Shown here piece by piece: positions 1 through 64,000 of a DNA stretch of 64,000 nt. Location of the stretch: assembly GCA_963677895.2 (NCBI GenBank), contig CAXXGJ010000002.1:256001-320000 (forward strand). Reading direction: 5' to 3'. The position numbers and the translations under genes are program-made. This stretch comes from Treponemataceae bacterium. GTDB lineage: Bacteria; Spirochaetota; Spirochaetia; Treponematales; Rectinemataceae. Numbering within the stretch: position 1 is the stretch's first letter; each line of letters starts with the position of its first letter. The notes below the pieces were generated by a model. That model ran no database searches, had not been told where the DNA came from, and was given only the letters and a program-made list of their open reading frames with translations.

Positions 1-1746
1 GCGGCCCTGAAAGGAAAGGCCCTGTATCTCTGTATCGACGAGGCTTCGGCGGCGGCGGCGCACGGGGCCGCGCTCAGGATGGCGGAAGGCTTGACCGGTA
101 CGACGAAACCCGTTCTTCTCGGCGGGGAAAACGCGGGAAGCGAAGAAGTCAGGAACGCGCAGCTTCTGTACGGCGCGGTTCAGACCTTCCATGACCTCAT
201 CCCCACCGGCGCTTTCGTGCCGAGGGATTACGGCTTTGTCATCGCCGATCAGGCCGATCAAATGGCCGAATTGCCGGGCGAATTGCTCCGCAAGCTCCAG
301 GGCAGCCTCTTGCCCTCCTGGGAGAGGAAAACCCTCGTCATAGCGAACAAGCATACGCCCAGAGCCAAGAACTTCGCCTGGGATTTCGCGGACAATCCGA
401 AGGAAGTAAAGCTGGGCGAGGCGATGGGCTATGCCGGCACTACCTCCACAATATCCCGCGAGATTCAGGAAGCCGACAAGATCCGATTCATCCTCCATTT
501 GCTTCAGGAGGGCGAAAATCATCATATCTGCGTTTTCTGCAATCTGAAATCCATGGCCTCAGAGCTATCCGCCCGCTTCGTCATGAACGGCGTCACCGCG
601 GACTACATCGCCGGCAATCTCAATCCCGACAGGAAAAACCAGATAATCACCAAGGCGCTGACCTGGACCGGGCAGCGCGGCGAGCCGGAGCCGGCCCAGG
701 CTGGAGATGAGGCTTCGGAAACTTCCGAGGCTTCGGATGCTTCCGCGGCTTCGGATGCTTCCGCGGCTTCTGAAGTCGCCGCGGCAGCGGTTCCCGATTC
801 GCGTTTCCCCGCCGACAGTTTCGTCCTCATTCTCACGGACGAAGGCGCGAAAGGCCTGACCAGGCCGGAATTTCTCAACGTCGTCAACTACGACATTCCT
901 CTCGAACCCGAATTCTATTTCGAGCGTCTCAATTTCCTCAAGCGGGAGGATCCGGACGCCCTTCTCTACAACCTCGTCTGCGAGCGCTATATGTATGGGA
1001 TTCCCGCTATCCAGCGCATGGTGGACGCCTCGCTTTCCGTCGCGCCCCTCGACGCCAACATTGAACTGCCCAAAGACATGAGCGCCGGCCGGACGATCGA
1101 ATCGCCGGAGCCCCGCTTCCATAGCCGATTCGACCGCGACCGGCACGGCCGGGACGACAGACCGGGCAGGGACGACAGGCCGGGAAGGGATGACAGACCC
1201 GGCAGGGACGACCGCCGCGACGAAAGCAAGCGCGAGCCAAAGCCCATGGTCAGGCAGGACAGGCCTCGCCAAGCCGAACCCCGACTCGCTGAGCCTTATA
1301 AGGCTCAGCCCCATAGAGACGAACCTCGCAAGGCCGAACCCCGTCAGGCCGGGGCCGAACATTTCCCCGTGGTCGATCCCTACGCGATGTCCATGGAAGA
1401 ACGCATGGCCCTGTATAAGAAAAAGTACGGCAAGCGCATCGAGCAAAAACCCGCGGCCAATGGCGGCAGGGGCGATCCCCGGCGCAAAGGCCGGCCCGAC
1501 GGCGATCGCCAGGATCGGGAAGGCCGCAATCCCGAGCGCCGCAACCCCGAGCGCCGCCGCGGTCCGGCGGCCGGACCCTCCGCGAATCCCGGCGGGAACG
1601 CCGCTAAAGCCGACAAACCCGTTGTCGAAGCCAAACCGCAGACACCAGCGCAGGCGCCGGCGAAAACCGAGACTCCGCCCGCGGGAGAAACGCCGCGAGG
1701 TTTCTTCGGAAGGCTTCAGGACCTTTTCGGATCCCGCAAAGAATAA
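1..1746 (+). CDS. DEAD-box RNA helicase-fold protein with degenerate motifs and a long disordered C-terminal tail (5'-truncated by the window edge)
   Basis: Frame is open from base 1. Motif remnants occur in helicase order: VIADQAD (II), ICVFCN (IV), TDEGAKGL..VVNYDIP (V), YFERLNFLKR (VI). Confidence 0.7.
   Translation, partial: AALKGKALYLCIDEASAAAAHGAALRMAEGLTGTTKPVLLGGENAGSEEVRNAQLLYGAVQTFHDLIPTGAFVPRDYGFVIADQADQMAELPGELLRKLQGSLLPSWERKTLVIANKHTPRAKNFAWDFADNPKEVKLGEAMGYAGTTSTISREIQEADKIRFILHLLQEGENHHICVFCNLKSMASELSARFVMNGVTADYIAGNLNPDRKNQIITKALTWTGQRGEPEPAQAGDEASETSEASDASAASDASAASEVAAAAVPDSRFPADSFVLILTDEGAKGLTRPEFLNVVNYDIPLEPEFYFERLNFLKREDPDALLYNLVCERYMYGIPAIQRMVDASLSVAPLDANIELPKDMSAGRTIESPEPRFHSRFDRDRHGRDDRPGRDDRPGRDDRPGRDDRRDESKREPKPMVRQDRPRQAEPRLAEPYKAQPHRDEPRKAEPRQAGAEHFPVVDPYAMSMEERMALYKKKYGKRIEQKPAANGGRGDPRRKGRPDGDRQDREGRNPERRNPERRRGPAAGPSANPGGNAAKADKPVVEAKPQTPAQAPAKTETPPAGETPRGFFGRLQDLFGSRKE
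709..774 (+). repeat. Imperfect 18-bp coding tandem repeat (EASETS/EASDAS/AASDAS)
   Basis: gcttcggatgcttccgcg-like units seen directly. Confidence 0.8.
1147..1218 (+). repeat. 18-bp coding tandem repeat, GRDDRP x4
   Basis: Four synonymous-diverged units encoding GRDDR(P/R). Confidence 0.85.
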
Positions 1747-1769
1747 GTAAAAGAGAAGGTGGCATCGAG

Positions 1770-4307
1770 ATGAAAATTCTGACCCATACGGTAAAACCAA
1801 GGCTGGAAGGCGAACTCGCCGCCCTCGATCCTATAGCACGCAATCTGTGGCTGTCCTGGAACTTCGATGCCGTCTCGCTTTTCATCCGCATAGACCCGGA
1901 CGCCTGGGCGGCGAGCGGCCAGAATCCGATCAAAATGCTGGGCATGGTGAGTCAGGAACGTTTCGACCAGCTGGCGCAGGACGATTCCTTCATCGCTTCC
2001 CTCAATGACGTGAAAAACCGCTTCGAGCGTTACAAAAAGGGAGACACCTGGCACAAGGGTCCCAAGACCCCCGTCACCGCCTATTTCTCCATGGAGTTCG
2101 GGATCGACGTCTCCCTGCCAACCTATTCGGGCGGCCTGGGAATCCTGTCGGGCGATCACATGAAAACCTCGAGCGACCTGGGGCTTCCCCTCGTCGGCGT
2201 GGGCCTTCTGTACCGCCAGGGCTACTTCAAACAGTACCTGAACGCCGACGGCTTCCAGCAGGAATCCTATCCGGAGAACGACTGGTACAATATGCCCGTC
2301 CAGCAATGCTCGGATGCCGATGGCAAGCCCATCCTCATTTCGGTGGAGTTGGCCGGAAAGCTCGTGTACGCCGCGATCTGGGAAGTGAAGGTCGGCCGGG
2401 CGAGTCTCTATCTTCTCGACACCAACATCCCTGAGAATTCCCCCGAGGACAGGATCATCACCGCCACGCTCTACGGCGGCGACAAAGAAACGCGAATCCG
2501 CCAGGAAATCGTTCTGGGCATCGGCGGCATCAGGGCGCTCTCAGCCCTCGGCGTCGAAGTCGCCGCCACGCATATGAACGAGGGGCATTCCGCCTTCCTT
2601 GCCCTGGAAAGGGTGCGGATACTCATGACCGAACAGGGGCTTTCCGCGCGGGAAGCCATCCAGGCATTCATCCCCACGAATATTTTCACCACCCATACCC
2701 CAGTCCCGGCCGGCAACGAACGCTTCGGCATCGATCTCATCGATAAATATTTCCGCCGCTGGCTCCAGAACCTCGGCGTCGATTGGTCCGAATTCCTCGC
2801 TCTCGGCAGGGAGAATCCCGGCGACAACAACGAAAGTTTCTGCATGACCGTTTTCGCCCTCAAGCTCTCGGCCCGCGCGAACGGCGTTTCGGCTCTCCAC
2901 GGCCAGGTGAGCAGGGAAATGTGGAAGAATCTCTGGCCGCAGCTGCCCATAGGCGAAATTCCCATCGGCCACGTCACGAACGGCGTCCATCCCAGGACCT
3001 GGATCAGCCACGATATGCTCACCCTCCTGGACCGTTTTCTCGGCCCGCGCTTCAGCGACGAACCGGGCGCCACGGATATATGGGACAGGATGGACAGGGT
3101 TTCGGACGAAGAGCTGTGGCGGACTCACGAACGGCGCAGGGAACGCCTCGTGGCCTCCTGCAGGGACAGGCTCGGCGCCACGATGGAGCGCCTCGGCATC
3201 ACCGATCCCGCCCTCATCAAGGCGGGCGACGCCCTTTCTCCCTCTCTCTTCACCCTTTCGTTCGCGCGCCGATTCGCCACGTACAAGAGGGGAAACCTTC
3301 TCCTGCGCGATCCCGACCGACTCATCAGGCTTTTGTCCAGCGGCGCCATGCCCATACAGATCATCTTCGCCGGCAAGGCGCATCCCCACGATATTCCCGG
3401 CAAGGAAATAATCAGGGAACTCGTGCACTTCTCGCGCAAGGATGAAGTGCTGGGGCGCCTCGTGTTTCTCGAGGACTACGACATGGGCCTTTCCCGCTAC
3501 ATGACGTCCGGATCGGATGTCTGGCTCAACACGCCGCGCCGTCCCCTGGAAGCCTCGGGCACCTCGGGCATGAAAGCCGGCATGAACGGCGTCCTCAACT
3601 GCTCCATCCTCGACGGCTGGTGGGCCGAAGGCTACGGCCCGGACATCGGCTGGGCCATCGGACAGGGCGAGGAATACAAGGACGAAGAACTGCAGGACAA
3701 GATCGAGAGCGAAAATCTCTACGACCTTCTCGAACGCGAAATCCTGCCCACCTTCTACAGACGAGGCAGGGACAACCTCCCCAGGGAATGGATCGCCAGA
3801 ATGCGCGCGTCGATCAAGTCGATCGGCAGGAACTTCTCATCCCACAGGATGCTCGAAGAGTACTACGACGGCTACTACAAACCAGCCATGGCCGAAGGCA
3901 TCAAGCTGAAAGCCGAGGGCTATGCCTCGTCGCGGTCGCTGTCCGCTTATCTCGACAGGGCCGGATCGCTCTGGAATTCCGTGGCCGTCCTGGAACTCCG
4001 CGACGACGCTTCTCCCGTCATCGCGCGCGGGACCAAGATCCATGTCGAAGCCACAGTGAACCTCGCCGGCCTTTCGCCCGAGGAAGTGCGCGTCGAATGC
4101 TACCGCGGACCGCTGACCAGCAAGGGCGAGATACAGTCGCCCGAGAGGACCGAAATGACCGCCGCCTCGAACGAAGGTTCGGTCTGGAAATACGGCGCTA
4201 CCGTCAACGGAAAGCTCACCGGGCAGATCGGCTACTCCATAAGGATACTTCCCAAGCATCCCGCACTGGGCGATCGTTTCGTACCGGGAATGATGCGCTG
4301 GGCCTGA
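1770..4307 (+). CDS. glgP: Alpha-glucan (glycogen/maltodextrin) phosphorylase
   Basis: YFSMEFG, YSGGLG, MNEGH, ARRFATYKR and the PLP-lysine motif EASGTSGMK. Confidence 0.95.
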   Translation: MKILTHTVKPRLEGELAALDPIARNLWLSWNFDAVSLFIRIDPDAWAASGQNPIKMLGMVSQERFDQLAQDDSFIASLNDVKNRFERYKKGDTWHKGPKTPVTAYFSMEFGIDVSLPTYSGGLGILSGDHMKTSSDLGLPLVGVGLLYRQGYFKQYLNADGFQQESYPENDWYNMPVQQCSDADGKPILISVELAGKLVYAAIWEVKVGRASLYLLDTNIPENSPEDRIITATLYGGDKETRIRQEIVLGIGGIRALSALGVEVAATHMNEGHSAFLALERVRILMTEQGLSAREAIQAFIPTNIFTTHTPVPAGNERFGIDLIDKYFRRWLQNLGVDWSEFLALGRENPGDNNESFCMTVFALKLSARANGVSALHGQVSREMWKNLWPQLPIGEIPIGHVTNGVHPRTWISHDMLTLLDRFLGPRFSDEPGATDIWDRMDRVSDEELWRTHERRRERLVASCRDRLGATMERLGITDPALIKAGDALSPSLFTLSFARRFATYKRGNLLLRDPDRLIRLLSSGAMPIQIIFAGKAHPHDIPGKEIIRELVHFSRKDEVLGRLVFLEDYDMGLSRYMTSGSDVWLNTPRRPLEASGTSGMKAGMNGVLNCSILDGWWAEGYGPDIGWAIGQGEEYKDEELQDKIESENLYDLLEREILPTFYRRGRDNLPREWIARMRASIKSIGRNFSSHRMLEEYYDGYYKPAMAEGIKLKAEGYASSRSLSAYLDRAGSLWNSVAVLELRDDASPVIARGTKIHVEATVNLAGLSPEEVRVECYRGPLTSKGEIQSPERTEMTAASNEGSVWKYGATVNGKLTGQIGYSIRILPKHPALGDRFVPGMMRWA

Positions 4308-4344
4308 TCACCATGTAACAACGAAGCGATAAAAGGGAGGTCCC

Positions 4345-5631
4345 ATGCCTTCATCGGCGATGGACCAGAAGACGATAGCGCAAGCCCAGGAAACCTTGGA
4401 CGGCGTAACGAAGGGAGGGCGGATCAAGAGGATCCTGCCCTTCCTCGGCCCTGCCATCATCGCGAGCATCGCCTATGTCGACCCGGGCAATTTCGCGACG
4501 AACATACAGGCCGGAGCCAAGTTCGGCTATATGCTCCTCTGGGTCATCTTCGCGAGCAACCTCATGGCCATGCTCATCCAGACGCTTTCCGCGAAACTCG
4601 GCATCGCCACGGGAAAGAATCTGGCCGAGCACTGCGGACAATCCTTTCCGAAGCCGGTCGCCTACGCCCTGTGGATCGTGATGGAACTGGCGGCCATGGC
4701 CACCGATCTCGCCGAGTTCCTCGGCGCGGCGGTCGCCTTCAACCTGCTCTTCGGCATGCCGCTCTGGATCGCCGGACTGCTGACCGCTCTCTGCACCTTC
4801 GCCATACTCGCGCTGCAGAGGTTCGGATTCCGTCCCCTCGAGGCCGCGATCGCCGTTTTCGTCGGCGTCATCTCGCTCTGCTATCTGACGGAACTCATAC
4901 TCGTAAAGCCGATCTGGGCCGATGTCCTTCCGCACGCCTTCATTCCCCTCTTCAGCGGACGCGAGAGCGTCGTTCTTGGCGCGGGCATCCTGGGCGCGAC
5001 CGTGATGCCCCATGCCATATTCCTGCACTCCGCCCTCACCCAGGGGCGCATACCCCACAGTCCGAGCCAACGCAAACGCCTCTACCGCTTCGAGATCGTC
5101 GACGTCGTTTTCGCGATGGGCATGGCTGGCCTCATCAACGCCGCCATGCTCATCGTGGCGGCCGGAACCTTCTTCCTCCACGGCGCGAGCGGCGTCGGCA
5201 CGCTCGAACAAGCCCACAAGACCTTGGAGCCCCTGCTCGGCCCGGCGGCCAGCACGGTGTTCGCCATTTCCCTCCTCGCCTCGGGCCTCTCATCATCGAC
5301 GGTGGGCACGCAGGCCGGCCAGATCATCATTCAGGGTTTCATCCAGAAGGACATACCCATCTGGATACGGCGCCTCGTCACCGTGGTGCCCTCGCTCATC
5401 GTCATAGCGATCGGACTCGATCCGACGCAGACGCTCGTTCTGAGCCAAGTCGTCTTGAGCTTCTGCCTGCCTCTCGCCGTTGTTCCCTTAATACTGTTCA
5501 CCAACGACAAGAAGATAATGGGCGACCTCGTCAACGGACCCGTCACCAAGGTCGCCATCGGGATCGTCGCGGCGGTCATCATTTCCCTCAACGTTTTCCT
5601 CATCTTCAACACATTCGTGGCGGGAGGTTGA
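4345..5631 (+). CDS. mntH: Nramp-family divalent metal (Mn2+) transporter
   Basis: DPGN and MPH signature motifs, multiple TM helices, SD ggagg. Confidence 0.95.
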   Translation: MPSSAMDQKTIAQAQETLDGVTKGGRIKRILPFLGPAIIASIAYVDPGNFATNIQAGAKFGYMLLWVIFASNLMAMLIQTLSAKLGIATGKNLAEHCGQSFPKPVAYALWIVMELAAMATDLAEFLGAAVAFNLLFGMPLWIAGLLTALCTFAILALQRFGFRPLEAAIAVFVGVISLCYLTELILVKPIWADVLPHAFIPLFSGRESVVLGAGILGATVMPHAIFLHSALTQGRIPHSPSQRKRLYRFEIVDVVFAMGMAGLINAAMLIVAAGTFFLHGASGVGTLEQAHKTLEPLLGPAASTVFAISLLASGLSSSTVGTQAGQIIIQGFIQKDIPIWIRRLVTVVPSLIVIAIGLDPTQTLVLSQVVLSFCLPLAVVPLILFTNDKKIMGDLVNGPVTKVAIGIVAAVIISLNVFLIFNTFVAGG

Positions 5632-5633
5632 GC

Positions 5634-6524
5634 ATGTTTTCCACTATTCTCGTGCCGCTCGACGGTTCCGTCGCGGCCGAATCATCCTTGCCGATGGTTG
5701 AGGCGCTCAGGCGCGCCTTCGATTCCACGGTGACGCTCATCCACCTTCTAGAAGCGGACGCCCCGCGCGAGATTCACGGGGAGCGACACCTCGGCGATGA
5801 ACGCGAAGCCATCGAATACCTGGATAATGTCGCGACTAGCGCTTTTCCCGCGGGCGCTCGCGTGGAACGCCATGTCCACGTCGCGCAGGTCGCCGATGTG
5901 CCGCGGAGCCTCGCCGAACACGCAGCGGAACTCTCCCAGGACCTGGTCGTGCTCTGCGTCCACGGAAAGGGCGGGCTCTGGCGCCTCTTCGAGGGCGCCA
6001 TAGGCGAGCGGATCATGAGGCATCAGACCGCCCCAGTCCTTCTTCTGCGGTCGGATTCCCCGCCGCGCGCGCCTTTCGCGCGCATTCTCCTGGCGCTCGA
6101 CGGCAAGCCCGAGCACGAACAGTCCTTTGCCCTCGTCGAGGAATTCGCGGCAGCCACAGGCGCTGCCGTGGATGTGACGACCGTGGTGCCCACCCGGTCG
6201 ACGCTCAAGGGGCCCGGGCGCGCGTCCGTGCTATTCTCTCCCTCCGCCGGCAGGGAAGCGCTGCGGCTCGCCGAGGAAGAGGCTGATCTGTATGTGGGCG
6301 AGAGAGCGGGAAGGCTCGCGGCGAGAGGCATAGCGGCGAGCGCGATACGGCGACGAGGCGATCCCGCGCGGCAGCTCGCCCGTATAGCGAGAGAGAGCGG
6401 CTCGGATCTGATAGTGCTCGGGACTCACGGCCGCGCGGGAAGCCGCGCTTTTTGGGCCGAAAGCGCCGCCGTGCGCATAATCGCCGCGACCAGGCTTCCG
6501 GCACTCCTCGTGCCCGGGGCGTAG
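5634..6524 (+). CDS. Universal stress protein with two USP domains
   Basis: MFSTILVPLDGS..., ILLALDG, DLIVLGTHGR. ATG at 5634 follows ggagg. Confidence 0.9.
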   Translation: MFSTILVPLDGSVAAESSLPMVEALRRAFDSTVTLIHLLEADAPREIHGERHLGDEREAIEYLDNVATSAFPAGARVERHVHVAQVADVPRSLAEHAAELSQDLVVLCVHGKGGLWRLFEGAIGERIMRHQTAPVLLLRSDSPPRAPFARILLALDGKPEHEQSFALVEEFAAATGAAVDVTTVVPTRSTLKGPGRASVLFSPSAGREALRLAEEEADLYVGERAGRLAARGIAASAIRRRGDPARQLARIARESGSDLIVLGTHGRAGSRAFWAESAAVRIIAATRLPALLVPGA

Positions 6525-6547
6525 CTGGAAAGTCGCCAGGCTGGGAT

Positions 6548-7492
6548 TCAGGGTGAAGTTTTTATATCTCTCGGTTTCGCGAAAGCCTGCCATTCCTGGA
6601 AAGGCACGAAGGTGACGGATTGCCGCTTTTCTTCCGCTCTCGCGAGGTAAGTCCAAACCCTGTGGTCGACGACGTCGAAATGCTCCGAAACCTTTTTCGC
6701 TTCGCGGAAAGCCGCGCTCATCGCGTCGTAGAAACCCGGCTGGGCTATCGTTAAGTAAGGTCCGTCCAGCAGCATCAGGAGGGGGCCGCCCTGCTCGAAG
6801 GGAGCCTTCCTGTAGAAGTTGGCCGGCGGAAGAAAGGGCACGGGATCGAAGGCAGCGGTGACGCGCACGACGGGCAGGGACTTGAATGCCAGCCAGCCTT
6901 CGGCGTCGGTCACCTTGGGCGGCCCCGAGGCGACGATTTTTTCGACGTCATATCCCGCCTTCGTCAGGAACATGCCGACAATGATCGATTCCGCGGCCCC
7001 AAGCGAATGGCCGCAGACGACGATGGGAAGATCGCTTCTCAGGTATTGTTTGACATCGTTGAAGACGATCGAGGCGGCGACCTCGAATCCATGGTGCAGC
7101 ATGATCCCGAGCTCAGGGCTTCTTTGTTTCCAGGTTTCCACGTCGAGCAGCGCGTTCATGAGATTCGCCGTCCCCCGGATCGCGATGATCTGCCTGCGCC
7201 GGAGCGGATCCACCGCGTACGCGTAACGGTTTTCGCTTCTCTCCAGCTCCCTCAAGGTCAGCTTCTCCAGCCTCGAATCCCAATCCGCAAGTATCTTCGA
7301 ACTTGGGTCGAGGCGGACGGAGCGCTGGAAGCTCAATAGTTCGATGAGCTCGTCGGTGGTGACGTCGAAGCCCGAACCTTTCAAGTCCTGATCGTTCGAG
7401 ACGTTGGGCGCCTCAGCCACCGAAATCGAGACAAGCGCGAAGAAGAAAATCAGAACCGTCGAAAAGACGAATAGTCCGCGTCGGTTGCTCAT
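6548..7492 (-). CDS. Secreted lipase class 3 family protein
   Basis: N-terminal hydrophobic signal, IRGT oxyanion motif, GHSLG nucleophile elbow, DPVP. Confidence 0.85.
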   Translation of the reverse strand: MSNRRGLFVFSTVLIFFFALVSISVAEAPNVSNDQDLKGSGFDVTTDELIELLSFQRSVRLDPSSKILADWDSRLEKLTLRELERSENRYAYAVDPLRRRQIIAIRGTANLMNALLDVETWKQRSPELGIMLHHGFEVAASIVFNDVKQYLRSDLPIVVCGHSLGAAESIIVGMFLTKAGYDVEKIVASGPPKVTDAEGWLAFKSLPVVRVTAAFDPVPFLPPANFYRKAPFEQGGPLLMLLDGPYLTIAQPGFYDAMSAAFREAKKVSEHFDVVDHRVWTYLARAEEKRQSVTFVPFQEWQAFAKPRDIKTSP

Positions 7493-7529
7493 ATGACAAG
7501 TATCGCACCGATCGCGGGCAACCTCAATA

Positions 7530-8366
7530 TCAGATTTCGAACTGGTCCCCGCAGCGCATGGGCTGAATCCGATCGCCGAGCCTCGTCTTCAGGCGCTCGT
7601 AGGCGACCTGGCCCGTGCAGTGGCCCGCGTAATAGGTCGTGCCGGGAAAGGCCGCGAGATCGTCCGCGAAACGGTCGAGGATGGTGGGGCTCTCGGTCTG
7701 CGTGCCCGGCGCCCGGTAGAGATGCATGCCGGCGAAGACGAGATTCCTGGGGCCGAGCAGGCCCTTTTCCGCGAGACAGCCCATGATGTTCTGCAGGCCA
7801 GTGTGCGAGCAGGAGCTGAAGACGCAGGTAGTGCCCGTTTCGCCTTCGCGGACCACGAGGGCTAGTTCATGGGAAAAGTCGTCGCGTTCGAAGCGCCAGC
7901 CCTTTCTCATGTAGAGATTCGAGCTCGTCGTCAGGTATGCGGAAGTTCTCGGGATATTGACGACGGCTTGGACGCCGGGACTGAGTTCCCTGTCCTCGTC
8001 CAGAAAGGCGATGCCCTCATCGTTCGCGAAAGCCCTGTCCATGCCGACGTTGAAGTACAGAATCCCGAAGGATCGCACGTAGCAGCGTCGCGTCGCCGTT
8101 CTCGCCATGTAGACGGGAGCGCTCGGGTTGACTTCCCTGAAGGCGGCCAGCCCCCCCGAATGGTCGCCGTGCCCGTGGGAGAGAACGGCATAGTCAGCGC
8201 CCGCGACATCGCATCCAAGGAGAGCCGCGTTTTCAAGGAAGAGGCTCCTCTGCCCCGCGTCGAGGAGGATTTTCTTGCCGCCGGTTTCGATGAAAAAAGA
8301 AAGGCCATGTTCAGCCTTTATGGAAGCGTCTTTCGGCGTGTTTTCCACGAGCAGCGTTATTTTCAT
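7530..8366 (-). CDS. MBL-fold metallo-hydrolase (EHGLS type, 7,8-dihydropterin-methyl-aminobenzene synthase-like family)
   Basis: MKITLLVEN, EHGLS, LSHGHGDH, SCSHTG, GHCTG. SD gaggg precedes ATG 8366. Confidence 0.88.
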   Translation of the reverse strand: MKITLLVENTPKDASIKAEHGLSFFIETGGKKILLDAGQRSLFLENAALLGCDVAGADYAVLSHGHGDHSGGLAAFREVNPSAPVYMARTATRRCYVRSFGILYFNVGMDRAFANDEGIAFLDEDRELSPGVQAVVNIPRTSAYLTTSSNLYMRKGWRFERDDFSHELALVVREGETGTTCVFSSCSHTGLQNIMGCLAEKGLLGPRNLVFAGMHLYRAPGTQTESPTILDRFADDLAAFPGTTYYAGHCTGQVAYERLKTRLGDRIQPMRCGDQFEI

Positions 8367-8891
8367 GCTTTTCCCTCCGCGCAGGCGACGAGATCCTTTA
8401 TACGCTCTCTCTTGGTGAAATCGACGGGCCGCGAATAGGCGGCGAGCATGCCCTTTTCGTCCGGCGTCTTCTCTATTCTTCCGCGCGAGCTTCAGCTTGA
8501 GCAGGTTCATAAGGAGCTTGTCGGCCAGCCCGAGCTTCAAGTAGTCGAAGCCGCCGCGCAGGTAAAAGAAATGGATACGCTCGCGTTCTTCGGGCGAAAA
8601 ATTGGCGTTGATGACTTCCGCGGGCACATCGGCCCTTGATGGCGTGGCGCCCGTCGCGAAAACGATGACGCGTTTGCCCTCCAGCCGCGCGAAGTTCTTC
8701 TTGAGCGCCTTGACGCCCCGTATCCCCACGGCATGGAGGCTGCCGCCGTAGATTATCGTGTCGTAGTTTTGAAGCGTTTCTGGTCGCAGTCTTCGCGCCT
8801 CGACGAGATCGGCGCTCAAGTCCTGGGCGATCCACTCGGCGTATTTTTTCGTGAAACCGGTGGTCGAAGTATAGATGACGATGGCTCTCAT
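8363..8891 (-). pseudogene. Flavodoxin-domain (HemG-like) protein with a frameshift near 8475
   Basis: IYTSTTGFTKKYA, IIYGGSL and FYLRGGFDY are present. The expected C-terminus (EKTPDEKGMLAAYSRPVDFTKRERIKDLV...*) lies in a shifted frame ending at 8363. Confidence 0.7.
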
Positions 8892-9709
8892 CGCGCGTTC
8901 TCGCCATGGGCGCCGGCGGGCGAACGCAGCGCCAGCAGCGTATCGGCAATCTCGGCGAAGCCCGCCCCGCATTCCTTCGTCGCGACGAAGGCTGGCAAGG
9001 ATCGCATAAGCTCCCGATATCGGCTAACGTTTGCCACGCCGCAGGCCAGGGGAAAATGAGCGAACATGGGCTCGTCGTTGGGCGAATCACCGACGAAGAC
9101 GACGCTCGATCGATCGCGCGCATCGTCATAACCGAAACGCGCGGTCAAGTAGCGGATCGCCATAGACAGTTTGTCGTAATCGCCCATCCATGCGTTGACG
9201 TGGATGGAGCTCACCTTGGCCTTCGCGCCTTCCTCGTCGCATATCGTTTTTATTTTCAGCGCGTCGGAGAGGGGAAGCACAGGTTCCTCCTCGGCGAAAT
9301 CGATGGCAATGTCATAGAGCCGGGCGAACTGGTCGCGGGCCGGCCGGCATCCCGGGACTTCGGCCATCGCGCGCGCCATCACCCGGGAAAGGGCGGGCGC
9401 GTCGTTTTTCACGGCGCTGGGGTGGGTGATGGCGCGGAGGTGCCGCCCCTCCGGCTCCTCCCAAAACACGAAAGCCCCGTTTTCGCCCACGACGCCGTCC
9501 ACCGGCCATTCGCGCGCGATGAGATCGCACCAGCCGGCCGGCCGGCCCGTTATGGGCAGCACCACAAGCCCGGCGCCCTTGAGTTTCCATAGCGCCGCGT
9601 AGCTTTCCGCCGTCAGTTTGCCTTGGGTCGTGAGCGTATCGTCTATATCCATGAGGACAAAGCGAACGGCGCGCGCCTCGGCCGCCGTCATGTCTTGTAT
9701 CGTTCGCAT
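8888..9709 (-). CDS. HAD-superfamily hydrolase, subfamily IIB
   Basis: MDIDDTLT (motif I), [16 protein letters not shown]. Confidence 0.9.
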
Positions 9710-9825
9710 GGCCGCAAGCCTATCACTTTTCCCGCGCCGAATTCCATATGTCCGATGCCCGCGAAAATCCGCGGAAAGCGGAATTCTGTGGCGCTCGCGG
9801 GCTTTTTTGGATACAATGCGTTTAT

Positions 9826-11367
9826 ATGGCCAAAATGAAAGCACCCACTCCCGATGAACCGATAGAAAAACAGCTTTGGAAAGCGGCCGACAAGCTCCGC
9901 AAGAACATAGACGCCGCCGAGTACAAACATGTCGTCCTCGGCCTCATTTTCCTCAAATACATATCTGCGGCGTTCGAACGACTCCGCGCCACCCTCGTCG
10001 CGGGCCAAGGCGATTACGCGGGCGCCGATCCCGAGGACAGGGACGAGTACAAGGCCGAAAATGTCTTCTTCGTGCCCGAAGCCGCCCGCTGGTCCACACT
10101 CCAGGCCAACGCCAGGATTCCCACTGTCGGCAAGCTCGTGGATGACGCCATGGAAGCCCTGGAGAAGGATAATCCCTCCCTCAAGGACGTCCTGCCCAAA
10201 GTCTATGCCCGAGGTAATCTCGACGCCGCCAACCTGGGCGGCCTTATCGATCTCATCTCCAATATCGACTTCGGCGCCGCCAAAGAGCGGAGCGCCGACC
10301 TCTTGGGTCACGTTTTTGAATACTTCCTGGGTGAATTCGCCCTCGCGGAGGGCAAGAAGGGCGGCCAGTTCTACACGCCCCGCAGCGTCGTCGAACTCCT
10401 GGTCGAAATGCTCGAACCATACAAAGGCCGTGTTTTCGACCCCTGCTGCGGTTCGGGCGGCATGTTCGTGCAGTCTGAAAAATTTGTTCAGGCCCGACAG
10501 GGGCGGGTGGACGATATCTCCGTCTACGGCCAGGAATCGAACCTCACCACCTGGCGCCTTTGCAAGATGAACCTCGCCATACGCGGAATCGACAGCTCAC
10601 AAGTGAAGTGGAACAACGAAGGTTCCTTCCTCAACGACCTCCACAAGGATCTCAAAGCCGATTTCGTCATAGCCAATCCGCCCTTCAACGATTCCGACTG
10701 GTCTGGCGAATTGCTGCGAAAAGACGGCCGCTGGAAATTCGGCGCCCCGCCTTCGGGAAACGCCAACTACGCCTGGATCCAGCACTTTCTCCACCACCTC
10801 AAACCGGCAGGCACCGCCGGCTTCGTCCTCGCCAAGGGCTCCCTCACTTCCAAAAGTTCAGGCGAAGGCGAAATCCGCAAAGCGATTGTAGAAGCCCGCC
10901 TCGTCGACTGTATCGTCAACCTTCCGGCCAAGCTCTTTCTCAATACACAGATACCGGCCTGCCTCTGGTTCCTCTCGCGCGACAAGGCGGGCGCAGGCCA
11001 TCGCAACCGCGCCGAAGAAGTCCTCTTCATCGACGCCAGAAACGAAGGCCACCTCATCAACCGCCGCAGCAAGGAATTCGCGGCCGAAGACATCGAAAAA
11101 GTCGCCGGCGCCTACCGCGCATGGCGCGCCGGCGAAGGCTACGAGGACGTCAAAGGCTTCTGCGCCTCAGTCCCATTGAGCCGCGTGCGCGAACTCGACT
11201 ACGTCCTCACCCCCGGCCGCTACGTCGGTCTTCCCGACGAAGAGGACGACTTTGATTTCAAAGAACGCTTTACGCGTCTGAAAGCCGAGTTTGAAGACCA
11301 GCTTGCCGAGGAAGAGCGACTCAACAGAGCGATTTTGGAAAATCTGAACAAGGTAAAACTGCCATGA
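9826..11367 (+). CDS. hsdM: Type I restriction-modification methyltransferase subunit M
   Basis: [28 protein letters not shown] (SAM binding), NPPF (catalytic), LTPGRYVG. Confidence 0.97.
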
Positions 11368-12242
11368 GTGAAATTATAGCAATGCAGGAGATACAAAAGT
11401 GCATTTTTACGCTTCGTCAGACTCAGGTGATGATTGACGAGGATATCGCGGCTCTCTATGGCGTCGAAACGCGCGCCTTGAATCAGGCGGTGAAGAGAAA
11501 CAGCCAGCGTTTCCCGCCAGAATTCATGTTCCGGCTTTCGGAATCGGAGATGGAAATCTTGAGATCACAAAGTGTGACCTCAAAGTGGGGTGGTAGAAGA
11601 TATTTGCCTTTCGCCTTTACCGAACAGGGCGTGGCCATGCTGTCAGCCGTTCTTCACAGCGAAACGGCGGTAAAGGTCAGTATTCAGATCATGAGCGCCT
11701 TCGTGGCCATGCGCCGATTCCTGTTGACGAATGCGCAGGTATTCCAACGTCTGGATACTCTAGAGCTGAAGCAAATCCAAACCGATCGTAAAATCGACCA
11801 GGTTCTGGCAGCCATCGAGGATACAAGTATTCAACCAAAGCAGGGTATTTTCTATGATGGACAAGTCTTCGAAGCCTGGCGGTTTGTTTCCGATCTTGTG
11901 AGGTCGGCAAAAAAAACGATAATTCTCATCGACAATTATGTGGATGATTCGGTCTTGTCGCTCTTTTCAAAAAGGAAAAAATCGATCGCCATCACTCTCC
12001 TGACGAAAAGTATTTCCAAACAGCTTGAAATAGACGTAAAGAAATTCAATGAGCAGTATCCACCTATAACGGTTACTCAATTCAATACATCGCATGACCG
12101 CTTCCTGATTATCGATGAGATGGAATTGTATCATTTTGGGGCTTCCCTTAAAGACCTCGGAAAGAAATGGTTCGCGTTCTCGAAACTGGAAATGAAGGCG
12201 ATGGAAGTACTCGAAAACCTCAAAAAGGCGAATCTCATATGA
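11364..12242 (+). CDS. ORF6N (KilA-N-related) DNA-binding domain protein with a C-terminal PLD-like fold
   Basis: [24 protein letters not shown] and [13 protein letters not shown] (ORF6N). IDNYVD and [19 protein letters not shown] (PLD-like). Confidence 0.85.
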
Positions 12243-14062
12243 GAGAGTGGTCGGAAACAACACTATCGAGCTGTATACTAACCAATACAACCAGTATCGA
12301 TCAAAAATACTCCTATAAAATCATTAAATACCTCGACACTGGTTCAATTACTTGTAATAGAGTTGACTCTCTACAAGAAATAAAAATTGAAGAAGCACCA
12401 AGTCGAGCAAAAAGGTTAGTTAAGAAAGACGATATAATTTACTCATTGGTAAGGCCTAACCAGCTTCATTATGGATATATTGTTGATCCTTTACCAAATC
12501 TTGTGGTGTCAACGGGTTTTGTAGTAATTGAAAACAATAAGGAAAAAATTAACTCTCGATTTTTATACTATTTTCTTACACAAAATGAAACAACTGAGTA
12601 TCTTCATTCAATCGCTGAAGCCTCAACATCCGCTTATCCCTCGCTAAAACCAAATGACATTGAAGCGCTTGAGATTAATCTTCCCCCTCTTCCCGAACAG
12701 CGCGCTATCGCCGCAGTTCTCTCCGGCCTCGACGACAAGATCGAACTTCTGCGCCGCCAGAACCAAACTTTAGAGGCGATGGCTGAGATACTTTTCAGCC
12801 AGTACTTCGTGGAAGAGGCCGATGAAAAAGCTGTCGGGAAAATTGCAGATTTTGTGGACTTTAATCCTTCGCGTCAACTTGCAAAAGGAACAGCTGCTCC
12901 TTATCTCGAAATGACCAATGTGAGCTCGCAGTTTTTCTGCCCTGCGGAGTGGTATAGCAGAGAATATTCTTCCGGAATGAAGTTTATAAATGGCGATACT
13001 TTACTTGCGCGAATAACGCCCTGCCTTGAAAATGGAAAATCTGCCTTTGTCACCTTCCTTGAAAAAGATCAGGTAGGGTGGGGTTCTACAGAGTTTATCG
13101 TTATGCGTTCTAAAGGAAATCTTCATCCGCTGTTTTCCTATGCATTGGTGCGAAATAGAGATTTTCGCGATTATGCCGAAAGCTGCCTTGCAGGTTCGAG
13201 CGGTCGCCAGCGCATCGAAATTGAACACCTTATGAACTATGAGATAATCATTCCGACAGAGCGAGCAATACTAGAATTCAATCAGCAGATGAGCACGATA
13301 GCGCCAAAGCTTCATAGCAATTTTCTACAAATACGAACATTGGAAAAAATGCGCGATACACTTCTTCCCAAGCTCATGAGCGGCGAAGTACAAGTCAAGG
13401 ATCAAGCGTCACCTCCATCGGCAACAATCAAGACCACAATTTTTGAAAAAGAAAATGCACATAAGACAACAGACGAGTTTATTGAAGCGGTTGCGATTGC
13501 TTATTTAGTACGACTGCTCTCAAGCGAAAAGTTTCCTTTAGGCCGAAAACGTTATAATAAAATGGCTTATTTGGCACATCGAAAATCTGAAAATGATGTT
13601 CGAGACCAGTATCTAAAAAAGGCCGCAGGTCCATACAGCCCTTGGGCTAAATATAAAGGGCCAGAGCGAATAGCCATTCAGAATGGGTATGTGAAAGTTA
13701 TTAATTCCGGAAAGCTTGAAGGGTTTGTAATTGGAATAGATAACTATAAAATTGATAAGTATTTAGAGCACTATTCGATACGTTCTAGTCTGGAATGGGT
13801 TGTTAAAGAATTTCGGTACGCAAAAAACGACTATCTCGAATTGCTAGCTACTGTAGATTTTGCAGCCCTAGATTTACTAGCAGAGAAACAAAAAATTGGT
13901 GTCAACAATATCAAGTCTATTATTTTAAATAATAAAGACTGGGCTCCAAAGCTTACTCGTACAACTTTTTCTGATTTCAACATACAACAAGCGCTCGAAA
14001 AACTTGGAAGCATATTCCCGGCGATGTACAGGAGGTTGCCTCATGACACAAATCCATCCTAA
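12239..14062 (+). CDS. hsdS: Type I RM specificity subunit S fused to an extra ~220-aa C-terminal domain
   Basis: TRD1, conserved PPLPEQRAIAAVLSGLDDKIELLRRQNQTLEAMA, TRD2, LEKMRDTLLPKLMSGEV, then read-through into a non-HsdS domain. Confidence 0.92.
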   Translation: MREWSETTLSSCILTNTTSIDQKYSYKIIKYLDTGSITCNRVDSLQEIKIEEAPSRAKRLVKKDDIIYSLVRPNQLHYGYIVDPLPNLVVSTGFVVIENNKEKINSRFLYYFLTQNETTEYLHSIAEASTSAYPSLKPNDIEALEINLPPLPEQRAIAAVLSGLDDKIELLRRQNQTLEAMAEILFSQYFVEEADEKAVGKIADFVDFNPSRQLAKGTAAPYLEMTNVSSQFFCPAEWYSREYSSGMKFINGDTLLARITPCLENGKSAFVTFLEKDQVGWGSTEFIVMRSKGNLHPLFSYALVRNRDFRDYAESCLAGSSGRQRIEIEHLMNYEIIIPTERAILEFNQQMSTIAPKLHSNFLQIRTLEKMRDTLLPKLMSGEVQVKDQASPPSATIKTTIFEKENAHKTTDEFIEAVAIAYLVRLLSSEKFPLGRKRYNKMAYLAHRKSENDVRDQYLKKAAGPYSPWAKYKGPERIAIQNGYVKVINSGKLEGFVIGIDNYKIDKYLEHYSIRSSLEWVVKEFRYAKNDYLELLATVDFAALDLLAEKQKIGVNNIKSIILNNKDWAPKLTRTTFSDFNIQQALEKLGSIFPAMYRRLPHDTNPS

Positions 14063-14564
14063 CCTTTTTATCGGCACCGAACACGACTTCGAGCAAAGAG
14101 TCAAGAATCAGCCTGGCTGGTATGTCGTCCACGCATGCAAGGAACCTTACCACCGAAAGCTTTTAGGTTATACGACGCAGGGCGCTCCGAAGAGCCATCC
14201 CGAATACCTTTGGGCGAAGCGCGAAAATAGACTTTACCTCAATTTGGTAGATGTTGCCGATCCCGCGTACATTTCCGACGACATCGTTCGCGCAACGATG
14301 AAATTCATAGATGAAGCCCTCGCTACGGGAAACAAGTGCCTCGTACACTGCAATCTGGGCGAGAGCCGATCGCCAGTCCTCGGTCTTCTCTACATGGCGC
14401 ACCGAGGCCTTATCCCGAACGAGTCTCTCCCAATCGCGGAGTCTGCATTCATGAAGCTATATCCCGGTTATAACCCCAAGGCCGGTATGCGGGGCTTCCT
14501 CTCACAACATTGGGAGGAATACACTGCTCATATGTCATTTCAGGCCAAACAGGAGCTTGCGTGA
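14043..14564 (+). CDS. Dual-specificity/protein-tyrosine phosphatase family protein
   Basis: P-loop LVHCNLGESRS (HCxxGxxRS), N-terminal IHPNLFIG, SD aggagg. Confidence 0.85.
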   Translation: MTQIHPNLFIGTEHDFEQRVKNQPGWYVVHACKEPYHRKLLGYTTQGAPKSHPEYLWAKRENRLYLNLVDVADPAYISDDIVRATMKFIDEALATGNKCLVHCNLGESRSPVLGLLYMAHRGLIPNESLPIAESAFMKLYPGYNPKAGMRGFLSQHWEEYTAHMSFQAKQELA

Positions 14565-16408
14565 GTATGCTTACTCTCACTGACGTGGAATCGCTCGTCG
14601 AGTCCACCGATGTAGAGTGCAAGGCCGCTCGGGGGAAGTCCGGCGAAGGCGCAGTACCCGACAGTTTTTGGGAAACCTATTCGGCGATGGCCAATACGAA
14701 AGGTGGCATCGTCTACCTTGGAATTGAGGAGAAACCCGCAAGCATTTTCCATGTTGTGGGAATCCAGAACGTCGAAAAAATGCTCAAGGCTCTTTGGGAT
14801 ACTTTAAATGCAGGCAACAAGGTCAGCAAAAATATACTCGAACATGATGCCATTACTGTTCAGGAGATCGAGGGGAAAAGAATTATTCAAATAGCGGTTT
14901 CCCGTGCCCGCCGCAAGGATCGACCAATATATATTGGTCAGAATCCTCTTAAAGGTACCTTTGTCCGTCGTCATGAGGGTGACTATCATCTCGATGAAGA
15001 AGAAGTGCGCCGCATGACTGCCGAAGCGGTCGAGGATTCTCGGGACGAAACAGTACTACCAGACTTTAAGGTAGCTGATCTCGATATGGAAACAATTCTG
15101 AGCTATCGTAATAGATTCGCCGCGCTAAAACCAGCAAGCCCTTGGCTTGATTTGCCAGTTGAGGATTTTTTGCTGCGTATTGGTGCCGTACAAAAGAATC
15201 GCTCGACAGGTACAAATGAGGTACGTCGCGCTGGCTTGCTGATGTTCGGAAGATTCGATGCTATTCACGATGTGTATCCCTACTATTTTGTTGATTATCA
15301 GGAAAGATTATCTGCTAAATCCGATGAGCGATGGTCCGATCGCTTGGTTCCTGATGGTGATTGGTCTGGGAATCTATACGACTTCTTTCAGCGGATATAT
15401 CGAAAATTGACCGCCGACGTGAAAATTCCCTTCCGCTTGAGCGGCGCGACCAGGATCGATGATACGCCGATACATGAAGCGCTTCGAGAGACACTCGCAA
15501 ACACGCTCATTCATGCCGATTATACTGGTCGTGTTTCTGTGCTTGTGGAAAAATATCCAGACCGATTCATATTCCGGAACCCGGGACTCATGCGTGTCCC
15601 ACTAGAGCAAGCTCTTGCTGGCGGAATTAGTGATTGTCGGAACCGAAATCTTCAAAACATGTTCCGTTATGTCGGATATGGCGATCATGCGGGATCGGGT
15701 ATCCCAAAGATATTGCACAATTGGCATGAACAGCACTGGCAGGTTCCGTTTCTAACAGAAAACAATGAGCTTGGCTTTACTAAAATTGAACTGCGGATGA
15801 TTAGCCTCTTTCCTGAAGAAACGCATGAACACCTTTTATCGCAGTTTGGATCAAAGTATTCAGAAATGCCCGAACGGGACCGGATTATTCTTGTGACGAC
15901 CGCTCTTGAAGGCATGGTTACTCATAAACGGGTTATGCAACTCAGCAGCGAACATCCTAAAGATATCACCGCAAGGCTTTGCCGGCTTGTGCAAGATGGG
16001 TTCCTGTTGAAAACCGGCGAAACCCGCGCGCGGGTGTATTTCTTGCCAAGCTCCCCAGATAAGGCCTCGAGCTCCCCAGATAAGGCCTCGAGCTCCCCAG
16101 ATAAGGCCTCGAGCTCCCCAGATAGCACAGGTATATCAACGCTGGTTCAAGCTAAAATGGATGCTATTCTGTCTTCCCATGGTTGGCTCCGATTCCCTGG
16201 AAGACTTGCGCCATCAATGATGCGTGGTCTAATTCTCGATCTTTGTACAGGCGAGCCACTTGAGCTGCGGGTGTTGGCTAAGGCCTTGGCAAGGGATCCC
16301 AAAGGCCTGTATGAGGCCTATTTGAATCCAATGATCTCCGAAGGCCTTCTGGAGCTTAAGTATCCCGCGGCACGCAATCATCCTAACCAGGCCTATCGAA
16401 CTAAATAA
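14561..16408 (+). CDS. Schlafen/AlbA_2 domain + HATPase_c_4 + C-terminal HTH protein
   Basis: VECK..FWETYSAMANTKGGIVYLG (AlbA_2). ALRETLANTLIHADY, FRNPG, RNRNL..GDHAGSG (HATPase_c_4). C-terminal LLELKYP..NHPNQAY. GTG overlaps the upstream stop; alternative ATG at 14567. Confidence 0.85.
   Translation: MSMLTLTDVESLVESTDVECKAARGKSGEGAVPDSFWETYSAMANTKGGIVYLGIEEKPASIFHVVGIQNVEKMLKALWDTLNAGNKVSKNILEHDAITVQEIEGKRIIQIAVSRARRKDRPIYIGQNPLKGTFVRRHEGDYHLDEEEVRRMTAEAVEDSRDETVLPDFKVADLDMETILSYRNRFAALKPASPWLDLPVEDFLLRIGAVQKNRSTGTNEVRRAGLLMFGRFDAIHDVYPYYFVDYQERLSAKSDERWSDRLVPDGDWSGNLYDFFQRIYRKLTADVKIPFRLSGATRIDDTPIHEALRETLANTLIHADYTGRVSVLVEKYPDRFIFRNPGLMRVPLEQALAGGISDCRNRNLQNMFRYVGYGDHAGSGIPKILHNWHEQHWQVPFLTENNELGFTKIELRMISLFPEETHEHLLSQFGSKYSEMPERDRIILVTTALEGMVTHKRVMQLSSEHPKDITARLCRLVQDGFLLKTGETRARVYFLPSSPDKASSSPDKASSSPDKASSSPDSTGISTLVQAKMDAILSSHGWLRFPGRLAPSMMRGLILDLCTGEPLELRVLAKALARDPKGLYEAYLNPMISEGLLELKYPAARNHPNQAYRTK
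16049..16124 (+). repeat. Perfect 21-bp tandem repeat (3 copies + 13 nt), agctccccagataaggcctcg
   Basis: Identical units at 16049, 16070 and 16091, partial at 16112. Encodes SPDKASS. Confidence 0.95.
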
Positions 16409-16447
16409 GGAAGTAAAAGGTTTCATCGGAAAATAATAGGAAAAAAG

Positions 16448-19400
16448 ATGAAAAACAGGCTCGCGGAGTCGGATATCGAGGAATTTGCCCTTGAACTTCT
16501 GGGAAAGCGTGGCTATTGCTGGCTTTATGGCCCTGAAATAGCTCCCGATGGGGCGGCTCCCGCCAGGGCTTCGTTCGGCGAGGTGGTCCTGACCGATCGG
16601 CTCAGGGCGGCCTTGATGCGCATCAATCCATCGATCCCGCCCGATGCCCGGGAGGCGGCTCTCAAACAGCTTGTCAACCTCCACGCTCCCGATCTCGTGG
16701 CGGGCAACGAAACCTTTCATCGCCAGCTCACGGAAAACGTGAAAGTCAATTACCGGAAGGATGGCGATGTCAAGGGAGACTATGTCCAGGCCATCGATTT
16801 CGACCATCCCGAAAGGAACGAATTCCTTGCCGTCAACCAATTCACGGTGATCGAGGGCCGCGCCAACAAGCGACCCGATATTGTCCTTTTCGTGAACGGT
16901 ATTCCCCTTGTTGTCATCGAGTTGAAGAACCCCGCCGACGAAAACGCCACTGTCCATAGCGCTTTCAAACAGTGCAAAACCTACCTGCAAGAAATTCCCT
17001 CGCTCTTCACCTCGAATGGCTTTCTCGTCATCTCGGACGGACTCGATGCCCGCGCGGGAACGATCTCCTCCGATTTCGGACGCTTCATGGTCTGGAAGAC
17101 TTCCGATGGAGCGACCGAGGCGCCCGGGAACGCCAGCCAGCTCGAAACGCTTATCGCGGGGATGCTCGCGCCCGCGACCCTCCTGGATCTCGTTCGTCAC
17201 TTTATCGTCTTCGAGAAAGATAAAAAGGAAGACGCGAAGTCGAAGCAGGTCTTCATTGTGACTACCAAGAAAATGGCCGCCTATCACCAGTATCACGCGG
17301 TCAACCGCGCCGTGGCTTCGACCCTTCGTGCTTCGGGCTATGCCGCGAGGCGGACAAGCGTGGCAGCGGGACTTATAGTCCCTGAATCGCCAGAAGCCTA
17401 CGGACTTCCCGGCGTGAAAAGCCAACCGGCCGGCGATCGCAAGGGCGGCGTGGTCTGGCACACCCAGGGTTCGGGGAAATCCCTTTCGATGGTATTCTTC
17501 GCGGGCAAGATAATCCTCGCCATGGAAAATCCCACCCTCGTGGCGATAACCGACCGCAACGATCTTGACGACCAGCTCTTCGACACCTTCGCCGCCTGCC
17601 GCCAGCTTTTACGCCAGGAGCCCGTCCAGGCGGAAAGTCGGGAACACCTGAAGCGCCTCCTCCAGGTGGTTTCAGGCGGGATTGTCTTTACCACTATGCA
17701 GAAGTTCCAGCCCGAAGAGGGCAATGTCCTCCAAACCCTCTCCGACCGGGACAATATTGTCGTCATCGCCGATGAGGCCCACCGCAGCCAGTACGGATTC
17801 AAGGCCAAGACCATCGACGAAAAGGACGACGGGAAGCGCGTGATCGGCAAACGGACTGTCTACGGTTTCGCCAAATACCTGCGCGACGCCCTCCCCCTGG
17901 CAACCTACCTTGGATTCACCGGAACCCCAATCGAGAAAGCGGATGTCAACACGCCGGCTGTTTTCGGCAACTATGTGGACGTCTACGATATCGCCCAAGC
18001 CGTGGACGACCACGCGACCGTCCGGATCTACTATGAGAGCCGCCTCGCCAAAATCGCCTTGAGCGACGAGGGCAGAAAGCTTGTCGAGGATTTGGACGAA
18101 GACCTTGAAGAAGACGACCTGAGCGATTCGCGGCAGGCCAAGGCGAAGTGGACGCAACTCGAGGCGCTCATCGGAAGCCGGGACCGCATCCAGCGTATCG
18201 CCGCCGATATTGTCTGGCACTTTGAAAGGCGCATAGCGGCTATCGATGGCAAGGGTATGATCGTCGCCATGTCGCGGCGCATCGCGGCCGAACTCTACGC
18301 CGAAATCATCGCGCTGCGGCCCGGGTGGCACGATCCCGACCTGCGCAAGGGCGTCGTCAAAATCGTCATGACATCGGCCTCTTCCGATGGACCTGAAATT
18401 TCCGCGCATCATACGACCAAGAAGGAAAGGCGCGTGCTTTCCGACCGGATGAAGGATCCTGATGACCCGTTGAAACTCGTCATAGTCCGCGACATGTGGC
18501 TTACTGGCTTCGATGTCCCCTGTCTGCATACGATGTACATCGACAAGCCCATGAAGGGCCATACGCTCATGCAAGCCATCGCGAGGGTCAACCGTGTCTA
18601 CAAGGACAAGAAAGGCGGGCTTGTTGTCGACTACCTCGGCATAGCCTCCGACCTCAAGGAAGCCCTCTCCTTCTACTCGGATTCGGGCGGGAAGGGCGAC
18701 CCCGCCGCCACCCAGGAAGAGGCAGTCCGTCTCATGGAGGAAAAACTCGAAGTCGTCGCGGCGATGTTCCACGGCTTCCCCTATCGGGACTATTTCCGCG
18801 CCGGCACGGGCCGCAAGCTCTCGATTATCCTCGAGGCGGAGGAACACGTCCTGGGCCTGCCCGACGGCAAAAAGCGTTTTGTCGACGAAGTGACGGCCCT
18901 CTCGCAAGCTTATTCCATCGCCGTCCCCCACGAACGGGCCATGGAGGCGGGCGATGAAATCGCTTTCTTCCAGGCCGTGAAGGCCCGTCTTGTGAAGTTC
19001 GACCGCTCCGGAACCGGGCGGAGCGATGAGGAAATCGAAACGGCGATCCGCCAGGTCATCGATGAAGCCCTCGTGAGCGAAAAGGTCGTGGACATTTTCG
19101 ATGCCGCCGGCATCAAGAAACCCGATATCTCCATTCTCTCGGAGGATTTCCTCATGGAAGTCCGCCACATGAAGCACAAGAACATCGCCCTGGAAGTGTT
19201 GCGCAAGATAATGGGCGACGAGATATCGGCTCGTATGAGGACCAACCTGGTACAAGGAAGGAGCCTCATGGAGATGCTCGAAGCCTCCATCCGACGCTAT
19301 CACAATAAAATTGTCACCGCGGCCGAGGTGATCGAGGAGATTATCGGCTTAGGCAAGGAAATCCGGGCGATGGACGCTGAAGGCTCGGCGCTGGGCCTCA

Positions 19401-19702
19401 GCACCTACGAATACGCCTTCTATACTGCAGTCGCGGACAACGAAAGCGCCCGCGAACTCATGGGTAAGGAGAAACTCCGGGAACTCGCCGTCGTCCTTTA
19501 CCGGAAGATCAAAGACAACACCTCGATCGACTGGACGATCAAGGAAAACGTCAAGGCGAAACTCAAGGTCATCATCAAGCGGACGCTCAGACAATATGGC
19601 TATCCGCCTGACATGCAGAAGCTCGCCACCGAAACCGTGCTCAGGCAGGCCGAGATGATCGCCGATGAACTGACGAAGCCCAATTTATATTCGCATGTAT
19701 AG
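16448..19702 (+). CDS. hsdR: Type I restriction endonuclease subunit R
   Basis: PDIVLFVNGIPLVVIELK (PD-(D/E)xK), QCKTY, HTQGSGKS, DEAH, FTGTP, MWLTGFD, QAIARVNR. Confidence 0.97.
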   Translation: MKNRLAESDIEEFALELLGKRGYCWLYGPEIAPDGAAPARASFGEVVLTDRLRAALMRINPSIPPDAREAALKQLVNLHAPDLVAGNETFHRQLTENVKVNYRKDGDVKGDYVQAIDFDHPERNEFLAVNQFTVIEGRANKRPDIVLFVNGIPLVVIELKNPADENATVHSAFKQCKTYLQEIPSLFTSNGFLVISDGLDARAGTISSDFGRFMVWKTSDGATEAPGNASQLETLIAGMLAPATLLDLVRHFIVFEKDKKEDAKSKQVFIVTTKKMAAYHQYHAVNRAVASTLRASGYAARRTSVAAGLIVPESPEAYGLPGVKSQPAGDRKGGVVWHTQGSGKSLSMVFFAGKIILAMENPTLVAITDRNDLDDQLFDTFAACRQLLRQEPVQAESREHLKRLLQVVSGGIVFTTMQKFQPEEGNVLQTLSDRDNIVVIADEAHRSQYGFKAKTIDEKDDGKRVIGKRTVYGFAKYLRDALPLATYLGFTGTPIEKADVNTPAVFGNYVDVYDIAQAVDDHATVRIYYESRLAKIALSDEGRKLVEDLDEDLEEDDLSDSRQAKAKWTQLEALIGSRDRIQRIAADIVWHFERRIAAIDGKGMIVAMSRRIAAELYAEIIALRPGWHDPDLRKGVVKIVMTSASSDGPEISAHHTTKKERRVLSDRMKDPDDPLKLVIVRDMWLTGFDVPCLHTMYIDKPMKGHTLMQAIARVNRVYKDKKGGLVVDYLGIASDLKEALSFYSDSGGKGDPAATQEEAVRLMEEKLEVVAAMFHGFPYRDYFRAGTGRKLSIILEAEEHVLGLPDGKKRFVDEVTALSQAYSIAVPHERAMEAGDEIAFFQAVKARLVKFDRSGTGRSDEEIETAIRQVIDEALVSEKVVDIFDAAGIKKPDISILSEDFLMEVRHMKHKNIALEVLRKIMGDEISARMRTNLVQGRSLMEMLEASIRRYHNKIVTAAEVIEEIIGLGKEIRAMDAEGSALGLSTYEYAFYTAVADNESARELMGKEKLRELAVVLYRKIKDNTSIDWTIKENVKAKLKVIIKRTLRQYGYPPDMQKLATETVLRQAEMIADELTKPNLYSHV

Positions 19703-19751
19703 TGGATATATCCAATAGAGCGCTCATCACCGATTCTCTCAAATCTGTTCG

Positions 19752-20633
19752 CTATCGATACGCCCTTTCCAGCTCTGCGATATCGAATTTCTTCATCGCG
19801 AGGAAGGCTTCCTGAACCCTTTTGGACTTGGCCGGGTCCTTGTCGCTCATCATCTTGTCCAGAACCCTGGGCACGATCTGCCAGGAAAGCCCGAACTTGT
19901 CCTTCAGCCAGCCGCATTGCTCGGCTTCGGGATGGGCCGAAAGCTTTTCCCAGAAATAATCGATCTCTTCCTGGTTCTCGCAGAAAACCATCAGCGAGAT
20001 GGCTTCGTTGAACGAAAAGCCGTGATCGTAGGCGCTATCCATCGCCGAGAAGCGCTGCCCCTCAAGGGTGAAAGCCCCGAATTTCAACGTGCCTTCCCTG
20101 TCCGGCTTGTCATCGGGGCCATAGTGAAGAATTCCATCCACCGAGGCGCCGCTGAATACCGAGGCATAGTAGTGAATCGCCTCCTCCGCCTTTCCGCACT
20201 GTTCCCCGACGAACATGAGAACGGGCGCGATTTTTTGTGAAACGCTTTTTCCGCCATTGTACATGATCTGCCAGGATAAGCCGAATTTATCCATCAGCCA
20301 CCCATACTTTTCGCTGAAGGGATACTCGCCCAGCGACATGAGTTCGCCGCCGCCCGGGCGCAGGGCATTCCATAGCCGATCCACCTCCGCTTTCGTCTCG
20401 CAGCTGACCATGAAGGATACCGCGGGGGTGAACTTGAAAAGCGGGCCGGCCGACAGGAGCATAAATTCTTGTCCCGAAAGGACTATCTTCGCCGTCTCCA
20501 CCGTTTCCGAGGGCGTGCCCTCCATCTTTGAACTGCTTTCGATGCTCGAATCGTCAAAAAGCGAGGTATATAATTTCGCCGCCTCGAGGGCTTCGGTGTC
20601 GAACCACAAATGGGGGACTATTTTTCTCATCAT
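19752..20633 (-). CDS. VOC-family protein with tandem PhnB-like domains
   Basis: KIVPHLWFD, duplicated GWLxDKFGLSWQI, AMKKFDIAEL. Confidence 0.9.
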   Translation of the reverse strand: MMRKIVPHLWFDTEALEAAKLYTSLFDDSSIESSSKMEGTPSETVETAKIVLSGQEFMLLSAGPLFKFTPAVSFMVSCETKAEVDRLWNALRPGGGELMSLGEYPFSEKYGWLMDKFGLSWQIMYNGGKSVSQKIAPVLMFVGEQCGKAEEAIHYYASVFSGASVDGILHYGPDDKPDREGTLKFGAFTLEGQRFSAMDSAYDHGFSFNEAISLMVFCENQEEIDYFWEKLSAHPEAEQCGWLKDKFGLSWQIVPRVLDKMMSDKDPAKSKRVQEAFLAMKKFDIAELERAYR

Positions 20634-20726
20634 AAGCCTCCTGATCCCTATAATATGGCAAAAATTTTCCTTCCGTGGTATATAGACATTCGTAATTCAT
20701 TCCATGCTTTTCCAAAGGAAGGGTTC

Positions 20727-22157
20727 ATGACTGAGCATTACGACGTCGCCATCGTCGGCGCGGGCGTCTGCGGCGCCAACGTCGCGCGCAAACTCTCGCA
20801 GTACGAGCTGAAGGTCGCGCTCCTCGAGAAGGAGATCGACGTTTCGCTCGGGACGAGCAAGGCCAACTCGGGCATCGTCCACGGCGGTTTTCACGACAAC
20901 AAGAAATATCTGAAGGCCAGGCTCGAGCTCCAGGGGGCCCTCATGTTCGAGCGCCTCCACAACGAGCTGGACTTTCCCTTTGAACGCTGCGGCATCGTGG
21001 TCGTCGCCCTCCACGAGGACGAGATGCGCTCCATCGAGCAGCTCTACCAGCAGGGCGTCGACAACGGCGTCATAGGCATCGAGATGTGCTCGCGCGAGCG
21101 CATGCTCGAGCTCGAGCCCAAGCTCAGCCCCGACACCGTGGGCGGGCTTTACGCTCCTTCGGGCGGCATCGTCGAGCCCTATCGTTTCGTCTTCTCCCTC
21201 GTCGAAAACGCGCGCAAGAACGGCGTAACCCTGCTTACGGAGTTCGCCGTCGCCTCAGCGCGACGCGAGGGCGATCTTTGGGCGGTGAAGGCCGCCGACG
21301 GCAGGGAGGTGCGCGCCCGCTACGTCGTCAACTCGGCCGGCCTCTACGCCGACGCCGTTTCCAAAGCCTTCGGCGCCGAGGAATTCGCGATAAAGCCCCG
21401 AAAAGGCGAGTACTACCTCCTCGACAAGATGACGAAGGCGAAACCCAACCGGGTGATATTCCCAGTGCCCACCGCGGTGTCGAAGGGCATGCTCATCATT
21501 CCCACGGTCGAGGGAACGGTGTTGATAGGCCCCACCGCCACATCAATCGAGGACAAGGAAGATTTCTCCACGACGAGGAAGGAGCTCGAGGGCATCCTGC
21601 GCAGCGCCAGGACCATGGTTCCCTCCATTTCGGAGAATGACGTCATCACGAGCTTCGCCGGCCTGCGGCCCGTCTGGGGCGAGGACTTCTACATCGACCT
21701 TTCGGCTAAAGTGCCCAATCTCGTCCACGTGGCGGCCATCCAGTCGCCCGGGCTCACCGCGAGCCCCGCCATCGGCGAATACGTGAAGGACCTGCTGAAG
21801 AAAGCGGGCCTGCGTCTCGTCGAGAAATCGGACTGGGATCCCTATATGCACAAGGTGCCGCGCACGCGCGATCTTTCGCCCTACGAGCTGGACGAGCAGG
21901 CGAAGAAGGACCCCGCCTACGGCGATATCGTTTGCCGCTGCGAGCGGGTGAGCGAATCGGAGATCATCCAGGCCATACGCGCCGGGCACACGACGCTCGA
22001 CGGCATAAAGTACGTGACGCGAGCCCAGATGGGCCGCTGCCAGGGCGGATTCTGCACCTACAAGATCATCAAGATTCTCATGCGCGAGACGGGCATGAGT
22101 TATGATGAAGTGACGAAACGCGGCGGCGCGAGCGTCGTCCTGAAGGGCGAATTATGA
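20727..22157 (+). CDS. FAD-dependent oxidoreductase, GlpA/glycerol-3-phosphate dehydrogenase-like, with a C-terminal BFD-like [2Fe-2S] domain
   Basis: IVGAGVCG, TSKANSGIVHGG, IQSPGLT, VCRCE...GRCQGGFC. Confidence 0.88.
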   Translation: MTEHYDVAIVGAGVCGANVARKLSQYELKVALLEKEIDVSLGTSKANSGIVHGGFHDNKKYLKARLELQGALMFERLHNELDFPFERCGIVVVALHEDEMRSIEQLYQQGVDNGVIGIEMCSRERMLELEPKLSPDTVGGLYAPSGGIVEPYRFVFSLVENARKNGVTLLTEFAVASARREGDLWAVKAADGREVRARYVVNSAGLYADAVSKAFGAEEFAIKPRKGEYYLLDKMTKAKPNRVIFPVPTAVSKGMLIIPTVEGTVLIGPTATSIEDKEDFSTTRKELEGILRSARTMVPSISENDVITSFAGLRPVWGEDFYIDLSAKVPNLVHVAAIQSPGLTASPAIGEYVKDLLKKAGLRLVEKSDWDPYMHKVPRTRDLSPYELDEQAKKDPAYGDIVCRCERVSESEIIQAIRAGHTTLDGIKYVTRAQMGRCQGGFCTYKIIKILMRETGMSYDEVTKRGGASVVLKGEL

Positions 22158-23404
22158 AACAAATGCGATACGACACCGTCGTCATCGGCGGCGGGGCGGC
22201 GGGCATGTCAGCCGCGGCGGAGCTGAAGGCGAAGGGATATTCGGCCATCATCATCGAGCGCGAAGAGGAGTTGGGCGGCATACTCATGCAGTGCATCCAC
22301 AACGGATTCGGCCTCATCGAGTTCAACGAGGAACTCTCGGGTCCCGAGTTCGCCCAACGTGTCCAGGAAAAAGTCTCGGCTCTCGGCATACCGGCCCTCT
22401 GCGGGGCCACCGTCCTCGATCTGCGGCAGGAGGGCGACAGCCATGTCGTCTACTGCGTCTCCAAAGCCTCGGGCGTCGTCCGCGTAGAGGCGCGAGCCGT
22501 CATCCTCGCCATGGGATGCAGGGAGCGCAACCGCGGCAACATCAGGATCCCCGGCTCGCGCCCCTCGGGCGTCTTCACCGCCGGTCTCGCGCAACGTCTC
22601 GTCAATATCGAGGGCTACATTCCCGGCAAGGACGTCGTCATAATCGGGTCGGGCGACATCGGCCTCATCATGGCTCGCAGGCTCACCTGGGCCGGCTGCA
22701 AGGTCCACGCGGTAGTCGAGATCCTGCCCTATCCCAGCGGACTGACGCGCAATATCGTCCAATGTCTCAACGATTTCGGCATTCCCCTCTACCTTTCCCA
22801 CCTGACCACGGAGATCTATGGCCAGGACAGGGTCGAAGGCGTGGAAGTGACGCCCATCGAAAACGGCGCCCTAATGTTCGACAAAAGTTTTAAGATCCCC
22901 TGCGATACCGTCCTTCTGTCGGTCGGACTCGTGCCCGAAAACGAGCTCTCGAAGAACGCCGGCGTCGAGCTCAACCCCGCCACGAACGGCCCCTGGGTCG
23001 ATTCCACCCTCATGACCAGCGTGCCCGGCATCTTCGCCTGCGGCAACGTACTTCACGTGCATGACCTCGTGGATTTCGTGGCGGAGGAATCGCGCCGCGC
23101 CGGTTCCTTCGCGGCTGACTGGCTTTCCGGCAAGCGCCCGAGGAAGGAGCTCAGGATCAAGACCGGCCCGAACGTCCGCTACGTCAACCCCGCGCGCGTC
23201 GATCCCGAGCGGGAGAACAAGCTGTACATGCGCAGCATGGTCGTCAAGAACGGCGCCGTCCTCGAAGTGAAGGTGGACGGCCGGGTCGTCAAGAGCGTCA
23301 AGAAACCTCACGTCCAGCCTTCGGAAATGCTGACGGTGAGTCTGGGACCCCAGGATTTCGCCCAGGCGGGCATGGACGCCCAAGTCGAGATTTCAATCGT
23401 CTGA
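22154..23404 (+). CDS. Pyridine nucleotide-disulfide oxidoreductase
   Basis: IGGGAAG, QCIHNGFG, GSGDIGLIMA, GNVLHVHDLVD. Confidence 0.88.
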   Translation: MKQMRYDTVVIGGGAAGMSAAAELKAKGYSAIIIEREEELGGILMQCIHNGFGLIEFNEELSGPEFAQRVQEKVSALGIPALCGATVLDLRQEGDSHVVYCVSKASGVVRVEARAVILAMGCRERNRGNIRIPGSRPSGVFTAGLAQRLVNIEGYIPGKDVVIIGSGDIGLIMARRLTWAGCKVHAVVEILPYPSGLTRNIVQCLNDFGIPLYLSHLTTEIYGQDRVEGVEVTPIENGALMFDKSFKIPCDTVLLSVGLVPENELSKNAGVELNPATNGPWVDSTLMTSVPGIFACGNVLHVHDLVDFVAEESRRAGSFAADWLSGKRPRKELRIKTGPNVRYVNPARVDPERENKLYMRSMVVKNGAVLEVKVDGRVVKSVKKPHVQPSEMLTVSLGPQDFAQAGMDAQVEISIV

Positions 23405-23458
23405 AAGCCGCGCGCCCGCCGTCCCACGGCGGAAGCCGCGCTTGGAATGGAGCACTAT

Positions 23459-23854
23459 ATGACCGAAATGATATGCATAACCTGCCCAATGGGCTGTCAT
23501 CTCAGCATCGAGCGACTTTCGGAGAATGACATAGCCGTCACCGGCAACCGCTGCGCCCGCGGCGAGCAGTACGCGAGGGAGGAAATGCTCTCTCCCCGCC
23601 GCGTCGTGACCGCGACCTGCCGGACGGCCACAGAGGCTGGCGCGGGAGTGGGCGCCGGAGCCGCTGCGAATAGCCAATACCGGCCGCGCCGCGTTCCGCT
23701 GCGCACGAGCGCGGGCTTCCCCAAGGAATGCATTCCCGAACTGCTCGCGCTCATCTATAGCCTCGAGCTGCGGCTCCCTGTGAAACGCGGTCAGGTGGCG
23801 ATCCCTGACGCTCTAGGGACGGGCGTCGATGTCATCGTGACGAGATCAATGTGA
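23459..23854 (+). CDS. DUF1667 family small Cys-rich protein
   Basis: CITCPMGC, GNRCARG, TGVDVIVT. Typical third gene of GlpA-like clusters. Confidence 0.85.
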   Translation: MTEMICITCPMGCHLSIERLSENDIAVTGNRCARGEQYAREEMLSPRRVVTATCRTATEAGAGVGAGAAANSQYRPRRVPLRTSAGFPKECIPELLALIYSLELRLPVKRGQVAIPDALGTGVDVIVTRSM

Positions 23855-23951
23855 CCTGTGCGCAGAAATCCAGAAGCATATATGAGAGGTGCTGTCCGCT
23901 ATCATTGACGACCCTTCTCCGCGATTATCCAGCGCTCCAGGCACGGTTCGG

Positions 23952-24743
23952 TCAGGTGTTGTATCCCATGTAATAGGAAATATTACGTCCTGTCTCGGCG
24001 AGCACGGGCAAGGCATCGTCAAGTTCCTTGACGCTCATGTAGCTGTCGAAGGCCGAAATGCTTATCGCCGCGATGATGGCACCGCTTACATCGCGCAAAG
24101 GCACGGCGTTGCAGTTATCGTTTGGGATGAACTCTTCGCGATCGTTCGACGCGCGTTCTTTTCTTACCTTGGCGAGCACTTTTTTTAAAGCTTCCGGGCT
24201 CGTGATAGTACTCGGTGTATAGGCTTTGAGACCTTTTTTCTCTATCAAGGCATCGAGTTCCTCTTCGGGCAGCTCACAGGTCAGGGACTTGCCCATGCCG
24301 GTGGCGTGGAATGGAAGGCTTTTGCCGGGGGCGAAATAGGTTCTCGGCAGGCTCATGCTGTCGATCCTGTCGATGACGATGACATCCCCCTGATAGAGCA
24401 CGCCGAGGTTGAGGTTTGCCTTGGGATATCTCTGACGGAGCATTTCGAGGAAGGGCATAACGACGCGCCGAATTTCCAGCGACATGAGGGCTTTCCTCGA
24501 TAGCGGAAGGAACTTCAGCGACACTGAAAATAGACCCGTTTTTTCATCCTTCTGGAGATAGCCGGCTTTCGTCATGGTCGCCAGCATGCGGAACGCCATA
24601 TTGGCGTTGATATCCAGCTCTCTGCACACCGCCTGAATCGTCAGGTTCTCCTCGGATTGGGCGAAGATATCAAGAATCTCGAGGCATCGTTCCACCGCTT
24701 TTATGTTGTACTTGTCGGATTTGTCTACCGTCTCGATGTCCAT
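23952..24743 (-). CDS. IclR-family transcriptional regulator
   Basis: AVERCLEILD N-terminal HTH, HATGMGK, DREE..AVP..IAAISIS. Confidence 0.92.
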   Translation of the reverse strand: MDIETVDKSDKYNIKAVERCLEILDIFAQSEENLTIQAVCRELDINANMAFRMLATMTKAGYLQKDEKTGLFSVSLKFLPLSRKALMSLEIRRVVMPFLEMLRQRYPKANLNLGVLYQGDVIVIDRIDSMSLPRTYFAPGKSLPFHATGMGKSLTCELPEEELDALIEKKGLKAYTPSTITSPEALKKVLAKVRKERASNDREEFIPNDNCNAVPLRDVSGAIIAAISISAFDSYMSVKELDDALPVLAETGRNISYYMGYNT

Positions 24744-24774
24744 CTGATTCCATCCTAGGCATATTTTTCACTAT

Positions 24775-25656
24775 TCAGAATTTCAGCAATTCGTGCAGGC
24801 AGTCCGAGAGTTCCTGATATTTTCCGCTCGAAAGAGCGCTTACAGGAGCCCGCGGATTGCCCGCGGCGAACCCACGAATTTGCAGTGCGGCCTTGATCAC
24901 TGTCGGAAAAGTGCCGAGGCTGAAGAGTTGACGCAGTTTCGCGAAATTCATTTGTTGCCGCAGAGCTTCATCATAATCGCCTGAAACGTATGCATTGTAA
25001 ATACCTACGGCAAGTTCCGGACATGCTGACGCCACCGACGAGATGGCTCCTTTGCCGCCGTGGATGAGTGTCGACAGAATCAGGTTATCCCGACCTGCGA
25101 GAACGGCGAAGTTCTCTTTATTGATGCGGAGGAACTCGAGCGTCATCCCCAAGTCTCCGCTTGAGTCCTTGACGCCGACGATATTGTCGATGATCGCGAG
25201 TCTGTTCATGAGTCTTGGCGTTATGATCAGACCGGTGACAGCTGGATTGTTGTAGGGAAGCACCGGAAGCGACGTCGACCTGCAGATCGCCTCATAATAG
25301 GAAAACAATTCGTCTTCGGTGGGTTTGATGAGATAGGGCGTGATGATCGAGAGAGCGTCGGCGCCTTCGGCCTCGGCCATCTGCGCGAGACGGATGGACT
25401 CAGCTGTCGACGCGGAGCCGGCGCCGAAGAAAACGGGGACCTTCCCAGCGACCACTTCGAGCGTTTTGCGAAGAACTCGCTTCTTCTCTTCCATATCGAT
25501 CGCATAGAATTCACCAGCGTTTCCGACGGCGAAGATACCATGGATTCCCGAGCGTAGAAGAAAATTGAGAATTCTTCCCAACTCCTCTTCGTTTATCGCG
25601 CCGCTAGAAGTAAAGGGCGTCGGAATTGCCGCGATGATGCCTTTAATATCTATCAT
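24775..25656 (-). CDS. DapA/DHDPS-family class I lyase (aldolase or dehydratase)
   Basis: IAAIPTPF, GNAGE, YNNP, Schiff-base lysine motif GVKDSSGD. Confidence 0.88.
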   Translation of the reverse strand: MIDIKGIIAAIPTPFTSSGAINEEELGRILNFLLRSGIHGIFAVGNAGEFYAIDMEEKKRVLRKTLEVVAGKVPVFFGAGSASTAESIRLAQMAEAEGADALSIITPYLIKPTEDELFSYYEAICRSTSLPVLPYNNPAVTGLIITPRLMNRLAIIDNIVGVKDSSGDLGMTLEFLRINKENFAVLAGRDNLILSTLIHGGKGAISSVASACPELAVGIYNAYVSGDYDEALRQQMNFAKLRQLFSLGTFPTVIKAALQIRGFAAGNPRAPVSALSSGKYQELSDCLHELLKF

Positions 25657-25771
25657 AGTAACCTTCAGGGGTATTGATGCTCGAATAGTACGATGATTTT
25701 TATAGTGTGTCAAATATAATTATAAAAAAACAGTATAAAACATCAAAAGCATAATATTTTTATAAATATTA

Positions 25772-25801
25772 TTGACAATATTTGATACCCGTTCCTATAA
25801 T
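25772..25801 (+). promoter_or_regulatory. Sigma70-type promoter of the tct/gud/gar operon
   Basis: TTGACA-N18-TATAAT in an AT-rich divergent intergenic region. Confidence 0.75.
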
Positions 25802-25880
25802 TCGTCCAGTTCCATTATTGTGTTCATCAATTATGGAATGAATCTCAAACGATTCAATTGTTTGTAAAAAGGAGCGATGT

Positions 25881-26873
25881 ATGGGGAAGACTGGCCTGAT
25901 CCGAAAATTCGTTGTCCTGACGGTTCTTTTGTTCGCGGTGACAGCGCTCGCCACGGCACAGGAGATCGGCTTGCCAAAAAATATCGATGTCTATGTACCC
26001 GCGAAGGCGGGTGGCGGCACCGATGTCATGGCCCGTTCGATCGCCAACCAGATATCGAAGGTTTCCGGCAGTAACCTCGTGATACTGAACAATGTCGATG
26101 GCAACGGCGTCGTGGCCATGGAGACGATCCGGAACGCCAAGCCGGACGGAAAACAGATCATGCAGTACCATACTTCGATGCTCATTCTCTCCGCCATGGG
26201 CAAGTATAAGTACAACGTTCTGGACGACTTCACCGTTATTGCCGTGGGACGAGGTCCGGCTGTGTCAGGCTATGTGCTTCTGGTGCCTCCTGCTTCGCCG
26301 TATAACACGCTCCAGGAGTTCATTAACTACGCTAAAAAGAATCCCGGTAAGATTCTCGCAGGAGTTCAGACGGGCGCCAGTACGCACCTCATGGTGGGAA
26401 TGCTTGAGAAGGAAGCCGGGATAAAGCTCAGGACGGTGGAGGCCGGTTCCGATACGGAGAAGCTCACCGCGCTCGCCGGAAACAATATAAACGCGGCATT
26501 CGTGAACGTGAATCAGGCTAAGCAGTATCTCGAGGCCGGAAAGCTAAAGGCGCTTGGCTGCGTAACGACCGATGAAAAAGGCGCGAGGGCTGAGATACTC
26601 TCCGACGTGCCCAGTTTCGTGGAGCAGGGCATCAACGTAGTGTATGATACGTTCAGTTTCATTCTTGGCCCGAAGGGAATGGACAAACACTTGGTTGAGA
26701 CACTCAATACCTATTATCAGAAGGCCGCTGTCGAAAAATCGGTCGATGATCTGCTCGCCAAAGCCGGGCTTCAGCTCCGATTCTACGGGGTGGACGAGGG
26801 CGTAAAAATGCTGAAAGTGCATGCTGAACAGATAATCGATGCGGTCAACGCTATCGGGTTGGGCAAAAAATAA
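25881..26873 (+). CDS. tctC: Tripartite tricarboxylate transporter substrate-binding protein
   Basis: VPAKAGGGTDVMAR, KPDG, PSFVEQG, signal peptide. Confidence 0.9.
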   Translation: MGKTGLIRKFVVLTVLLFAVTALATAQEIGLPKNIDVYVPAKAGGGTDVMARSIANQISKVSGSNLVILNNVDGNGVVAMETIRNAKPDGKQIMQYHTSMLILSAMGKYKYNVLDDFTVIAVGRGPAVSGYVLLVPPASPYNTLQEFINYAKKNPGKILAGVQTGASTHLMVGMLEKEAGIKLRTVEAGSDTEKLTALAGNNINAAFVNVNQAKQYLEAGKLKALGCVTTDEKGARAEILSDVPSFVEQGINVVYDTFSFILGPKGMDKHLVETLNTYYQKAAVEKSVDDLLAKAGLQLRFYGVDEGVKMLKVHAEQIIDAVNAIGLGKK

Positions 26874-26886
26874 CGGAATTCAATTT

Positions 26887-26930
26887 GTCATGGGAGAAAG
26901 GTGGCGGATGCGCCATCTTTCTCCCATGAC
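26887..26930 (+). other. 20-bp stem-loop between tctC and tctB
   Basis: gtcatgggagaaaggtggcg-gatg-cgccatctttctcccatgac, one G-U pair, no U tract. Confidence 0.8.
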
Positions 26931-26945
26931 GTAAGGTGATGACAT

Positions 26946-27416
26946 ATGAAAATAGCAGTGAAGAGAGATCAGTTTGTCGGGGCGTTTCTCATCCTCATTG
27001 GTGGTGTGTACTTTGCGCTTGCGGGTAAAATTGATTTTCCTATGGCCCCGGACTACCCGGGACCCAAGGCTTTCCCGTATATCGCAATCTTTGGCCTTAT
27101 CATCTGCGGGCTCGGAATATTCATTCAAAGCACAGTGAGCAAAGTTCCTCAAAAAATGTTCATGGTCAGAGATGGTTGGGTGGATCTTATCAAGTCGTTT
27201 TTGGCGCTCGTCGTGTATGTCATAGGACTCAAGTTTCTCGGATATTTTATCAGTACGCCTGTGCTTCTTTTTGTGTTGTCTGTCTTTTTCGGTAAAAAAG
27301 TCAAGGTCAAGCTTGTTGGCAGAATACTCTTTGCGGTGCTGGTAACCGTGGCGGTTTACGTGTTCTATGTTTATGGGTTCGGCATGAAATTGCCGGTTGG
27401 AGCGCTTTTTCAGTAA
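26946..27416 (+). CDS. tctB: Tripartite tricarboxylate transporter small permease
   Basis: Four TM segments, PGPKAFP, LGYFIST, LPVG. Confidence 0.88.
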   Translation: MKIAVKRDQFVGAFLILIGGVYFALAGKIDFPMAPDYPGPKAFPYIAIFGLIICGLGIFIQSTVSKVPQKMFMVRDGWVDLIKSFLALVVYVIGLKFLGYFISTPVLLFVLSVFFGKKVKVKLVGRILFAVLVTVAVYVFYVYGFGMKLPVGALFQ

Positions 27417-27452
27417 TACAGCGCTGACATACAAATTCATATTGAGGTAATT

Positions 27453-28949
27453 ATGGGAAGCTATTTGCCGTATATTTTGCAGCAGTTTGCGCAGCCGATA
27501 AACCTTCTCTTTGTTGTTGTCGGAAGCGTGATCGGAATAATCTTTGGCGCGATTCCCGGTCTGTCGGGGGCTTTAGCGGTGATGCTCGTGCTGCCGCTTA
27601 CCTACACGATGAATACAGGTTCCGCGATCATCCTTCTCATCAGCCTATGGGTGGGTGGCACATCGGGCGGCTTCATCGGCTCGATATTGCTTGGAATCCC
27701 CGGTTCGCCTGCATCGGTCGCCACGGTCTTTGATGGGTACAAAATGACCCAGAAGGGGCAGACCAATAAGGCGCTTGCCATAGGCATGATAGCGTCGTTC
27801 ATAGGAAATATCGGAGGCATCGTTATCGCCGCGCTGTTGTCCGAAAAGATCGCGGACGTTGCGTTCATGCTTGGACCCTGGGAGTATTTCGCGCTCTGTT
27901 TCGTCGCGATCACGCTCGTTGTGGGGCTCTCCAGAGGGAACATATTCAAGGGTCTCGCTTCTGCGTCCTTAGGTCTCCTGATGACTTGCACCGGATACTC
28001 ACCGATCGATGGCGTTGAGCGTTTTACTTTTGGAAGTTATTTCCTGACAGGAGGACTGTCACTCTTCGCGGTGCTCATGGGAGTGTTCGGCCTGAGCCAG
28101 ATCCTTACTGATTTGGGATTGGGCAACTACACGACGGCGAAACCCGTCGAGACGGAAAAAAAGGGTTTGGACCTGTCCTTCAAGGAAATGTTGCTCCAAA
28201 AATGGAATATCCTTCGTTCGTTCCTCATTGGATTGTGGATTGGCTTTCTTCCCGGACTTGGCGCAGGGCTTTCCAATCTTGTCGCCTATTCTTCCGCGAA
28301 GAACTCATCCAAACACCCCGAAACGTTTGGCAATGGCGAACCTGCCGGAGTCTGGGCTTCGGAGACGTCCAACAATGCTTCCATCGGAGGAGCCCTCATA
28401 CCAATGACAGCTCTTGGCATTCCGGGGGATACGGTCACCGCGATCTTGATCGGCGCGCTAACGATCCATGGGTTACAGATGGGGCCGATGGTGTTCAAAA
28501 ACAGCGGCAATATTGTCTACTTAATTTTCGCCGCAGTTTTTATCGTATCGATTTTCGTGTTCGTCCTTGAGCTGTCAACCATGAAATACTATTCGGCTAT
28601 ACTCAAGATTCCTTTCTATTATCTCTACCCTGCGCTTGCGATGTTGCTCCTTATAAACTCTTACGTAGATTCCAACAATCTTTTCAATACCAGCCTTATG
28701 CTTCTGTTCGCGGTTGTTGGAGTCATTATGACGCTTGGGAATCTTCCAACATCTCCGTTTATCCTAGCCTTCGTGCTCGGGCCTACGATTGAGTCCAATA
28801 TGTTGAAAGGCTTCCAGTACTCCGGGACCGGGGCGACTTTCTTTACGAGACCGATATCTGCTTTATTGCTCTTTGCCGGCGTAGCCAGCATCGTTTACCC
28901 GGGGCTGAAATCCATATTTCTGAAAGCGAAAGCCAGAACTGCGGCTTAA
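27453..28949 (+). CDS. tctA: Tripartite tricarboxylate transporter large permease
   Basis: GAIPGL, GIPGSP, DGYKM, ETSNNA, LGIPGD. Confidence 0.92.
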   Translation: MGSYLPYILQQFAQPINLLFVVVGSVIGIIFGAIPGLSGALAVMLVLPLTYTMNTGSAIILLISLWVGGTSGGFIGSILLGIPGSPASVATVFDGYKMTQKGQTNKALAIGMIASFIGNIGGIVIAALLSEKIADVAFMLGPWEYFALCFVAITLVVGLSRGNIFKGLASASLGLLMTCTGYSPIDGVERFTFGSYFLTGGLSLFAVLMGVFGLSQILTDLGLGNYTTAKPVETEKKGLDLSFKEMLLQKWNILRSFLIGLWIGFLPGLGAGLSNLVAYSSAKNSSKHPETFGNGEPAGVWASETSNNASIGGALIPMTALGIPGDTVTAILIGALTIHGLQMGPMVFKNSGNIVYLIFAAVFIVSIFVFVLELSTMKYYSAILKIPFYYLYPALAMLLLINSYVDSNNLFNTSLMLLFAVVGVIMTLGNLPTSPFILAFVLGPTIESNMLKGFQYSGTGATFFTRPISALLLFAGVASIVYPGLKSIFLKAKARTAA

Positions 28950-28983
28950 TGATCTATAGCTTGATGATCAAGGAGATACATAA

Positions 28984-29841
28984 ATGCCTTTGAACAGTGT
29001 TCCCCCGGCGGGAGATCCTGCCCTTGTGATGGAGCGTTCATGTAGGCGCCCCTGGGACTGCTATCTGCCGCCGATTAGGATGGCAGCAGGCGTGTACTAT
29101 GTCTCGGGCAACGACTGGGTCGGAAGCTACCTGATCGAGAGCGAAGAGGGGCTCATCCTCATCGATGCGGCGATGCACGAAACTCTCTATTTGCTGCTTG
29201 AAAACATAAGAAAGCTGGGACACAAGCCCTCGGACATTAAAAAAATTCTCATCAGTCACGCCCATATCGACCATATGGGCGGCGCGAAAGCCTTGAAGGA
29301 GCTCACGGGCGCGACCCTCTATGTCGGCGAGAGGGATATGTTGTTCTTGAAAGAGCGAAAGGATTTGATAGGAAATGACGGGGGAAAATATACCTGCGGC
29401 GACCTTGAGCCGGATGTTCACTATTCGGACGATACGCCGATCCAGCTCGGTTCGGTGAGCGTCCGGACCGTTTCGACTCCCGGACACACGCCAGGCTGTA
29501 CATCATTCTTCTTTGACGTTCGCGATGTGGACGGAAAGACGAGACGATGTGGCATGCACGGCGGTGTCGGTCTTAACACGATGTCCAGAGAATATTTCCA
29601 TAGCAGCGGGCTGCCCGTATCGTTGAGGGATGAATATATCGCGGGACTTGAAAAGCTCGATTCGATGGAAGTGGATATTTGCCTTCCTTCACACACGAAT
29701 CAAGTGGGCATTCTCCGACTCGTGGACAAGGTTTCTGAAACCTATAACCCCTATTTCGAGCCTTCGATCTGGCACGAACTGATGCGCGAAAGGCTCCAGA
29801 AAGTACGCGATTTAATCCGAAAAGAAGAAGGGCGGGCTTGA
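28984..29841 (+). CDS. MBL-fold hydrolase, subclass B3-like, cytoplasmic
   Basis: SHAHIDHMGG, TPGHTPG, LPSH. No signal peptide. Confidence 0.85.
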   Translation: MPLNSVPPAGDPALVMERSCRRPWDCYLPPIRMAAGVYYVSGNDWVGSYLIESEEGLILIDAAMHETLYLLLENIRKLGHKPSDIKKILISHAHIDHMGGAKALKELTGATLYVGERDMLFLKERKDLIGNDGGKYTCGDLEPDVHYSDDTPIQLGSVSVRTVSTPGHTPGCTSFFFDVRDVDGKTRRCGMHGGVGLNTMSREYFHSSGLPVSLRDEYIAGLEKLDSMEVDICLPSHTNQVGILRLVDKVSETYNPYFEPSIWHELMRERLQKVRDLIRKEEGRA

Positions 29842-29877
29842 TGGGAAGGAACTTCTCATGCGGGTGAGGGCACTAGA

Positions 29878-31221
29878 ATGAGCGGGACACCAAAGGTCGT
29901 CGATTATCAGGTATTCGCCGTCGCGGGATACGACAGCATGCTGCTCACCTTAAGCGGCGCGCATTCGCCGTACTTCACGCGCAACATCGTCGTGATGACC
30001 GACAGTTCCGGCAACATGGGCGTTGGGGAAGTGCACGGCGGCGAACATATCAGGCTTGTGCTGGAAAGCTATCGGCCCTACCTCCTGGGTAAGGCAATTG
30101 GCGACTGGAAGGGCATCGTGAGTGGCATCCGCAGCGGCAACTACACTCACAAGGAAGACGACGGCCAGGGACTCCAGGGCCTTGACCTCAAGAACTTACG
30201 CTTCGTCGTCCACGCAGAGACCGCCGTCGAGTGCGCCCTCCTGGACCTTCTCGGCAAGTTCATGGACCTGCCGGTGGCGGCCTTTCTCGGTGACGGCATG
30301 CGGCGCGATTCGGTACTCTTTCTCGGCTACCTCTTCTATGTGGCCGACGCGGCCAAGACGGGATTGCCTTACCTGAACGAAGACGACAGTCCGAACCGCT
30401 GGTTCAGGATGCGGCGCCGCGCGGTGATGACGCCGGAGGCTATCGTTGAGCAGGCGCGCGCCGCCAAGGAACAGTATGGGTTCAAGGATTTTAAGTTGAA
30501 GGGCGGCGTGCTGCGCGGCGAGGAAGAGATGGAAGCGGTTCGGGCGCTCAAGGAAGCCTTCCCCGACGCGAGAATCAACATAGATCCCAACGGCGCCTGG
30601 TCCCTGGACGAGGCAGTCCGCCTCTGCGCGGACATGCGCGGCATAATGACCTACGTTGAAGATCCCTGCGGCCCCGAAAAGGGTTTCTCGGGGCGCGAGA
30701 TAATGGCCGAATTCAAGCGGGCGACGGGCTTCCGCGTTGCAACCAACATGATCGCCACGGATTGGCGCCAGTTCCGCCATTCAACGGTGCTGGACTCGAT
30801 CGACATCTGCCTGGCCGATCCGCACTTCTGGACCATGTCCGGCTCGGTGCGCGTCGGACAGCTCTGCGACGATTGGGGCCTTACCTGGGGCTCGCATTCC
30901 AACAATCACTTCGACATTTCCCTGGCCGTCTTCGCCCACGTGGCGGCCGCCGCCCCGGGCGAGATAACGGCCGTCGATACGCACTACATCTGGCAGGACG
31001 GACAGTACCTCACGAAGGATCCGATGCGCATCGAGAACGGCCGCATCGCCATCAGGAAGGACAGGCCCGGCCTCGGCGTCGAGATCGACATGGGGGCCGT
31101 GAAAAAGGCCGCCGCCCTCTACGCCACCCTGCCGTCGGGCGACCGGGACGACGCGGCCGCCATGCGTCGCTTGATTCCAGGCTGGAAATTCGACCCCAAG
31201 AAACCTTGCCTGGTGCGGTGA
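29878..31221 (+). CDS. Glucarate dehydratase-family enolase-superfamily protein (paralog 1)
   Basis: [43 protein letters not shown]. Confidence 0.9.
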
Positions 31222-31233
31222 CGGGGAGAATTC

Positions 31234-32589
31234 ATGAACAATAAGAAGGAAAAGGCCGCGCGCGGCACCCCCAAGGTCATCGAGATGCAGGTCATCCCGG
31301 TCGCCGGCCACGACAGCATGCTGCTGAACCTGAGCGGCGCCCACGGCCCCTTTTTCACGCGCAACATCGTCATCCTGAAAGATTCGGCCGGGCGAACGGG
31401 CTTGGGCGAAGTACCTGGCGGCGAGAAAATCCGCGCGACGCTCGAGGATGCTATCTCCCTGGTCGTAGGCTCTTCGATCGGCGCGTATAACAATACACTG
31501 AACGCGATGCGCAAAGCTTTCGCCGACCGGGATTCCGAGGGAAGGGGACTCCAGACCTTCGACCTCCGCACCATGGTGCATGCCGTCACGGCGGTGGAAT
31601 CGGCCCTCCTCGACCTTCTTGGCCAATTCCTGGAACTTCCCGTGGCCGCCCTCCTCGGCACCGGCCAGCAGCGCCGCGACGTCGAGATGCTCGGCTATCT
31701 CTTCTTCATCGGCGACAGAAAGAAGACCGATCTGCCCTATCAGGAGGAATCGGAAGCCGGCTGTGCCTGGTACCGTCTCCGCAACGAAGAAGCCATGACG
31801 CCCGGATCGGTGGTCGCCCTGGCCGAGGCTTCGCGCGAAAAGTATGGATTCCGCAATTTCAAGCTCAAGGGCGGCGTTCTTTCGGGCGACGAGGAGATGG
31901 AAGCCGTGAAGGCGCTCAAGGCCCGTTTTCCAGATGCCCGCATAACGTTGGACCCGAATGGGGCCTGGTCGCTCGACGAAGCCATTAGGCTCTGCAGGGA
32001 CAAGGTGGGCATACTCGCCTACGCCGAGGACCCCTGCGGCGCCGAAAAAGGTTTTTCCGGCCGCGAGATCATGGCCGAGTTCAGGCGCGCGACAGGTCTC
32101 CCCACCGCCACCAACATGATCGCGACCGACTGGCGGGAGATGGGGCATTCCATCGCGCTGCAATCGGTGAGCATCCCCCTGGCCGATCCGCATTTCTGGA
32201 CCATGCAGGGCGCGGTGCGCGTCGCCCAGCTCTGCGATTCGTGGGGCCTCACCTGGGGCTGCCACTCCAACAACCACTTCGACATCTCGCTCGCCATGGT
32301 GGCCCACACGGGAGCCGCGGCTCCGGGAACCATCGCCGCGCTGGATACGCACTGGATCTGGCAGGAAGGGCGCGAGCGCCTCACGCTGGATCCGCCTACG
32401 ATCGTGGACGGAAACATAGTCGTGGACGAAACGCCGGGGCTTGGTGTCGAGCCCGATATGGGGCGCATCGACGCAGCGCACCGGCTCTATCTCGAACATT
32501 GCCTCGGGGCTCGCGACGACGCGTTGGCCATGCAGTATCTCATTCACGGCTGGAAATTCGACAATAAAAAACCCTGCCTCATCAGGTAA
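31234..32589 (+). CDS. gudD: Glucarate dehydratase (paralog 2)
   Basis: [56 protein letters not shown]. Confidence 0.92.
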
Positions 32590-32616
32590 GGCGAACATCA
32601 TTTTGGAGGAAACACT

Positions 32617-33501
32617 ATGAAAGTAGGATTCATCGGTTTGGGAATCATGGGCAAGCCCATGAGCAAGAACCTTCTGAAGAAAGGCTATTCGATAATCGTC
32701 AACGATGTGAACAAAGCCGCCGTGGACGAACTCGTCGCCCTCGGCGCCGAAACGGCGGAAAACCCGAGAGAAGTCGCCAAACGAGCCGATGTCGTCATCA
32801 CGATGCTGCCCAACTCTCCCCACGTGAAGCAGGTCGTCCTTGGCCCCAATGGCGTCATTGAGGCGGCGCGTCCCGGTCTCGCCTTCATCGACATGAGCTC
32901 TATAGACCCGCTCGTCAGCCGCGAAGTGGGAGCCAAGTTGGCCGAAAAGGGCGTCGACATGCTCGATGCCCCCGTTTCTGGCGGCGAGCCCAAGGCCATC
33001 GACGGCACAATGTCAGTCATGGTCGGCGGCAAACAGGAAGTCTTCGAAAAGTATTTTGATCTCCTGAAAGCGATGGCGGGTTCCGTCGTCAGGACCGGCG
33101 AGATTGGCGCGGGCAACGTGACGAAGCTCGCCAATCAAATCATCGTCGCCGTGAACATCGCCGCTATGTCCGAGGCCCTGGTGATGGCCACGAAGGCAGG
33201 CGTCGATCCCGAACTCGTCTACAAGGCGATCCGCGGCGGGCTCGCAGGCTCCACCGTCCTCGATGCCAAGGTGCCCATGGTCATGGATCGCAACTTCAAG
33301 CCCGGCTTCCGCGTCAACCTCCATATAAAGGACCTCAACAACGCTCTCGAGACCGCGCACGGCGTCGGTGCTTCCGTACCTCTCACCGCCTCGGTGATGG
33401 AAATCCTTCAAAATGTCAAAGCGGATGGCATGGGAGACTTGGATCACAGCGCTATCGCCCGATATTATGAAAAGCTGGCGAAGGTAGAGGTGAAGCGCTG
33501 A
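32617..33501 (+). CDS. garR: 2-hydroxy-3-oxopropionate (tartronate semialdehyde) reductase
   Basis: MKVGFIGLGIMGKPMSKNL, DAPVSGGEPKAIDG, TKLANQ, LHIKDL. Confidence 0.93.
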   Translation: MKVGFIGLGIMGKPMSKNLLKKGYSIIVNDVNKAAVDELVALGAETAENPREVAKRADVVITMLPNSPHVKQVVLGPNGVIEAARPGLAFIDMSSIDPLVSREVGAKLAEKGVDMLDAPVSGGEPKAIDGTMSVMVGGKQEVFEKYFDLLKAMAGSVVRTGEIGAGNVTKLANQIIVAVNIAAMSEALVMATKAGVDPELVYKAIRGGLAGSTVLDAKVPMVMDRNFKPGFRVNLHIKDLNNALETAHGVGASVPLTASVMEILQNVKADGMGDLDHSAIARYYEKLAKVEVKR

Positions 33502-33523
33502 AATCGATAGTGAGTAAACACAT

Positions 33524-34846
33524 ATGAGGATTGTGAAAGGCGGGGCTGTCTCCGCCCTGCTAGAGGGAACGCCGATTCCGCTAATGTTTCGCGCCAGCCA
33601 GGTTTTCCCTCGGCCCCGAATCGACGCGAAGGATATTCCATCTTCTGTGGCTGCGGAACTGGGGAAATCGGACATAGTGGAGCGGATCAGACCAGGGATG
33701 AGGGTGGCGATCACGGCGGGGAGTCGGGGTATAGCCAACATCGCGGTCATCACGAAGGCCATCGTCGACTTCGCCCGCGTTCGCGGAGCCCGGCCTTTCA
33801 TAGTGCCCGCTATGGGGAGCCATGGTGGCGCCAAGGCGGAAGGCCAGCGGGAAATTCTCTCCAGCTACGGCATCACGGAGAAAGCCATGGGCTGCCCTAT
33901 CGATGACCGCATGGATACGATTCTTTTAGGGCATTCGTCCTTAGGGAAGCCCGTATATTGCGCACGCGCGGCCATTGAGGCGGACGGCGTCATCGTCTCC
34001 TGCAGAGTAAAGCCGCATAACGCGTTCCGCGGGACTTACGAGAGCGGCATTCTAAAAATGCTGGTCGTAGGACTCGGTAAGCGCGAAGGAGCGGAGAGCG
34101 TCCACCGCGAAGGCATGGGTCTGATCGCCGAGAACTTGGTGGCGAACGCGCGCGTTGTCTTGGACAAAGCGCCTGTCCTCTGCGCCTTGCCTTGTGTCGA
34201 AAATGCCTACGATGAAACATGCCTAATCGAGGCTATGCCTCCAAATCTCATTCTTGAGCGTGAACCCGAGCTTCTGGCATTGGCCTTCACGAACATGCCG
34301 CGCATACTCGTCGGCGAGGCCGACGTCCTCATCGTCGATGAAATTGGCAAGAACTTCTCCGGCACGGGAGTGGACCCGAATGTGACAGGCACTTTTTCCA
34401 CCGAATTCGCTTCGGGCGGTTTGAAAGTTCAGCGCACCTGTATGCTCCGACTCTCCGAATGTTCCCACGGCAACGGTTTGGGCACGGGGCTGGCGAGCGT
34501 GATCACGAAACGGCTTTTCGACGAACTCGAGGCCGAGATGATGTACCCCAATTGCTTGACGAGCACAGTCCTCAAATCCGCGATGATACCCATGGTTGTC
34601 TCGGATGAAAGGGAGGCTATTCAGGCCTGTCTTCGTACGTTGAACGGGGTCGAGCCCGGCGAAGCGCGCGTGGCGAGGATTGCCAACAGCCTCCATATCG
34701 GCCAGATTATGCTCTCCGAGGCTTATTACGCGGAAGTGCTTCGCGGCGCCTATCCCGGCGTGGAAGCCCTGAGCGAGCCTCGCATACTCGCTTTCGACGC
34801 GTCGGGAGATCTTGTAGAACCAACGATTTTTGAAGGCGAGGTATGA
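33524..34846 (+). CDS. LarA/DUF2088 family protein (nickel-pincer racemase/epimerase-like)
   Basis: AGSRGI, PAMGSHGGA, RVKPH, ESGILKM..GLGK..GA...H, GKNFSGTGVDPNV. Confidence 0.82.
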   Translation: MRIVKGGAVSALLEGTPIPLMFRASQVFPRPRIDAKDIPSSVAAELGKSDIVERIRPGMRVAITAGSRGIANIAVITKAIVDFARVRGARPFIVPAMGSHGGAKAEGQREILSSYGITEKAMGCPIDDRMDTILLGHSSLGKPVYCARAAIEADGVIVSCRVKPHNAFRGTYESGILKMLVVGLGKREGAESVHREGMGLIAENLVANARVVLDKAPVLCALPCVENAYDETCLIEAMPPNLILEREPELLALAFTNMPRILVGEADVLIVDEIGKNFSGTGVDPNVTGTFSTEFASGGLKVQRTCMLRLSECSHGNGLGTGLASVITKRLFDELEAEMMYPNCLTSTVLKSAMIPMVVSDEREAIQACLRTLNGVEPGEARVARIANSLHIGQIMLSEAYYAEVLRGAYPGVEALSEPRILAFDASGDLVEPTIFEGEV

Positions 34847-34993
34847 TGATCGATTTCCGAGCCAGAGTTGCGGACAATTACCGCTTTTTCAACGTATGGT
34901 CATGCTCGGTTTGGCCCTGGGCGGTGTCACTTCCTCTATGTTTTTTTTCTATTCGACGGCACCGTCGGCATCAGCTTCAGGAGGTACGAGGAT

Positions 34994-36535
34994 ATGGTCG
35001 ATAACGAAAAAATGGCTCCTCTCTATATCAAGGTGAACCCGGAAGATAATGTTGCCATCGTGGTGAACGAGGGCGGACTTGATAAAGGGGCGGTTTTCCC
35101 CGATGGTCTCGTGCTTCTCGAACATATCCCGCAGGGACATAAAGTTGCTCTCGTCGACATAGAAAAAAATGGCTTGATCCTGCGCTATGGCCAGACGATA
35201 GGCTATGCGAAGCGCCGACTTCCGAGGGGAAGCTGGGTCGAGGAATCTTCTGTCGTCCTGCCCCCCGCCCCCGATCTCGACAGCCTGCCGCTTGCCACGT
35301 TTCATGGCAGGTCGGCCGAAAAGCTCGAAGACCTGTTTTTCGAGGGATATAGGAACGCTGACGAAAGGGTGGGATCGAAGAATCTTCTCGGCCTCGTGCC
35401 GAGCGTCCAGTGTGTGGCTGGCGTCCTCCAGCATGTGGCCGCCAGAATAGAAAAAGAATTGTTGCCGCGTTTTCCCCATGTCGATGGGGTGGTAGCTTTG
35501 AACCATTCTTACGGTTGCGGCGTCGCAATCTCGGCTCCCTTCGCTGAAATTCCGATTCGGACGATACGGAATCTGGCCGCTCATCCGAACTTCGGCGGCC
35601 AGGCCCTCATCGTGGGACTGGGTTGCGAAAAGCTTCAGCCGGAATTGATCGCGCCCGCCTGCAGAGCTGGTGATGCCGCAGCCGTAATCGTCCGCCTCCA
35701 GGAAGAAGCCGGCTTTTCCGGCATGGTAGAGAGGCTCATGCGGCTCGCCGAAGAGCGCCTTCAGATTCTCGAGAAACGCCGGCGCGAACCTTGCCCACTC
35801 TCCGACCTCGTCGTTGGCCTCCAGTGCGGCGGCTCCGACGCTTTCTCGGGCGTGACCGCCAATCCGGCGATCGGCTACGCGGCCGACCTCCTCGTGCGCG
35901 CCGACGCCACGGTCATGTTCTCCGAAGTGACCGAGGTGCGCGACGGCATCCACCTCCTCACGTCGCGCGCCGCGACGCCCGAAGTCGGGGCCGCGCTGGT
36001 TCGCGAGATGAAATGGTACGACGAGTATCTCGAGCGCGGCGGCGTCGACCGCAGCGCTAACCCTACGCCGGGCAACAAGAAAGGCGGCCTGGCGAACATC
36101 GTGGAAAAGGCCCTCGGCTCGATCGCGAAATCGGGGACCAGCCCCATCGCGTCGGTGTTGGCCCCGGGAGAGCTTGTCGTGGGAAAAGGACTTGTCTTTG
36201 CCGCGACGCCCGCGAGCGATTTCATCTGCGGCACGCTCCAGCTGGCTTCGGGCATCCATCTTCAAGTATTCTCGACGGGAAGGGGAACTCCGTATGGCCT
36301 CGCCATGGCGCCCGTCATAAAAGTGGGATCGAGGAGCATCCTCGCGAGACAATGGCCCGACCTCATCGACATAGACGCCGGCCGCATCGCGACGGGAGAA
36401 TCCTCGATCGAGGAAATCGGTCGCGAAATCTTCAACTTCATCATCGACGCCGCCAGCGGCCGGAGACAGCCTTGGGCCGATCGTCATGGGCTGCGCAACG
36501 ATCTTGTCCTCTTCAATCCGAGCCCGGTCACCTGA
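34994..36535 (+). CDS. garD: Galactarate dehydratase
   Basis: SAF domain [52 protein letters not shown]. Confidence 0.93.
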
Positions 36536-36722
36536 ACTAGGTCGCCTGAGCTCGGTCTCCTGAGTCCGACTACCTGAAACTCCCGAGGGAACTCCTCATT
36601 GGGAAATCCGCATGCCCGTCCTCTGGACAAATGACGTTGGCTGAAAGATTATTTCTTTACAGCCAGGTTTTGCCGTGATATTGTGTAATAGAATTTCAAG
36701 CTTAGAATTTCAGGAGGCGGTT

Positions 36723-37967
36723 ATGCAGTTCAAACGGACGGCGGTGGCGGTACTTCTCGCGCTTCTCGCCCTGAGCTCGGTTTTCGCGCAGAAAACCACG
36801 ATCAATTTCTGGACCTGGCGTCCCGAAGACGTCGAAACCTACGACAAGCTGATTGCCATATTCGAAAAAGCGAATCCAGGCGTCAAGATTGTCCAGACGG
36901 CGCACAAGAGCACCGACTACAACACCATACTCTCCGCGGCGCTCTCGGGCGGCTCGGGTCCTGACATCTTCCAGAGCCGCGCCTATGGCGGTCTCGAAAC
37001 CTTCGCCCAGTCGGGCTTCCTCGAACCCGTTGAGAAATGGGTTCCCGAAGTCAAGAATTTCGACAAAGGCCCGCTCCGCGGCGCCACGTCGATCAAGGAC
37101 GGAAAGATCTACGGCGTACCCTTCGCCAGCCAGACCCTCTTCGTGTTCTATAATAAAGCTCTGTACAAGGAACTCGGCCTCTCCGTGCCCGAGACATGGG
37201 AGCAGTTCATCGGCAATCTCCAGGCCATGAAGAAAGCGGGAATCCAGCCCCTCGCCAACGGCGGCAAGGACGGATGGACGCTCGAAGTCATGATGGGATC
37301 GATGTGCCCCAACTTCTACGGCGCCAATGACTTCTTCGACGCTGTCGTGGCGGGCAAGACCACCTTCCAGGATCCGCGTTTCGTGGGCGCCATCGCCAAG
37401 CTCAAGGAACTCACGCCCTTCATGCCCGACCTCTACATGGGCGTCGCCTATACCGACGCGCAGTCCTCCTTCATCAACGAGGTCGCCGGCCACTTCATCG
37501 GCGGAAGCTTCGAAGCTGGCTATTTCTCGGCCCAGAACCCCAAGCTCGACTATGACGTGTTCGCTCCTCCCGTCGCCAAAAAAGGCGATCCGCACTACGT
37601 CTCCGTCTACGCCGACGGCAACTTCAGCATGAACGCCGCGGGCAAGAACAAAGAAGCGGCCGCGAAGTTCCTCCGTTTCCTCGCCGGCAAAGATACCGGC
37701 AACGCCTTCATCAAGGAACTGAAGCAAGTCTCCGCCGTCCCCGGCGTCGATACTTCGACCTCGCCCTATATTTCCAAGGTTCTCTCGCTCCAGAAATACA
37801 ACACGCCCTACCTCATGCTCGTCGGTTTCAGGTATCAGCAGCCCACGGGATCCGTGCTGATCCAGGCCGCTCTCCAGGGCTTCATGGCCGGCAAATTCGA
37901 CGCCGCCGAAGTCGCCAAGCAAGTTCAGGAAGGCATCGCCACCTACTACGCGCCATTCAAGAAATAA
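36723..37967 (+). CDS. Carbohydrate ABC transporter substrate-binding protein
   Basis: Signal peptide ..VFAQ, GSGPDIF, IYGVPF..YNKAL, SD ggagg. Confidence 0.9.
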   Translation: MQFKRTAVAVLLALLALSSVFAQKTTINFWTWRPEDVETYDKLIAIFEKANPGVKIVQTAHKSTDYNTILSAALSGGSGPDIFQSRAYGGLETFAQSGFLEPVEKWVPEVKNFDKGPLRGATSIKDGKIYGVPFASQTLFVFYNKALYKELGLSVPETWEQFIGNLQAMKKAGIQPLANGGKDGWTLEVMMGSMCPNFYGANDFFDAVVAGKTTFQDPRFVGAIAKLKELTPFMPDLYMGVAYTDAQSSFINEVAGHFIGGSFEAGYFSAQNPKLDYDVFAPPVAKKGDPHYVSVYADGNFSMNAAGKNKEAAAKFLRFLAGKDTGNAFIKELKQVSAVPGVDTSTSPYISKVLSLQKYNTPYLMLVGFRYQQPTGSVLIQAALQGFMAGKFDAAEVAKQVQEGIATYYAPFKK

Positions 37968-37985
37968 CAGCCTGACCAATTTCCG

Positions 37986-38022
37986 GCCGGAGACTTTCCT
38001 TTAATAAAGGGAAGCCTCCGGC
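37986..38022 (+). other. Intercistronic stem-loop after the SBP gene
   Basis: gccggag-a-ctttccttt / aaagggaag-c-ctccggc inverted repeat. Confidence 0.65.
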
Positions 38023-38060
38023 GCCTTCATTTCCCAATCCGGCATCCTTCAGCCATTGCC

Positions 38061-39014
38061 ATGGCGAAAGCGATCGGCCATGTATCCAGGAGCAAGAACT
38101 TGACGAGAAAAGACGCGCGCAAAGGTTTATGGATAGCGTTTTTCGTAACGCCAGGGCTGACGATAGTCGCGGTAGTCATCCTCCTGCCGCTTTTCATGTC
38201 GCTCTTCAACAGCCTTTTCAGCTGGACACAGCTTCTTCGGAGCGACTTCGTGGGATTCGAGAATTTCAGGAGGGTGTTCTTCACCGAACCCTATAAAACG
38301 AGATTTTTCAACGCGCTGGGCAACAACGCGAAATGGTTCGTCTTCACGATGCTGATCCAGAACAGCCTGGGCCTCCTCTTCGGCTATCTGCTTTCGCGGA
38401 AAGTGCCGGGCCATGAGTTTTTCAAGCGCGTGATTTTCATACCGGTCCTGTTCTCCATCGTCGCCGTAGGCTTCCTGTGGAGCCTCTACCTGCGACCCAA
38501 CGGCCTGCTCAATGGCGTGCTGAAGCTCGCCGGCCGACCCGATCTCATGCGGGCATGGCTGGGCGAAGAGGCCATAGCCACATTTACGATTATTTTAGTC
38601 AACATCTGGCGCTGGGTAGGCTTTCCAAGCCTGGTATTCCTCGCCGCCATCGACAATGTGCCCACCGACTGCCTGGAAGCGGCATACCTCGACGGAGCCA
38701 AAGAATCCACCGTTTTCAGGAGGATCGTGCTGCCCCTCATCATCCCGTCCATCACGGTCATCACGGTGCTCACCATCATCGGAAGCCTCAATGTCTTCGA
38801 GCAGATCTACACGATGGCCGGTCTCGACGGCTCGCCCAACTTCTCCACGGATACGATAGGAACGCTTTTCTACAGGACAGCCTTCGGATCGGTGGATTCG
38901 GGCAGTCCCGAAATCGGCATAGGATCGGCGATAGGCGTCATCATCTATGGCCTCACCTTTTTCGCGTCGGTGTTCTCCATTTCGGCGCTCTCGAAAAAGG
39001 AGGTGGAGCTGTGA
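38061..39014 (+). CDS. Carbohydrate ABC transporter permease
   Basis: FVGFENF, EAAYLDGA (EAA motif). Confidence 0.9.
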   Translation: MAKAIGHVSRSKNLTRKDARKGLWIAFFVTPGLTIVAVVILLPLFMSLFNSLFSWTQLLRSDFVGFENFRRVFFTEPYKTRFFNALGNNAKWFVFTMLIQNSLGLLFGYLLSRKVPGHEFFKRVIFIPVLFSIVAVGFLWSLYLRPNGLLNGVLKLAGRPDLMRAWLGEEAIATFTIILVNIWRWVGFPSLVFLAAIDNVPTDCLEAAYLDGAKESTVFRRIVLPLIIPSITVITVLTIIGSLNVFEQIYTMAGLDGSPNFSTDTIGTLFYRTAFGSVDSGSPEIGIGSAIGVIIYGLTFFASVFSISALSKKEVEL

Positions 39015-39865
39015 CCACAGATTTCCGCTTCCGCGGCGCCGGAACAGGAAGGAAGATCGCCATCGCGGCGATAGAAGTCGTCCTCGCTTTTTATGCCCTC
39101 CTCATCTTCTACCCCCTCGTCAACATGGTGCTTTCGTCGTTCAAAAGCACGAGGGAAATACTGCGTACGCCCTTCGCCCTGCCGAGCACATGGGATTTTT
39201 CCAACTATGTGACAGTATGGGTCAAGAAAGGATTTGGGCGCTACTTCTTCAACAGTCTCTGGATAACCACAGTATCGATGGTCTTCGTGCTGATCTTCGG
39301 CTCGATGGCGGCATTCGGCCTGTCCCGCTACAAATACAAATTATCCACCCTCGTCTACATGCTCTTCCTTTCGGGCATCATGCTGCCGCTCAAGGCAGCG
39401 ATCATCCCGCTTTTCATACTCATGAAAAAAATGAACCTCGTGGACAAGCCCCTCTCGGTGATCCTCATCTTCATCGGCATGGGGCTGCCTTCGACGGTTT
39501 TTATACTTTCCGGATTCATGAAGGCCATACCGATCGATCTCGAATACGCCGCCCGCATAGATGGCTGCTCGGACTGGGCCATCTATCGCAGGATCGTGAT
39601 GCCGGTCGTGGCGCCCGCCATCACCCTCGTCACGATCTACAACGCCGTCCCCATCTGGAACGACTTTTTCTTCCCTCTCGTCTTCCTGCAGAACAACAAA
39701 TGGAAGACGCTTCCCGTGGGGCTGACGAGCTTTTTCGGCCAATACAGCACGGACTGGAGCCTCTGCTTCACCGGACTGTCCATAGCCGTCGTCCCCGTCC
39801 TCATTCTCTATCTTTTCATGGCGAAATATTTTATCCGCGGCATGACGGCTGGCGCCGTGAAATGA
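39011..39865 (+). CDS. Carbohydrate ABC transporter permease
   Basis: SSFKS, YAARIDGC, WNDFFFP, GMTAGAVK. GTG start overlaps the upstream stop. Confidence 0.9.
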   Translation: MTTDFRFRGAGTGRKIAIAAIEVVLAFYALLIFYPLVNMVLSSFKSTREILRTPFALPSTWDFSNYVTVWVKKGFGRYFFNSLWITTVSMVFVLIFGSMAAFGLSRYKYKLSTLVYMLFLSGIMLPLKAAIIPLFILMKKMNLVDKPLSVILIFIGMGLPSTVFILSGFMKAIPIDLEYAARIDGCSDWAIYRRIVMPVVAPAITLVTIYNAVPIWNDFFFPLVFLQNNKWKTLPVGLTSFFGQYSTDWSLCFTGLSIAVVPVLILYLFMAKYFIRGMTAGAVK

Positions 39866-39890
39866 AACCGCGCGGAGCACGGAGCTTTAC

Positions 39891-41108
39891 ATGACCAAAG
39901 GCGAACTGACGGCGTTCAGAAAATTATATGAAAAAGAACTCTTTGAAAGCGTGGTCCCTTTCTGGGAGCGCCACAGCCCGGACCGCGAGGCCGGGGGATA
40001 CTTCAGCTGCATGGATCGCGACGGGACGGTTTTCGACAAAGACAAATTCATGTGGATGCAGGGCCGCGAAGTCTGGGGATTTTCCCACCTCTACAGGACG
40101 GTGAGACAGGAACCCCGCTGGCTTGACATGGCGAGGCTGGGCGCCGATTTCCTCCGCGAGAAGGGAAGGGCGCCGAACGGCGACTTCTGGTTCGCGGTCG
40201 ACCGCGAAGGGAAACCCCTCGTGCAGCCCTACAATATCTATTCGGACTGTTTCTGCGCGGCGGGTTTGGCTGAATACGGCCGCGCGTCGGGCGAAACCTG
40301 GGCGACGCGGATGGCGGTCTCCACCTGGAACCGCATACAGGAGCGCAAGGCCAACCCCAAGGGGCAATGGAACAAGCAGATCGGCGCGAACCGCCCGATT
40401 CTCGCCATGTCCTTCCCGATGATGCAGGTGTGGATGGCGGGCGTTATGGAAGGCCTCGTGCCCCAGTCCGAACTGGACGCGATCGTGGACGCCGCGATAC
40501 GGCAGGTGCTGACGCTTCACCTGGATCGCGAGCGCAAGGCTCTCTTCGAGAGAGTATTCGCCGACGGTACCCGCCCCGACTGCATGGAAGGCCGGCTGCT
40601 GACGCCCGGCCACGCGCTCGAAACCCTGTGGTTCATCATGAGCGTGGCGGAGAAGCGGGGCGATGTCGCCATGATCGAGACGGCGCGGGACGCCATGCTC
40701 TGGACTGTCGAACGCGGCTGGGACCAAACCTATGGCGGCATCTACTACTATCAGGATTTCGAGGGCTTCCCCACCGATAAAATCGAGGCGGGCATGAAGC
40801 TGTGGTGGGTCCACGCCGAGGCGCTCTGCGCCTTTCTCCTTGCATACAAGCTGACGGGCGATCCGGCCTGCGAAGCCTGGTTCAGGAAGATACATGACTG
40901 GACATGGAAGAGATTCCCCGATCCCGAACATGGGGAGTGGTATGGCTATCTGGACAGGAGGGGCGAGGTGGCGCTCACGCTCAAGGGCGGAAAGTGGAAG
41001 GGCTTTTTCCACATACCCCGCGACCTTCTCGCCTGCATCGGATGGCTGAAGGAGATGGAAGCGTCCAGCGGGGACGAAGAGCGGAAAGACGGGCGAAGCG
41101 ATGGATGA
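39891..41108 (+). CDS. N-acylglucosamine 2-epimerase (AGE family)
   Basis: VPFWE.HSPD, DKFMWMQGR, PGHALE, KLWWVHAE, KGGKWKGFFHIPR. Confidence 0.9.
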   Translation: MTKGELTAFRKLYEKELFESVVPFWERHSPDREAGGYFSCMDRDGTVFDKDKFMWMQGREVWGFSHLYRTVRQEPRWLDMARLGADFLREKGRAPNGDFWFAVDREGKPLVQPYNIYSDCFCAAGLAEYGRASGETWATRMAVSTWNRIQERKANPKGQWNKQIGANRPILAMSFPMMQVWMAGVMEGLVPQSELDAIVDAAIRQVLTLHLDRERKALFERVFADGTRPDCMEGRLLTPGHALETLWFIMSVAEKRGDVAMIETARDAMLWTVERGWDQTYGGIYYYQDFEGFPTDKIEAGMKLWWVHAEALCAFLLAYKLTGDPACEAWFRKIHDWTWKRFPDPEHGEWYGYLDRRGEVALTLKGGKWKGFFHIPRDLLACIGWLKEMEASSGDEERKDGRSDG

Positions 41109-41979
41109 AATAGGCAATCTCGACGGCGCCCTGACGGCCATTCGCGTCCGCCTGGCCAGCCTTTCGGAGGCCGAGCGCAAGGTGGCCGATTATGTCTTCA
41201 GGGAGCCGAAGAAGACGCTGTACTACAACGTGGGCGAACTGGCCAGGCAGAGCGGCGTCAGCCAAGCGGCGGTCATCAGGTTCTGCAAAAGGACGGGCCT
41301 CGGAAGCTACAATGACTTCAAGATGCGACTCGCCCAGGACGTCTTCAGCGATTTCGACGAACGATTCATCCCCGACCTCGACCTGGAGTCCATGACGCCA
41401 CCCGAGCAGGTCATCCGGAGCGTGATCGCTTTTTCCCAGCAGGGACTTTCCCAGCTGAGCGCGCTTTTGGATCCGAAAGTGATGGAAGCGGCCTCCAACG
41501 CCATCATCGGGGCTTCCTCCACGGCCCTCTTCGGCGTCGGGGCTTCCGGCATCGTCGCCAACGATTTCCTCCAGAAGCTCCTGCGCATCGGTCTCCATTC
41601 CTTCTTTACGGCAGACATGGACCTGCAGGTGACGGCAGCCGCCTCGCTCAAGCCGAGCGACGTCGCTTTCGTGATATCCTATTCGGGGGAAAACGCGGGA
41701 ATGCTGGAAGCGGCGAAACAGGCAAAGCTGCGCGGAGCGAAGGTCATCAGCCTTACGATGGACAGCGCGAACAGCATACGCGCCGTAGCGGACATTAAGT
41801 TGCTTGTGCCGGCCTCGGAACGGATTTACAGGCAAGCCGCCGTCACGTCGCGCATCAACCAGCTGACGGTCGTCGATATCCTCTATTCCATCATCGTCTC
41901 GAAAAATCTCGACATGTCGATCGCGGCCCTGGAGCGCACGATGGCCGCGACCCACCAGAGGAAAGGAAAAGTCCCATGA
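41101..41979 (+). CDS. MurR/RpiR-family transcriptional regulator (HTH + SIS)
   Basis: LSEAERKVADY, SQAAVIRFCK, FGVGAS, ISYSG. Confidence 0.92.
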   Translation: MDEIGNLDGALTAIRVRLASLSEAERKVADYVFREPKKTLYYNVGELARQSGVSQAAVIRFCKRTGLGSYNDFKMRLAQDVFSDFDERFIPDLDLESMTPPEQVIRSVIAFSQQGLSQLSALLDPKVMEAASNAIIGASSTALFGVGASGIVANDFLQKLLRIGLHSFFTADMDLQVTAAASLKPSDVAFVISYSGENAGMLEAAKQAKLRGAKVISLTMDSANSIRAVADIKLLVPASERIYRQAAVTSRINQLTVVDILYSIIVSKNLDMSIAALERTMAATHQRKGKVP

Positions 41980-42911
41980 GCATAGTATTGGGGGTGGACG
42001 GCGGCGGGACGAACACGCGCCTGCGCCTCGCGGACGAAAACAACAAACCGCTGTGGGAAGGCAAGGGCGAAGGCATCAATCCGAACGCGGTCCCGAAGCC
42101 CTTGATCGTCGAGAGGCTCGGGAGGCTTTTCGCCGAAGCCTTCGGCGCCACCGGCATTGCCGCGGGGGATCTGAGCGCGGGCTGTTTCGGCGTCGCGGGA
42201 ATGGATCGGCCTTTGGAGCGTCTCGAGATGGAGTCTCTGATCAGGGAAGAATTTGGGATTGGCTGTCCCCTCGCGATGCTTTCGGACCCGGACATCGCCC
42301 TCGTAGGCGGCTTGAAACGCCTGGAGGGATACCTTCTCATAGCCGGCACAGGATCGATCGCCATCGTGCGCCTGGCCGACGGCACTCGATTCCGCGCCGG
42401 TGGCCTCGGCCATTACCTCAGCGACGAGGGATCGGCTTTCTTCATCGGCTTTCAGGCCATCCGCCGCGCCCTGCGCTCGGCCGAAGGCCGCGACCTTCCG
42501 ACGGCCATGCTAGAGCCGCTCCTGGAAAAGTTCGGCCTCGAGAAGGGCGGCGATTTCGTGCGATTCGTCTACAAGGGCTTTGACAAGGCGCGGATCGCCG
42601 GCGCGGCCGACCTCGTGGAACTCCACCGCGCCGCCGGCGATCCGCTGGCCATAGCCATCATGGAGGAATCCCGCGACGAACTTGTGCGCCTCGTCGCCTC
42701 CGTCCGCGATCGCGCCCAGGACCGCATCGCCGATCCATCCATACTGCTGTCGGGGGGGCTCCTCGAACACAACCCCTGGCTTCGCGGCTCCATCCTCGAG
42801 AGGCTGAAGACCGAGTGCCCCGGCCTGAAACCGGTCGAGCCCGCCGAAAGCGCCTCGTTCGGCGCCTGCATGCTGGCCATCAACCTCCTGAACCGGAGCG
42901 GGGATCGATAA
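41976..42911 (+). CDS. N-acetylglucosamine kinase-like protein (BadF/BadG/BcrA/BcrD family)
   Basis: GVDGGGTNT, IAGTGS, RAGG.G..LSDEGSA. Confidence 0.88.
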   Translation: MSIVLGVDGGGTNTRLRLADENNKPLWEGKGEGINPNAVPKPLIVERLGRLFAEAFGATGIAAGDLSAGCFGVAGMDRPLERLEMESLIREEFGIGCPLAMLSDPDIALVGGLKRLEGYLLIAGTGSIAIVRLADGTRFRAGGLGHYLSDEGSAFFIGFQAIRRALRSAEGRDLPTAMLEPLLEKFGLEKGGDFVRFVYKGFDKARIAGAADLVELHRAAGDPLAIAIMEESRDELVRLVASVRDRAQDRIADPSILLSGGLLEHNPWLRGSILERLKTECPGLKPVEPAESASFGACMLAINLLNRSGDR

Positions 42912-43090
42912 CACCGCCCTCCCTCGCCGGTGCTATGTGTGTTTCCGCACAGATCATAACGAGCTCATGGCTTATCTTTGTTCCAGAAAGCTGGGATAAA
43001 TACGTCTCAACCAGCCGACTCACCCGTCGCTCGACGGAGGGAGTGTTGGTCCCATAGGACTGCGCCTCCTCGGTCAAAGGGAACCGCAGC

Positions 43091-44035
43091 ATGGAGTACA
43101 AAGATTATTACAAGATCCTTGGCGTTGAGAAAACCGCGGGAAAGGATGAACTGAAGAAACAGTACAGGAAGCTGGCGCATAAGTATCATCCCGACGTCAA
43201 CACCGCCGACAAGGACACGGGGGCCAGGTTCGGCGAAATAAGCGAAGCGTACAATGTACTGGCGGACGATGAAAAACGCCAGAAATACGACATTCTCGGC
43301 AGCGATTGGGAACAGCACCAGAACACCGATCGGCCAAGCGGTTTCGACTGGTCGAAGTATGCTTCGCCGGGAAACGGGGAAACACGGGGCCGCACGATGA
43401 ACTGGGAAGACGTCTTCGGAAGCGGGGCTGGAAGATCGGATTTTTTCAGGACAGTATTTGGGCAGGAATTCGGGGACACCGAAAGCTCAGGCTTTGCCCG
43501 GAAGGGACAGGACTTGAACGCCGAACTCACCCTGAACCTGAAGGAAGCCTACGAAGGCGGCACCAGGATCCTGTCGACGGGCGCAGGCAAGCTCCGCATC
43601 AAACTGCTGCCGGGGATATGGGATCGCCAGAAGATAAAAATCGAAGGGAAAGGATTGTCGGGGTATAACGGAGCCGCGAATGGGGATCTTTTCATCACGT
43701 TCCTTCTCCAGCCAGACCCAGAATACAGACTCGAGGGCGTGAACCTTTTCAGGGACATACCATTGAGCATTTATGTCGCCGCGCTCGGCGGCGATCTCGT
43801 CGTTCCGACTATTTCCGGAAATTTCGAGCTCAAGATACCTCCGGAGACGAATAACGGTACGGTCTTCAGGCTGAAGGGGCGAGGCTTCCCCGTCTATGGC
43901 AAGCCGGGGCAGTCTGGAGACCTTTTTCTGAAAATGGCGCTGAAGCTGCCCGGGAAGTTGACCGAGCGCGAAAAGGTTCTCTTCCGCGAACTGGCGGCCG
44001 CCAGGCAAGAAAATGTCGAGGGGGAAAAGCAATGA
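43091..44035 (+). CDS. cbpA: DnaJ-class chaperone, CbpA-like (no zinc finger)
   Basis: YKDYYKILGV, HPD motif, DnaJ C-terminal domains, followed by cbpM. Confidence 0.88.
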   Translation: MEYKDYYKILGVEKTAGKDELKKQYRKLAHKYHPDVNTADKDTGARFGEISEAYNVLADDEKRQKYDILGSDWEQHQNTDRPSGFDWSKYASPGNGETRGRTMNWEDVFGSGAGRSDFFRTVFGQEFGDTESSGFARKGQDLNAELTLNLKEAYEGGTRILSTGAGKLRIKLLPGIWDRQKIKIEGKGLSGYNGAANGDLFITFLLQPDPEYRLEGVNLFRDIPLSIYVAALGGDLVVPTISGNFELKIPPETNNGTVFRLKGRGFPVYGKPGQSGDLFLKMALKLPGKLTEREKVLFRELAAARQENVEGEKQ

Positions 44036-44391
44036 ACGTTCGAAACGCGATCCCGCTGGATCAAGTATGCCGCTATTTCAATATTGAGGTCGAAGTCGTG
44101 CGCGATTTCGCCGAATTTGGCCTCTTTCCGACTATTCGCGACGATGGAGAGACGGGTATCGAACCGCATCAGCTGGAGAAGGTTGCCAGGATAATCTCCC
44201 TGTATCAGGCGCTTGGAATCAACAAGGAAGGCATAGAAGTCATTTCCGCGCTGCGGGATCGAATCCATGGGCTGGAGGATGAGATCGAGCGCCTGCGCTT
44301 CGAGGTGGAGAAACTGGAAGGTCATCTGCGAGGCGAGGCTCCCGAAGCGCTCAGCCGCCTTGGCCTGCTTATAGATATCCAATATCGCTAA
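44032..44391 (+). CDS. cbpM: Chaperone modulator CbpM (MerR-like)
   Basis: LGINKEGIEVI plus a coiled coil. ATGA overlap with cbpA. Confidence 0.8.
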   Translation: MNVRNAIPLDQVCRYFNIEVEVVRDFAEFGLFPTIRDDGETGIEPHQLEKVARIISLYQALGINKEGIEVISALRDRIHGLEDEIERLRFEVEKLEGHLRGEAPEALSRLGLLIDIQYR

Positions 44392-44454
44392 TGCGTTCCA
44401 GTACGGATCGCCGAAAGTCAGGCTGGGCACCAAGCCCCCAACCTGCGGGGCAAT

Positions 44455-44490
44455 AAAAAAGCCGCCCGGGCTTGAGGCCCGGGCGGCTTT
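44455..44490 (-). terminator. Intrinsic terminator of hsp20, possibly bidirectional
   Basis: aaagccgcccgggc / gcccgggcggcttt stem with a U tract on the minus strand. Confidence 0.85.
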
Positions 44491-44589
44491 CCACAGCCTT
44501 CATCAAGAAAATCGCGCCTGCGTTGCCGCGCGACGGCACTATCGTGCCGACGGCGCTGGAGCGCCGCAGCGCGCGGACGCCGCCGCCGC

Positions 44590-45171
44590 TTATTCGCCTT
44601 CCCTCACGATCTCGATCTTGATGCCTTCGTTGGATTCGGCTTCTTCTCTGGGGGGAACGGTCACTTTCAGGATACCGTTCCTGAAAACGGCCTTCACCTT
44701 TTCCTGATCGAACTTGTCGGCGGGAACGTAGTACTTCTGCTTCTCGATATCCTTGAGCTTGAGCCTGCGCTTGAAATAGCGGATGCCCTCGAGGGGCGGC
44801 TCCATCTCGATCTTGGCGGAAAACACCATGTAGTCGCCCTGGAATGAAAGGCTGATGTTTTTCTCCTCGAAGCCGGCCACCGCGAACTCGAACACGATGC
44901 TGCGTTCCGTGGTGAGATAAATGTTCATCGGCGGATAGGAAAAATTGGGATAATAATCGGCGTTCTCGTCGGACTGGGCGTCGAACCAAGCCCCTCCCGT
45001 CGCGCCGCCGCCATGGGCTTCGCCGCCGGCGCCAAAGCCACCCATAGGGTTGGGGCCGCAGCCGTCGAATCCGGGCGCGAAATCTTTCATTTTCTCGCCG
45101 AAATCCTTGGCCGCCTCGAACACATCGTCCAAAATGGAGCCGATGTCCACATAAGTTTTGTTGCTTTTCAT
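44590..45171 (-). CDS. Hsp20/alpha-crystallin small heat shock protein
   Basis: YPPMNIY, FAVAGF, VKAVFRNGILKVTVP, IEI tail, SD aaggagg. Confidence 0.9.
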   Translation of the reverse strand: MKSNKTYVDIGSILDDVFEAAKDFGEKMKDFAPGFDGCGPNPMGGFGAGGEAHGGGATGGAWFDAQSDENADYYPNFSYPPMNIYLTTERSIVFEFAVAGFEEKNISLSFQGDYMVFSAKIEMEPPLEGIRYFKRRLKLKDIEKQKYYVPADKFDQEKVKAVFRNGILKVTVPPREEAESNEGIKIEIVREGE

Positions 45172-45297
45172 CGTTTCCCTCCTTAAAGGAAACCGGAATG
45201 CCATTCCTATGGCTCATCCCGTTTTTATTCGCCGGTGGCCGAAGCCCCTCGCGGCTTGGGCTGTTTCCCTTTGGGGCGGAACAGCCTCATCGAATGT

Positions 45298-45326
45298 AAA
45301 ATACCATTATTATCATCAAAAAGCAA
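45298..45326 (-). promoter_or_regulatory. Putative promoter of hsp20
   Basis: TTGCTT-N17-TATTTT with an extended -10 TG on the minus strand. Confidence 0.45.
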
Positions 45327-45361
45327 TAAAAAGCCGGCCGCCCTGGTTAAGGGCGGCCGGC
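45325..45361 (-). terminator. Intrinsic terminator of cpdB
   Basis: gccggccgccct / agggcggccggc stem followed by tttttatt on the minus strand. Confidence 0.85.
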
Positions 45362-45391
45362 CGGATCACAAAGCTGGATCGAATCGGTACA

Positions 45392-47239
45392 TTACTTTTT
45401 CGGATAGAGCAGCGGATAGTCGTTCGCTATGCCTACCGCCACAAGCTCCTCGGGGATCACCGACCAGTTGCCGATGGGGGCCACCGTCACGGTTTCGGTC
45501 TGGCTCTCGAACCACTTGAGAAGGAAGAAGCGCAGGTCCTTCGTGGTGGCGCCGTTGACCAGCTTCATCGTCCTGATGGTCGTCGCGTCGATGCCAGCGC
45601 CCTTCTCGAGATGGCCGCCGCCGCCCGAACCGCGGTAGGAGTTGATGGCTACCGTGTAGGTCGCGTCGGGGTTGAAGGCTCTGCCGTCCGACATGGAGGT
45701 GATGTTGACCTTGCTGCCCACCGGCTGCGTCACGTCGACGAAGTAGTTGATGCCCGCGGCCGAGTCGTAGTTGTAGTAGCGGGTCTGCGTCTGGGCGGTG
45801 TTGTATCTGGCGTCGAACACCAGTTTTCCTTCCTTGTCCTTCTGGAAGGCGATGAGGTGGTTGCCGTCGTTCGGCATGGTGTCGAACCAGAATCTGTAGG
45901 AATATTCGAGGAAATCCTGGATCTGCTTGCCGGTCATCGTCATCGTGTAGAGGAAGTTTTCGTACACATAGAGGTTGAACATGTCGCGGACATAGAGGGT
46001 GCCGTCGGCGCTCGTCGGGATCTTCGCGTCCGCCGAGAGCGGGGCCACGAAGGAAATGTCCGCCGCGGCAAGCCCCATGGCGGGGTCCTTGGAGAGGTCG
46101 AGCTGGATTCTGTGGATGAGGTCGACGAAGGCGGAATCGCCGAACATGGATTCGCGGGTGGTGATGACGCCTTCCATCTTGCCGATGGGGCGGTCGACCC
46201 ATTGCTTGATCTCGTCATAGCCGGGCTGGAACTGGGCGTTGAAGTCGGGATCGGCCTTGTACTGGCCTACATCGACGAGACCGCCGCGGACGCGTTTTTC
46301 CCATTTCCCGGTCGCGTCGTTCCAGTCGAGCGTGAGGTTGACGATGGGGACTTTCCTGGCCGCGTTGAGGGCGCCGTAGATGTAGACGGTTTTGCCGTTG
46401 GGATCCTTCACTTCGATCTTTTTCTTGGTGGCGGGGTCCCATCCCATGCCGTCCCAGCCGGAATGGTCGTGGCCGACGAAGATCATGTCGAAGCCGGGAA
46501 CCTGCTCGGCGACGATCTGCGAAGCGTTCTCGTTGAATCGGGTGTCTTTCTTGACATTGCCGTAGCTGTAGTCGACGCCCGCGTGGAAAAGGCCGACGAT
46601 GACATCGGGTTTTTCCTTTTCTTGGATGATGGGAATCCACTTCTTGGCGCTTTCCACCATGTCCTCGAACTCCATGCCCGTCCAGAACTGAGGTGGCAGC
46701 CAGTCGGGGACTTTCGGCGAAATCATGCCGAGGACGGCGATCTTCACGCCGCTCTTTTCGATGATGGAGTAGGGGGTGAAGTAGGGGCTTCCGTCCGGCT
46801 TCACGGCGTTGGCGCAGAGCACCGATGCCTGTACTTCCTCATAGAGCTTGTCGTAGACATTGTGGCCGGCTTCGATGTCGTGGTTGCCGACGCCGATCGC
46901 GTCGAACTGGAGATAGTTGAGGGCCTGCGACCAGATATGGGGGCCGTTTGTCTTTTCAAAGTTGTAGTAGTAGACGGTGGGCTGGCCCTGGAGGGAGTCG
47001 CCGTTGTCGAGGAGGACGACGTTCGGATTGGCCGCTCTTTCCTCTTTGATGAGGCTGGCGACTTGGGCGAGCGAGGTCGCCATCGGCTTCGCGTTGACGA
47101 AATCGTAGGGGTAAATCGCCCCATGGATGTCCGATGTCTCGATAAACGTGAGCGTAACGCTCTTTTCCGCCGGTCCGCCCTGGGCGAAAACGGACAGCGA
47201 AAGCAGCGCGACGCATAGTACCAATGCGATGCGTTTCAT
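45392..47239 (-). CDS. cpdB: Bifunctional 2',3'-cyclic-nucleotide 2'-phosphodiesterase/nucleotidase (secreted)
   Basis: TSDIHG, DNGDSLQG, GNHD, GHDH, YVYENFL, YNYD, NSYRGSGGG. Confidence 0.88.
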   Translation of the reverse strand: MKRIALVLCVALLSLSVFAQGGPAEKSVTLTFIETSDIHGAIYPYDFVNAKPMATSLAQVASLIKEERAANPNVVLLDNGDSLQGQPTVYYYNFEKTNGPHIWSQALNYLQFDAIGVGNHDIEAGHNVYDKLYEEVQASVLCANAVKPDGSPYFTPYSIIEKSGVKIAVLGMISPKVPDWLPPQFWTGMEFEDMVESAKKWIPIIQEKEKPDVIVGLFHAGVDYSYGNVKKDTRFNENASQIVAEQVPGFDMIFVGHDHSGWDGMGWDPATKKKIEVKDPNGKTVYIYGALNAARKVPIVNLTLDWNDATGKWEKRVRGGLVDVGQYKADPDFNAQFQPGYDEIKQWVDRPIGKMEGVITTRESMFGDSAFVDLIHRIQLDLSKDPAMGLAAADISFVAPLSADAKIPTSADGTLYVRDMFNLYVYENFLYTMTMTGKQIQDFLEYSYRFWFDTMPNDGNHLIAFQKDKEGKLVFDARYNTAQTQTRYYNYDSAAGINYFVDVTQPVGSKVNITSMSDGRAFNPDATYTVAINSYRGSGGGGHLEKGAGIDATTIRTMKLVNGATTKDLRFFLLKWFESQTETVTVAPIGNWSVIPEELVAVGIANDYPLLYPKK

Positions 47240-47318
47240 GATACCTCCTATGGCGAATATAGTGCGATACGACGGAATATATCGTACCGCACTTCACCCA
47301 GGCGCGCAAGGCAAAAGC

Positions 47319-48569
47319 TTATTTCTTGATCAGCCTCAGGAGCATGTCGTACACCTGCTGTCCGCCGGCGGCCGGGCCGATCTGGCCGAAGGCCACTTTC
47401 TGGTAGATGAGATAGAGCGTGCTGTTCAGCTCGGTGTCGTTGGGCAGATGGGCCGTTTCCTTGGACGAATGCGGTCCGGCGCTCTTCAGGTATTCTACTA
47501 CCTTCTGGTCGTTGATATCGGCCAGGCCGGCGGCTCGCGCCGTCGCCGAGGCTGAGGCGCCGCGGTCGTTGCCGAGCACCTTCGCGGCTTCGGGGCTGTT
47601 GACAAGGAAGTTGATGAACTTGACCGTCGTCTCGGGATTCTTGGAATCCTTGTTGACGGTGTAGAACTGGCTCGGGGCCTGCCACAGGGCCTTGGTGGCC
47701 GCGGCGCCCGGGAATTCCATGAGCTGGAGTTCGTCTTTCGTGGCGGCCTGATAGCCCGAGAGTCCGTTCGTGAAAATGTAGCCGATCGCCACCTTGCCGG
47801 CGATGATGGCCGATGTGTCGGCGTTCGTCTCGGCGAAGCCGGCGGCGATGTCGGCGGGCGGGATCAGCCCGTTGTCGCGGTAGTCCTTGAACAGCTCGAG
47901 ATATTTCTGCGCGTCCTGAGCCCTGACCGCCGTCGTGTTGCTGACCGCGTCATAGATCGGCGTGCCGTTGTAGCGTGCCCAATAGCTGAAGGGTGTGGAG
48001 TTGGAAGACATGGCGCCGATATCCTGCATCGGATAGACGCCGGCGGGAAGCTTCGCCTTGAGGGCCACGAGATAGGCGCGGAACTCAGCGTAGGTCATGG
48101 AGATTTTGGGCAGGGGAGCGCCGATCCTCTGGAGCAGGGATTTGTTGTAGACAAGGGCCGGCATGGTGACGCCGGTGGAGACGCCGTACAGGTGCCCGTC
48201 GATGGTGCCCGACTCTATGGCGCTCGGATCGATGACCGAGGCGTTGAGGATGCCGCCGACATATTTATCCAGCGGCAGGAGTACGCCTTTCTTGACATAA
48301 TCGTTTATGTTGCCGCCCATCTGGATGATGTCGGGACCGCTTCCTCCGGCTATCTGCGTATCGACCTTCGTGAAGTGATCGCCGGCTCCTCCCGATACTT
48401 CCGGGTTCACCGCGACGCCCGTGGCCGCCTTGAAGAGGTTTATCGCTTCCTGGCTTCTCTGTATACGGGCCGCGCTGCCCCAATAGGCCCAGCGGAGCGT
48501 GGTTGCCTGCGCGAAAACCATCGCCGTACCCATCATTAGGATTAAAAATGCCACGCCAATTTTCTTCAT
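47319..48569 (-). CDS. Carbohydrate ABC transporter substrate-binding protein
   Basis: Signal ..VFAQ, YWG, GSGPDIIQ, YNKSL. Confidence 0.9.
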   Translation of the reverse strand: MKKIGVAFLILMMGTAMVFAQATTLRWAYWGSAARIQRSQEAINLFKAATGVAVNPEVSGGAGDHFTKVDTQIAGGSGPDIIQMGGNINDYVKKGVLLPLDKYVGGILNASVIDPSAIESGTIDGHLYGVSTGVTMPALVYNKSLLQRIGAPLPKISMTYAEFRAYLVALKAKLPAGVYPMQDIGAMSSNSTPFSYWARYNGTPIYDAVSNTTAVRAQDAQKYLELFKDYRDNGLIPPADIAAGFAETNADTSAIIAGKVAIGYIFTNGLSGYQAATKDELQLMEFPGAAATKALWQAPSQFYTVNKDSKNPETTVKFINFLVNSPEAAKVLGNDRGASASATARAAGLADINDQKVVEYLKSAGPHSSKETAHLPNDTELNSTLYLIYQKVAFGQIGPAAGGQQVYDMLLRLIKK

Positions 48570-48600
48570 TTCGAACCTCCTGTATAAATCGGGGATGCGA

Positions 48601-49449
48601 TCATCCCTTGATACCCGTTGTGGCGATTCCCTGCACGAAATATTTCTGCAGCGCGAAAAAGAGGACGAGGCAGGGAACGAGGGAAAGGACGGACATGGCG
48701 AACATCGGTCCCCAGGACGACATACCCGAAGCGTCCAGGAAGAGTCTCAGGCCCATGGGAACCGTATATTTCGATGGCGAGTTCAGGTAGAGCAGCTGAT
48801 TGAAAAAATCGTCCCAGGTCCACAGAAAGGTGAAAAGCACGGTGGTGATGAGGGCCGGCATGGTGAGGGGCATGACGATTTTCGTGTAGATGCCCAATTT
48901 GCCGCAGCCGTCGATCAGCGCTGATTCGTCCAACTCCTTGGGCAGGCTGCGCATGAACTGCACGAGCAGGAAGATGAAGAACGCGTCGGTCGCGAAAAAC
49001 TTCGGCACTATCAGGGGCAGGTACGTGTCGATCCAGCCGAAGGAGCGGAAAATTATGTACCGGGGAATGGTCGTGACATGGGAAGGCAGCATCAGGGTCA
49101 CCATCATCACGGTGAACCAGAATTTCTTGCCCGCGAAGCGCAGGCGGGAGAAGGCGTAGGCGGTAAGGGAGCAGAAAATGACGTTGCCCACGACGCAGAG
49201 CGCGCAGATGAGAAAGGAGTTCTTGAAGAAGCTGCCGAAACCGACGATGCCGATTCCTTTCCAGCCTTGGACATAGTTTTGCAGCGTGAAGGTTCTGGGC
49301 AGCAGCCTCGGATCGCCGAAGATCGCGTTGCTTTCCTTGAAGGACGCGGCGATGAGCCAGACGATCGGATAGAGCATCGCCGCGCCCAGGACGATGATGA
49401 AGAGGTTGGCGATGCCCGAGCTCACCAGCCTTGAGGTCCGGCGCCTCAT
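48601..49449 (-). CDS. Carbohydrate ABC transporter permease
   Basis: ASFKE, ESALIDGC, WDDF, QGIATTGIKG. Confidence 0.9.
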   Translation of the reverse strand: MRRRTSRLVSSGIANLFIIVLGAAMLYPIVWLIAASFKESNAIFGDPRLLPRTFTLQNYVQGWKGIGIVGFGSFFKNSFLICALCVVGNVIFCSLTAYAFSRLRFAGKKFWFTVMMVTLMLPSHVTTIPRYIIFRSFGWIDTYLPLIVPKFFATDAFFIFLLVQFMRSLPKELDESALIDGCGKLGIYTKIVMPLTMPALITTVLFTFLWTWDDFFNQLLYLNSPSKYTVPMGLRLFLDASGMSSWGPMFAMSVLSLVPCLVLFFALQKYFVQGIATTGIKG

Positions 49450-50372
49450 TCTCCGCTCCCGTAATTGACCAGCGAGCCCGACGCCCGGAAAGCCAGGGCG
49501 GTCAGGACGGCTATGATGACGAGGAGAACCCAGGCCATGGCCGAGGCATAGCCCATCTCGGAGAAGCCGAATCCTTTCAGATAGAGGTAGAGGCTGTAGA
49601 ACATGGTGGAATCCAGCGGCCCGCCCTGTCCTCCCGATACGATGTAGGCCTGGGTAAAGGACTGGAAGGCGCTGATCATCTGCATCACCAGATTGAAGAA
49701 GATGATGGGCGAGAGGCTGGGCAGGGTGATGGCGAAGAACTGCCTCGCCTTTCCCGCGCCGTCCACGCTCGATGCTTCGTAGTATTCCTGGGGAATCTGC
49801 TTGAGTCCCGCGAAGAAGATGATCATGGGCGATCCGAACTGCCAGACCGCGAGCAGCATCAGGGTATAGAGGGCGTATTTGGGGTTGGAAATCCACGCGG
49901 GAGGATTGAGGCCGAAGAGTCCGCGGAGCAGGGTGTTCAGCACGCCGTCGCCGGCGAAGAGCCTTCGCCAGAGCACCGCGATCGCCACCGATCCGCCGAG
50001 GAGGGTGGGGATATAGTAGAGCATCCGGTAAAAGGAAATCAGCTTCAGTTTCCTGTTCATCAACATGGCGATGGCCAGGGCGAAGGCCAATTTCAGGGGC
50101 ACCGAGATGAAGACGAAGCGGAAGGTGACGGAGAGCGAGTTGAGGAAGCGCTCGTCCCTTGGGTACTCGGCGTTTCCCGCGAACATGATGAAATAGTTTC
50201 TCAGGCCTATCCATTTGGGAGGCTGCAGTATGTTGAACTGGGTAAAGGAAAGGTACAGTGAATAGATCATCGGGTAGAGGGTCAGCACGAAAAAACCGAG
50301 CAGCCAGGGAATGAGAAAAGCATAGGATGAGAGGTTTTCCCGCAGCGCCTTTTTCCTGGCTTTTCCGTTCAT
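49446..50372 (-). CDS. Carbohydrate ABC transporter permease
   Basis: PWLLGF, WIGLRNY, YEASSVDGA, MGYASAMAW. Confidence 0.9.
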   Translation of the reverse strand: MNGKARKKALRENLSSYAFLIPWLLGFFVLTLYPMIYSLYLSFTQFNILQPPKWIGLRNYFIMFAGNAEYPRDERFLNSLSVTFRFVFISVPLKLAFALAIAMLMNRKLKLISFYRMLYYIPTLLGGSVAIAVLWRRLFAGDGVLNTLLRGLFGLNPPAWISNPKYALYTLMLLAVWQFGSPMIIFFAGLKQIPQEYYEASSVDGAGKARQFFAITLPSLSPIIFFNLVMQMISAFQSFTQAYIVSGGQGGPLDSTMFYSLYLYLKGFGFSEMGYASAMAWVLLVIIAVLTALAFRASGSLVNYGSGE

Positions 50373-50582
50373 GACACCTCGCCGACAGGCATGGGCAGTT
50401 GCGCCTTCGCGGCATTTAATGGTGAGTCGCGATTTTTGAATTGTCAATGAGACAGTTATTGACATTTTTTGCCAGTAATTGATTTTCGCGCCTCCGACTG
50501 CGCCCGCGGCGGGGCGCGGATTGGCCGCAGGTTCCGGAGATGCGGCGAAAAATCCGTGGTACAATGGGGGCAAGGAGCCGTC

Positions 50583-51470
50583 ATGATTCGATCACCCCAT
50601 CTGCGCGATCCTTTTGTCCTGGCGCGGCCCGCGGAGGGCAGGTACTACCTTTTCGGATCGACCGACGAGGATATCTGGAAGGGACCGGGCATGGGTTTCG
50701 ATGTCTATGTGGGCGCTGACCTCGAATCCTGGGAGGGGCCAGTCCCCGCCTATAGGCCCGAGCCCGGTTTTTGGGGCAAGGAAAATTTCTGGGCGCCAGA
50801 GGTGCGCGAATACGGGGGCGCCTTCTACATGTTCGCCAGTTTCAATGCGCAAGGCCGAAAGCGGGCGACCCAGATTCTCCGGGCCGAAAAGCCCATAGGC
50901 CCTTACCGGATCCATTCGCCCGAGCCGGTGACGCCGTCCGAGTGGGAATGCCTCGACGGCAGCCTTTTTGTGGATGCCGCGGGGAATCCCTGGATCGTGT
51001 TCTGCCACGAGTGGGTGCAGGTTGTGGACGGGGAGATCTGCGCCCAGAGACTCAGCCCGGACCTGACAAAGGCGATAGGCGAGCCCGCGCTCCTTTTCCG
51101 GGCATCCGAGGCTGGCTGGTCGCGCCCTCCCCGCCGAAAAGACGGTTCCATGAACCCCCTCTCGCGGGTGACCGACGGACCCTTCGTGCACAAGCTCGCC
51201 ACGGGCGGCCTTGTCATGCTCTGGTCTTCCATCGCAGAGAAAGGCTATGCCATGGGCTGGGCATTTTCTAAGGATGGGATACTTGGTCCCTGGATACAGT
51301 CAGAGAAACCCATCATCGATACCGACGGCGGACACGGCATGCTGTTCAGGGACTTCGAGGGCGCTCTCTGCCTCACCTATCATTCTCCCAACGATACGCC
51401 CAACGAGCGCTTCAGATACCGGAGGGTCGTCGAAACCGTTAATGGGCTGAAGCTCGCCGACGGGGGATGA
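50583..51470 (+). CDS. Glycoside hydrolase family 43 (five-bladed beta-propeller)
   Basis: RDPF, FWAPEV, CLDGSL, VTDGP, GGHGM. Confidence 0.88.
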   Translation: MIRSPHLRDPFVLARPAEGRYYLFGSTDEDIWKGPGMGFDVYVGADLESWEGPVPAYRPEPGFWGKENFWAPEVREYGGAFYMFASFNAQGRKRATQILRAEKPIGPYRIHSPEPVTPSEWECLDGSLFVDAAGNPWIVFCHEWVQVVDGEICAQRLSPDLTKAIGEPALLFRASEAGWSRPPRRKDGSMNPLSRVTDGPFVHKLATGGLVMLWSSIAEKGYAMGWAFSKDGILGPWIQSEKPIIDTDGGHGMLFRDFEGALCLTYHSPNDTPNERFRYRRVVETVNGLKLADGG

Positions 51471-51474
51471 GGAT

Positions 51475-53604
51475 ATGTCTATAGACCGCAAGGCTCTGGT
51501 TTCCCGTCATGACCCGGTACTCACAGGCCTGGATCCCTTCTCGCCCCTTTCTGTGGGCAACGGCGAATTCGCCTTCAGCGCCGACGCGACGGGGCTGAAG
51601 TCCTTCGCGACGATACCCGAAGGGGCGACGCCTCTCTGCACCATGGCTCAATGGGGCTGGCACTCCTACGCCCTCGCGCCGGGGGAAATCCGGGACCGCG
51701 AGCGCCTTCGCCTCGAGGAATTCGACTCGGAGGGGCGCAGTGTGGGTTACATGACGGCCTCGTCGGGCCAGGAAGAGCTCTTCACCTCGCTGCGGATCAA
51801 CCCCCATCGCCTGAATCTGGCCAGACTGGGATTCGCCGGATTGCTTCCCTCCGGGATCGGAGCTGTTTCCCAGCGCCTTAGCCTGTGGGAGGGCCTTCTC
51901 CGGAGCGAATTCACCTATCGTGGCGAGATCGTGAAGGTGATGACGGCGGTCCATCCCGCCCGCGATGTTCTTTCCTTCAGGGTTGAGTCGCGCGGATTGA
52001 GATCCGGAGCGCTGACGTTCCGGCTCGATTTTCCTTATGGATCCCATGAAATAGGCGCTTCGGATTGGGGAGCACCGGAAAAGCACTTCACCGAAGCGAT
52101 GACTGGAAAGGGCGGGGCCCTGCTTTTCCGGCGCGTTCTGGACAAAGACCGCTATTTCGTCGCTGTCCGGCTGGGACCGGATACTACGATGGAAAGGACA
52201 AGCGCGCATGAGTTTATCCTGCGCTCGTCGGGAGAGGCTCTGGAAGCATCCCTCGAGTTTTCGCCCGGCGAAATAGCCGATATGCCGCCCTCCTGGGGTG
52301 AATGTCGTTCGGCTTCTTCCCAGCATTGGGCGCGGTTCTGGGAAGGCGGCGGGGCTGTCGAACTGGCGGAAAGCGCCGATCCGAGGGCTTTCGAGCTGGA
52401 GCGGAGGATAGTCCTGTCCCGGTACCTGACGGCCATCCAATGCTCGGGCAGCCTTCCTCCCCAGGAGACGGGCCTCACCTGCAATTCCTGGTACGGCAAG
52501 TTCCATCTCGAGATGCACTACTGGCATGCCGCGCATTTTGTTCAATGGGGGAATCCCGAGCTCCTCGAGCGCAGTCTGGGCTGGTATCGAAGCGTCCTGG
52601 ATGGCGCGCGGAAGCGGGCGGCTTCCCAAGGCTACAAGGGAGCCCGTTGGCCCAAGATGACCGATCCCGGCGGCGAGGACAGCCCCTCGGCCATCGGCCC
52701 TCTGCTCTGCTGGCAGCAGCCCCATCCGATAATGTACGCGGAGCTCCTGCGGCGTTCCGGGGCCGGGCGCGAAATCCTCGAGCTTTGCGCCGAGCTGGTC
52801 TTCGAGACGGCCGAATTCATGGCCGACTACGCCCGCCCCGAGGCGCGCCTAGAGGCGCACTCCGATGGCGGGGACCGGCGCTATGTCCTGGGACCTCCCC
52901 TGATTCCCGCGCAGGAGTCCCACGCGCCCTTGGATACTCTGAACCCCACCTTCGAGCTGGAATACTGGCGCTGGGGCCTGGAGACGGCCCTCGCCTGGGC
53001 TGATGAGAGTAGCGGTCACCCCTCGCGGCGCGGCGCCTGGGCGGTCGCCGCGAGACGCTGGAAGGCTGTCCTTGCCGGGCTCGCGCACTTGCCGGTAGGT
53101 TTAAGCTCAGGCTCAGACGCTGTCTCGGACCCGGGAGCCCGCCCTGTCTACCTCGCCCATGAAAACTGCCCCGATACCTTCACGCGCTTCAACATCGACC
53201 ACCCATCCATGCTTTTCGCCCTGGGAATGTTGCCCGGCCGGTCGGTGGACAGGGCAACGATGTCGTCCACGTATGATGAGGTGCTGAGGCGCTGGGATTT
53301 CGAAACCTGCTGGGGCTGGGATTTTCCCGCCATGGCCATGACGGCGGCGAGGCTGGGACGGCCCAAGGACGCCGTGGACATCCTTCTCATGGATACGCCT
53401 AAGAATACCTGGCGCCCCAATGGCCACAACGCGCAAGGCAAAGACGCGCGCCTTCCCCTCTATCTCCCTGGCAACGGCGCCCTTCTCCTCGCGGTCGGCC
53501 TGATGGCCGCGGGTTGGGATGGCTCGGGCGACAAGCCCGCGCCGGGCTTTCCCGACGACGGGTCGTGGAAGGTCAGCGTCGAGGGGATCGCGAGGCTTCC
53601 ATAA
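51475..53604 (+). CDS. (alpha/alpha)6-barrel glycoside hydrolase, GH65/GH95-like
   Basis: LSVGNG, WYGKFHLEM, GARWPKM, WQQPHP, WGWDFP, YLPGNG. Confidence 0.7.
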   Translation: MSIDRKALVSRHDPVLTGLDPFSPLSVGNGEFAFSADATGLKSFATIPEGATPLCTMAQWGWHSYALAPGEIRDRERLRLEEFDSEGRSVGYMTASSGQEELFTSLRINPHRLNLARLGFAGLLPSGIGAVSQRLSLWEGLLRSEFTYRGEIVKVMTAVHPARDVLSFRVESRGLRSGALTFRLDFPYGSHEIGASDWGAPEKHFTEAMTGKGGALLFRRVLDKDRYFVAVRLGPDTTMERTSAHEFILRSSGEALEASLEFSPGEIADMPPSWGECRSASSQHWARFWEGGGAVELAESADPRAFELERRIVLSRYLTAIQCSGSLPPQETGLTCNSWYGKFHLEMHYWHAAHFVQWGNPELLERSLGWYRSVLDGARKRAASQGYKGARWPKMTDPGGEDSPSAIGPLLCWQQPHPIMYAELLRRSGAGREILELCAELVFETAEFMADYARPEARLEAHSDGGDRRYVLGPPLIPAQESHAPLDTLNPTFELEYWRWGLETALAWADESSGHPSRRGAWAVAARRWKAVLAGLAHLPVGLSSGSDAVSDPGARPVYLAHENCPDTFTRFNIDHPSMLFALGMLPGRSVDRATMSSTYDEVLRRWDFETCWGWDFPAMAMTAARLGRPKDAVDILLMDTPKNTWRPNGHNAQGKDARLPLYLPGNGALLLAVGLMAAGWDGSGDKPAPGFPDDGSWKVSVEGIARLP

Positions 53605-53673
53605 CAGCGCGGCTTCCATAACCGCGAAGTTTTTAGGCTCGGCCTCACCGCGACATTCGGCATTGTCCTCAAT

Positions 53674-55047
53674 CTATCGGATCTGCTTTCCTCCGACCCA
53701 TACCGACGCGATGTTGGGCCGGGTCGTGGTGTAGACGATCTTCTGCAGTATTTTTTCGCCCGTGTCGAGATCGTCCCAGAGCCGGATCGAGCCCTCAGGC
53801 GCCCTTGTGTCCACGGCGATGGCGTCGAAGTGGAAGCCGGGGGTAAAGTTGCCTATCGGAAGATCGAGGGCGATGCCGCCTCCTGTCGTCGCGATGTAGA
53901 AGGCGTCGCGGAAATCGACCCTGCTGAAGGGCCGGCCGCGTCGTTCCTCCGGCGGGAACCTCGCGTCGTTGCCTGTCTCGAGCATGCGGGAGGCGGCGAT
54001 CGACTCCCGCATCGCCTCGAACATGGAGCTGGACGGCCCGCCCGAGACGTCGGTGCCGAGGGCCACATGCAAGCCACGCTCAAGGGCCGCGCGCAGCGGA
54101 AACACGGCGCTCGAGAAGTAGGCGTTCGACAGGGGGCAGTGCGAGACCGCCGATCCGCGGGCCTTGAAAATGTCCATGTCGCCCGAGGTGAGGTGGGGGG
54201 CGTGGCCGAGCACGCTCTTACGGCCGAGGAAGCCGAAGCTGTCCAGGGTCTCCGTTCCCGTCATGCCGAAACGCTCGATCACGAAACGATGTTCCCAATC
54301 GCCCTCCGAGCAGTGCGTCTGCACATGACAGCCGAGCTCCTTCGCCAGGGCTCCCAGGCCCTTCAGGGAAGCGTCCGTACAGGAGGGGATGAATCGCGGC
54401 GACACCACGGCTAGGACCCTTCCCTCGGCGTTGTCGGGATTCGCCTTTACATAGTCGAAGAGGTCGGCCGTCCCACGGATGGCCTCGTCCGCTGAGGCGT
54501 CCCGATAGTAGTCGGGGCACTGCTCCCTGTGGTCCATCGCGACCTTCCCGACGAGAGCCCTCTGCCCTTTTTCCAGACAAATATCCGCGAGAATCCTGGT
54601 GGCGTCCTGGTGGATCGTGGCGTAGTAGAGGGCCGTCGTCGTGCCGATGGCGATGAGGTCGTCGACGAGAAGGGAATAGGTCGCCCGCGCGAAGGCTATG
54701 TCCGCGTAGCGGGCTTCGAGGGGGAAAGTGTACTTGTTCAGCCATACCTCAAGGGGTACGTCAAGGGCTTGTCCGAGCTGCGGGTACTGGGGGGCGTGCA
54801 CATGGGTATCGATAAGCCCGGGCAGGAGGTAAGTCCCTTCGGGAAGCCTGACGAGGGTCCCGCCATCCTGGGCCGATCGCCGCCTCGCTTCGTAGCCGGG
54901 ATCGCCCGGCCTGAGGAGAGATTCGATCATGCCGTCCTTGTCGATCGCGATGAGCGCGTCAGCGAACACGTCGACGGCCTCGCGGCGCGGCATGTGGAAG
55001 CCGTTCGCCAGGATCGTCTTGCCTCTCAGGTGATTCATGGAAGTCAT
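53674..55047 (-). CDS. guaD: Guanine deaminase
   Basis: PGLIDTHVHAPQY, WLNKYTFPLE, SPRF, QTHCSE, HCPLSN, LGTDVSGG. Confidence 0.93.
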   Translation of the reverse strand: MTSMNHLRGKTILANGFHMPRREAVDVFADALIAIDKDGMIESLLRPGDPGYEARRRSAQDGGTLVRLPEGTYLLPGLIDTHVHAPQYPQLGQALDVPLEVWLNKYTFPLEARYADIAFARATYSLLVDDLIAIGTTTALYYATIHQDATRILADICLEKGQRALVGKVAMDHREQCPDYYRDASADEAIRGTADLFDYVKANPDNAEGRVLAVVSPRFIPSCTDASLKGLGALAKELGCHVQTHCSEGDWEHRFVIERFGMTGTETLDSFGFLGRKSVLGHAPHLTSGDMDIFKARGSAVSHCPLSNAYFSSAVFPLRAALERGLHVALGTDVSGGPSSSMFEAMRESIAASRMLETGNDARFPPEERRGRPFSRVDFRDAFYIATTGGGIALDLPIGNFTPGFHFDAIAVDTRAPEGSIRLWDDLDTGEKILQKIVYTTTRPNIASVWVGGKQIR

Positions 55048-55069
55048 GGTACGCCTCCGATTCGGCCCG

Positions 55070-56083
55070 TTATTGTCGTTCCCGGACAAGGCCATGCCGG
55101 TCAAAGTCTCGCGCCTTCGCCGCGCGATGGCAGGCCACGCGATGGCCCGGCGCCACTTCAACCAGCCCCGGCTCTTCGGCCTCGCAGTTAACCCCAACCA
55201 CGGGGCAGCGCGTGTGGAACCTGCAGCCATTCGGCGGATTCGACGCCGAGGGCAGGCTTCCTGAAAGGATTATCCTGGCCGTTTCCCGCCTGGGATGGTC
55301 CCTCGGAACGGACGAAAGCAGGGCCTGCGAGTAGGGATGCAGGGGTCCGGCGAAGAATCGCGCCGTGTCGGTTTCCTCGACGAGCTTGCCGAGATACATC
55401 ACCGCTATCCTGTCAGTCACGGTGCGCACCACCGCGAGATCGTGCGAAATGAAGAGATAGGTGAGGGAATACTCGGCCTGCAGGTCCTGGAGGAGGTTCA
55501 GGATCTGGGCCTGGATGCTCACGTCCAGGGCGCTCACGGGCTCATCGGCGACGATGAAGCGGGGTTTCGTCACGAGAGCTCGCGCGATGACGATCCTCTG
55601 TCGCTGGCCTCCCGAGAACTCGCTGGGGAAGCGGCGCGCCGAGCCTTCGGGGATCCCGCAGCGGTCAAGGATCTTCCGCGCCTGGGCAGCCGCCTCCGCC
55701 CCGGAAGCGAGGTGGTGCACGATGAGGGGCTCGGCGACGATGTCCTGGACGCGCATGCGCGGGTTCAGCGAGCTGTAGGGGTCCTGGAAGATCATCTGCA
55801 TCTCGCGCCTCATGGACCGCATCTCGACGCGGGAAGCGGCCATCACGTCGCGGCCGCCGAAACGGATCGTTCCGCCCGTAGGCTCGACGAGACGGAGGAT
55901 GGAGCGCCCCGTCGTCGACTTGCCGCAGCCCGACTCCCCGACGAGAGCGTAGCTTTCCCCGGAGGCTATCGAGAAACTGACGCCGTCCACGGCGCGGACA
56001 TCAGGCCTTTTCTCGCCGAAGAGCTGGCGGTGGCCGCGGAAGTATGTGCGAAGATTCTCTATCTCGACGAGTGGCGCGCTCAT
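55070..56083 (-). CDS. Peptide/nickel-family ABC transporter ATP-binding protein (OppF-like)
   Basis: GESGCGKST, FSGGQRQR, ADEP, GCRFHTRCP. Confidence 0.92.
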   Translation of the reverse strand: MSAPLVEIENLRTYFRGHRQLFGEKRPDVRAVDGVSFSIASGESYALVGESGCGKSTTGRSILRLVEPTGGTIRFGGRDVMAASRVEMRSMRREMQMIFQDPYSSLNPRMRVQDIVAEPLIVHHLASGAEAAAQARKILDRCGIPEGSARRFPSEFSGGQRQRIVIARALVTKPRFIVADEPVSALDVSIQAQILNLLQDLQAEYSLTYLFISHDLAVVRTVTDRIAVMYLGKLVEETDTARFFAGPLHPYSQALLSSVPRDHPRRETARIILSGSLPSASNPPNGCRFHTRCPVVGVNCEAEEPGLVEVAPGHRVACHRAAKARDFDRHGLVRERQ

Positions 56084-57126
56084 GATTTCTCTCCATGGAG
56101 CCAGCAGGCGACCTCCTGGTCGGGCCCGAGGAAAGACCTGGCCGGCCGGGCGCGCGTACAGATGTCAAGGGCGCGGCCGCATCGAGGGTGGAAGGGGCAG
56201 CCCGCGGGGCGGGATTCCAGCGAAGGCACCTGCCCCGGAATGGCGCGCAGCCTCGAGCGCTCCCTGTCCAGCGCTGGCCGCGCCTCGAGCAGGGCCTGAG
56301 TGTAAGGATGGGCGGGCGCGTCGAAAAGCCGCTCCACTTCCGTGCGTTCCATGACTTGTCCGCCGTACATCACCATCACCTCGTCAGCGATCTCGGCGAT
56401 GACGCCGAGGTTGTGCGAGATGAAGAGCACGGCTATCCCCCGCTCTCGCTGGAGTTGCTTGAGCAGCTCCAGGATCTGGGCCTGGATGGTGACGTCGAGG
56501 GCCGTGGTCGGCTCGTCGGCTATCAGTAGCTCGGGATCCGGAGCCAGGGCCATGGCGATCATCGCCCGCTGCCGCATTCCGCCGGAGAACTGGAAGGGAT
56601 ATTCGTCGCAGGCCAAATCGGGCCGCGGGATGCCCACCGTGGCGAGCAGTTCCACCGCCCGCGCCCTGGCCTGTTTGGGGCCGAGCCCCGAGTGCTGGCG
56701 GACGCTCTCCGCGATCTGGTTCCCGATCGTGTAGAGGGGATCGAACGATGTCAGGGGCTCCTGGAATATCATGCCTATCCGGCGTCCGCGCACGCCGCGC
56801 AGCTCGCGTTCGGAAAGAGCGCACAGGTCCATGCCGCCCAGGAGCGCTTCCCCGGCCTCGATCCTGGCCTTACTCGGCAAAAGCCCCAGGAGGCTCAGCG
56901 CGAGCATGGACTTGCCCGAACCGGACTCGCCCACGATGCCGAGGACGGCCCCGCTCTCGAGGACGAAGCTTACATCGTCCACGGCGGGGAACGTCCCTCG
57001 GGCCGTGTCTATTACGGTCCGCAGGTTGCGCACCTCGAGGAGGGGCTTCGGCGACGCGCCGCTCACCAAGCCGCTCGCCGTGCCGCCCACCTTGCCGTTC
57101 ACCTTGCCGTTCACCTTGCCGCTCAT
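56080..57126 (-). CDS. Peptide/nickel-family ABC transporter ATP-binding protein (OppD-like)
   Basis: GESGSGKS, FSGGMRQR, ADEPTTALD, GCPFHPRC. Confidence 0.92.
   Translation of the reverse strand: MSGKVNGKVNGKVGGTASGLVSGASPKPLLEVRNLRTVIDTARGTFPAVDDVSFVLESGAVLGIVGESGSGKSMLALSLLGLLPSKARIEAGEALLGGMDLCALSERELRGVRGRRIGMIFQEPLTSFDPLYTIGNQIAESVRQHSGLGPKQARARAVELLATVGIPRPDLACDEYPFQFSGGMRQRAMIAMALAPDPELLIADEPTTALDVTIQAQILELLKQLQRERGIAVLFISHNLGVIAEIADEVMVMYGGQVMERTEVERLFDAPAHPYTQALLEARPALDRERSRLRAIPGQVPSLESRPAGCPFHPRCGRALDICTRARPARSFLGPDQEVACWLHGEKS
57088..57121 (-). repeat. 12-bp coding tandem repeat (GKVN, ~3 copies)
   Basis: caccttgccgtt units on the plus strand. Confidence 0.8.
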
Positions 57127-58043
57127 CTCGCGCCCTCGCCGCTCGGGTCGTAATAGTCGCGCAGGAAGTCTCCCGCGATGTTGATCGCCAGGATTATCGC
57201 CATCAGGGCGAGGCCGGGAAAGACCACGATCCACCATGCGGCGAAAAAGGTCTGCTGAGCGTCGCTAAGAATGCCGCCGAGGGTGGGCGTGGGCGGCGGA
57301 ACGCCAAGCCCGAGAAAACTGAGCGTCGCCTCGGAGATGATCATCTGCCCCATGGTGAGCGTCGCGTTGACGAGGATGATCCCGCTGGTCTGGGGGAGGA
57401 TATGGCGGAAGAGTATCCGCGTTCCGCCGCAGCCTATGGAGTGCGCCGCCTCGATGAAGCTGTATTCCTTGATCCTGAGTACCTCGCCCCGCACCAGCTT
57501 GGCGAAGGTCACCCAGCCGGTGAGGCCGAGCACGAGGGCCACGTTGGTGAGGCCCGGCCCGATGGCCGCCACCACCGCTATCGCCAGGACGACGAAGGGC
57601 AGGGAGAGGAGGGCATCCACAATCCGCATGATGACGCTGTCCACGATGCCGCCCGCGTATCCCGCGACAAGCCCCAGGCAGACGCCCACCACCGTGGCGA
57701 TGACGACGGCCAGGAAGGAAACCGCGAGCGAGATCCGGATCGCCAGGATGACGCGGGAGGCGAGGTCACGTCCCAGGGCGTCGGTTCCCATGAGGGCTGG
57801 CATGGTCGCCTGGCTTCCGGGGAAACTGTCGACCTTGAGGCTCGGCGGCATGAGGGAGCTCATGAGGTTCTGCTTGAGGGGATCGACGGGGTAGACCGAG
57901 GCGAAGACGGCCGCGATGACGGCCAGGGCCAGCACCACATGGGCGGCGAGCGCGAGAGGGTGCCGCAGGAGGGTCGCGAAGTACCGCCGCCTCAGGGGAG
58001 GGGCTTCCTCCCGAACTTCCGCCCGAACTTCCATTATTTCCAT
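57123..58043 (-). CDS. Peptide/nickel-family ABC transporter permease (OppC-like)
   Basis: MGTDALGRD, FIEAAHSIG, EATLSFLGLG, GDFLRD..DP. Confidence 0.9.
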   Translation of the reverse strand: MEIMEVRAEVREEAPPLRRRYFATLLRHPLALAAHVVLALAVIAAVFASVYPVDPLKQNLMSSLMPPSLKVDSFPGSQATMPALMGTDALGRDLASRVILAIRISLAVSFLAVVIATVVGVCLGLVAGYAGGIVDSVIMRIVDALLSLPFVVLAIAVVAAIGPGLTNVALVLGLTGWVTFAKLVRGEVLRIKEYSFIEAAHSIGCGGTRILFRHILPQTSGIILVNATLTMGQMIISEATLSFLGLGVPPPTPTLGGILSDAQQTFFAAWWIVVFPGLALMAIILAINIAGDFLRDYYDPSGEGAR

Positions 58044-58954
58044 ATTCGTACCCGCGGATCGACGATGCCATAGGCCAGGTCGAGAACCATGCTGAAGGCT
58101 AAAATGAAGAGGGCGATGAAGAAGGTGGCGGCGATGACGACGGGATAATCGCGCCCGTAGGCGGCCTGGGCCAGCAGCTGCCCGACGCCGGGCCAGCCGA
58201 AGACGGATTCCACGACCACCGACCCGCCGATGACGAAGCGCATCTGCAGGGTCAGCTGCGTCAGCACGGGGATGGAGGCGTTCCTGAGGACGTGCTTGAA
58301 CAGCACGAGGCGCTCGTTGAGGCCTTTCGACCTGACCACCGTCACGAAGGGCTGCTGCAGAACTTCCAGCATGCTCGCCCTCGTCACCCTGACGATGCCC
58401 GCCAGGAGGAAGATGGCTATGGAGACGCTGGGGAGGACGAGATGGGCGAGGGTGCCGTAGCCTGATGGCGGCAGGATGGGGATCATCACGCCGAAGACGA
58501 AGATGAGGAGGAGGGCTATCCAGAAGACGGGCATGGATTGTCCCACCATGCTCACCAGCACGGCGGCCGTATCGGCTGCTTTACCGCGCTTCACGGCGGC
58601 CAGCATGCCTAAGGGGATGCCGAAGATCGTGGCGAGAGCCAGGGCGGTAAAGGCCAAAAGGAGGGTTGCCGGTAGCCTTTGCAGCACCATCCGGAGGGCT
58701 GGCTGTTGGGTGTTGATCGAGTCGCCGAACCTCAGGCGCGAGACCTGCGATAGAAAATCCCCGTATCGCAGGACAAGCGGCTTGTCGAAACCGAAGGCTG
58801 TGCGCAGTTCGGCCACTTCCTCTTCGGAGGCCGTGGGCGACGCCATCATCCTGATAGGATCTCCCGAGAGGTTCAGAACGAGGAATACCACCGACACGAT
58901 GACGAGGATCGTTATAACGCTCTCCACGACCCTGCGCAGCACGAATCTAAACAC
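58034..58954 (-). CDS. Peptide/nickel-family ABC transporter permease (OppB-like)
   Basis: SGDP, RSKGL, VESVFGWPGVG, RDYPVV, VDPRVR. Confidence 0.9.
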   Translation of the reverse strand: MFRFVLRRVVESVITILVIVSVVFLVLNLSGDPIRMMASPTASEEEVAELRTAFGFDKPLVLRYGDFLSQVSRLRFGDSINTQQPALRMVLQRLPATLLLAFTALALATIFGIPLGMLAAVKRGKAADTAAVLVSMVGQSMPVFWIALLLIFVFGVMIPILPPSGYGTLAHLVLPSVSIAIFLLAGIVRVTRASMLEVLQQPFVTVVRSKGLNERLVLFKHVLRNASIPVLTQLTLQMRFVIGGSVVVESVFGWPGVGQLLAQAAYGRDYPVVIAATFFIALFILAFSMVLDLAYGIVDPRVRIWK

Positions 58955-60764
58955 GGTCGGCCGCCTCCGGGAAACAGGATATCAGGGTACCTTTTTCGGT
59001 GTCGAAAAGCCCGCGGTCCGTGATGCGGAAGAAGGGCGCGACCTCCATTCCCAGCCAGAAAAGGAAGAAGAGCGGCTGGTTCCAGGTGGCTCCGCCTGAG
59101 CGCAGCCTTCGTTCCAGGTCCTCGATCCGGGCCACGGTTTCCTCGAGGGGCAGGTCGGACATGAGCCCCGCCACGGGAAGCGGAAGCTCGGCGGTCACCC
59201 GGCCTTTCTCCACGAGGACGATGCCTCCCTGCAGCTCGATCACGCGATTGGCCGCCTGGATCAGGTCGGCCTTCCGCCGGCCGAGGGCGATGACGCTGTG
59301 GTGGTCATGGGCCTGGCTGACGGCTATGCCGCCCTCGCGCAGTCCGTAATTTCGCAGGAAGCCCTTTCCGAGAAGCTCCTCATGCCGCCTGTTGGCGCAG
59401 ATGAGATAGGAAAGGTTCTCGTCCGAACCGGGAAGATCGACGTCGCCCCCGCTGACCGGCACCCTCGTCTCGACGAGGCGGGTGAAACGGGTGGCCTCTT
59501 CCAGCTCTATAGCCCTGATGAGGGCCGTGTCGCCGCCATAGCCTTCAGGCAGGAAGCGGAGATCGGCCTCGGTGATCGGGGAACGGAGGATGGTCCGCGT
59601 CAGCCGGTGTGAGTAGGCGTGCCGGGAGGCTTGCGCTTCAGGTCGGGGGCTGGGGCTTCCGTAGCCGTCAATAGGTTTGCCCGAGGCGAAGGTGCCTTCG
59701 AGCCTCAGGGAGTCGGGGGAATCGAAGACGAGGATGTCGGCGTAGGCGCCGGGGCGCAGGGCGCCGATGAGCTCCCCGAGTCGGTAGTGTTCAGCCACGT
59801 TGCTGGAGACCATGCGCAGCGCGTCAGGCACTGAAATTCCGGCCTTGATCGCGAGCCGCACCTTCTTCAGCATGTAGCTTTCAGGCTTCATGTGGGTGAT
59901 CAGGATGTCGTCGGTCACGAGCCCCACCCGGGCGGTGGGCAGGCCTTCGCGCGGCAGGACCTCGACGAGGCTTTCCACCTCGCGGGTTATCGTGCCGTTC
60001 CGGAGCATGACGAAGATACCTTTCCTTATCTTCTCCGCCACCTCGTCCTGCCTGCGCGGCTCGTGATCCGAGCTCAGGCCCACAGCGAGGCAGGCGTCGA
60101 GCTCGGCGCCGCGGATATGGAAGAGGTGACCTTCCGGCGTCCGCCGGTTCTTCACCGCGTGGGTGATAAGGGAAAAAGCGCTGGGCCTGCCCTCCGCGAG
60201 AAACTTCACGATCTCCTGGCCGTTGACTTCCGCGAGGCCGACCGTATCGGGCTCCCGCAGCAGCGTGAGGGCTTCGACCTGGGTGAGGGTGCTCAAGGTG
60301 TGCTGGACCTCGGGGAGGAAGGGAAGCTCCATCGGGGTCATGAAGAGGACTTTCAGGTCGGTGCCGCGCAGGGCCTCGAGCATTTCCCTTAAGCCCGGCT
60401 CCCCAGCTATCGCGCCGACCTCGTGGAAGTCGGTGAAGATCGAGGTGACCCCGCAGCGGAGCGCGGCCTCGGCGAAATGAGGGGGATCGGCGAGGGAGCT
60501 TTCGACATGGATGTGCCCTTCGACAAAGCCGGGCGCGAGGAACTTGCCGCCGACATCGATCACCCTCGTCGCGAAAAGGCAGGGCTCCTCGGTGATCCTG
60601 GCGATGAGCCGGCCCTTGATCCAGATATCGCCCGCGAGCGTTTCCCCCGTGAAGACATTGAGATACCTGCCTCCGCGGAGGATGAGGTCGGGCGGCTCTA
60701 TCCCTAGAGCCGCCCGACCCGTCGCGAAGCGCTCGCCGTCATCGGGGAAAAAACCCTTGTGCAT
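58947..60764 (-). CDS. ade: Adenine deaminase family amidohydrolase
   Basis: PGFVEGHIHVESS, DFHE, EGH, SDHE, VTDD, AHDHH, LPVAGLMS. Alternative start at 60812. Confidence 0.85.
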   Translation of the reverse strand: MHKGFFPDDGERFATGRAALGIEPPDLILRGGRYLNVFTGETLAGDIWIKGRLIARITEEPCLFATRVIDVGGKFLAPGFVEGHIHVESSLADPPHFAEAALRCGVTSIFTDFHEVGAIAGEPGLREMLEALRGTDLKVLFMTPMELPFLPEVQHTLSTLTQVEALTLLREPDTVGLAEVNGQEIVKFLAEGRPSAFSLITHAVKNRRTPEGHLFHIRGAELDACLAVGLSSDHEPRRQDEVAEKIRKGIFVMLRNGTITREVESLVEVLPREGLPTARVGLVTDDILITHMKPESYMLKKVRLAIKAGISVPDALRMVSSNVAEHYRLGELIGALRPGAYADILVFDSPDSLRLEGTFASGKPIDGYGSPSPRPEAQASRHAYSHRLTRTILRSPITEADLRFLPEGYGGDTALIRAIELEEATRFTRLVETRVPVSGGDVDLPGSDENLSYLICANRRHEELLGKGFLRNYGLREGGIAVSQAHDHHSVIALGRRKADLIQAANRVIELQGGIVLVEKGRVTAELPLPVAGLMSDLPLEETVARIEDLERRLRSGGATWNQPLFFLFWLGMEVAPFFRITDRGLFDTEKGTLISCFPEAADRV

Positions 60765-60795
60765 CCCTCTGCCGCCCCCAGCGCTATCAGCGCTC

Positions 60796-62328
60796 TCAGC
60801 GCAGCTTGGCATCGTACATATAGAGGAATTCGTCCGATCGCGGCTTCCAGTCCAGTCGGCTCGAAAGTCCGTAGAGTACGGGCTGCTTGTAGAGGAAGAT
60901 AGCCGGGGCGGCTTCGTTGATCAGGGCTCCCGCCTTGGCGTACAGGCTCTTGCGCAGGGCCTTGTCCGTCGTCTCGTTCGCTCCGGTCAGCAGCTTGTCG
61001 ATGGCGGGATCCTCGATGGTCCTTAAGAGGCTGCCGGACTTAGTGATGAAGTTGAAGACATAGGAGGCGTCGAACACCGGATTGCCCCAGCCGACGAAAT
61101 ACATCGGCGATGTCTTGTGGGAGAAAAGGGCTCCGTTGAACGCCCCGAATTCCAGGGTGTTGATTTCGGCCTTGACCCCGACTTCGCCGAGATAGCCCGC
61201 GATGGCCTGCACCACGGCGCTGTCGTTGATGTAGCGTCCGCTCGTCGCGTCCAGCTTGATGCTGAATCCATTCGGGTAACCGGCGTCGGCGAGGAGCTGG
61301 CGTGCTTTCTTGGGATCGTAGGGATAGGGCTTCACGTCCGGGGTAAATCCGAAGTCGTGGGAGGTGAGCAGGGTAGCGGTTTCCTCGCTGGCGGGGCCGA
61401 TCAGCCTGCTGATGATCGTCTTCTTGTCCACCGCGTAGTTGAGGGCCTGCCTGACGCGCACATCCTTGAGCGGGGAGTCCTGGACGGTGTCCAGTCCGAC
61501 GAGGAGAACGCGGGTTCCGGTAACTGAGGCGAAGCTGGCCTTGGGATTGGCGTCGATCTGGCTCTTCGCAGTGACGGGAGGATCGACGATGAGGTCGGCC
61601 TTGCCGCCCAGGAGGGTGGCAACCCTGCTGGGCGCCGAGCTCACGGTCTGGAACTCGACGTACTGCGCGGGAGCCGGGGTCTTCCAGTAATTGTCATTAC
61701 GCCTGAGCACGATCCTGTTGCCCCTGTCCCAGCGGACGAACTGATAGGGACCGGTGCCGACGGGTTCTTCGTTGAACTTCTGGGCCCCGACTTTTTCCCT
61801 GTAGAGGGGAGGCACGATCTGGAGTTCGGAGAAGTAGTGGTCGGCGAGGGGGAAGGGGCGCTTGCCGATGATGCGCAGCGTAAGCTTGTCGATGACTTTC
61901 ACCTGGTCGATCCAGTTGAGGTCGTTGGCCCTGGTGGACTTGCTCGCGGGGTCGAAGATCTTGTCGACCGTGTATTTGACAGCGTCGGCGGTCAGGGCTT
62001 CGCCGTTGTGGAACACGACGCCCGGCCTGAGCTTGAACAGCCATGAGGTGTCGCTTTCGCGGACATAGCTCTCGGCGAGCGCCGGCACTACCTGTCCGTC
62101 GGGGGTTTTCAGGAGAAGCGAATCGAAGATATTGAGGGTCACGTTGTACGCGGGAACGGTCCGGTTCGTCACGGGATCCAGCCCCGTGGGCTCAGCGGAT
62201 TGTATGACGACGAGGGGATCCTTCTCGCTCCCTGCCTGCGCGAAGAGGCCGGCATTGGATCCGAAGAGCATAGCCACGATAGCCGCCATGATGATAAGAC
62301 GAAGACTTGTACCGCCGCGACGAAGCAT
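60796..62328 (-). CDS. ABC transporter substrate-binding protein, family 5
   Basis: EPTGLDP, FKLRPGVVFHNG, PVGTGPY, RVRQALNYAVD, SD aggagg. Confidence 0.92.
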   Translation of the reverse strand: MLRRGGTSLRLIIMAAIVAMLFGSNAGLFAQAGSEKDPLVVIQSAEPTGLDPVTNRTVPAYNVTLNIFDSLLLKTPDGQVVPALAESYVRESDTSWLFKLRPGVVFHNGEALTADAVKYTVDKIFDPASKSTRANDLNWIDQVKVIDKLTLRIIGKRPFPLADHYFSELQIVPPLYREKVGAQKFNEEPVGTGPYQFVRWDRGNRIVLRRNDNYWKTPAPAQYVEFQTVSSAPSRVATLLGGKADLIVDPPVTAKSQIDANPKASFASVTGTRVLLVGLDTVQDSPLKDVRVRQALNYAVDKKTIISRLIGPASEETATLLTSHDFGFTPDVKPYPYDPKKARQLLADAGYPNGFSIKLDATSGRYINDSAVVQAIAGYLGEVGVKAEINTLEFGAFNGALFSHKTSPMYFVGWGNPVFDASYVFNFITKSGSLLRTIEDPAIDKLLTGANETTDKALRKSLYAKAGALINEAAPAIFLYKQPVLYGLSSRLDWKPRSDEFLYMYDAKLR

Positions 62329-62541
62329 TCGACACCTCCTGCTGCATATAAATGCAGAATATGAATGGTAAACCGGTTTCGGAGAGGATTCTCCGCGATC
62401 CTGGTTTAGAGCAGTCCAGATATTTTTATTGCACTGACAATATCGCCAATGGAAAAGCTCTGTCAATAAGAATATTTATGCAGAAACCGGCCCCGCGAAG
62501 TGTCTCGCCTTCGCGCCTCCTCCGCTGTATACTCTCCACCC

Positions 62542-63771
62542 ATGCGGAACAGCGAAATCTCCGAAAAGCGACTGATGCACGATATCGAAACCATAGCCAG
62601 CTGGAACGAATCCGACCCCGCCGCCGGATACGACCGCCCCACGTTTTCCCCGTCCTGGAAGGCGGCACGCGATTATGTCATCGAGGAAGCCCGGAGGCTG
62701 GGCTGCTCGGTGCGGACGGACCCCATCGGAAACGTCCACGCGCGTCCATCAGGGCTCTCCTGGGACGAGCCCGCCTGGCTCTGCGGCTCGCATATCGATA
62801 CGGTGCCGAGCGGGGGGAAATTCGACGGGGTAGTCGGCGTGGTCGTGGCGCTCGAACTCCTAAGGACCCAGCCCGACGTCGCCATGGAGTTGGTGATCTT
62901 CGCCGAGGAGGAGGGCACCACCTTCGGCATCGCCATGCTGGGCAGCCGGGCCTGGGCGGGAACGATAGATATAGAACAGATTAAAAAACTGAAGAATCGC
63001 GCCGGAATCGATGTCGAGACCGCCGGCAAGGCTTTTGGCGTCGCGTTGGACAAGATCAACGCACAGAGCTTCGGCTTTCCCCTCGACCGCTACAAAGGCA
63101 TGCTCGAAGTGCACGTCGAACAGGGATCGGGCCTGTGGAAAAAGGGCTTGCCCGCCGCCGTGGTCACCACGGTCAACGGGCGGAGACAGTATTCGGGGCA
63201 GATCCAGGGGCTTGCCAACCACGCGGGCTCGACGGCCATGTCGGACCGATTCGACGCCCTCGCTGGAGCCGCCGAGCTCGTCCTCGGCCTCGAGGCTTTG
63301 GGAAGGGAAATAGACCGCGTCCACCCCGGATCGACCCTGACGACAGGAGCCTTGACCGTGTCGCCCAACGCGGTGAACGTCGTCCCGGGGAGGGCTGACT
63401 TCATGCTCGACTTCCGCTCGCCTTCCAATGAAGCCCTCGCCTCTGGCGACACCTCGATCCGCCGCCTCCTCTCTTCCATCGGGGAGAAGCGGGGCCTTCA
63501 GACACGGATCGAATGTTTCGAGAACCTGCCGGCCCTGCCCTTCGACTCCGGTCTCTGCGATCGCCTGCGTAGGGCTGGGGCCGAATTGGGAATTCCTCTG
63601 CCCGACGCCTCGAGCGGTGCCTTGCACGACAGCGCCATCCTCGCTCCCTTCCTGCCCACGGCCATGCTCTTTGTGGCAAGCAAGGACGGAATAAGCCACA
63701 ACCCGGCCGAGTTCAGCCGGCCTGAGGACATCGCGGCCGCGGCGCGCATCGTGGCCGCCGCCATAGCTTGA
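62542..63771 (+). CDS. Zn-dependent M20 amidohydrolase (allantoate amidohydrolase/N-carbamoylase family)
   Basis: GSHIDTVPSGGKFDG, EEEG, EVHVEQG, NHAGST, SGALHD, GISHNPAE. Confidence 0.9.
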   Translation: MRNSEISEKRLMHDIETIASWNESDPAAGYDRPTFSPSWKAARDYVIEEARRLGCSVRTDPIGNVHARPSGLSWDEPAWLCGSHIDTVPSGGKFDGVVGVVVALELLRTQPDVAMELVIFAEEEGTTFGIAMLGSRAWAGTIDIEQIKKLKNRAGIDVETAGKAFGVALDKINAQSFGFPLDRYKGMLEVHVEQGSGLWKKGLPAAVVTTVNGRRQYSGQIQGLANHAGSTAMSDRFDALAGAAELVLGLEALGREIDRVHPGSTLTTGALTVSPNAVNVVPGRADFMLDFRSPSNEALASGDTSIRRLLSSIGEKRGLQTRIECFENLPALPFDSGLCDRLRRAGAELGIPLPDASSGALHDSAILAPFLPTAMLFVASKDGISHNPAEFSRPEDIAAAARIVAAAIA

Positions 63772-63841
63772 AAGTTAACTTCGGAGTCAGAGCTCCCGCG
63801 GCTCGTCGGCCAGTGAAGTCGCGCCGGCGCGACGATAATCC

Positions 63842-64000
63842 CTAGCGCCGCGCCTCGAAGGTCGGCAGTGGCTTGCCTTCGCAGGTGGTCAGGCGCGGCG
63901 GCTGGGTACCATAAAGCAGATATTCGGCGATCGGCCTGTCGACGCTGTCGTCCCCGTAGGGTAAAAGGACGAAATGCTGGAATTCGCGTTTCACGACGAT
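63842..64000 (-). CDS. C-terminal end of a probable alpha/beta hydrolase (TAP-like C-terminus), truncated by the window edge
   Basis: Open frame ...EFQHFVLLPYGDDSVDRPIAEYLLYGTQPPRLTTCEG...* resembles TAP-like C-termini. Confidence 0.4.
   Translation of the reverse strand: MVVKREFQHFVLLPYGDDSVDRPIAEYLLYGTQPPRLTTCEGKPLPTFEARR

Follow-up and report, generated by a model that had tools for sequence, protein, structure and literature searches.

A conserved DarG-C/Panacea-fold domain at the C terminus of type I restriction specificity subunits

Gene layout of the locus

The window (the whole 64,000-nucleotide stretch of DNA that was analyzed) contains a type I restriction-modification (RM) operon in the order hsdM, ORF6N gene, hsdS with an extension, phosphatase-like gene, Schlafen/RecG-C gene, and hsdR:

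9748..11367, plus strand: hsdM, type I methyltransferase (Pfam N6_Mtase, HsdM_N; GC 0.58, GC3 0.72); these are ORF limits, the actual start being probably ~80 nt further in
11364..12242, plus strand: passenger gene for an ORF6N-domain protein (PF10543; PADLOC PDC-S05)
12239..13396, plus strand: HsdS core with two target-recognition domains (PF01420; PADLOC Specificity_I to residue ~390; GC 0.42, GC3 0.38)
13397..13471, plus strand: flexible linker of ~25 aa (pLDDT 51–62 over model residues 1–20)
13472..14029, plus strand: DarG-C-terminal/Panacea-fold domain (AF2 pLDDT 90; 7YK3 match; hhalign match to DarG C-terminal domains)
14043..14564, plus strand: passenger gene, dual-specificity phosphatase-like (DSP; PF00782), overlapping the hsdS stop
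14510..16408, plus strand: passenger gene for a Schlafen/AlbA_2 and RecG-C-like protein (PF04326, PF13749)
16448..19702, plus strand: hsdR, type I restriction subunit (HSDR_N, SWI2_SNF2, T1RH-like_C; GC 0.58, GC3 0.74)

With Methylase_S domains encoded inside an hsdM-hsdS-hsdR operon, the central gene is that of a type I specificity subunit. It is a single ORF (first ATG 12167, likely start 12239, end 14062). The usual HsdS end, ...LLPKLMSGEVQV, falls at 13396, HsdS models end near residue 387–390 of the fused protein, and 221 in-frame codons follow before a TAA at 14060–14062. A preliminary description of this DNA had noted a frame running on for ~220 aa past the normal end, and every motif that it quoted is present. 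It had also raised the possibility of a read-through sequencing artefact, which the data contradict: the junction is covered with no differences by contigs of runs X1 (11300–16078) and X3 (11300–14081), X3 bearing another study code than X1, which may be the source sample. Moreover, 366 proteins (333–1063 aa, this HsdS included) match the extension, and PF01420 is found in 112 of the best 120. The fusion of HsdS to the extension is confirmed as real. A low-depth X3 contig lacks 13389–14052, so that the end of HsdS runs straight into the phosphatase gene; it has only 23 letters on one side, may come from another organism, and was left out of the evidence.

The HsdS core and the extension (GC 0.38, GC3 0.32) are both low in GC compared with the genome-like hsdM and hsdR, and the fused gene therefore probably came in as one piece. 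The low-GC stretch extends over 11364–16408 (ORF6N, hsdS, phosphatase, and Schlafen genes) between genome-like hsdM and hsdR, which suggests cassette exchange within a resident RM operon. A short tandem repeat, SSPDKA, lies at ~16050–16130 in the Schlafen/RecG-C gene, and contigs of several runs break there.

Fold and spread of the extension

The extension was modeled by AF2 from 85 sequences (pLDDT 90). It consists of a winged-helix half carrying the KxxY and GPY motifs, followed by a helical half with ELLATVD and WxxK. The sole clear structural match was DarG's C-terminal domain, 7YK3 (Foldseek E 1.4e-4), with Z 13.8–14.1 and rmsd 3.6 over 165–166 aligned residues at 14–15% identity; PadR-type winged helices came next at Z 7.9. 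When a profile of 74 extension members was compared with one of 17 DarG C-terminal domains, hhalign returned 97.6% (E 3e-12). The C-terminal half of the PADLOC DarG model also matched (E 2e-7), as did NCBIfam NF048014 (DarG) over model positions 148–338 (E 3e-6), at a level that falls far short of the whole-protein cut-off. Profile and Foldseek comparison of the last ~220 aa, as proposed in the preliminary description, thus bears out the DarG C-terminal fold that it had suggested from motifs.

The same description had also called the domain Panacea-like, and here the relationship is remote. PF13274 (Panacea/SocA) matched none of the 74 extension members at E<=0.1, nor this HsdS. The extension profile A3 finds a protein (L095/L130; E 1.4e-4) that itself passes the PF13274 cut-off, and DUF4065 is described as homologous to the DarG C-terminal domain in a 2026 paper (PMC13621843, in part). 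By this transitive link, along with the GP(V/Y) hairpin motif, the extension is tied to the Panacea/SocA superfamily as far as sequence comparison can tell. An Atlas neighbor cluster with PF13274 in 13% of its members (at 0.82) is a lead only. Among the matches listed by the fold searches there was no solved Panacea structure, of which the library may contain none; Pfam, PHROGs, and PDB sequence searches with the extension gave nothing usable, and a viral fold search gave no match at E<=0.001. At L095-L097 and L130:4061-5936 a stand-alone Panacea-family protein is encoded right after an HD-domain phosphohydrolase gene.

The extension was confirmed in 179 stretches of GTDB genomes, of which the best 80, from ~20 phyla, were kept. 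Among these 80 loci, 75 have it at the end of an HsdS-type ORF, four have the sigma-linked form described below, and one is a fragment. It is carried alongside HsdR of several families, as judged by a crude best-hit grouping. A second clade, ~19% identical (profile match 95%), comprises 198 matches with PF01420 in 114 of the best 120; its members are attached to the C-terminal end of HsdS or of M-S fusions (e.g., L093 / L129:5651-7549), and it is common in Leptospira and in Bacteroidota-labeled proteins. Median dN/dS was 0.23, calculated over 121 overlapping, non-independent pairs. The extension is thereby shown to be a conserved, folded, and selected domain at the C terminus of type I specificity subunits in several RM families.

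It is also optional for closely related RM systems. The closest system among 61 relatives (HsdM 77%, HsdR 66%) has a 401-aa HsdS with neither extension nor passengers, an observation that would suit a functionless gene-fusion relic or an assembly artefact. Against such an origin stand the junction unchanged in two runs, the hundreds of fusions in two clades, and the purifying selection; this explanation is already largely refuted, and we consider it extremely improbable.

Close copies of the extension were found in four of 401 genomes sampled from the phylum of the source organism. By tblastn, the extension was matched neither in 72,556 plasmids nor in 50,697 phage records; viral contigs yielded two loci with the extension, both in RM context. 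A profile search of representatives produced 902 matches at E<=0.001 and 347 at 1e-30, and since that profile retained ~45 HsdS columns, its weak matches were not counted as members of the domain family. The PADLOC RM models MTase_I PDLC03039 and Specificity_I PDLC03196 contain such extensions, unlabeled; the sequences have therefore been in databases, but unrecognized. One extension-bearing HsdS (P0038 / L007:8309-10567) has a GIY-YIG domain inside it, and an HsdS without the extension (L120:4000-5724) begins with a stretch whose motif is nucleotidyltransferase-like.

A second setting beside sigma factors

In proteins of ~287 aa the same domain follows a helical N terminus in place of HsdS. 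Twenty-six such loci were collected, some of them replicates. A sigma-70-like gene lies just upstream in 19 of the 21 with at least 700 nt of upstream sequence, and a divergent Ubl-E2 gene is present in 14 of the 15 with at least 1500 nt. The divergent operon, encoding multi-ubiquitin/E2 and JAB/E1 components, points away (PF14452, PF14462, PF14464 (weak), PF00899); having Ubl fused to a family-E E2, a JAB peptidase, and an E1, it is called Bub-like, a grade given on these components only. No IrrE-type motif was found in the 16 loci with at least 1000 nt of downstream sequence. The sigma-linked domains are 51–57% identical to the extension of this HsdS, and the tree places them on one supported branch together with it.

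The helical N terminus is predicted to be anti-sigma-like and to bind its own sigma factor. When the sigma factor of L008 was co-folded with the N-terminal 80 aa of the fusion, the score was 0.66, compared with 0.00 for the best control; the runs agreed in at least 89% of contacts, and the partner pLDDT was at least 76. The mark set for this score is reached by 116 of 157 solved pairs versus 2 of 215 mismatched pairs. The model supports binding of the sigma factor by these 80 residues, although resemblance to sigma/anti-sigma complexes of solved structure may underlie the score, and the model concerns a protein other than this HsdS, with the DarG-C-type domain left outside the modeled complex. 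The pair of a sigma-70-like factor and an anti-sigma-like/DarG-C fusion (L002, L006, L008, L010, L136-L151) may be a regulator of Bub-like systems not described so far.

Related sigma factors belong to a triad of sigma factor, small protein, and IrrE in three of six loci inspected. There, an ORF of 116–157 aa matching the anti-sigma-like N-terminal part is followed by an IrrE/M78 protease gene, and in two of the three loci the triad is divergent from Wadjet-like or SMODS genes. Such triads stand beside Wadjet-like, SMODS, or type I RM genes (L182:4524-6315, L196:4252-6051, L197:4101-5913), and the arrangement looks like a general switch of defense operons. An Atlas search with the small triad protein gave no usable match. 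The triad of L197 lies right upstream of hsdM-hsdS, a hint that the sigma-linked fusion arose when a sigma-triad/hsdM/hsdS-extension locus underwent a deletion. If the sigma-linked form is a deletion product, its occupying the place of the protease need not mean that it does the job of the protease. An AU test of the sigma-linked form deriving from HsdS fusions gave p 0.196, and the tree is compatible with either direction of transfer.

Candidate functions and relation to known systems

The preliminary description had proposed a toxin-binding or phage-protein-sensing domain, tethered to HsdS, that links RM integrity to an effector, and had seen neither darT nor a macrodomain gene in the window. 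The absence of darT holds genome-wide: a family search that gave matches in other genomes gave none in this one (92.8% complete). For the macrodomain, none was found by a search that is insensitive and missed the extension domain too, and Pfam Macro had no match in 23 ORFs of the window scanned between 79 and 29838. DarT occurs in seven of 50 carrier genomes examined (50 of the best-80 carriers), the background being 18 of 301 genomes from the phylum of the source organism, which is not a matched control for the carriers. In eight darT regions from carriers each darT has its own neighbor, which in seven is a DarG-type ORF with a macrodomain-like start. One darT and DarG-type pair, in L013, is ~7 kb from a fusion. 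At L087:2579-3832 a DarT-family domain is fused to ankyrin-like repeats, and its neighbor is not a macrodomain protein.

These counts bear on the reading of the extension as a decoy, an antitoxin that would mimic ssDNA as DarG does and so intercept DarT-like DNA ADP-ribosyltransferases entering the cell, or other enzymes that bind ssDNA. It would fit with the best structural match being a DarT-bound DarG C-terminal domain, a domain that on its own neutralizes and sequesters DarT (PMC7003065, in part). However, identity to 7YK3 is 14–15%, DarT keeps its own neighbor each time, and the segment past GPY is neutral (+0.5) where that of DarG, described as mimicking negatively charged ssDNA, is acidic (−3.2; PMC11481870, in part). 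We consider a decoy very unlikely.

Alternatively, the extension could be a guard that keeps a toxin from its own locus (phosphatase, Schlafen, ORF6N, Fic, etc.) silent for as long as the RM complex is not under attack, as in EcoprrI with PrrC (PMC3874165, in part); Panacea is reported to be hyperpromiscuous for toxins (PMC8832971, in part). Both hsdM and hsdR are present in 56 of the best 80 of 179 loci, the remaining 24 being incomplete or of other type. Forty of the 56 have varied inserted genes, some of them toxin-like (Fic, HipA, AbiE nearby), but the inserts are mutually unrelated and do not track the domain, and 16 loci have no insert. Homologs of the Schlafen/RecG-C gene were found at 12 of these 80 fusion loci and of the DSP and ORF6N genes at none, and the 80 loci hold no conserved toxin neighbor. 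The same passengers are met without the extension (ORF6N and Schlafen genes in RM loci that lack it, Schlafen beside an extension-less HsdS in L121), and close homologs of the domain stand at loci without RM genes. The domain also stays 40–60% identical across varied loci, which would be unexpected of a partner-swapping antitoxin. A guard is accordingly quite unlikely, and of the earlier proposal the sensing half fits, while the toxin-binding link to a local effector is not supported.

The charge and shape of the winged-helix half raise another alternative, a plain accessory dsDNA-binding domain that senses no signal and would either repress its own hsd or divergent promoter or raise target affinity by clamping DNA non-specifically. 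Model residues 23–130 match PadR/MarR winged helices at Z 7–8, an R/K cluster is conserved in helix 2 and ahead of GPY, and the 50 residues ahead of GPY have a net charge of +4.9 versus +2.0 in DarG. Whole extensions average +3.1 ± 4.1 versus −0.3 ± 4.4 for DarG, with overlapping ranges, and these are sequence charges rather than surface potentials. Yet Z 7–8 is the score of a common arrangement, and the most conserved columns, among which AAGPY is invariant, include the half outside the winged helix (ELLATVD, WxxK). Panacea has been judged an unlikely autoregulator (PMC10440598, in part), and promoter and terminator scans of the operon found promoter-like sites at chance level. On balance, we think an accessory role of this kind unlikely.

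A further candidate is suggested by the linkers. About a third of HsdS-extension linkers, in both clades (L001-L080, P0001-P0479), have a short hydrophobic motif of the type N/K-V-I/V-P-L/F, which may resemble an adaptor tail. It was found in 67 of 219 clade-1 linkers (1.6 in shuffles) and in 10 of 28 in clade 2 (0.8), far over shuffles, compared with 1.2% of random windows and one of 26 central HsdS linkers. The domain and linker might then act as a built-in, SocA-like protease adaptor or degron and deliver HsdR/HsdS, or the anti-sigma protein, to a protease such as ClpXP. SocA, of the Panacea family, serves as an adaptor for ClpXP (PMC5422525, in part), ClpX is present in five of five genomes checked, and HsdR of EcoKI is degraded by ClpXP in restriction alleviation by a recognition route given as unidentified (PMC4231737, in part). 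On the other hand, the motif was defined post hoc, after the linkers were seen, is missing in this HsdS and in 48 of the 52 linkers of the sigma-linked form, and is unlike the LKxh consensus reported for the zinc-binding domain of E. coli ClpX (PMC7226468, in part). We find this adaptor role rather unlikely.

The reading that we tentatively favor, with a likelihood just short of even, is that the extension is a portable sensor or input module of the DarG-C/Panacea fold rather than an antitoxin paired with a toxin of its locus. It is put forward because the domain, in the sigma-linked form, occupies the position that a CapP-type protease has in related loci and because Panacea has been proposed as a sensor in multidomain antitoxins where another domain inhibits (PMC10440598, in part). 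The CapP-type protease is reported to be activated by ssDNA (PMC13373217 and PMC11601596, each in part), and the CapP, CapW, and CapK regulators of such operons are said to sense ssDNA (PMC13373217, in part). Neither HsdM nor HsdR nor a local toxin can be the partner shared by the two settings, because sigma-linked loci have none of these; this exclusion assumes that domains 51–57% identical do the same job, and we infer the later steps. This would leave DNA, some factor of the host, or something made by a phage as candidates. The HsdS and anti-sigma hosts share no neighbor, and the ligand would therefore be something general to attacked cells, most likely DNA that is single-stranded or damaged, bound through the basic winged-helix half, or a phage protein. 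To our knowledge, the partners bound by characterized members of the fold are proteins (DarT, diverse toxins) and not DNA, which counts against this reading, as does a net charge of the extension that is only mildly positive.

Binding of the cue would alter the fate of the carrier protein. On the anti-sigma protein it may free the sigma factor, in the role that the IrrE protease has in related loci; on HsdS it may gate the restriction complex. The most plausible output on HsdS would be a damping of restriction at times when the DNA of the host itself is in danger, i.e., a built-in restriction alleviation; such damping is what the physiology is known to require after DNA damage, which is reported to suppress type I restriction (PMC3874165 and PMC4231737, each in part). 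A bolder proposal, which we hold to be doubtful though conceivable, is that the DarG-C/Panacea fold is a general sensor of DNA damage or infection bolted onto varied defense machines. On HsdS it would make a self-regulating type I enzyme, one that needs no separate regulator to switch its cutting off (or on); on the anti-sigma protein it would define a sigma switch of ubiquitin-like immunity that works without a protease and is so far undescribed. If so, these would be two clean toxin-free systems for finding the long-sought Panacea/DarG trigger.

HsdS is usually treated as a specificity module with two target-recognition domains. A family without Pfam annotation adds to it a conserved third domain in ~20 phyla and two distant clades, and we judge the HsdS-extension to be a real, widespread new variant built of known parts. 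Neither the HsdS fusion nor the sigma-linked form was found in open-licence PMC/bioRxiv literature, searched by listings and the starts of abstracts; supplementary tables could list such fusions. The accessible parts of PMC8120803, PMC12170906, and 10.1101/2025.05.14.653371 have nothing on the HsdS fusion, and the regulators named in those of PMC13373217 and PMC11601596 do not include the sigma-linked form. The trigger of Panacea-fold antitoxins is posed as an open question (PMC10440598, in part), and the recognition of type I enzymes for restriction alleviation is described as unresolved (PMC4231737, in part). A restriction enzyme that can be assayed carries one copy, free of a toxin, and an anti-sigma protein with a promoter output carries another, 51–57% identical, so that both questions can be put directly to the test.

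Among known systems, the DarG C-terminal domain, from the DarTG2 antitoxin (7YK3; NF048014; PADLOC PDLC02990), is like the extension over the whole domain fold (Z 14, 166 residues aligned) and in the KxxY, GPY, ELL-T-V, and W-x-x-K motifs. Unlike DarG, the extension protein has HsdS as its N-terminal part instead of a macrodomain and has no darT partner; the extension is 14–18% identical, more basic (with overlapping ranges), and fused to HsdS or an anti-sigma-like protein. With Panacea/SocA/DUF4065 (PF13274) it shares the superfamily, through the transitive match and the published DUF4065-DarG homology (PMC13621843, in part), and an accessory use in multidomain proteins that may be sensory (PMC10440598, in part). 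It differs in having GPY instead of GPV, a length of ~190 aa with a longer helical half, a place outside two-gene TA loci, and no PF13274 match at E<=0.1 among 74 members.

The operon resembles EcoprrI with PrrC in having genes inserted among the hsd genes of a type I RM system, but no conserved effector travels with the extension, and the extra part is on HsdS itself. Alleviation of EcoKI restriction by ClpXP likewise places type I restriction under a control responsive to DNA damage, which here is the presumed output; in EcoKI, HsdS is of ordinary length, the host protease acts on HsdR, and the accessible sources describe no role for an HsdS domain. The sigma-linked form resembles CapH+CapP, CapW, and CapK+CapS, which regulate Bub and other immune operons, in standing divergent from a Multi-ubiquitin/E2-E and JAB/ThiF operon in the same position, and CapP in that related triads carry an IrrE/M78 protease. 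It departs from them in using a sigma-70-like factor with an anti-sigma-like protein, the domain being fused and the protease missing. The fused protein encoded here is an HsdS with a DarG-C/Panacea fold that belongs neither to DarG nor to the Panacea TA loci.
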